Origin: a virus | Taxonomy: Duplodnaviria; Caudoviricetes | Length of the DNA: 27,269 bases | Direction: 5' to 3' (one strand) | Virus record (IMG/VR): IMGVR_UViG_3300036793_000081 | Span: 1-27,269 of that record | Part shown: positions 1 through 27,269 of the stretch, piece after piece | Layout of the letters: every line of letters begins with the position of its first letter | How positions within the stretch are numbered: position 1 is the first letter of the stretch | Translations under genes and position numbers: made by a program | Notes under the pieces: model-generated | Seen by the model: the letters and a program-made list of their open reading frames with translations, nothing else | Told to the model about the DNA's origin: nothing | Databases searched by the model: none

Positions 1-2
1 CG

Positions 3-854
3 CTGCGACCGGGTATGCTGACCATTCCCAACAGTATGATTGTTGGTATCAGTTCCCCACACAAAAAGTCGGGGTTACTGTTCCAGAAGTTTGAGGATCA
101 TTTCGGCCAGGACAATGACGATGTCCTGGTGATCAAAGCCACCACCGAACAACTCAATCCTGTCATCGAGGAGTTGTACCCTGGTGAGATACAAAAGGCG
201 TTTGAGGAAGACCCCGAATTCGCCGCCGCCGAATACGGGGCTGAGTTTCGTAGCGATCTTGCTGACTATGTTGATCGTGACGTGGTTCGTAACTGCACAG
301 ATCAAGGGGTGTTTGAGCGACCTTGGGACGAGGCCAACCGTCCGCAATACTATGCATTTGCCGACCCGTCCGGTGGCTCGCGTGACTCTTTCACCATTGC
401 CATCGCGCATGCCGAGGGTGACTTAGGCATCCTCGATCTGGTACAGGAAGTTCGTGCGCCGTTTCAACCGGAACAGGCCACCGAGATTTTGTGCGAGACT
501 TTACGCAGGTACCGCATCGGTAAGGTACTCGGTGACCGTTACGCGGGCGAATGGCCACGCGAACAATTTATCAAGCGCGGTATTTTTTACGAGCCAACCG
601 AAGTGACCAAGAGTGACATGTATGTGAATTTTCTGGCACTGTTAAATTCACGCCGTGTTCGCTTGGTCGACCACCAGAGATTGTTTAATCAGTTTTGTCA
701 GTTGGAGTTACGCACGATCCGGGGCGGTCGTGATACCGTCGATCACCCCAAGGGCGGGATGGATGATCTCGCCAACGCCGCCACCGGTGCGTTGCTCCAG
801 GTGATCGGTGACGAGCGCGCCGCCGTGGTGCGCCGCTACCTGTTAGGGAGGTGA
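3..854 (+). CDS. terL: Terminase large subunit, C-terminal part (5' truncated by window edge)
   Basis: Frame is open to the left edge. RNase H-like nuclease motifs YYAFADPSGG..DSF and DHPKGGMDDLANA; end of ATPase domain (EYGAEF); lies upstream of the portal. Confidence 0.85.
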   Translation: MRPGMLTIPNSMIVGISSPHKKSGLLFQKFEDHFGQDNDDVLVIKATTEQLNPVIEELYPGEIQKAFEEDPEFAAAEYGAEFRSDLADYVDRDVVRNCTDQGVFERPWDEANRPQYYAFADPSGGSRDSFTIAIAHAEGDLGILDLVQEVRAPFQPEQATEILCETLRRYRIGKVLGDRYAGEWPREQFIKRGIFYEPTEVTKSDMYVNFLALLNSRRVRLVDHQRLFNQFCQLELRTIRGGRDTVDHPKGGMDDLANAATGALLQVIGDERAAVVRRYLLGR

Positions 855-856
855 CC

Positions 857-1000
857 ATGCTCTCCTGGATATGGAATGGTTGCCTGCCGGGGTTTCCGTG
901 GTGGTGTGACGGCTTTGTCTGGTTCGCTCCTTTGGCCGTTGTCTTCTTTGGCGCTTGGTTGGGGTGGTCAATTAAGCGGGTAGTTAGCAAGGGGAGGTGA
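857..1000 (+). CDS. Small membrane protein (47 aa)
   Basis: GGAGGT RBS then ATG 857; MLSWIWNGCLPGFPWWCDGFVWFAPLAVVFFGAWLGWSIKRVVSKGR, one hydrophobic helix. Below the ORF track cutoff. Confidence 0.6.
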   Translation: MLSWIWNGCLPGFPWWCDGFVWFAPLAVVFFGAWLGWSIKRVVSKGR

Positions 1001-1002
1001 CC

Positions 1003-1164
1003 ATGTTAGGAATCGTCTTACTCGTTGTCCTGGTGATCCTGATCATCGGCGTCATGCCGACCTGGGGCTATTCCAGCGCCTACGGCTACGGCTATTGGCC
1101 GTCCGGCGTCCTGGGGCTGGTGTTGATCGTTATCCTCATCCTGGTGCTCCTGGGGCGCATCTGA
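1003..1164 (+). CDS. DUF3309-family small membrane protein (53 aa)
   Basis: GGAGGT RBS; MLGIVLLVVLVILIIGVMPTWGYSSAYGYGYWPSGVLGLVLIVILILVLLGRI matches the DUF3309 pattern (TM-PTW..S..GY.PSG.LG-TM-GRI). Confidence 0.8.
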   Translation: MLGIVLLVVLVILIIGVMPTWGYSSAYGYGYWPSGVLGLVLIVILILVLLGRI

Positions 1165-1376
1165 TGGCGCTCTTCGCCGAGGAGATCGCCCGCTTCCGCG
1201 ACAACCTCGATTGCCACCTGGACGATTGCGACTGGTACGAGGACAAGGATGGGGCCGCGTGGTGCCACCTGTGCAATTCGGGCTACCTGCGGAGCGCCAG
1301 AGAGCGCCTTAAGCGGTATTACGAGCGGTATGCTCAGCGGGATGCTCAGCGGGATGGCGGCTCGATAAATTCGTAG
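1164..1376 (+). CDS. Hypothetical Cys/His-containing protein (70 aa)
   Basis: TGATG stop/start coupling with the DUF3309 gene; CH...C and WCHLC motifs. Confidence 0.55.
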   Translation: MALFAEEIARFRDNLDCHLDDCDWYEDKDGAAWCHLCNSGYLRSARERLKRYYERYAQRDAQRDGGSINS

Positions 1377-1513
1377 GGCGAGCGGATCAGTTGCGGGGTT
1401 GCGATCGTCACCTGTATAGTGACGACGGATTCGCGTGGCGCGCAACTGACACAATAGGTGAAGGTGACCGCGACGGTCACGGCGGCGAGCGCAAAGGCGA
1501 TGCGGGGTAGCCG

Positions 1514-2374
1514 ATGATCCATATTCACTTCCACGACGCGTTTGTCGAAGCCGACCATCCGCGCGCTAAGGGCAGCCAGTTTCCTGGCCGCTTCGCGCCA
1601 AAGGGTGGGGCTGAGGGCTTTGTGTCACCCAACGAGGGCAATCTCGACTTCCCCACCGCGCTGAAGGCGATGCGCGGCAAACAAGAGGCAGCGTTCCGCA
1701 AACTGTCACCTGAGATCGATAGGCTGGTCGGCATCGAGGACAGCGAAACCGAACCTGTACTCGGCGCATGGAAGACCGGCGCGGAACATTCGACCATGAC
1801 CCACATGCACAATACCTCGATCGAGAAGGCCACACTGGCGCTGGCGATAAAGTCACTGGTGGCCAATCAGTTGCAGTTCCTGCGGTTTGTACCAGGAAAA
1901 GGTAACGAATATATTGCTAGCTTTGAGGCCAAAGGGTCACCGGAAGACATCCACAGTGACTTACTGAGTCACGATGTGCAGTTCCACACGCTGAAACTGA
2001 CCGAGGGTGGCGTAAAAGTGTATGTCTACGGTGCCGATCAGGACACACTCAACTCGGTGTCGGACGCGGCAAAGCGTTACGACACCGAGGTTGATGTGTT
2101 ACCGGGGAAAGGAAAGTTCATTGGCACACACAAGGAAGACGGTACGGACGAGGAACAGAGGGCGGATGCGCGACGCATCTACCAGCGAATCATTGACCGG
2201 GCTATCGCTGCCGGAAAACTGCAAGGTGATTTCAGTTCCAAGCTCGACAGTCTTAGGGATCGTTGGCATCAAACCGCCACCGGGAGCCAAGATTCACGAA
2301 GGCGACGAAGAGGATTCAACGACCGACCGATCAGAATAGGTGACCGTTACTGGCTGTATTATGTCCCGATGTGA
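1514..2374 (+). CDS. Hypothetical phage protein with N-terminal HIHFHD / DHPR..G.F motif (putative virion-associated)
   Basis: 286-aa ORF; its N-terminal motif recurs in other ORFs of this window. Confidence 0.7.
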   Translation: MIHIHFHDAFVEADHPRAKGSQFPGRFAPKGGAEGFVSPNEGNLDFPTALKAMRGKQEAAFRKLSPEIDRLVGIEDSETEPVLGAWKTGAEHSTMTHMHNTSIEKATLALAIKSLVANQLQFLRFVPGKGNEYIASFEAKGSPEDIHSDLLSHDVQFHTLKLTEGGVKVYVYGADQDTLNSVSDAAKRYDTEVDVLPGKGKFIGTHKEDGTDEEQRADARRIYQRIIDRAIAAGKLQGDFSSKLDSLRDRWHQTATGSQDSRRRRRGFNDRPIRIGDRYWLYYVPM

Positions 2375-2395
2375 CCGATGTTCAGGTGGCGCAAA

Positions 2396-2605
2396 ATGGC
2401 CATGTCATCCGATGAAGAGTTACGTCTAAAGTGTCTGGAACTGGCGTTGCACGGCAAGGAACGTGGGGTGCTCGCACGGGCGCGGAGTTACTATAGCTTC
2501 ACTAAGGGTGACAAGAAGCCGGAAGACCCGCAGGCCAAGATACCGCCGCCGTACACCCAAGAGGGTGAGGCGAATCGTGTCATGAGCATGATCAAGCCAA
2601 CGTGA
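2396..2605 (+). CDS. Hypothetical protein
   Basis: ORF with ELRLKCLELA motif seen in small phage proteins; start uncertain (2378/2396/2402). Confidence 0.55.
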   Translation: MAMSSDEELRLKCLELALHGKERGVLARARSYYSFTKGDKKPEDPQAKIPPPYTQEGEANRVMSMIKPT

Positions 2606-2712
2606 GGGAGATACTGTTACTGTTTATCGCCGCGCTTCTGGTTATGCTTGGCGCACTGGCAGTGGTGATAGTCGCAGTTCAGTTAGCAATCGGATAGAAA
2701 GGATCAAACCTA

Positions 2713-3936
2713 ATGGCACAGTCACAACAACCGCCGTCACGAGGACAGTCACAACAATCCCCGTCACGGCGACCGGAGCAATCAGAGTCACCGCATCAAC
2801 GGCAGTTCCCGCCGCGCCCGATGCCGCAGGGTAGGACTTCGCGCGTACCCTACAGGCCAAACCCCAATGGGCCGATCCCGCGCGGTAGTCAACAAGGCGG
2901 CGCTACTCGTTCGACCGATATTCCTGGTGCGACACCGCCACCTGCCGAAGGTGGTTGGGGTTACATTCCTGAGTGGGGTTGGGGTAACTTCCCGCCGCGC
3001 TCCGCGCCACCGGATGGTGGCGGTGGTGAACAACCACCTGATCCTGGCAATGGTGGTGGCGAACAACCCCCTGATCCCGGCACCGAGCCGGGTGTTGTGT
3101 TTGAGGATACCTTCCGCGCCGGTAAGCTCGACCAGGGCAATTGGTTTACGCGGTACATCTACACCGGGCCGGATGGACCGGGAACCCTCGACTATCTCAA
3201 TGATGAAGTCGAGCGGTTCCGCGAAACCGGTAACCACGAGTTTGACAATAACGGGATGCATCTGACCGCAGAGCCGAGGAGTGACCAACTCGGTGGTTTG
3301 TATCCGAGCGGGATGGTGCGGTCAAAGTCACTGTTTGATCTGGCGTCCGGTGAAGAATTCTATTTTGAGTGCCGTGCCAAGGTACCAGGAGGCCAGGGTG
3401 TGTGGCCCGCGTTCTGGCTCAGTTCCGATGCGCGCAACCCCGGTGATGTCAACACCGCGTTGTGGCCCCCCGAGATCGACATCATGGAGATTGTTAACAA
3501 TGGGGTGGAAGACACTACAATGATGTTGGGGTGTCGCTGTCAGGTTAACGACTGGAACAGTAACCCGCAGAAATACGAGGGTGTCGAGGCTGACGAGAAC
3601 TTTAACTGGGAGTTCACCTGTTGGTACGCACCGTTTGATTTCGCGCATGATTACCATCTGTTCGGGTTACACTACAAACGGCCCAACTTCACTTTCTATT
3701 GTGACCGCAGCATGATCTATGCCGGGGTCTATGACTGGGTGTGGAATGACCGCGCGCCCGCCCCGCCCGCACATGTGTTGTGTAACCTAGCCATTGGCGG
3801 TCACTGGGCCGGGCGGCACGGGATCGATGACCGCGCGTTCCCGCAGTCACTCGATGTCGATTACATCCGGGTGTATTCCAGCATCACCGGTAACTTGCCG
3901 CAGGCACAACTCGGCAAGGATTACGACATAAGATAA
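2713..3936 (+). CDS. Glycoside hydrolase family 16 protein with Pro/Gly/Gln-rich N-terminus
   Basis: GH16 catalytic motif WPPEIDIME (EIDIME ~3472-3489), GVWPAFW, NLAIGG.W and VDYIRVY. Confidence 0.85.
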   Translation: MAQSQQPPSRGQSQQSPSRRPEQSESPHQRQFPPRPMPQGRTSRVPYRPNPNGPIPRGSQQGGATRSTDIPGATPPPAEGGWGYIPEWGWGNFPPRSAPPDGGGGEQPPDPGNGGGEQPPDPGTEPGVVFEDTFRAGKLDQGNWFTRYIYTGPDGPGTLDYLNDEVERFRETGNHEFDNNGMHLTAEPRSDQLGGLYPSGMVRSKSLFDLASGEEFYFECRAKVPGGQGVWPAFWLSSDARNPGDVNTALWPPEIDIMEIVNNGVEDTTMMLGCRCQVNDWNSNPQKYEGVEADENFNWEFTCWYAPFDFAHDYHLFGLHYKRPNFTFYCDRSMIYAGVYDWVWNDRAPAPPAHVLCNLAIGGHWAGRHGIDDRAFPQSLDVDYIRVYSSITGNLPQAQLGKDYDIR

Positions 3937-4014
3937 GAACCACCGGCGACGATTAGACACACGCGCGGCAAGTGAACCCGACCATCGCATAGAAACACTT
4001 CGAGGGAGTGCCTG

Positions 4015-6171
4015 ATGGCACGGACACAACGTAGTAAGAGTGTCGCGAGCGCGGCGCGCCGGGAAGCGGCGCGTCCGTTCCCGTCCGAGGTGACACGCAG
4101 CCAGACGATCACGCGTGACACCTACCAGAACTTTATGACCCGCACAGGCATGGGTACCGATAACCTCAACAGTTACGGTACCTACGGTTACTACCCGATC
4201 ACCCGGTTACGGATTATCCTCGATTTCGCCTACCGCTCGTCGTGGATATGCCGAACCGGGGTCGAAGCGGTGGCCGAGGATATGACCCGCGAGGGTTTCA
4301 CCTTGGGTTCCGATATGGACCCGACAGAGCGCGGTGACATCGAATCTGCGTTTAACGAGGAGTTCGCGATCTGGGACAAGCTGGCGGAAACTATCACCTG
4401 GGCGCGGCTCTATGGTGGTGCCGGTGCGTTTATCATGATCGATGGGCAAGACCCCAAGACGCCGCTGCGCGCCGAGACTGTAGCAAAGAATTCCTTTTGT
4501 GGGTTGTTACCGCTCGACCGCTGGCTGATCGATCCCTCACTCACCGATCTTGTCACCGATCAACGGTCACTCGATTACGGTAAGCCGAAGTTCTACACCA
4601 CGGTGGGTGACACACCGCTACCACCCTCGACGCGGATACACCACACGCGGTTTATTCGTTTTGATGGTGTCAAGCTGCCGTATTATCAGAGACTCTCCGA
4701 AAACTTGTGGGACATGTCTGTGCTGGAACCTTTGTGGGACCGGCTGATGTCCTTTGACATGACCACCGCGAGTACCGCGCAACTGGTCAATCGCGCTAGT
4801 GTCCGCAAGCTGTTTATCGAGAAGTGGAAGGAGACAGTCGGTACTGGCGGTGACATGCTCGCGGCGCAGTTACAGGCAATCGACTTCTTGCGGTTCTATC
4901 AACAAAACGAGGGTATCTCGGTTCTCGATGCCAACGACCGCATGGAGTCCGATGTTTATTCCTTCACCGGCTTGGACGCGGTGCTGATCCAGATGGGTCA
5001 GCAAATCTCCGGTGCACTTGGTATCCCGCTAGTGAGACTCTTTGGTCAGTCACCGGTTGGTCTGAACTCAACCGGAGAGAGTGACATCCGCAACTATTAC
5101 GATATGATCAAATCTCAACAAGAACGTCGGTTCCGCAGACCGGTTGATGGTCTGATCGAGATTATCGCTAAGTCACTCGGCATCAAAATCCCCAACGGGT
5201 TTGGCTGGAACTTTAATCCGTTGTGGCAGTTGCAGGAGATCGAAAAGGTACAGATCAGTTCCGGTGTCACCCAACAAGTGTTACAGGCTTTCGAGGCTGG
5301 TGTCATCACCGATCAGGCACTGATCTTTAAGGAACTCAAGCAACAGTCACACCGCACGGGGGTGTGGACAAACATCACCGATGAGATGATCGACCAAGCC
5401 GAGAACGCGCCACCGCTTGCGCCACCAGGGGTGGGGACTCCCGGTGCAGGCGGGCCGGGCGCTGGAGGTGAGCCACCCGCACCGTCATTCCTCCCTGGAG
5501 CGGGTGGCAACGCGGCACCTCCAAAACCCGGCGGGCAGGACGAGGAGCGGTCATTCCTTCCGGGTCGTCGTGGGGGGAACAGTCACCGCTCCTCGTTCTT
5601 GCCAGGGGGTATGCGCACGATACTGGGTGCCGGTGGCGAGAAGGCAAGTGACGATGACCAACCGGAGTTACCGTTGTTTGCTAATCATCCCTCTGAGTGG
5701 ACCGTACCGCGCGACGAGGTGACCAAGAAACCCATCTTCCACATCTACACCAGTGACCAAAATCACCCGCCAAAACGGACCACGACCTATGCCGGGTTCC
5801 GGGTCGTGGTCGAGTGCGAGGAGGGTGACCAACGTCACGCCGGAAGTTCCGGCGGCGCGACCATGCTCGCACCTTACGGTTACTTCCCTGGCACGGTGGC
5901 CAATGACGGTGATTGTCTCGATGTGTTCCTGGGTCCGCACGAAGCGAGCAACCGGGTGTTCGTCATCGATACACAGGAACCCGGCACCAAGAAGTACCAC
6001 CAGCCAAAGGTGTTTCTCGGTTGGGGTACGGGTAGTGACGTCTTGAAGGTTTTCAACGGGTTCTATGCCGATGGCAGCGGGCCGGATCGCTTTATGCGTG
6101 GCAAGGAGTACACATTGGGGGATTTCCGCCAGTATTTTGACAATTTCGTAACCGAGCGAAAGGCTGTATAG
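4015..6171 (+). CDS. Portal protein (DUF1073/HI1409 type) with C-terminal inorganic-pyrophosphatase-like domain
   Basis: YRSSWICR..VE.VAEDMTREG, WARLYGG, IPLVRLFGQSPVGLNSTGESDIRNYYD, FNPLWQ. C-terminal YGYFPGT..NDGDCLDVFLG after a Pro/Gly linker. Confidence 0.9.
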   Translation: MARTQRSKSVASAARREAARPFPSEVTRSQTITRDTYQNFMTRTGMGTDNLNSYGTYGYYPITRLRIILDFAYRSSWICRTGVEAVAEDMTREGFTLGSDMDPTERGDIESAFNEEFAIWDKLAETITWARLYGGAGAFIMIDGQDPKTPLRAETVAKNSFCGLLPLDRWLIDPSLTDLVTDQRSLDYGKPKFYTTVGDTPLPPSTRIHHTRFIRFDGVKLPYYQRLSENLWDMSVLEPLWDRLMSFDMTTASTAQLVNRASVRKLFIEKWKETVGTGGDMLAAQLQAIDFLRFYQQNEGISVLDANDRMESDVYSFTGLDAVLIQMGQQISGALGIPLVRLFGQSPVGLNSTGESDIRNYYDMIKSQQERRFRRPVDGLIEIIAKSLGIKIPNGFGWNFNPLWQLQEIEKVQISSGVTQQVLQAFEAGVITDQALIFKELKQQSHRTGVWTNITDEMIDQAENAPPLAPPGVGTPGAGGPGAGGEPPAPSFLPGAGGNAAPPKPGGQDEERSFLPGRRGGNSHRSSFLPGGMRTILGAGGEKASDDDQPELPLFANHPSEWTVPRDEVTKKPIFHIYTSDQNHPPKRTTTYAGFRVVVECEEGDQRHAGSSGGATMLAPYGYFPGTVANDGDCLDVFLGPHEASNRVFVIDTQEPGTKKYHQPKVFLGWGTGSDVLKVFNGFYADGSGPDRFMRGKEYTLGDFRQYFDNFVTERKAV

Positions 6172-6212
6172 TGCGTGCCCCAGCCCTATGTGGGAAGGGA
6201 ATCAGTGACGCA

Positions 6213-6548
6213 GAGCGAGTCATATCTCCGGTTAGAATCAAGGGCGTTGAACGAGCCACCATGAATGACAGACACAATCGAGACGAGCGAGCCAGCCGAG
6301 CCGACAGATACAGGCGTGGAATGTGAGCCATGATAGCCGAAGAGACACAATAGCTCGAAGCGAGTCAGGTTGGCAGATTGAAACACGGTGGTCTGAACGA
6401 GCCACCATGAATGACAGACACAAAGGAGTCGGGCGAACCACATCTGAAAATATAGACACACGTAGTAGGAGTGAACCTGCCCAGACGAAAGACACAAATA
6501 CTCGGAGTGAGCCACAGTGATCGGATGGAAACAATAGAGGGAAGTGAC
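6213..6548 (+). repeat. TIGR-like dual-repeat array, segment 1 (9 units, ~36-nt period)
   Basis: Edge boxes at 6213, 6249, 6285, 6321, 6358, 6395, 6431, 6469, 6505, 6542 (consensus GAGYGARCCA) alternate with loop boxes (GACAGACACA-like), separated by 8-10 nt variable spacers. Confidence 0.85.
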
Positions 6549-6803
6549 ATGCTTGAAGGCTTCACCCTGTTCCGTGTCACCAAAGGGTGGCAGTGTTCCA
6601 CCAAGCAGGCCGAGCAAAACGGCTGGTCGGTGCGGATCATTGGTGACGAACAGGCACAACGCATCCTCGCCCAATTGAGTCAGGATCAGAGTACCGAAAC
6701 AGGCAATACGAACGACATCGCTAAGCGGCGTGAGTTAATAAAGCGCGTTGTCGATGTGGCAACGCAAATCCATGCCAAACGCCGTGTGATGCTCGAAGAG
6801 TGA
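6549..6803 (+). CDS. Hypothetical protein (84 aa) embedded in the array
   Basis: ATG 6549 overlaps the terminal repeat AAGTGAC-ATG, with AGAGGG upstream; stop TGA 6801-6803 is within the next edge repeat GAGTGAACCC. Confidence 0.7.
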   Translation: MLEGFTLFRVTKGWQCSTKQAEQNGWSVRIIGDEQAQRILAQLSQDQSTETGNTNDIAKRRELIKRVVDVATQIHAKRRVMLEE

Positions 6804-6954
6804 ACCCTCCAACTGGATAGAAGCATCCTACGAGAGTGAACCACTGAACATGGACAGACACATCTCACTAGAGTGAACCCTCAGACGGGATAGATACATG
6901 CAAGCGAAGAGTGAGCCATCTAGGTAGACAGACACAGTAATGAGGAGTGACACG
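6798..6954 (+). repeat. TIGR-like dual-repeat array, segment 2 (4 units)
   Basis: Edge boxes at 6798, 6834, 6871, 6909, 6945; loop boxes at 6816, 6853, 6889, 6927. Confidence 0.85.
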
Positions 6955-6956
6955 CA

Positions 6957-7157
6957 ATGAATGTCGATTTTAGTGCCGTGGAACTGGCACAGATTGTCAA
7001 GATGTGCGAAGCGGATAACATGGCGGATACCGTCATCGCCAAGATACACCACACGGCGCTGCGGGCTGTCCAGAACTTTCAAAAGGATGTGACCGAGCCA
7101 CCGGAACCGGCAGCCGACCCGCGCGAAGCGTCACAACAGTGGCGGTCACCGATCTAA
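6957..7157 (+). CDS. Hypothetical protein (66 aa) embedded in the array
   Basis: GAGGAG RBS is formed by the spacer/edge junction; stop TAA 7155-7157 lies in the edge variant ATCTAAACCC. Confidence 0.7.
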   Translation: MNVDFSAVELAQIVKMCEADNMADTVIAKIHHTALRAVQNFQKDVTEPPEPAADPREASQQWRSPI

Positions 7158-7658
7158 ACCCTATCGGTTGACAGAAACAAGGGAAAGAAGTGAGCCAAAA
7201 ATGACCAAGTAGAATCATTTGGTTTGTGTGGGCCATTTGAAGCGACAGACACATGCAAGATGAGTGAACCCTCGCTTGAGACAGAAACAGCCAGACGGAG
7301 TGAACCACTACAGTTGACAGACACATACAGATTGAGTGAGCCGTCAATGGAGATTGGACACAAATAGGATGTGCGCTTTCTGTTACGGTGCCAGGGCAGC
7401 GTTGTGGCGTATGGTCAAGCGTGGGCAGTACCTGCATACAGCCACGGGAATGGACAGACACAGGGCGATGAGTGAGCCAGTCACTAAGACAGAGACAAAT
7501 AGAGAGAGTGAGCCGGGTAGATTGAGAGACGCAGGCCACGGGAGTGAACCCGAAATTGCAACAGACACATGACGCGAGAGTGAACCCAGATCAGCAATAG
7601 ATACATGCTTGCGGAGTGAACCAACTTAGGCGATAGACACAGTCCAGGTGAGTGACTA
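7152..7658 (+). repeat. TIGR-like dual-repeat array, segment 3 (~12 units, one ~64-nt interruption)
   Basis: Edge boxes at 7152, 7188, 7226, 7262, 7298, 7334, (7435), 7470, 7506, 7542, 7578, 7614, 7650; exact 36-nt spacing over 7226-7334 and 7470-7650. Confidence 0.85.
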
Positions 7659-8072
7659 ATGGCCATGCTTGACAACAGTGACGAACGGGTCCAGGCCGCG
7701 TATCGCGAGCTTAGTGCGACGTTGGGCCGGTTTGTCGCCAGCTTCGCCAAGTTCGATCAGTCACTGATCGATCAGGTGAAGTATGTGGTCAAGGAGCACG
7801 CCACCAAGTTCAAGGTCGAGCACGGGTACGAGTTCCCGCCGTTGGGTCTGTTTGTGTTGCCGACCGCGCGGTTTATCATCTGTGCCCGGCGCGATCTCGA
7901 TGACAAAGAAATCCACAATCACTTGCTTGTGTGGTTGCGTCAGTTTGCGTCAAAAGGTATTCATCCTTCAGCGATGGAGGTGGCGGTTGCGGTACGGCAG
8001 TGTTGGCCGCACTATCGACCGCCCATCGAGGCGTATCGCAGGGACACTCGGAAGAAGCTGATCCTGCATTGA
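7659..8072 (+). CDS. Hypothetical protein (137 aa) directly following the array
   Basis: ATG follows the terminal repeat GAGTGAC-TA; globular-looking sequence, no recognised family. Confidence 0.7.
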   Translation: MAMLDNSDERVQAAYRELSATLGRFVASFAKFDQSLIDQVKYVVKEHATKFKVEHGYEFPPLGLFVLPTARFIICARRDLDDKEIHNHLLVWLRQFASKGIHPSAMEVAVAVRQCWPHYRPPIEAYRRDTRKKLILH

Positions 8073-8098
8073 CCGACGAGCCGGTAATGGAGGTGGCT

Positions 8099-8254
8099 AT
8101 GGTACAGCTAATTTTGCTTGTCCTGGCGTTCGTCCTGGCACTGGTGGAAGCCTTCACCCCGTATTGGTGGACCGCCCCAACCCGACCGCATCTCGGCTGG
8201 CTCGCGTTGGCGTTTTACTTCCTGTCGATTGTGCTGAGCCAGGGTCATATCTGA
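8099..8254 (+). CDS. Small two-helix membrane protein (51 aa)
   Basis: GGAGGT RBS; MVQLILLVLAFVLALVEAF...PHLGWLALAFYFLSIVL. Confidence 0.7.
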   Translation: MVQLILLVLAFVLALVEAFTPYWWTAPTRPHLGWLALAFYFLSIVLSQGHI

Positions 8255-9075
8255 TGCCGCATTATCACATCAAGGTGAGCGATGCCGCACGCGGCGGTTT
8301 TGCCCCGTCCACGCTGCCCAAGGTCACCCCACCCAAGGCCGCGCCAGCCAAACCTCCCAAAGCGCCCACCGCCAAGCCGCCCACGCTGCCAAAGCCCGGC
8401 GGCAGCGCAGGCGGCGGCAAACCGCTTGGAGCGGCCACGCATGTCGCGAGCGGGCTGGGTGAGGCGGCGTGGCGCGGCGCGGGGTTGGCGCGAGCCGGTG
8501 AGCGCGGCATCAACCGGTTGTCGGCGTTTGGCGAAGAGTTTAACCGCGACGATTCCGGGAGGGATGAGATGGGGCACTACCACTTTAACATCCCGAGTCG
8601 CGGTTCCCGGATGAGCCAGGATTATGGTACCTCCGAAGGCGCGCGGAAACGGGGACAAGGTGTCACGCGAGCCGAAGTGGAACAACGTAACTCGATGGGT
8701 AGTCACGCCAACCAAGCCGCCTACCACAAGAAACAGGCGGCGGCGCACAGTCAGGCTGGGCGTAACACCGCATCGCGGGCGCATAACACGGCGTACCAAG
8801 CGCATAGTCAGGCGTGGCGTAACCCGTCACCGGGGAACTCGGCGCATGCCTGGGGCGCGACCCGTAACACCAAGCAGTTTGGTGACTCCGGTACCAGCGA
8901 AGGTGCCAGGAAAGCGGCAGCGACCCGTTCCGGTCGTGGTCACGCGGTGACCGGTGGCGCGGCTACCGGCAAGTTCAAGCCGTATGGTGTCGATATCAAG
9001 GCCGGTTCCAACACGCGGCAGGCACCAAAGCCAGACCCGGAACCGTTCCGGGGTTACGATAGCCGCAGGAAGTGA
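8254..9075 (+). CDS. Basic low-complexity hypothetical protein (D.GTSEGARK repeats)
   Basis: TGATG coupling with the upstream gene; Pro/Lys/Ala-rich; two GTSEGARK motifs. Confidence 0.7.
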   Translation: MPHYHIKVSDAARGGFAPSTLPKVTPPKAAPAKPPKAPTAKPPTLPKPGGSAGGGKPLGAATHVASGLGEAAWRGAGLARAGERGINRLSAFGEEFNRDDSGRDEMGHYHFNIPSRGSRMSQDYGTSEGARKRGQGVTRAEVEQRNSMGSHANQAAYHKKQAAAHSQAGRNTASRAHNTAYQAHSQAWRNPSPGNSAHAWGATRNTKQFGDSGTSEGARKAAATRSGRGHAVTGGAATGKFKPYGVDIKAGSNTRQAPKPDPEPFRGYDSRRK

Positions 9076-9078
9076 CCG

Positions 9079-10791
9079 ATGGCGACACACGTACACTTCC
9101 ACGACTTTTTGCAAAGTGACAGAAAGCCGTTTAACGAGGCAAACGTTAAACGCAGTCACGGCAAGTTCTCGCGGACACGCGGACCCGGTGCCGAGAACCC
9201 GGGACTCAAGGAGCGCAAGCCGCCGGGTACCGCCAAGGCAGGCGTACACGCGCGGCCAAAACAACAACCGCAACCGGCGTCACGGTTACAGACTATTCGC
9301 CAGGGTGCCGCTGCCAAGGTGGCGCAGGCATTGCAGAAGGCAAAGCAGCAAGCCGAGGGACTCGGCAGTGAAGCTTTTGCGGTACCGCATGACCTGAAGA
9401 CACTGACCGAGGGTTTTGACAAGTCGAGTAGCGAACCCCGGCGCAAGATCGGTACTCAGGCGGCAAAGAATGTCGGTCGGTACCTGAAGGAGATGAGTAC
9501 AGAGCTTGGCGAGACGATCTACCACGCGGGTAAGGGACTGACACGGATACCGCAGGGTATACCGATGCTCGATAAGGAACAAGAGGCGTGGAAGTCACTG
9601 GGCCGCAAGTTTGTGATATCGACACTGATGCGGTCAATGGATGTCGCGGTTCCCGGTTCCGGTCTACTGGCGGAAGCCGCCGGTCACGCGGTTGGTCACG
9701 TGGTCGGACATGTGGCGCAGCATGTCGGCGAACATGCGGTGGATCACGCGACGCAACATGTCATCGAGCAAATTGCGGAACATGTGACCGAACACGCGGC
9801 AGACGAGCATTTGATGAAGTTGGGTGGTACTGGTACCCGTTTGGCGCACCGGTCGATCCTGGGTAGCGGCGCGTTGTTTGGCAGACAGCGGCGGTTGCAG
9901 CAACAGCGACAGATGTCGCGGCACGATCACGCGTACCGCGATGCCGATCCGAGCCAAGAAGAGATTATGAAGGCTTGTGCCGATTGGTTGCATACCGTGG
10001 CCGAGAGTATTATCACCGCGCCGATCCCGATGAAGCAGATACTGGCGACAATGCCCAAGCCCAACGGCAAAGGTGACAAAGCCAGTCCGTTGTTTGGTGG
10101 TTTAGGCGGTAACAACCCGTTTAAGGACGAAGGTACTTCTGAAGGTGCCAGGAAGGGTTGGCTACACCGGCATGGGCCGACCAGGGCAAAGCCGGAACTG
10201 CGCAAGATGACGCGACCGGCGGAACCGCCAAAGCCCGAGACACCAAAGACGCGGGCGACTTTTGAACAGATGCGGGCACGTAAGGATTACGTACCGCCAC
10301 CGATGCCCAAGGCGAAGAGTCCACAGAGGGTACCAAACCAGCCGCACGCACCAAAGCCGCACGAACAGGATATCCTGTCGCGGCGCGCCGCCGCACCAGT
10401 GACTACGGAGAGACGGTCACAGGCCCCCACGCCAACCCTTGTTCAGCCGCTCTATGGTCAGGGTGAACAAAAACGTACTGGAAGTACCCGCAAGAGCACA
10501 CAGACACCATACAAGGAGATTCGCGAGAACGTCAGTATGACGCAGCGTGAGCGCGAGGGTCCGGCGCGGGAACAACAGGCTTCGACGGCAAAGTCACAGA
10601 TTGCCGAACTGAAGGCACTGCACGGACGGCGCACGTCACTGACACCAAAAGAAACCGACCGGATGAACCGGTTGATCAAGGAACACGGTCTTGGCGCGAT
10701 AGCAACACCGACCGCTCAGGGAACAGCGGGTCCACCCAAACGGTTCCTACAACAGAGAGGAGGCAGAAGATGGCTATCAAGGAAGCGGTAA
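9079..10791 (+). CDS. Basic hypothetical protein with His-periodic segment (putative virion/internal protein)
   Basis: 570-aa ORF; N-terminal HVHFHD; HxxxH repeat run; third GTSEGARK motif. Confidence 0.7.
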   Translation: MATHVHFHDFLQSDRKPFNEANVKRSHGKFSRTRGPGAENPGLKERKPPGTAKAGVHARPKQQPQPASRLQTIRQGAAAKVAQALQKAKQQAEGLGSEAFAVPHDLKTLTEGFDKSSSEPRRKIGTQAAKNVGRYLKEMSTELGETIYHAGKGLTRIPQGIPMLDKEQEAWKSLGRKFVISTLMRSMDVAVPGSGLLAEAAGHAVGHVVGHVAQHVGEHAVDHATQHVIEQIAEHVTEHAADEHLMKLGGTGTRLAHRSILGSGALFGRQRRLQQQRQMSRHDHAYRDADPSQEEIMKACADWLHTVAESIITAPIPMKQILATMPKPNGKGDKASPLFGGLGGNNPFKDEGTSEGARKGWLHRHGPTRAKPELRKMTRPAEPPKPETPKTRATFEQMRARKDYVPPPMPKAKSPQRVPNQPHAPKPHEQDILSRRAAAPVTTERRSQAPTPTLVQPLYGQGEQKRTGSTRKSTQTPYKEIRENVSMTQREREGPAREQQASTAKSQIAELKALHGRRTSLTPKETDRMNRLIKEHGLGAIATPTAQGTAGPPKRFLQQRGGRRWLSRKR

Positions 10792-11048
10792 CTGCATGTG
10801 TCCTTGTGCTAGGTCTGGCGGCATGCCAAAAGCCGCCAGAAGCGGTGGCGACGATCCCACCGCCCCCACCACCACCGCCACCGGCCCCGATTATGGCACC
10901 ACCGCCGGTACCGGAAGCGCCGCCGTTGTACCGGCACCACCATCGCGGGCGGTATCACTATTACGCCCGGCGGCATGGTTACTATCACCACAATGTCAAT
11001 CTGCACCGGCATGTGAAACCTCACCATTCCGGTGTACCGAGCCAGTGA
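10770..11048 (+). CDS. Pro/His-rich putative lipoprotein
   Basis: GAGGAGG RBS; signal peptide with lipobox LGLAAC; poly-Pro stretch, then His/Arg-rich tail. Confidence 0.6.
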   Translation: MAIKEAVTACVLVLGLAACQKPPEAVATIPPPPPPPPPAPIMAPPPVPEAPPLYRHHHRGRYHYYARRHGYYHHNVNLHRHVKPHHSGVPSQ

Positions 11049-11051
11049 CCA

Positions 11052-11327
11052 ATGCCGCGCGCGATCTATACGCCGTATGAAGACGCTTTAATCAAGGCGG
11101 CGAGTCTCGATGAATTGCAGGGACTCGCCGAGCGGCTGGGGCGCAGGCGGCAGAATATACTGAACCGGCGTACCCGGTTGCTACGCGGTGACGATTTGCA
11201 GGCGATGTACCGCAAGCCGCCGGAACAGCCAAAGGCTTACAGACGGACACCCGATGTCCTGATCGGGCGTCCGAAGTGGTTTGACGATATCGAGGTGATG
11301 ACAACCCGGTTGAGGTCAGGCCGATGA
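11052..11327 (+). CDS. Hypothetical protein, possible HTH
   Basis: YTPYEDALI...LAERLGRRRQNILNRRTRL resembles Myb/GcrA-like HTH starts; ATGA overlap with the next gene. Confidence 0.55.
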   Translation: MPRAIYTPYEDALIKAASLDELQGLAERLGRRRQNILNRRTRLLRGDDLQAMYRKPPEQPKAYRRTPDVLIGRPKWFDDIEVMTTRLRSGR

Positions 11328-12244
11328 TGAAGAACCCAGCGGCGTTCGCCGATACGATGGCGTCGTTACTCGGTACTACCGAGTTACAGTCACGGATCGA
11401 TTTCCAGAAACAGGTGACCAAGGATTTTGCTGCGAGTACCCTTGATGCACAGACCCGGCGACAACGACAACGCGAGGCTGAGCACTTTGCTCGCGTGCGT
11501 AATGCCTATTACGGGTATGCTGCTAAACTGCGGCGTATTGCGCGCCATGTACAGGACATCATTCGTTCTTATCCTCCTGGCGACCCGGCTGGCGTGGAGG
11601 CGATCAACCGTTATCTCCGCGATTACGCGGGTATTCTTCGGCCTTGGGCGCGGCAGGCGGCGACACTAATGATCGCGGAAGTGTCACGTCGTGACTATAC
11701 CGCGTGGGTACGTCACGCGCGTATGATCAATCAGGAACTCGATAAGGAACTGTTGTGGGGCGGCACCGTCACGGGTGACGAGATGCGCCGGATCATCGAT
11801 GCACAAGTGGAACTGATCACCAGTATCCCGCTCGACGCGGCGGAAAAGGTACAAGATTTGTCACAAGCCTATTGGGTAGCGGGTCAGCGTTACGGCGCGC
11901 TACGCACCAATATCATCGAGAGTGACTATCTGCGGGAATTTAGCCAGATACCGCAACAGGTGTACAACCGTGCCACGCTGATCGCCAGGACCGAGACAGC
12001 CAAGACGAGCGCAGCGGTGACACAATCCCGTGCGCAGTATATCGGGTCCACCCACTATATATGGAAAACGGCAAAAGATGCCGATGTCCGGCCCATGCAC
12101 AAAAGGCTTGAAGGTACCGTACACGCGTGGGACGATCCGCCGGAAGCCGAGGAGAATGGTGACCACCACCACCCCGGCGAGTTCCCAAACTGCCGGTGCT
12201 GGGCGTCACCGATCCTCCCGGCACCAGAGGAGATCGGCGCATGA
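11324..12244 (+). CDS. Head morphogenesis protein (SPP1 gp7 / Mu gpF family)
   Basis: RATLIARTETAK, YIWKTAKDADVRPMH..LEG, HPGEFPNCRC. Confidence 0.9.
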   Translation: MMKNPAAFADTMASLLGTTELQSRIDFQKQVTKDFAASTLDAQTRRQRQREAEHFARVRNAYYGYAAKLRRIARHVQDIIRSYPPGDPAGVEAINRYLRDYAGILRPWARQAATLMIAEVSRRDYTAWVRHARMINQELDKELLWGGTVTGDEMRRIIDAQVELITSIPLDAAEKVQDLSQAYWVAGQRYGALRTNIIESDYLREFSQIPQQVYNRATLIARTETAKTSAAVTQSRAQYIGSTHYIWKTAKDADVRPMHKRLEGTVHAWDDPPEAEENGDHHHPGEFPNCRCWASPILPAPEEIGA

Positions 12245-12423
12245 TTGAACGACAGACCATCGAGGGGCGCGCCGCGACCGTGGCGTATCTTGACCGTGAT
12301 TTTGATCCTGCAAGCAAGGACAATTGGTCACTCGCCAAAATCATCTTCGACGATGGAGAAATCGTCTTCGTCCGTAACGCCGAGAACGACCCGGATGATG
12401 ACGACTGGGAAGATGTAGACTAG
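12241..12423 (+). CDS. Small acidic hypothetical protein (60 aa)
   Basis: GAGGAG RBS; ATGA overlap with the MuF stop; MIERQTIEGRAATVAY...IIFDDG. Confidence 0.65.
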   Translation: MIERQTIEGRAATVAYLDRDFDPASKDNWSLAKIIFDDGEIVFVRNAENDPDDDDWEDVD

Positions 12424-12540
12424 AGACAGCCGGTGACTGAGGTTGCCGGTAGGTGTGTGGGAGTGCCCGCCTAATTGAGCACACACTGGCAGCGCGGTAG
12501 TGGGCCGGTGGCTGCCTCGCTTTTATAGGGAGAGGATACA

Positions 12541-12765
12541 ATGAAAGCAGAGTGTGAGGAGTTCCGGCGCAGGATCAAGACCCTCGCCGATGATATACTT
12601 CTTCTGCGGCGTGGTGGTTCTGACAGTGTGCCTGAAGCGATTGCCAATGTCACCTTGGCGTACCGACACCTCGAAGACGCATCGATGCGGCTGGGCAAGG
12701 CGATCCAGGCAATTGACGGCGGTGTCAGTGTCTATGACCGGGATCAGGTGCCGAAATCGGAGTAG
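12541..12765 (+). CDS. Small helical hypothetical protein (74 aa)
   Basis: GAGAGGA RBS; two predicted helices; LAYRHLEDASMRLGKAI. Confidence 0.7.
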   Translation: MKAECEEFRRRIKTLADDILLLRRGGSDSVPEAIANVTLAYRHLEDASMRLGKAIQAIDGGVSVYDRDQVPKSE

Positions 12766-12771
12766 TGACAC

Positions 12772-15700
12772 ATGAGTGTCTTTCTGCATCTGCGTGACGG
12801 TGTCTACAAGGTCAGGGATCAAGGCGGTATCCCGGTGCCGCTCGATCCCGATTTGTTGTTCCTCGCCGAGAACGCCAAGCAGCAAAACATTATCCAGGAA
12901 CTCTACCGGGTGCAGATGGAGCGTAACCGCTCGCGTCACATGTTTGGTGACTGGGAAGAATCGGATCACCCGCGTGGTCAGCCGGGTAATGCTGGTCAGT
13001 TTGTCGAGGGAGGCAGTAGTGGCGGAAAAGGAACCGAACGACCAGACCGAGAAGAAACCTACGCCAGAGGAGCGGGGGGAAGCGGAGTTCGAAGCCCAGA
13101 ACAGGCACAGAGGAGCGCAGCGCAGGCCGCGTCCGGTAGACCCAAGCTAGAAGGTCTGCCCGATGAGCCGATAAAGCTGGGTGACGGTTACTATGTGTTC
13201 GGCCCATCGGGCAAGATACACGACACTGCCGATAGTTACATGAAGAAGGCGGGGCTTACCTACAACCCGCCGCATCGTTACGTGCATGTTGACGCTGACA
13301 ATGCTACGGATGTTGCCGAAGCGTTTGCGCAGATGAAGCACGATCCCGACGACCCAAAGGTCAAGGCGGCGTATGATGCGCTGGTCAAAGAGACACTGGC
13401 GCAGTGGCAGGAAGTGAAGAAGACCGGGCTTAAGGTACAGTGGATCAAGGAGGGTGACCAAGACCCCTATGTTGAGTCACTGAACTTTATCCATGCGGAC
13501 AACCGCGACAATGATCACTTGTGGGAGTTCCCGACCGACCTGGGTTACGGTACCGAAGACCCGACCGCACGGAACAACAACCCGATGTTACAACCGACTG
13601 ATGAAGTGGTTGACGGTCACAAGTGTTTGGTGAATGACATTTTCCGCATCGTGCACGATTATTTTGGTCACTTTAAGGATGGTGTCAGCTTTACCGATGA
13701 CGGCGAGGAGAACGCGTGGCGGTCGCACGCCTCGATGTACAGCCCGCTCGCGCGCGGCGCGCTGACGACTGAAACTCGCGGACAGGCGGCGTGGGTCAAT
13801 CATGGGCCGCATGGTGAGGCTAACCGAACAGCGAGTGTTGCTGACATTGTCTACGCGCCGCAGAAGATTGGATTGATGCCATCGTGGACGTGGGACGAAG
13901 ACCAGTGGCGTGACGCCGAGTTTAAGGAAGACGAACACCCGCGTGACGAAGACGGGAAGTTCACTGCCGGGCACCGCGCGGGCAGCAAACGGCAGCAAGA
14001 GGTACCGTCTGTCATAGAGTCACCGGCAGCGGAGCCGCCGAAAGAGGCACGGGAGGCATCGTATGAGCGGCCAAGGAACTTACCAAAGTCACTAATTACT
14101 GCATTGGATGACCAGAATTACAAATTTGAGAGAACCAATAATCCTGATGACGATTCGGCGCGCCACGTATTTACGGAGTGGGGAACCGGGAGCACGATTG
14201 AATACGGTCTACAGGATTGGGGTGCCGGGCATCATTGGGAACACAGGGATGCCAAAAGCGGGCGGCGTTATATGGGTTATGGTAACCTCGCTCTGATCGG
14301 TCATCTGAGAAGATACGCAAAGGGGGAAGTGTTTGATTCCAAGTTTGCCAAAGAGTTTGGTGACAAGCTGTTTGAGTCACAATCCGGGTTCAGGCCGTTT
14401 CTCGAATCAGACAACGCGGTGGCGTTCACCAACGGGTTTGGTGACCAAATTTATCTCTACAAGGATGAGGACAAAGCCGCGCTCGACACTGCTAATTGGA
14501 AGATATACATCGATCATGGTGATGGCACTGGCAAGAACCAGTACAACGAGGGTCACGGCTGGGACGACCTGAAAAGTAACCTTAGTATGCTGGAGGATGC
14601 CCATCTGGAGGATAAGCAAAAACGCGAAACCGCCAATAAACGCTACGTCGATCTCGGTCACGATATGATGAAGAGTCTGGGTTACGATCCCAGTTATCTC
14701 ACAGTCACTCACGAAGAACACCCGTTTACGCTCAACGGTGTCAAAAGGTATGCCGCCGGTACCGCTCAAACTACGAACGGTAGGATAGCTCTCTACGCCA
14801 AACAGTTGGAGGGACTCAGTGACCATGTCATACGTGGTATTGTCGCGCATGAGGTGACACACCAAAAATTCCAGCGGGCACTTGACGTGTGGCACAAAGA
14901 GCGTGACAAGCCAGCCGACCAGCGGGATTACGGGTCGGCTGCCAAGCTGGCAGAGCTACTCGATTTTAGCGGTGACGGGTTTGACCGGTACAGCAAGACT
15001 GACGGTGTTACTCAGTATAGCCGGGACCATTGGAGGGCGTACAAAAGCGGTGAGGAGAATTGGGAACTGGCGTTTCATGAGACACTCGCCGAGATGGCGC
15101 ATTTGGAAGTTACCGATCCGGCAGAACTAAAGGCGGTGGCGAAGCCGTGGCGTGATTTGTACAAAGAAGTTTTGTCACTTTATCGCACGCAACCGGCTCT
15201 GCGTAGCGCGACATCGCCACCGGCACCACAGCCATCTCGACCGACAGAATCAGATAATCAGAGTGCAGCCGTGCACCCGGCGGTGCACAAACTGGCGCAA
15301 GCTCTGCATGAGGTACTCCATCTCGGTGACAAAGAGTGGAATAAGGCAGATCACCCACAGGCACCCGAAGGCGCGCCCGAAGGTAAGGGTGGGCAGTTTG
15401 TGTCTAAGGGCGAAGGTGGCGGTGGTACAACAACCACGCCAAAGGAAGAGAAACAGAGAGTAGGAGTGTTACCGCAGATCAAGGCTCCAGTGACCAAGGC
15501 TGCGTTACCCGATAGTGCGAAAGACAGTCACCCGGCAATGATCTCCAGCCGTGTGCCTACGACAAAGGGCGCGACGGACGACCGTTACCGCCGCGCCGAT
15601 CTCGCGGCGATGAAGGAGAATGACCAAGCCTTTGATCACAATACGTCACTGTTTGACGACGAGGAACACTACCCAAACTTCCAGCCCGGCGAACTCGATT

Positions 15701-17001
15701 GCCCGCCAGCAAAAGGTGACGCTTCGCGCTGCGCCGAGTATCGGGCACAGGTGATTATGGAACACATGAAGGCAAACCTGCGGTTCCTCTACAAGAACGC
15801 ACCGAAGGAGGTCCGTGAGCAAGGTCACCTGTGGTACGAGGGCGCGCACAAGCTCGCCAAGGCCGATGCCGAGAAGTACGGGTTACCGCTGCAAAGCGTG
15901 GTCGGTATCTACGCCGCATTGTCGCCGCAGACCCTATGGGATTTGAATGTTCACTTGGCGAAGACGGTACTCGATGTCTACCACACCAAGCAGGACTTCA
16001 AGTGGGACAAGGCGATGGAGGATAAGGCACAAGAAATTTGGAGTGCCAAGAACAAGTTACTGTTGTCCGGCATCAGGAACAATACACTAGGGGAACTGAC
16101 CGACCCGGTGGCTAAGGCAATGTGGATACGGACTTATGACGAAACCTATAACAAGGACCGCAGCTTTAACGCACTGTCACCCGATGGCCGGGTTGTCGGC
16201 AAGTATAAGAACCTGGACGGCAGTAACGCTCAAGGCGGGTGGAACAGTATCCCGCCGATTGTCCACGCGATCATCTCGCTGGAGTCTGGCGGCGACCGGG
16301 ACATCATCAGCCCGGCGATGGGCGAAAGACACAAAGTGCGGAGTTTCTACAACAACATCCTCGACCCGGATAGTGACAATGACGATGTGACGGTCGATAC
16401 CCATGCGGTGGGCGCGGCGTTACTGCGTGCTTTGGGTGGTTCCACTGTTCCGGTGATGCACTCATTTGGCAAAGGACCATCAACCAAGGCTGAGAGTGAG
16501 CGTATCCATTATCGCGGTACGTCGAGCAAGGGTGTGTCGACACAAGGTCTATATGCGATCTACGCCGAGGCTTATCGCGAGCTAGCCAAGGAATTGAAGA
16601 TCAAGCCGCGTGTGTTGCAGTCGATCACCTGGGAAGCCAAGCGCCGCCTGTTTGACGAGCGGATGACTGACGAGGCCAAGCAGAGCGTCGAGCGCGCGTG
16701 GCGCACTTACCGCGATGGTAAAGCCAGTCTCGATAAGACACAAAAAGACATCCTCAAGCTGGCGGGCGGGTTCGCTAGGGGACAGGAGAAGAGTGATGAC
16801 AACGCTAGCAAACGATCCGCTGGTGAAGTATTTACGGTCGGTCGGCGTACCGGTGACGCGCGCCAATTGGATCAATTTGGCATTCGGAGCCGAACCGCCA
16901 GACCCGCTGACACCGGAAGACGAGGATATGGTCCCGGAGGAATTGCAATTGGGGCGCGACGAATCTGGCAAAACGCACGACTCGCCGTGTTCTTGCGCTA
17001 A
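12772..17001 (+). CDS. Large multidomain (polyvalent-like) protein: FRIVHDYFGH domain, HExxH zincin-like domain, C-terminal glycosylase-like domain
   Basis: 1409 aa; HEVTH at 14848-14862 with downstream HETLAE; KVRSFYNNI..DVTVDTH..LQSITW; modules separated by D..W/F.E.DHP(R/Q)..G.F linkers. Confidence 0.75.
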   Translation: MSVFLHLRDGVYKVRDQGGIPVPLDPDLLFLAENAKQQNIIQELYRVQMERNRSRHMFGDWEESDHPRGQPGNAGQFVEGGSSGGKGTERPDREETYARGAGGSGVRSPEQAQRSAAQAASGRPKLEGLPDEPIKLGDGYYVFGPSGKIHDTADSYMKKAGLTYNPPHRYVHVDADNATDVAEAFAQMKHDPDDPKVKAAYDALVKETLAQWQEVKKTGLKVQWIKEGDQDPYVESLNFIHADNRDNDHLWEFPTDLGYGTEDPTARNNNPMLQPTDEVVDGHKCLVNDIFRIVHDYFGHFKDGVSFTDDGEENAWRSHASMYSPLARGALTTETRGQAAWVNHGPHGEANRTASVADIVYAPQKIGLMPSWTWDEDQWRDAEFKEDEHPRDEDGKFTAGHRAGSKRQQEVPSVIESPAAEPPKEAREASYERPRNLPKSLITALDDQNYKFERTNNPDDDSARHVFTEWGTGSTIEYGLQDWGAGHHWEHRDAKSGRRYMGYGNLALIGHLRRYAKGEVFDSKFAKEFGDKLFESQSGFRPFLESDNAVAFTNGFGDQIYLYKDEDKAALDTANWKIYIDHGDGTGKNQYNEGHGWDDLKSNLSMLEDAHLEDKQKRETANKRYVDLGHDMMKSLGYDPSYLTVTHEEHPFTLNGVKRYAAGTAQTTNGRIALYAKQLEGLSDHVIRGIVAHEVTHQKFQRALDVWHKERDKPADQRDYGSAAKLAELLDFSGDGFDRYSKTDGVTQYSRDHWRAYKSGEENWELAFHETLAEMAHLEVTDPAELKAVAKPWRDLYKEVLSLYRTQPALRSATSPPAPQPSRPTESDNQSAAVHPAVHKLAQALHEVLHLGDKEWNKADHPQAPEGAPEGKGGQFVSKGEGGGGTTTTPKEEKQRVGVLPQIKAPVTKAALPDSAKDSHPAMISSRVPTTKGATDDRYRRADLAAMKENDQAFDHNTSLFDDEEHYPNFQPGELDCPPAKGDASRCAEYRAQVIMEHMKANLRFLYKNAPKEVREQGHLWYEGAHKLAKADAEKYGLPLQSVVGIYAALSPQTLWDLNVHLAKTVLDVYHTKQDFKWDKAMEDKAQEIWSAKNKLLLSGIRNNTLGELTDPVAKAMWIRTYDETYNKDRSFNALSPDGRVVGKYKNLDGSNAQGGWNSIPPIVHAIISLESGGDRDIISPAMGERHKVRSFYNNILDPDSDNDDVTVDTHAVGAALLRALGGSTVPVMHSFGKGPSTKAESERIHYRGTSSKGVSTQGLYAIYAEAYRELAKELKIKPRVLQSITWEAKRRLFDERMTDEAKQSVERAWRTYRDGKASLDKTQKDILKLAGGFARGQEKSDDNASKRSAGEVFTVGRRTGDARQLDQFGIRSRTARPADTGRRGYGPGGIAIGARRIWQNARLAVFLR

Positions 17002-17026
17002 GTGTCGCCGCCATGCTCACCCATGA
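16796..17026 (+). CDS. Small hypothetical protein overlapping the 3' end of the 1409-aa gene
   Basis: AGGAG RBS at ~16784; MTTLANDPLVKYLRSVGVPVTRANWINLAF...CSCAKC reads as a real protein; fills the space up to the protease start. Confidence 0.5.
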   Translation: MTTLANDPLVKYLRSVGVPVTRANWINLAFGAEPPDPLTPEDEDMVPEELQLGRDESGKTHDSPCSCAKCRRHAHP

Positions 17027-17849
17027 TTTCTACGTCACCGAGCAGCTTGGCCCGCAACAGGCAATGACACCAGAGGGCTTTCTGGTGGTCAAAGCGGTGC
17101 CGCTGGCGCGCACCGGCAAGCAGCTTTATTCGGACAAGGAGATTCCGATCAAGGGTGACGCTCAGGGTAAGATCATTATCGACCGCGACCCGGAGGAGGT
17201 GTTCCGGCCCGCCACCATTGCCTCATTGCAAGGCAAGCCGATCACCCTCGACCACCCGATGGATGACGTAAACCCTGACAATTATCATGATTTGGCGGTG
17301 GGTCACGTTCTCAACCCGCGCCGGGGTACGGGCGTCTTCGACCACCTGTTGATCGGTGACCTGATGATCACCGACAAAAAAGCGATGGAGGCGATAAGGA
17401 ATAAGTTGCTACGTGAAGTCAGCGTAGGTTACAAAGCGGACTACGTCGAGACTGGTGATGCTCGCGGGGCGCAACGCAACATTGTCTGCAATCACCTCGC
17501 GCTTGTCAAGGACGGTCGCTGTGGGGTCGTCTGTCGTATCGGGGATAGGGCTTATTTTACGTTCACCGATGACGAAGGTGACGACGGCAAGCTGGAGCAC
17601 TCGGAGGTAAACTACGAGTCTGATGCAGAGGGACCGGACCATTGCGGTATCTGCACCCACTACGAGGGTCACGCCTGTGACATCGTTAAACCACCCATCG
17701 TCCCTGAAGGGTGGTGCAATCGCTTCGACGCTTCTGTCCGCAGCCGCAAGATTGCCAATACCGGTGACTGGTCCCGTGTCAACGAGGTCGGCGAGATATA
17801 CCAGCGCCGCCGGGCGAAACGCGGGCGGCACGTCCATATCCATGTTTGA
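17013..17849 (+). CDS. DUF2213-family putative prohead protease with C-terminal HiPIP-like Cys domain
   Basis: TPEGFL..ARTG.Q.Y, R.PEEVF, GKPITLDHP, EVSVGY, NHLALV..GRCG; tail C..C...C...PEGWC. Confidence 0.85.
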   Translation: MLTHDFYVTEQLGPQQAMTPEGFLVVKAVPLARTGKQLYSDKEIPIKGDAQGKIIIDRDPEEVFRPATIASLQGKPITLDHPMDDVNPDNYHDLAVGHVLNPRRGTGVFDHLLIGDLMITDKKAMEAIRNKLLREVSVGYKADYVETGDARGAQRNIVCNHLALVKDGRCGVVCRIGDRAYFTFTDDEGDDGKLEHSEVNYESDAEGPDHCGICTHYEGHACDIVKPPIVPEGWCNRFDASVRSRKIANTGDWSRVNEVGEIYQRRRAKRGRHVHIHV

Positions 17850-17865
17850 GGAAAGGGGTTGACCT

Positions 17866-18846
17866 ATGGCGAGAACAGCATGGCTGGACCGTATGGTGCG
17901 CCGGGTTCGTGACGCGGACACCGAGGAGGAAGCCCGCGAGGCGACCAGAGACTTTATCGACCCGACCGGCGCGCCAAGTGGCGGCGGCGGTCCCGATGAC
18001 GGTGACACTCATATCCATCTCCACATGGGCAAAGGTGGCGAAGCGGGAGGCGCAGGTATGGCAGGGGATGACGACCCGCCGATTGATGTTGGTGGCGGCG
18101 GGCAGCCGGATGTGCAGCAACTCGCTGCCGCCGTTGCCGAATTGTTGCAGCGTGTCGAGCAACTTGAAGGTAACGGCGGCGGCAACGGCGGGGAAAACGG
18201 TGACGACGGCGAAGATGTCGAACTCGAAGACCCCGAAACCAAGGATCGACGGAGGTTCCGTATGCGGCGCGGTGACGCCATGACGCGTGATGATGACATC
18301 CCGGTGCCGGAACGCCTGGGTGAGGACATGGTCGGCGAAACCGATCTGCCCGGTCTGGAAGACCTGAAGCAGGGCGGTTCCACGGGTGACCGTCGCCGGT
18401 ACCGTGATTACGCGCGGACCCACGATTCGGCGGATGCCGAGGAACTGTGGAGTGACGCAATGGCGGCGGCTGAGATTCTCCAGCCCGGTGTCAAGGTTCC
18501 TACCTTTGATGCGCGGCTGACACTCGAAAGTACCGCACGGCGTCTGTGTGCGTTCCGTCGCCGGGTACTCGATCACGCGTTGAGTGACGATAATACCAAG
18601 GCGGTTATCCACGACGCTATTGGTACTATCGACACCAAGACACTGACTTGTGACAGTGTCAAAATGGCGTTCAACGCCGCCGCCGCGCAGGTTCGCGTGC
18701 TCAATCGCGGGGGTATGACCCGGCAAGCGGTGACGCGTGACGCCGGGAACGGTGTCGCCCGGCGCGGCCCGCCGTCGATTTCCGAGATGAACGCGCAAGC
18801 CAAGGAGTTCTGGAACACCCGGAACACCAACGGCGCAACGCGGTAA
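17866..18846 (+). CDS. Capsid scaffold-like protein
   Basis: Acidic Gly-rich N-terminus; AEILQPG...P and C-terminal SISEMNAQAKEFW; lies between protease and capsid genes. Confidence 0.65.
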   Translation: MARTAWLDRMVRRVRDADTEEEAREATRDFIDPTGAPSGGGGPDDGDTHIHLHMGKGGEAGGAGMAGDDDPPIDVGGGGQPDVQQLAAAVAELLQRVEQLEGNGGGNGGENGDDGEDVELEDPETKDRRRFRMRRGDAMTRDDDIPVPERLGEDMVGETDLPGLEDLKQGGSTGDRRRYRDYARTHDSADAEELWSDAMAAAEILQPGVKVPTFDARLTLESTARRLCAFRRRVLDHALSDDNTKAVIHDAIGTIDTKTLTCDSVKMAFNAAAAQVRVLNRGGMTRQAVTRDAGNGVARRGPPSISEMNAQAKEFWNTRNTNGATR

Positions 18847-18876
18847 GTGTCACTTTTCGGGTAACAGGAGGGCGCG

Positions 18877-19395
18877 ATGCCTGATAGTGTTTTCACGTTC
18901 CGCATGCCAGCCGGTATTCCTGGCGAATGCAGCCGGTTCAATGTCATCGGTACCACGATCAAGCCGGAAAACCAGAACACCACCACGCCGTTCACCCTGT
19001 TCGGCCAAGTTGGTACCATTGACGCCAACGGTGCCCGTCCGATCCTGGCGACCGACACCGCCGCGCCGCCGGTTCTCGGTATCGCGGTGCGTCCGTTCCC
19101 GACCAGTGACATGACAGTGGCACTGCCCGGCGTGGTACCCTTTGGTCCCGGTGTTCCGTCGCCGAGGGGCGTGGTCGATGTCATGTACCGTGGCTATGTC
19201 ACCATGAAGCTCAACGGTGCCACGGCGGCAGCGAAGGGCGGCGCGGTGTACGCGTACTACGCCGCCTCTGCCGGTTCCCATGTCCAGGCCGGGATCGAAG
19301 CGGCGGCGGGTGCCAACCTGTGGCAGATTCCCGGTGCCTATTTCTCTGGCCCGGCTGACGCCCAAGGCAACGTCGAGATCGCATTCCACATTTGA
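18877..19395 (+). CDS. Capsid decoration/cement protein
   Basis: RMPAGIPG..R start, VRPFP, RGYV, AD..GNVEI; directly upstream of the major capsid gene. Confidence 0.75.
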   Translation: MPDSVFTFRMPAGIPGECSRFNVIGTTIKPENQNTTTPFTLFGQVGTIDANGARPILATDTAAPPVLGIAVRPFPTSDMTVALPGVVPFGPGVPSPRGVVDVMYRGYVTMKLNGATAAAKGGAVYAYYAASAGSHVQAGIEAAAGANLWQIPGAYFSGPADAQGNVEIAFHI

Positions 19396-19436
19396 GGTTA
19401 GGGGTGACCACCCTGCGATAGAGGAGGGGTAACAAA

Positions 19437-20486
19437 ATGTACGCTCATCAGATGGCGAGCGCGGTAAACGGTGGGTGGCCAACCCTCGACCGTGCCTACA
19501 GTTACACCGATGCCGCAGACGGCAACATTCGTACCGTAGACTCGGCGGGCGCCTTTTTAGTGAACGAGTTGGAACGGCTCGACCCGACCTTACACATGCC
19601 GCTGGCGGCAGTGACATGGTCGCGTGACATCGATCTACGTGAAGATGTCACTATCGCGGATGAGTCGGCGAGCTTTACCAACAGTACCTTTGCCGCGCCC
19701 GGCGGTATTGTTCCCGCCGGTATTAACTGGGGCGGTAAGGTGTCTACGGCCATCGCCGGTATCGCCACCGATATCAACAAGACCGCGCAGCCGTTGAACC
19801 TCTGGGAAATGGAACTGAAATACTCCATCCCGGAACTCGAATCCGCGATCAAGGTCGGACGACCTATTGATCAGCAAAAGTTTGAGGGTCTGAATCTCAA
19901 ACACCAAATGGATATCGATCAGGTCGTGTACGTGGGTGACTCCACGATGCAGATGACCGGGTTCTACAACAACGCGGGTGTCACGGTGAATACCGCCGTG
20001 GCGGGTGGTGGTGGTTCCACCAAGTGGTCGGGTAAGACACCGGCAGAAATCCTCGCCGATGTGAACACTGTCCTGACCAACACCTGGGCCGCGAGCGGTT
20101 ACTCGGTGATCCCTGATCGCCTGATTATTCCCCCGGCACAGTACGGTGTCCTGATCTCGCAGGTTGTCAGCGCCGCCGGTAACATTTCGACCCTGAAGTT
20201 CCTCGAAGAGAACAACCTCGCTGCGCAGCGTGGTGGCAGGCTCGAAATCTATCCGTGCAAGTGGGGCATCGGCATGGGTGCCGGTGGTACACCGCAGGTG
20301 TTGGGTACGGTGGATCGGATGATCGCCTACAGTAAAGACCCGCTGCGGGCGCGCTACCCGATGACACCGCTGCAAAAGACGCCGATCCAATACCAGGGCA
20401 TCTACCACGTCACGACTTACTATTGCCGCCTGGGGCAGATGGAGTTCATCTATCCGTCCACCTTCAGCTACCTCGACGGTATCTAG
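19437..20486 (+). CDS. Major capsid protein (DUF2184 family)
   Basis: DSAGAFLVNELERLD..L..PL..VTWSRDI.LREDV, QMDIDQVVYVGD, terminal Y.DGI. Confidence 0.9.
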   Translation: MYAHQMASAVNGGWPTLDRAYSYTDAADGNIRTVDSAGAFLVNELERLDPTLHMPLAAVTWSRDIDLREDVTIADESASFTNSTFAAPGGIVPAGINWGGKVSTAIAGIATDINKTAQPLNLWEMELKYSIPELESAIKVGRPIDQQKFEGLNLKHQMDIDQVVYVGDSTMQMTGFYNNAGVTVNTAVAGGGGSTKWSGKTPAEILADVNTVLTNTWAASGYSVIPDRLIIPPAQYGVLISQVVSAAGNISTLKFLEENNLAAQRGGRLEIYPCKWGIGMGAGGTPQVLGTVDRMIAYSKDPLRARYPMTPLQKTPIQYQGIYHVTTYYCRLGQMEFIYPSTFSYLDGI

Positions 20487-20538
20487 ACGGAACTGTCACT
20501 GAGGGTTACGGGTTAGTTGTTCACAAGGAGGGCTAGTC

Positions 20539-21066
20539 ATGCCTGATACGGTTTTTGTCACCAACCGCACGGTTGTGCAGTTGCCCGCGACACCCGACAA
20601 CCCGGATGGTGGCGTGGTGGTGTTGGAGCCGGGACTCAACGAGGTGCCGGACTACGCAGCGAAGGCACCGTTCCTCGTCAATCTGGTGCGTGTCTCCGCG
20701 CCCGAAGTCAAGCAGGCCCAGGCTGACGCCGAAGCCTCGAAGAGAGTCCTGGAGTCACAAGCCCAGGCTTCTCAAGCGGTTGCCGAGGCACAAAAGTCGA
20801 ACCTTGACGCGAAGATGAAGGCGGGCGAGGATTGGGCCGGAAAACGTCAGGCGGCGATGGATAAGGGGTTACCGTTCGCTGAGCCGCACCCCGATCCGGT
20901 GACCGAACAGTCCATTGTGTTGACCTCGCCGCCGCACGTTTACTCTGCCGCCGGGTTTATCGGCAAAGCCGAGCCGCTTGGTGGTGGTGCCGGTGGTGCG
21001 GCACAACACGCGCCCCGTGTCACTCCCGACACTGGTGAGCACCACGGGGGCCAGCGCACCAAGTAG
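20539..21066 (+). CDS. Hypothetical protein downstream of the capsid gene
   Basis: AAGGAGG RBS; 175-aa ORF. Confidence 0.65.
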   Translation: MPDTVFVTNRTVVQLPATPDNPDGGVVVLEPGLNEVPDYAAKAPFLVNLVRVSAPEVKQAQADAEASKRVLESQAQASQAVAEAQKSNLDAKMKAGEDWAGKRQAAMDKGLPFAEPHPDPVTEQSIVLTSPPHVYSAAGFIGKAEPLGGGAGGAAQHAPRVTPDTGEHHGGQRTK

Positions 21067-21073
21067 GTGACCA

Positions 21074-21265
21074 ATGGCCGAGGTGACGGATTACACCCAG
21101 ATTTATTTGTCACCGTCCTGTGAGAAGTGTCGAGGCGAAGAGCGGACTTGGTGTCAGTCGGACGTGTACGATCCATGCCCGGAGTGCGGTCGGGTATCGA
21201 CTTGTTACCTTGCGGCTGACCAAGTCCACGCGTTGATGGAAACGGTAAGGCGGGCGGGTTACTGA
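21074..21265 (+). CDS. Small Zn-ribbon-like protein
   Basis: CEKC...WC...CPECG motifs. Confidence 0.6.
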   Translation: MAEVTDYTQIYLSPSCEKCRGEERTWCQSDVYDPCPECGRVSTCYLAADQVHALMETVRRAGY

Positions 21266-21402
21266 TGACTGATCGTGAAGAACGTATCCGCCAACGCGCC
21301 GAAGAGCTTTGGCGGGAAGCAGGCCAGCCCCAAGGCCGCGACGAAGAGTTTTGGCACAAGGCTGAGAAGGAGATCGACGCGGACCCATCACCGGAGGTGT
21401 GA
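21265..21402 (+). CDS. DUF2934-family protein (45 aa)
   Basis: TGATG coupling; MTDREERIRQRAEELWREAGQPQGRDEEFWHKAEKEI matches the DUF2934 pattern. Confidence 0.8.
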   Translation: MTDREERIRQRAEELWREAGQPQGRDEEFWHKAEKEIDADPSPEV

Positions 21403-21403
21403 C

Positions 21404-21952
21404 ATGCCCTTGACGCCCGCTGAGTTGGGTTACATCGCCGGGATTGTGGACGGCGAAGGTTCGATCAGCTTGGCTCACTGTAGCGCGCGGGCGTCAGGTG
21501 TGTATGTGTATCCGCTTGTGAGAGTTGCCAATACCGACAAGGGTTTGATCGATTGGTTGGACGAGAAGGTCGGTGTCGGTCATACTGGGTACGTGTCTAA
21601 GTTACACTTAGGCTGCAAGGACGTGTATCACTGGGCTATCGCGAGTAACGAGGCTTACGAGTTACTTGTCAAGATTAGACCGTACCTTGTGGTTAAGGCG
21701 CATCGAGCGGATATAGTAACCGCGCTTTGGGAAGAGAATGAAACGGCACTGCGTGTAGCGGGAAGGAACAATTGGGGCAATCACCACCCCGTGCCGAATT
21801 GGTTACGGAGTTGGCGAGAAGCCTGTTTTCTGTACCTGAAAGACCTCAACAGACGCGGACCCGGTGAACCCAAGTTTGGTGACAAAGTCCGTCGATTGTT
21901 ACAACATCACGAAGTGGCTCTAGCTGTATGGAGGGAGTCACATGCCGCTTAA
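21404..21952 (+). CDS. Free-standing LAGLIDADG homing endonuclease (single motif)
   Basis: GGAGGT RBS; ELGYIAGIVDGEGSI, V.NTD..LI, LL.KIRPYLVVK. Confidence 0.85.
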   Translation: MPLTPAELGYIAGIVDGEGSISLAHCSARASGVYVYPLVRVANTDKGLIDWLDEKVGVGHTGYVSKLHLGCKDVYHWAIASNEAYELLVKIRPYLVVKAHRADIVTALWEENETALRVAGRNNWGNHHPVPNWLRSWREACFLYLKDLNRRGPGEPKFGDKVRRLLQHHEVALAVWRESHAA

Positions 21953-22595
21953 GAAGGGTTCTAGCCAGGAAACCATCAGTTCCAACATCAGCGAGATGGT
22001 GCATTCTGGTCACCCGCAAAAACAAGCTGTCGCAGCAGCACTGCGACAATCGCGTGAGGGTGACCGAATGACTGGTTGGGGTACCGCACCAGCGGCAGAC
22101 AAAACCACGGTGACTCATTCCCGATCTGTACCGGGGCTAGGGAGAACCACAGTGACACATACCAATGATATCGAACAACAGATCACTGGCGCTCTCCCGG
22201 TTCCCGAACGGCACGATGATTTGCTGGGCGAGGTGTCGGAACCCGAATCGACACCACGCGGCCCACAGAAGGCAGCCCCGGCACCGGAGAGTAACAAGAA
22301 GGCTGGTGACGCTGGTAATATCGTCAAGGGTGATCCTGGCCCGCCGCCAATGTCAGCTATGTTCAATCCCAAAAAGTTGGGTGACAAGAAAAAGGCCCAG
22401 GATCAGTCGAGTACCTTTTCCAATGTGCAATCCGGCGCGCCGATGAACAATCTCGGCATGGGTATTCCGACACCCAATATCAGTGCCACGCCGGGTGCAC
22501 CGTCGAGTTCCTCGACCACGCCGCCGGTATCGACCGGTGACTCTCTGCGTTCGATGAACGTAGCCAATCGAGCCTTCTGGGCGCGCAAGCGATGA
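21942..22595 (+). CDS. Hypothetical phage protein (MPLKKG..TIS.NI.E...G.PQKQAVA family)
   Basis: N-terminal motif common in phage head modules; low-complexity remainder. Confidence 0.7.
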   Translation: MPLKKGSSQETISSNISEMVHSGHPQKQAVAAALRQSREGDRMTGWGTAPAADKTTVTHSRSVPGLGRTTVTHTNDIEQQITGALPVPERHDDLLGEVSEPESTPRGPQKAAPAPESNKKAGDAGNIVKGDPGPPPMSAMFNPKKLGDKKKAQDQSSTFSNVQSGAPMNNLGMGIPTPNISATPGAPSSSSTTPPVSTGDSLRSMNVANRAFWARKR

Positions 22596-22606
22596 CAGGT
22601 GAGTGA

Positions 22607-23395
22607 ATGGCGCGTGTCTCGACCGGTGGTCCGTTCCCGGCGATCAGGCCGGATGAGACGGACTTCTTCACCTTCGACTTTGGTCGAAAGCTAGGTTCTG
22701 TCGGTAACATCATTGTCGCGACCTGGACGTGCGCCTTTTCGCCGTCCAGCCCGCCCACGGTGTCTGACGACGATCCGAACAGCCACGTCGACCCGCAGGA
22801 TATCCCGCCGCCGCCACCGCAGATCAACCGGGTGGCGGCGCTCTGTGGTGGGTTTACCATCAACGGGGTCTACACCCTCAATGTCGTGGTTGAAGTGGAC
22901 GACGGGCGTGTCCTGGCGCTCTCCGGTGACGTTAAATGCGCGACCGGCATCTCGCCTGCCGACGAGATATTCACCGTCGAGGAATTCCGTGCTGATTACC
23001 CGGCCTTTGGTGACGCCTCGCGCTTTACCGACGAAGAGGTGCAGTATTGGATTAACGCGGCGTGCGCCCCGCCCAATTCGACACCAGCGCTCAACCAATA
23101 TCGCTGGGGGCAGTTTTATCAGCTTGGCTTGCATCTGTGGGTAGCGCATAATCTCGCCGTTCAGGATATGCTCAGTCAGCGGGCGGGACTGCCGGGGATG
23201 CCCGGCGCGACGTATATGTCGACCCCGCTGACAGGTTCTGGTGTCGCGAGTTCAAAGTCGGTCGATGGTGTCAGTGTTAGTTACGACAACCAGATCGGCA
23301 TGGAACATGACGCGGGATGGTGGGGTTTGACACCGTGGGGGAACCAGTTCCTCTACTACCTGCGGATGGCAGGCGCAGCCCCGATCCAGTTGTGA
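22607..23395 (+). CDS. Head-tail adaptor (DUF4054-like) with N-terminal extra beta domain
   Basis: FRADYPAF.D, L.VAH.L, SKSVDGVSVSYD, W.LT.WG.QF. Confidence 0.8.
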   Translation: MARVSTGGPFPAIRPDETDFFTFDFGRKLGSVGNIIVATWTCAFSPSSPPTVSDDDPNSHVDPQDIPPPPPQINRVAALCGGFTINGVYTLNVVVEVDDGRVLALSGDVKCATGISPADEIFTVEEFRADYPAFGDASRFTDEEVQYWINAACAPPNSTPALNQYRWGQFYQLGLHLWVAHNLAVQDMLSQRAGLPGMPGATYMSTPLTGSGVASSKSVDGVSVSYDNQIGMEHDAGWWGLTPWGNQFLYYLRMAGAAPIQL

Positions 23396-23396
23396 C

Positions 23397-23570
23397 ATGG
23401 AACAGCGAACCATCCTGACGATCAACGTCATTCGGGCACTGAAGGCGTTTTGGATCGCACAACCGGGTCAGATCGAGGAAGCGAACGCTATGCGGGAACT
23501 TTACCGTGCGCTCGACACTTACCTAGGAGGTGACAATGAACCCCAACGTGATAAAGAAACTCCAGCGTAA
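23397..23570 (+). CDS. Small hypothetical protein (57 aa)
   Basis: ATG 2 nt after the upstream stop; MEQRTILTINVIRALKAFW...; fills the gap. Confidence 0.45.
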   Translation: MEQRTILTINVIRALKAFWIAQPGQIEEANAMRELYRALDTYLGGDNEPQRDKETPA

Positions 23571-23880
23571 CATCGACTATCACGCCGCGATGGCTGAGTA
23601 CTACCAGGATAAGGTGGACGGCAAAAAGAAGAATGGCGACTCCGCAAAAGAGTCACCCCCGTCCAAAGAGGGTAGCCGCAAACCAACCGCTTCCGCGCAG
23701 CCGCCGCAGACCGACCAGGATCAGGTACTGGCCGAACTGCACGCGGGTGTGGTGGAACAGCTTATGCCTATCCTGCGGGCGGGTGCGGAACCGGACGCTA
23801 TCGCCACCGCGCAACAGAGTATGCCGCTGCGGCGCAATGAAAGTGCCGACCTGAAGCCTGCGGCGGGCCGGTTCCACTAA
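23536..23880 (+). CDS. Hypothetical protein
   Basis: GGAGGT RBS then ATG 23536. Confidence 0.6.
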   Translation: MNPNVIKKLQRNIDYHAAMAEYYQDKVDGKKKNGDSAKESPPSKEGSRKPTASAQPPQTDQDQVLAELHAGVVEQLMPILRAGAEPDAIATAQQSMPLRRNESADLKPAAGRFH

Positions 23881-23881
23881 G

Positions 23882-24481
23882 ATGGCACAGGGGCGGCGGG
23901 TCAACGCGCACCTGGAGATACTTGTGGACAACCATGAAATGGTGGCCGATGCGATCAAGCGACTGGCCAATACTACCATTATGGTCGGTATCCCGTCCGA
24001 TCAGGAACAACCGCACTACGACGAAAGCGGCGGGCACGCCAAGGGAGTCGAGAAGCGTACCGACACCCCCAGCGGTATCGGGAACGCCAATATCGGGTAC
24101 ATCCACGAAACGGGCGCGGGGAACGTACCGCCGCGTCCCTGGCTGTCACCCGGTGTCAGAAACAATCAACGGCAGTGGACAGCCTATATGAGGCGGGCCG
24201 GTGTGTTGTCCTTCGAGGGTAAGCCGGACGCTGCCGAGAAGGCGTGGCACGCGGCAGGGATGAACGCGGTGGATGGGGTCAAGGATCGTATCCAGTCCAA
24301 CATCCCGCCGCCGTTGTCGGAGGTGACTGTGGCGCGCCGCCGCCAGCGCTCAGCCGGTAGCAGTTACCGGCGCAAGGCGGTAACCGCCAGTGATACCACG
24401 GCGCTGATCGATACCGCACAGTTGATCAACTCGGTGTCTTACGTCATCCGACACAGAGGAAAAGGCGATGCCGAGTCTTGA
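23882..24481 (+). CDS. Neck/tail-completion protein
   Basis: VGIP, NA.IGYIHE.G..NVPPRPWL, PPL...TV..R, LIDTAQLINSVSY. Confidence 0.8.
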   Translation: MAQGRRVNAHLEILVDNHEMVADAIKRLANTTIMVGIPSDQEQPHYDESGGHAKGVEKRTDTPSGIGNANIGYIHETGAGNVPPRPWLSPGVRNNQRQWTAYMRRAGVLSFEGKPDAAEKAWHAAGMNAVDGVKDRIQSNIPPPLSEVTVARRRQRSAGSSYRRKAVTASDTTALIDTAQLINSVSYVIRHRGKGDAES

Positions 24482-24881
24482 CGTTACCGACGCCTTTGAT
24501 GCCTCGTTTTGGGATCAGATTGTGGTGGTCCGGCGGAAGGCGTTTGTTGACAATCGCGGTCGAGTGGCGACGACAGACACCTCGATGTCGGCCTTGGCAG
24601 TTGTCACCGCAGCGTCACCCGTCGATCTGCAACGGGTTCCCGAATGGGGCTGGATGAACAAGACGATCTCGATTTACACCCCGTTCCGGTTACAGGGTCC
24701 GGCGACGGATGAGGCGGGAAATGTCACTCATCCCGATGAGGTGTTGTGGCGTAACTCTGTGTTTATTGTCAATTTCCTGGAGGATTATTCCGGTTACGGT
24801 CGCGGCTTTGTGCACGCGGTGGCGATCTCGAAGCAGAATGTTGACTATCCGCCGATACCCGATCCGATGGGGAACGCGTGA
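24468..24881 (+). CDS. Head-closure/head-tail joining protein
   Basis: MPSLDVTD.F, D.V.W, YGRGFV; synteny. Confidence 0.7.
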   Translation: MPSLDVTDAFDASFWDQIVVVRRKAFVDNRGRVATTDTSMSALAVVTAASPVDLQRVPEWGWMNKTISIYTPFRLQGPATDEAGNVTHPDEVLWRNSVFIVNFLEDYSGYGRGFVHAVAISKQNVDYPPIPDPMGNA

Positions 24882-25573
24882 TGGCGTTTGTCACTGACAG
24901 CCGGTTAGTGGGGTATCTGGGTCCGGCGTCACCGGGACCATCACCGCTGGACGATGACGCTTGGGAAGACTTCCTGCACGATGTCTTTGCTGGAATCACC
25001 GGGTTGTCTCCGACCTTGGTACGCCCGGCTTGGCAAGAGGAACCACCACTGCGGCCCGATTACACTGTCGATTGGATGGCGTTCGGTACTATAGCCACGC
25101 GTACCGACTTTGCTCCGGTGACCTACCACATCGATGATGGCGGTGACGGTTACGATGCGTTGCAGGAGATGGAGGAACTCGATATCCGGTGTTCGTTCTA
25201 CGGACCCAATGCTGAGAAGATGCAATCCTACCTGCGGCGTGGTTTGTATGTCGACCAAAACCAATCGGTATTTCGGGCCAATGCGGTTGGTATGGTGTCC
25301 ACTACCGGGTTCACCCGCGCCGCCGAGTTCTTTAAGGAACGCTGGTGGCCGCGTAGTGACATGACGGTGACACTGCGCCGCGAGGTTCGGTACAACTACA
25401 ACGTCCTGAACCTGTTGGGCGCAAAAGGCACGATCACCGCGCAGCCGCCCGGCAGGTTTGATGTCATTCACGATGATTTTGATACCGGTGTGACTCTGGA
25501 AACCGAAACATTGTGGGATGGTGGTAATACGACGTGGGATGCCAAGCAAACCGTGTGGGATTTGCCGTCGTGA
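24878..25573 (+). CDS. Tail terminator / neck protein
   Basis: GYL.P, GITGL...LVRP.WQ, SFYGP.A, W..R.D; synteny before the sheath. Confidence 0.7.
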   Translation: MMAFVTDSRLVGYLGPASPGPSPLDDDAWEDFLHDVFAGITGLSPTLVRPAWQEEPPLRPDYTVDWMAFGTIATRTDFAPVTYHIDDGGDGYDALQEMEELDIRCSFYGPNAEKMQSYLRRGLYVDQNQSVFRANAVGMVSTTGFTRAAEFFKERWWPRSDMTVTLRREVRYNYNVLNLLGAKGTITAQPPGRFDVIHDDFDTGVTLETETLWDGGNTTWDAKQTVWDLPS

Positions 25574-26193
25574 CATCAGCCATCGATCCCAGCAAGCCGA
25601 CAGAGGGCGAAGCCTTGACGGCGGATGTTCGGCAGAACTTCCAGATCGCCGCCGATGAGATTAGTAATCTTCAGACCACTGTCGCCGCGCTGCAAGCCAC
25701 TGTGCAGGATAATTACGACGCGATCACCGCGCTACAAGCCACGGTCGAGACGCTCAAGGCGCGGTCGCAGATCGCGGGAACATTGATCACCGTTAACCCG
25801 CCGAATACCAATTCAACTAGCTTTGTCACTGCCGGAATTGGTTTTCAGTTCACCCCGACAAACGATAGTCGGGCGATCCTCTTACTTGACGGTCAGCTTG
25901 GTAATACCGGTAACGGTAGCGGCAGCGATCTCCAGGTGGTCTTTGGTATAGGGGCTTCTCCTGCTATAGGTACTCTAATCACCGCGACTAATGGAACTTT
26001 TGTTGGCAATTTGGTCAACATGGTCGCGACAAAACCCAATGATTTTGATCCGTTTGGTATCAGTACGATGCTGACCGGACTCGTGAGTGGTCAACAGTAC
26101 TGGATCGATGCCGCTTACCGTGCGGAACAAGGTACTGCCACGTTATCGCAGATGTCACTAACGATGTTTGAAGTATTGGACCCGCTGCCATGA
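25570..26193 (+). CDS. Putative collar/whisker fibre protein, paralog 1
   Basis: GTGA overlap start; TSAIDPSKP...VRQNF..EI..LQ coiled coil plus beta-rich C-domain. Confidence 0.6.
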   Translation: MTSAIDPSKPTEGEALTADVRQNFQIAADEISNLQTTVAALQATVQDNYDAITALQATVETLKARSQIAGTLITVNPPNTNSTSFVTAGIGFQFTPTNDSRAILLLDGQLGNTGNGSGSDLQVVFGIGASPAIGTLITATNGTFVGNLVNMVATKPNDFDPFGISTMLTGLVSGQQYWIDAAYRAEQGTATLSQMSLTMFEVLDPLP

Positions 26194-26798
26194 CCTCGAA
26201 TATCGATCCTTCGTATCCGCGTGAAGGTAGCGCCTATACCGCCAACGTGCGGAGTAACTTTAGTGCCGCGCAACAGGAAATCTCGGCGTTGCAAGATGCG
26301 GTTACGTCACTCAATACCCAGGTTAGTCAGTTACTCGCTGACAATGCCACCCTGAAGGCTCGCACGGTTGCGGCGACAAACCAGACATCGGATGTACCGC
26401 TTGACACCAATTCGCCGGATTTTGTCACTTCCGGTCTGGATATGCTGTTTCAGACGACATCCAGTGCCCGCGCTATCTTTGGTATTGAGGGTGCCTTGGG
26501 TAATGATCAACAAGGTAACGTTAGCGAGGTGCAACTGGTGTGGGGAACCGGCAATACGGCACCACCAGCGGGAACCTTGATAACTGATACAGATGGTACA
26601 CTGACCGGTACTTTGGTTAGCATCACCGCGCCAGCGACAGGGGAACTACCTTTTGCGGCTACAGCACTGCTAACAGGTATGATACCGGGTGACAATTATT
26701 GGATTGGTGTCGCTTACCGTTCTCCGGCTGGAGGGAACGTCCTACTGTCTGCGTGTACGATCACCGCGTTTGAACTCTTGGACCCGATTACCCCGTAG
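26190..26798 (+). CDS. Putative collar/whisker fibre protein, paralog 2
   Basis: Collinear similarity to the upstream gene along its full length (TSNIDPSYP...VRSNF..EISALQ; YWI..AYR; FELLDP). Confidence 0.6.
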   Translation: MTSNIDPSYPREGSAYTANVRSNFSAAQQEISALQDAVTSLNTQVSQLLADNATLKARTVAATNQTSDVPLDTNSPDFVTSGLDMLFQTTSSARAIFGIEGALGNDQQGNVSEVQLVWGTGNTAPPAGTLITDTDGTLTGTLVSITAPATGELPFAATALLTGMIPGDNYWIGVAYRSPAGGNVLLSACTITAFELLDPITP

Positions 26799-26807
26799 GA
26801 GGGAACT

Positions 26808-27269
26808 ATGGCGCAAGGTTTGTCTGTCAGCCGCGTTGTTGACGTACAGGTCAATTTCTCTCCGCAGGCGATCCCGACAGCGCGGTTTGACACCTTGCTG
26901 ATTATGGGTGACAGCGGGGTTGTCGATACCGGTGAGGCGATTCGCGAGTACAACACGATCAACGACGTGGCGACCGATTTCACGACCACCGCGCCGGAAT
27001 ACCAAGCGGCGTTGTTGTTTTTCTCGCAGGTACCGCAGCCGAGTACCTGTTACATCGGCGCGTGGGCGAACACTGCGACCAAGGGTCGGTTGACCGGTGG
27101 GTTACTGACCAGTTTGCAGATGCTGATGTCAAACTGGACGACGGTCACCAATGGTGGGTTCAGTGTCAGTATCGACGGTGTGGCAACACCAGTCCAGGTT
27201 AGCGGTTTGAATTTCAGCGCCGCCGCCAACCTGAACGCGGTGGCCAGTACGATCCAGGCTGCCCTGCGT
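26808..27269 (+). CDS. Tail sheath protein (DUF3383 type), 3' truncated
   Basis: GGAGGG RBS; MAQGLSVSRVVDVQVNFSP..., PEYQAA..FFSQ.PQP..YIG.W; open to the window end. Confidence 0.85.
   Translation, partial: MAQGLSVSRVVDVQVNFSPQAIPTARFDTLLIMGDSGVVDTGEAIREYNTINDVATDFTTTAPEYQAALLFFSQVPQPSTCYIGAWANTATKGRLTGGLLTSLQMLMSNWTTVTNGGFSVSIDGVATPVQVSGLNFSAAANLNAVASTIQAALR

Follow-up and report, generated by a model that had tools for sequence, protein, structure and literature searches.

The 27-kb phage fragment analysed here (the whole of record G000, 27,269 nucleotides, hereafter the window) carries a TIGR array that lies in segments at the junctions of genes of fixed order; the segments are probably co-transcribed with these genes, and their guides probably cut by a TasA protein that is likely encoded elsewhere in the phage. 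The window covers a head and tail module, in which profile searches recognise genes for a portal, a MuF-like head protein, a major capsid protein and a sheath (Table 1). Junction counts refer to the window plus eight related contigs (relatives are labelled G or L with a number). G001 is the complete genome of a close relative (112,650 bp), sharing long blocks of 82–89% DNA identity with the window, while G002–G004 and G006–G009 are incomplete fragments; 13 more distant portal loci scanned with the segment detector yielded 0 segments.

Table 1. Array segments and neighbouring genes in the window (positions are those of the window).
Feature	Position	Strand	Remarks
Two-unit TIGR mini-array	3938..4010	+	Between stop of GH16-domain gene (3934-3936) and portal start (4015); also in G001, G002, L001
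Portal gene	4015..6171	+	PF06381, C-terminal PF18823; array segments on either side
Array segment 1, 10 guide units	6182..6546	+	From 5' half edge (positions 6-10) to 3' half edge (positions 1-5)
ORF1, 84 aa, no family	6549..6803	+	Stop is TGA of complete edge 6798-6807; N-terminal ~41 codons conserved
Degenerate guide-like unit inside ORF1	6678..6714	+	Edge at 6673, loop near 6692; putative function
Array segment 2, 4 guide units	6803..6949	+	Predicted first cut inside ORF1 stop codon
ORF2, 66 aa, no family	6957..7157	+	Repeat-free in arrayless phages G006, G007
Array segment 3, 6 guide units	7157..7375	+	First half edge shares its first base with ORF2 stop; last unit overlaps ORF3 start codon
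ORF3, 67 aa	7369..7572	+	ATG inside last spacer of segment 3; runs into segment 4, no stop at next edge
Array segment 4, 6 guide units	7440..7654	+	Overlaps 3' part of ORF3
ORF4, 137 aa, no family	7659..8072	+	74-92% identical in relatives; distant repeat-free homologue in G007

The array is built of two repeats alternating in 36-nt units, each unit comprising a 10-nt edge (consensus GAGTGARCCA), an 8-nt spacer A, a 10–13-nt loop (consensus GAYAGAHACA) and an 8-nt spacer B. Edge and loop both begin with GA and finish with NCA, and G5, A6 and C9 are invariant. Four segments between 6182 and 7654 hold 26 units, and two further units lie ahead of the portal gene; the original prediction had counted three segments, missing the conserved gene, ORF3, on which segment 3 ends. 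Judged by sequence, the repeats are a dual-repeat TIGR array: alternating repeats of 8–12 nt enclose spacers of 8–12 nt in a unit of about 36 nt, box C/D-like motifs are common to edge and loop, a covarying edge pair links the ends of one guide, and the terminal edges are truncated at segment ends. The boxes read GA...NCA here as opposed to UG...CCA in TaTIGR (PMC12045711), and the same study allows the letters of the box motifs to differ between TIGR systems if they covary.

The edge of tigRNAs is known to form an extra covarying pair between both ends of one guide (PMC12045711). Such a pair is found here, joining position 4 of the edge downstream to position 7 of the one upstream: the combination C-A occurs in 2 of 255 complete units, as against 21/255 within one genomic edge and 29/255 in the wrong phase, and the window's own units are compatible with the rule in 20/20 cases; the loop control is paired in 41/349. 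This covariation fixes the strand (+) and the phase of the array. The same rule extends to the segment ends. First units that have no full edge retain a 5' half edge (positions 6–10) at the right distance in 33/40 cases, against a background of 7.6%, and obey the pairing rule in 33/33; last units retain a 3' half edge (positions 1–5) in 53 of 66 segments and obey it in 52/53, while box C is kept in only 4/53. As units are common to relatives, P values in this analysis exaggerate independence. Together, terminal half edges and pairing indicate that segments begin and finish at the predicted ends of mature guides, with the cut between positions 5 and 6, consistent with the report that tigr units are cut mid-edge and that TIGR arrays open and close with truncated edges (PMC12045711). 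The apparent split edges are thus guide ends grafted on gene ends rather than one repeat parted by a gene. The idea that genes sit inside split edge repeats fails already at 6798, where the edge is complete, so that ORF1 does not lie within one split repeat.

A candidate for the processing enzyme is encoded in the complete relative. A protein of G001, about 55 kb off, scores 196.5 bits on the NF052498 TIGR_Tas_endo model (cut-off 100), and all ten Foldseek matches of its structure model at E<=0.001 are TasH or TasR. The N-terminal nuclease is absent, and a Tyr and a His seven residues apart align to the processing loop of SpTasH, whose processing pair has been described (PMC13421893). The tas gene is present in G001 and G005, where it adjoins arrays with matching repeats; profile searches found none within the 27-kb contig, nor was tas found in the fragments G002–G004 and G006–G009, all incomplete. 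Because the window contig holds no tas, we infer the TasA of its phage from the relative. In G001, 83 of 98 units, in 13 segments, lie at least 37 kb from tas. The G001 TasA (G001:C1:18781-19926, locus L025, minus strand; protein P0008) also has an insertion of ~85 aa at residues ~150–230, modelled as all-beta and found in some of its closest homologues too, with no family named; a NusG-like identity was dropped, given the all-beta model and no family match. Elsewhere, the contigs L002, L009, L010 and L016 are other phage sequences with arrays of the same repeat family, up to 47 boxes, and in L016 the tas gene is flanked on both sides by arrays.

The junctions between segments and genes are tight. 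All five named in the original prediction were located where it had placed them: a half edge is followed by ATG at 6549, 6957 and 7659, and the stop codons at 6801-6803 (TGA) and 7155-7157 (TAA) occupy the TGA slot of the next edge. Its observation on stop codons goes beyond chance, since ORFs of at least 45 aa end exactly at edge positions 4–6 in 16 of 65 segment starts versus 15 of 311 internal edges in the window and eight contigs; ORF ends at any other offset in a 66-nt range never number more than 4. A TAA fills this slot in 7/65 first edges versus 3/311 internal ones, and at least 11 unrelated families end there. The predicted cut falls within the stop codons of both ORF1 and ORF2. On the downstream side, the Shine-Dalgarno-like character claimed for the last spacer B was confirmed as well: together with the edge, the last spacer B forms stronger pairing with a generic anti-Shine-Dalgarno sequence than internal ones do (mean -5.7, n=39, versus -4.2 kcal/mol, n=283; P=3.5e-4, relatives not being independent), with values of -6.9, -8.9 and -8.4 at the three window sites. 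An ATG lies 2–7 nt past the predicted cut in 27 of the 32 segments that have a nearby ATG.

Framing is not confined to small genes. The portal gene (ATG at 4015), a core gene, is framed like the small ORFs, and among other framed genes of the clade are an SMC-like 610-aa gene, a PD-(D/E)XK nuclease and tRNA-His. The last of these (L031:9623-9697, in G002) stands between segments, preceded by a half edge and with a 5' half edge at its 3' end. Promoter-like sites number 2 in 3800–8300 (2.2 expected), none within an array; there is no excess of promoters or terminators at the repeats, and no hairpin.

The genes between the segments are under constraint. ORF1 has seven homologues and ORF2 eight, none of them named; ORF1, ORF2 and ORF4 have no match above cut-off in Pfam, PHROGs or NCBIfam, nor has ORF3 in NCBIfam, against which alone it was searched. 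Purifying selection is evident for the N-terminal ~41 codons of ORF1 (pN 0.15–0.26 versus pS 0.41–0.61, against 6 relatives), for the first 22 codons of ORF3, which are conserved in seven phages and contain a CxxC motif (pN 0.05–0.22 versus pS 0.45–0.88), and likewise for ORF2 and ORF4; the tail of ORF3 is translated from array sequence and is not conserved. ORF1 is the most constant in its framing: 7/7 homologues stop in an edge and 6/7 start behind a half edge. Among nine ORF2 homologues, seven have an array upstream and three downstream, and G006 and G007 are without any segment; in G006 the preceding gene is one that we take, from its sequence, to be ribonucleotide-reductase-like. Homologues of ORF2 (G006, G007) and a distant homologue of ORF4 (G007) are repeat-free in these arrayless relatives. 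Guide-like units also occur within genes. In-frame units lie in the variable C-terminal half of ORF1 in the window (6673-6714), in G001 (G001:C1:74847-74913), where the two at the matching place are clearer, and in L063 and L060; the accessible text of Xu et al. (bioRxiv 10.64898/2026.09.09.750476) describes intragenic TIGR units solely inside tas.

Comparison of the locus among relatives shows an invariant order of genes and a changing array. From the portal gene through ORF1, ORF2, ORF3 and ORF4 to the next gene, the order is identical in 7/7 array-bearing contigs, one of which spans ORF1–ORF4 only, while the same junctions are found both filled and empty. With the same last codons and stop, ORF2 is followed by an array in the window, G001 and G009 and directly by an overlapping ATG in L060, G008 and G007; in L060 and G008 it immediately adjoins the gene that follows. 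Ahead of the gene at 2378, neither the window nor G001 has a unit in the junction; G002, L001 and L058 have one each. Empty G001 junctions resemble half edges, and half-edge look-alikes stand before starts without an array in 14 of 116 cases in G001, versus 1/121 and 2/51 in arrayless genomes, landing sites and relics being indistinguishable. Guides turn over fast: of 23 window guides, only 8 are matched in G001, and for three of these the order differs. An identical spacer A at 6259-6266 and 6405-6412 of the window, joined to different spacer B partners, suggests exchange within the loop repeat.

The genes found between segments differ to some extent from contig to contig. A 106-aa gene of G005 is bounded on both sides by a 13-nt direct repeat made of a half edge and ATG; in G001 the same last spacer is followed directly by the next gene, the 106-aa gene being absent. 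Here a gene was gained or lost exactly at a repeat. A gene whose product starts with KNPYP follows the portal gene in three of the six contigs that cover this junction, and is bounded by segments. These two cases, one precise and one segment-bounded, show that genes are occasionally gained or lost between repeats. Further inserts are present in G009 and L058. In L001 and G008, additional genes downstream of ORF2 lack a repeat at the 5' end.

These observations can be brought together in one model. The segments, having no promoter-like site of their own, would be transcribed along with the flanking genes, and a TasA acting in trans would cut the transcripts into guides of about 36 nt. As the repeats overlap stop codons and likely ribosome-binding sites, the guides are likely excised from the mRNAs themselves. 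TasA with its guide would then bind DNA that matches spacer A together with reverse-complemented spacer B, and would repress this DNA rather than cut it, as guided DNA binding and repression are reported for another TasA (bioRxiv 10.64898/2026.09.09.750476). Excision of a terminal guide would sever the mRNA within the upstream stop codon and 2–7 nt before the downstream ATG, leaving the upstream message without a stop codon and the downstream one without a ribosome-binding site, so that making guides and translating the neighbouring genes would be in competition. Release or regulation of single-gene mRNAs by array processing, one of the alternatives originally proposed, fits this geometry and would be a likely consequence, the one we favour. 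Units may have been gained at, or lost from, stop/start junctions that were already half-edge-like, the change being able to run in either direction, and compaction would maintain the overlap; recombination between repeats would now and then add or drop a gene as a by-product. A bolder version, which we regard as rather unlikely, would have TasA as a genome-wide mRNA processor that times phage gene expression and at the same time arms guides against rival DNA, with units spreading into half-edge-like junctions and occasional capture of genes between duplicated half edges.

The most serious competitor, to which we give a substantial chance if somewhat below an even one, conflicts with the model on the regulatory step alone: the TIGR arrays would be real, with terminal half edges that are never cut and flanking mRNAs that remain unaffected. 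Truncated end edges are indeed typical of TIGR arrays, and minimized arrays required full edges for processing (PMC12045711); any ORF that enters an edge in frame stops at its TGA, and archaeal C/D box sRNAs supply stops in 23 cases, regulation not being shown there (PMC6009581). Such close packing is harder to reconcile with an ORF3 start codon that lies inside a guide, and with terminal units that are as strict on end pairing as internal ones (33/33 and 52/53), a strictness that suggests binding by Tas as whole guides, whose release would then need cutting or trimming at the junction.

Two further explanations place recombination rather than guides at the centre. In one, a dedicated recombinase would insert, excise and reorder single-gene cassettes at the edge repeats, as the integron-like organisation originally proposed would have it. 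The tight framing of the genes and the 106-aa gene of G005 between its direct repeats are what such a system would leave, and G001 does encode a tyrosine integrase. This enzyme, the sole integrase among the 90 G001 ORFs scanned, is however an arm-type prophage integrase with an arm-binding domain, at least 14 kb from the segments; no integron-integrase model scores above cut-off in G001, and none is found in the window. Nor do the repeats resemble recombination sites: eight folds gave no hairpin (z -1.0 to +2.3), and the four segments contain 0 RYYYAAC and one GTTRRRY. With gene order invariant, the portal (a core gene), the SMC-like gene and tRNA-His framed as well, ORF2 and ORF4 found free of repeats in relatives and the extra genes after ORF2 carrying no 5' repeat, this reading is largely refuted, and we consider it highly improbable. 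In the other, to which we also assign a small, slightly larger probability, the dispersed repeats would be kept mainly for the passive swapping of accessory genes, guide function being secondary. T4-type phages offer a precedent (PMC2839356); the KNPYP gene and the inserts of G009 and L058, the reordered guide units between window and G001, and a RecA encoded by G001 are all in line with it. The repeats, however, are only 10 nt long and degenerate, the cross-unit pair and the half-edge geometry are constraints at the RNA level that would be useless to DNA recombination, and the framed ORF1–ORF4 never reorder. Insertion and shuffling at the repeats thus do not hold as the main mechanism, and survive in part, in that the content between segments varies.

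Among known systems, the closest is dual-repeat TIGR-TasA (Faure et al. 2025, PMC12045711; Xu et al. 2026, bioRxiv 10.64898/2026.09.09.750476), which has the same 36-nt units of edge, spacer A, loop and spacer B, truncated terminal edges and a covarying edge pair, and whose processing enzyme is matched in G001 by a nuclease-less Nop-domain Tas with a Tyr/His processing loop. In contrast with the described arrays, which adjoin or sit inside tas, most G001 units stand at junctions of unrelated genes far from it, and the units overlap stop codons, ribosome-binding regions and some coding sequence. A similar intimacy with mRNAs is seen in the archaeal C/D box sRNA genes of Pyrobaculum (PMC6009581), where guides are co-located with mRNAs, a box supplies the upstream stop, start codons can fall inside the guide, and excision from the mRNA is discussed as regulatory; these are single RNA-methylation guides in archaea, as opposed to tandem arrays of a DNA-targeting type in a phage. 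The PeSL cassettes of T4-type phages (Arbiol et al. 2010, PMC2839356) share dispersed repeats between small genes and gain or loss by repeat recombination, but PeSLs consist of a sigma-70 promoter and terminator stem-loops, whereas the repeats here have neither and enclose variable spacers.

Integron cassettes are small genes closely framed by attC sites, imperfect inverted repeats that carry RYYYAAC/GTTRRRY cores, take up a fold in single-stranded form and are used by the integrase IntI. Single small genes are closely framed here too, but there are no attC hairpins or core sites and no integron integrase in G001, the order is fixed and core genes are framed.

The TIGR system itself is of a known kind, while no published account came up of its spread across gene junctions distant from tas, the accessible parts of a noncoding-space preprint and of PMC3950731 included. 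The literature searched yielded no description of TIGR arrays, dispersed or intergenic, that are fused to the stop codons of unrelated genes, the supplements of the bioRxiv studies and subscription papers such as the Mol Cell SpTasH study lying beyond that search; the four repeat motifs and words for split arrays do not occur in the four text supplements of PMC12045711, whose figure S4, an image, could show such loci. New here are the end-pairing test on terminal units and the pairs of occupied and empty versions of one junction. Both TIGR studies (PMC12045711; bioRxiv 10.64898/2026.09.09.750476) list array expansion and natural function among the open questions. With such paired junctions, arrays of a single unit and guides that turn over fast between phages of about 85% identity, this clade makes expansion testable by comparison. 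Should units indeed have spread into half-edge mimics, this would be the first visible trace of TIGR array expansion; should terminal units be cut, TasA would also regulate the mRNAs of its own phage. Moreover, the phylogeny set of Xu et al. took up to 10 kb around tas (bioRxiv 10.64898/2026.09.09.750476), and since the bulk of a phage's guides can lie tens of kilobases away from tas, surveys centred on this gene undercount guides.

The targets of the guides were sought among relatives. Spacer A joined to reverse-complemented spacer B gave 0 exact matches for 295 guides in 647 kb of related sequence, and with at most one mismatch 3/295 guides match clade genomes versus 2.6 expected, which indicates no target enrichment there. 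A signal in arrayless relatives (3 versus 0.8 expected, P=0.053) was discarded, as a control geometry gave as much. Unlike most guides, one is near-identical upstream of ORF4 in four phages (G001:75807, G009:4162, L001:8611, L058:6974, oriented positions) and is a candidate for having a conserved target.

Further features of the window were noted. The PF18823 'inorganic pyrophosphatase' domain is joined to the C-terminus of the portal protein (4015-6171) via a proline/glycine-rich linker. A putative homing endonuclease gene (21275-21952, phrog_5046) lies between head and neck genes, at a point where the G001 alignment breaks. The 1409-aa gene at 12772-17001, with a DUF7178 domain, shows patchy DNA similarity to G001 only, which marks it as a variable multi-domain gene of the head module. 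Just ahead of it, a 74-aa gene (12541-12765) has a near-threshold match to the Acb2/Tad1 hairpin (PF24729, 26.6 bits, cut-off 27) and is possibly an anti-defence sponge.
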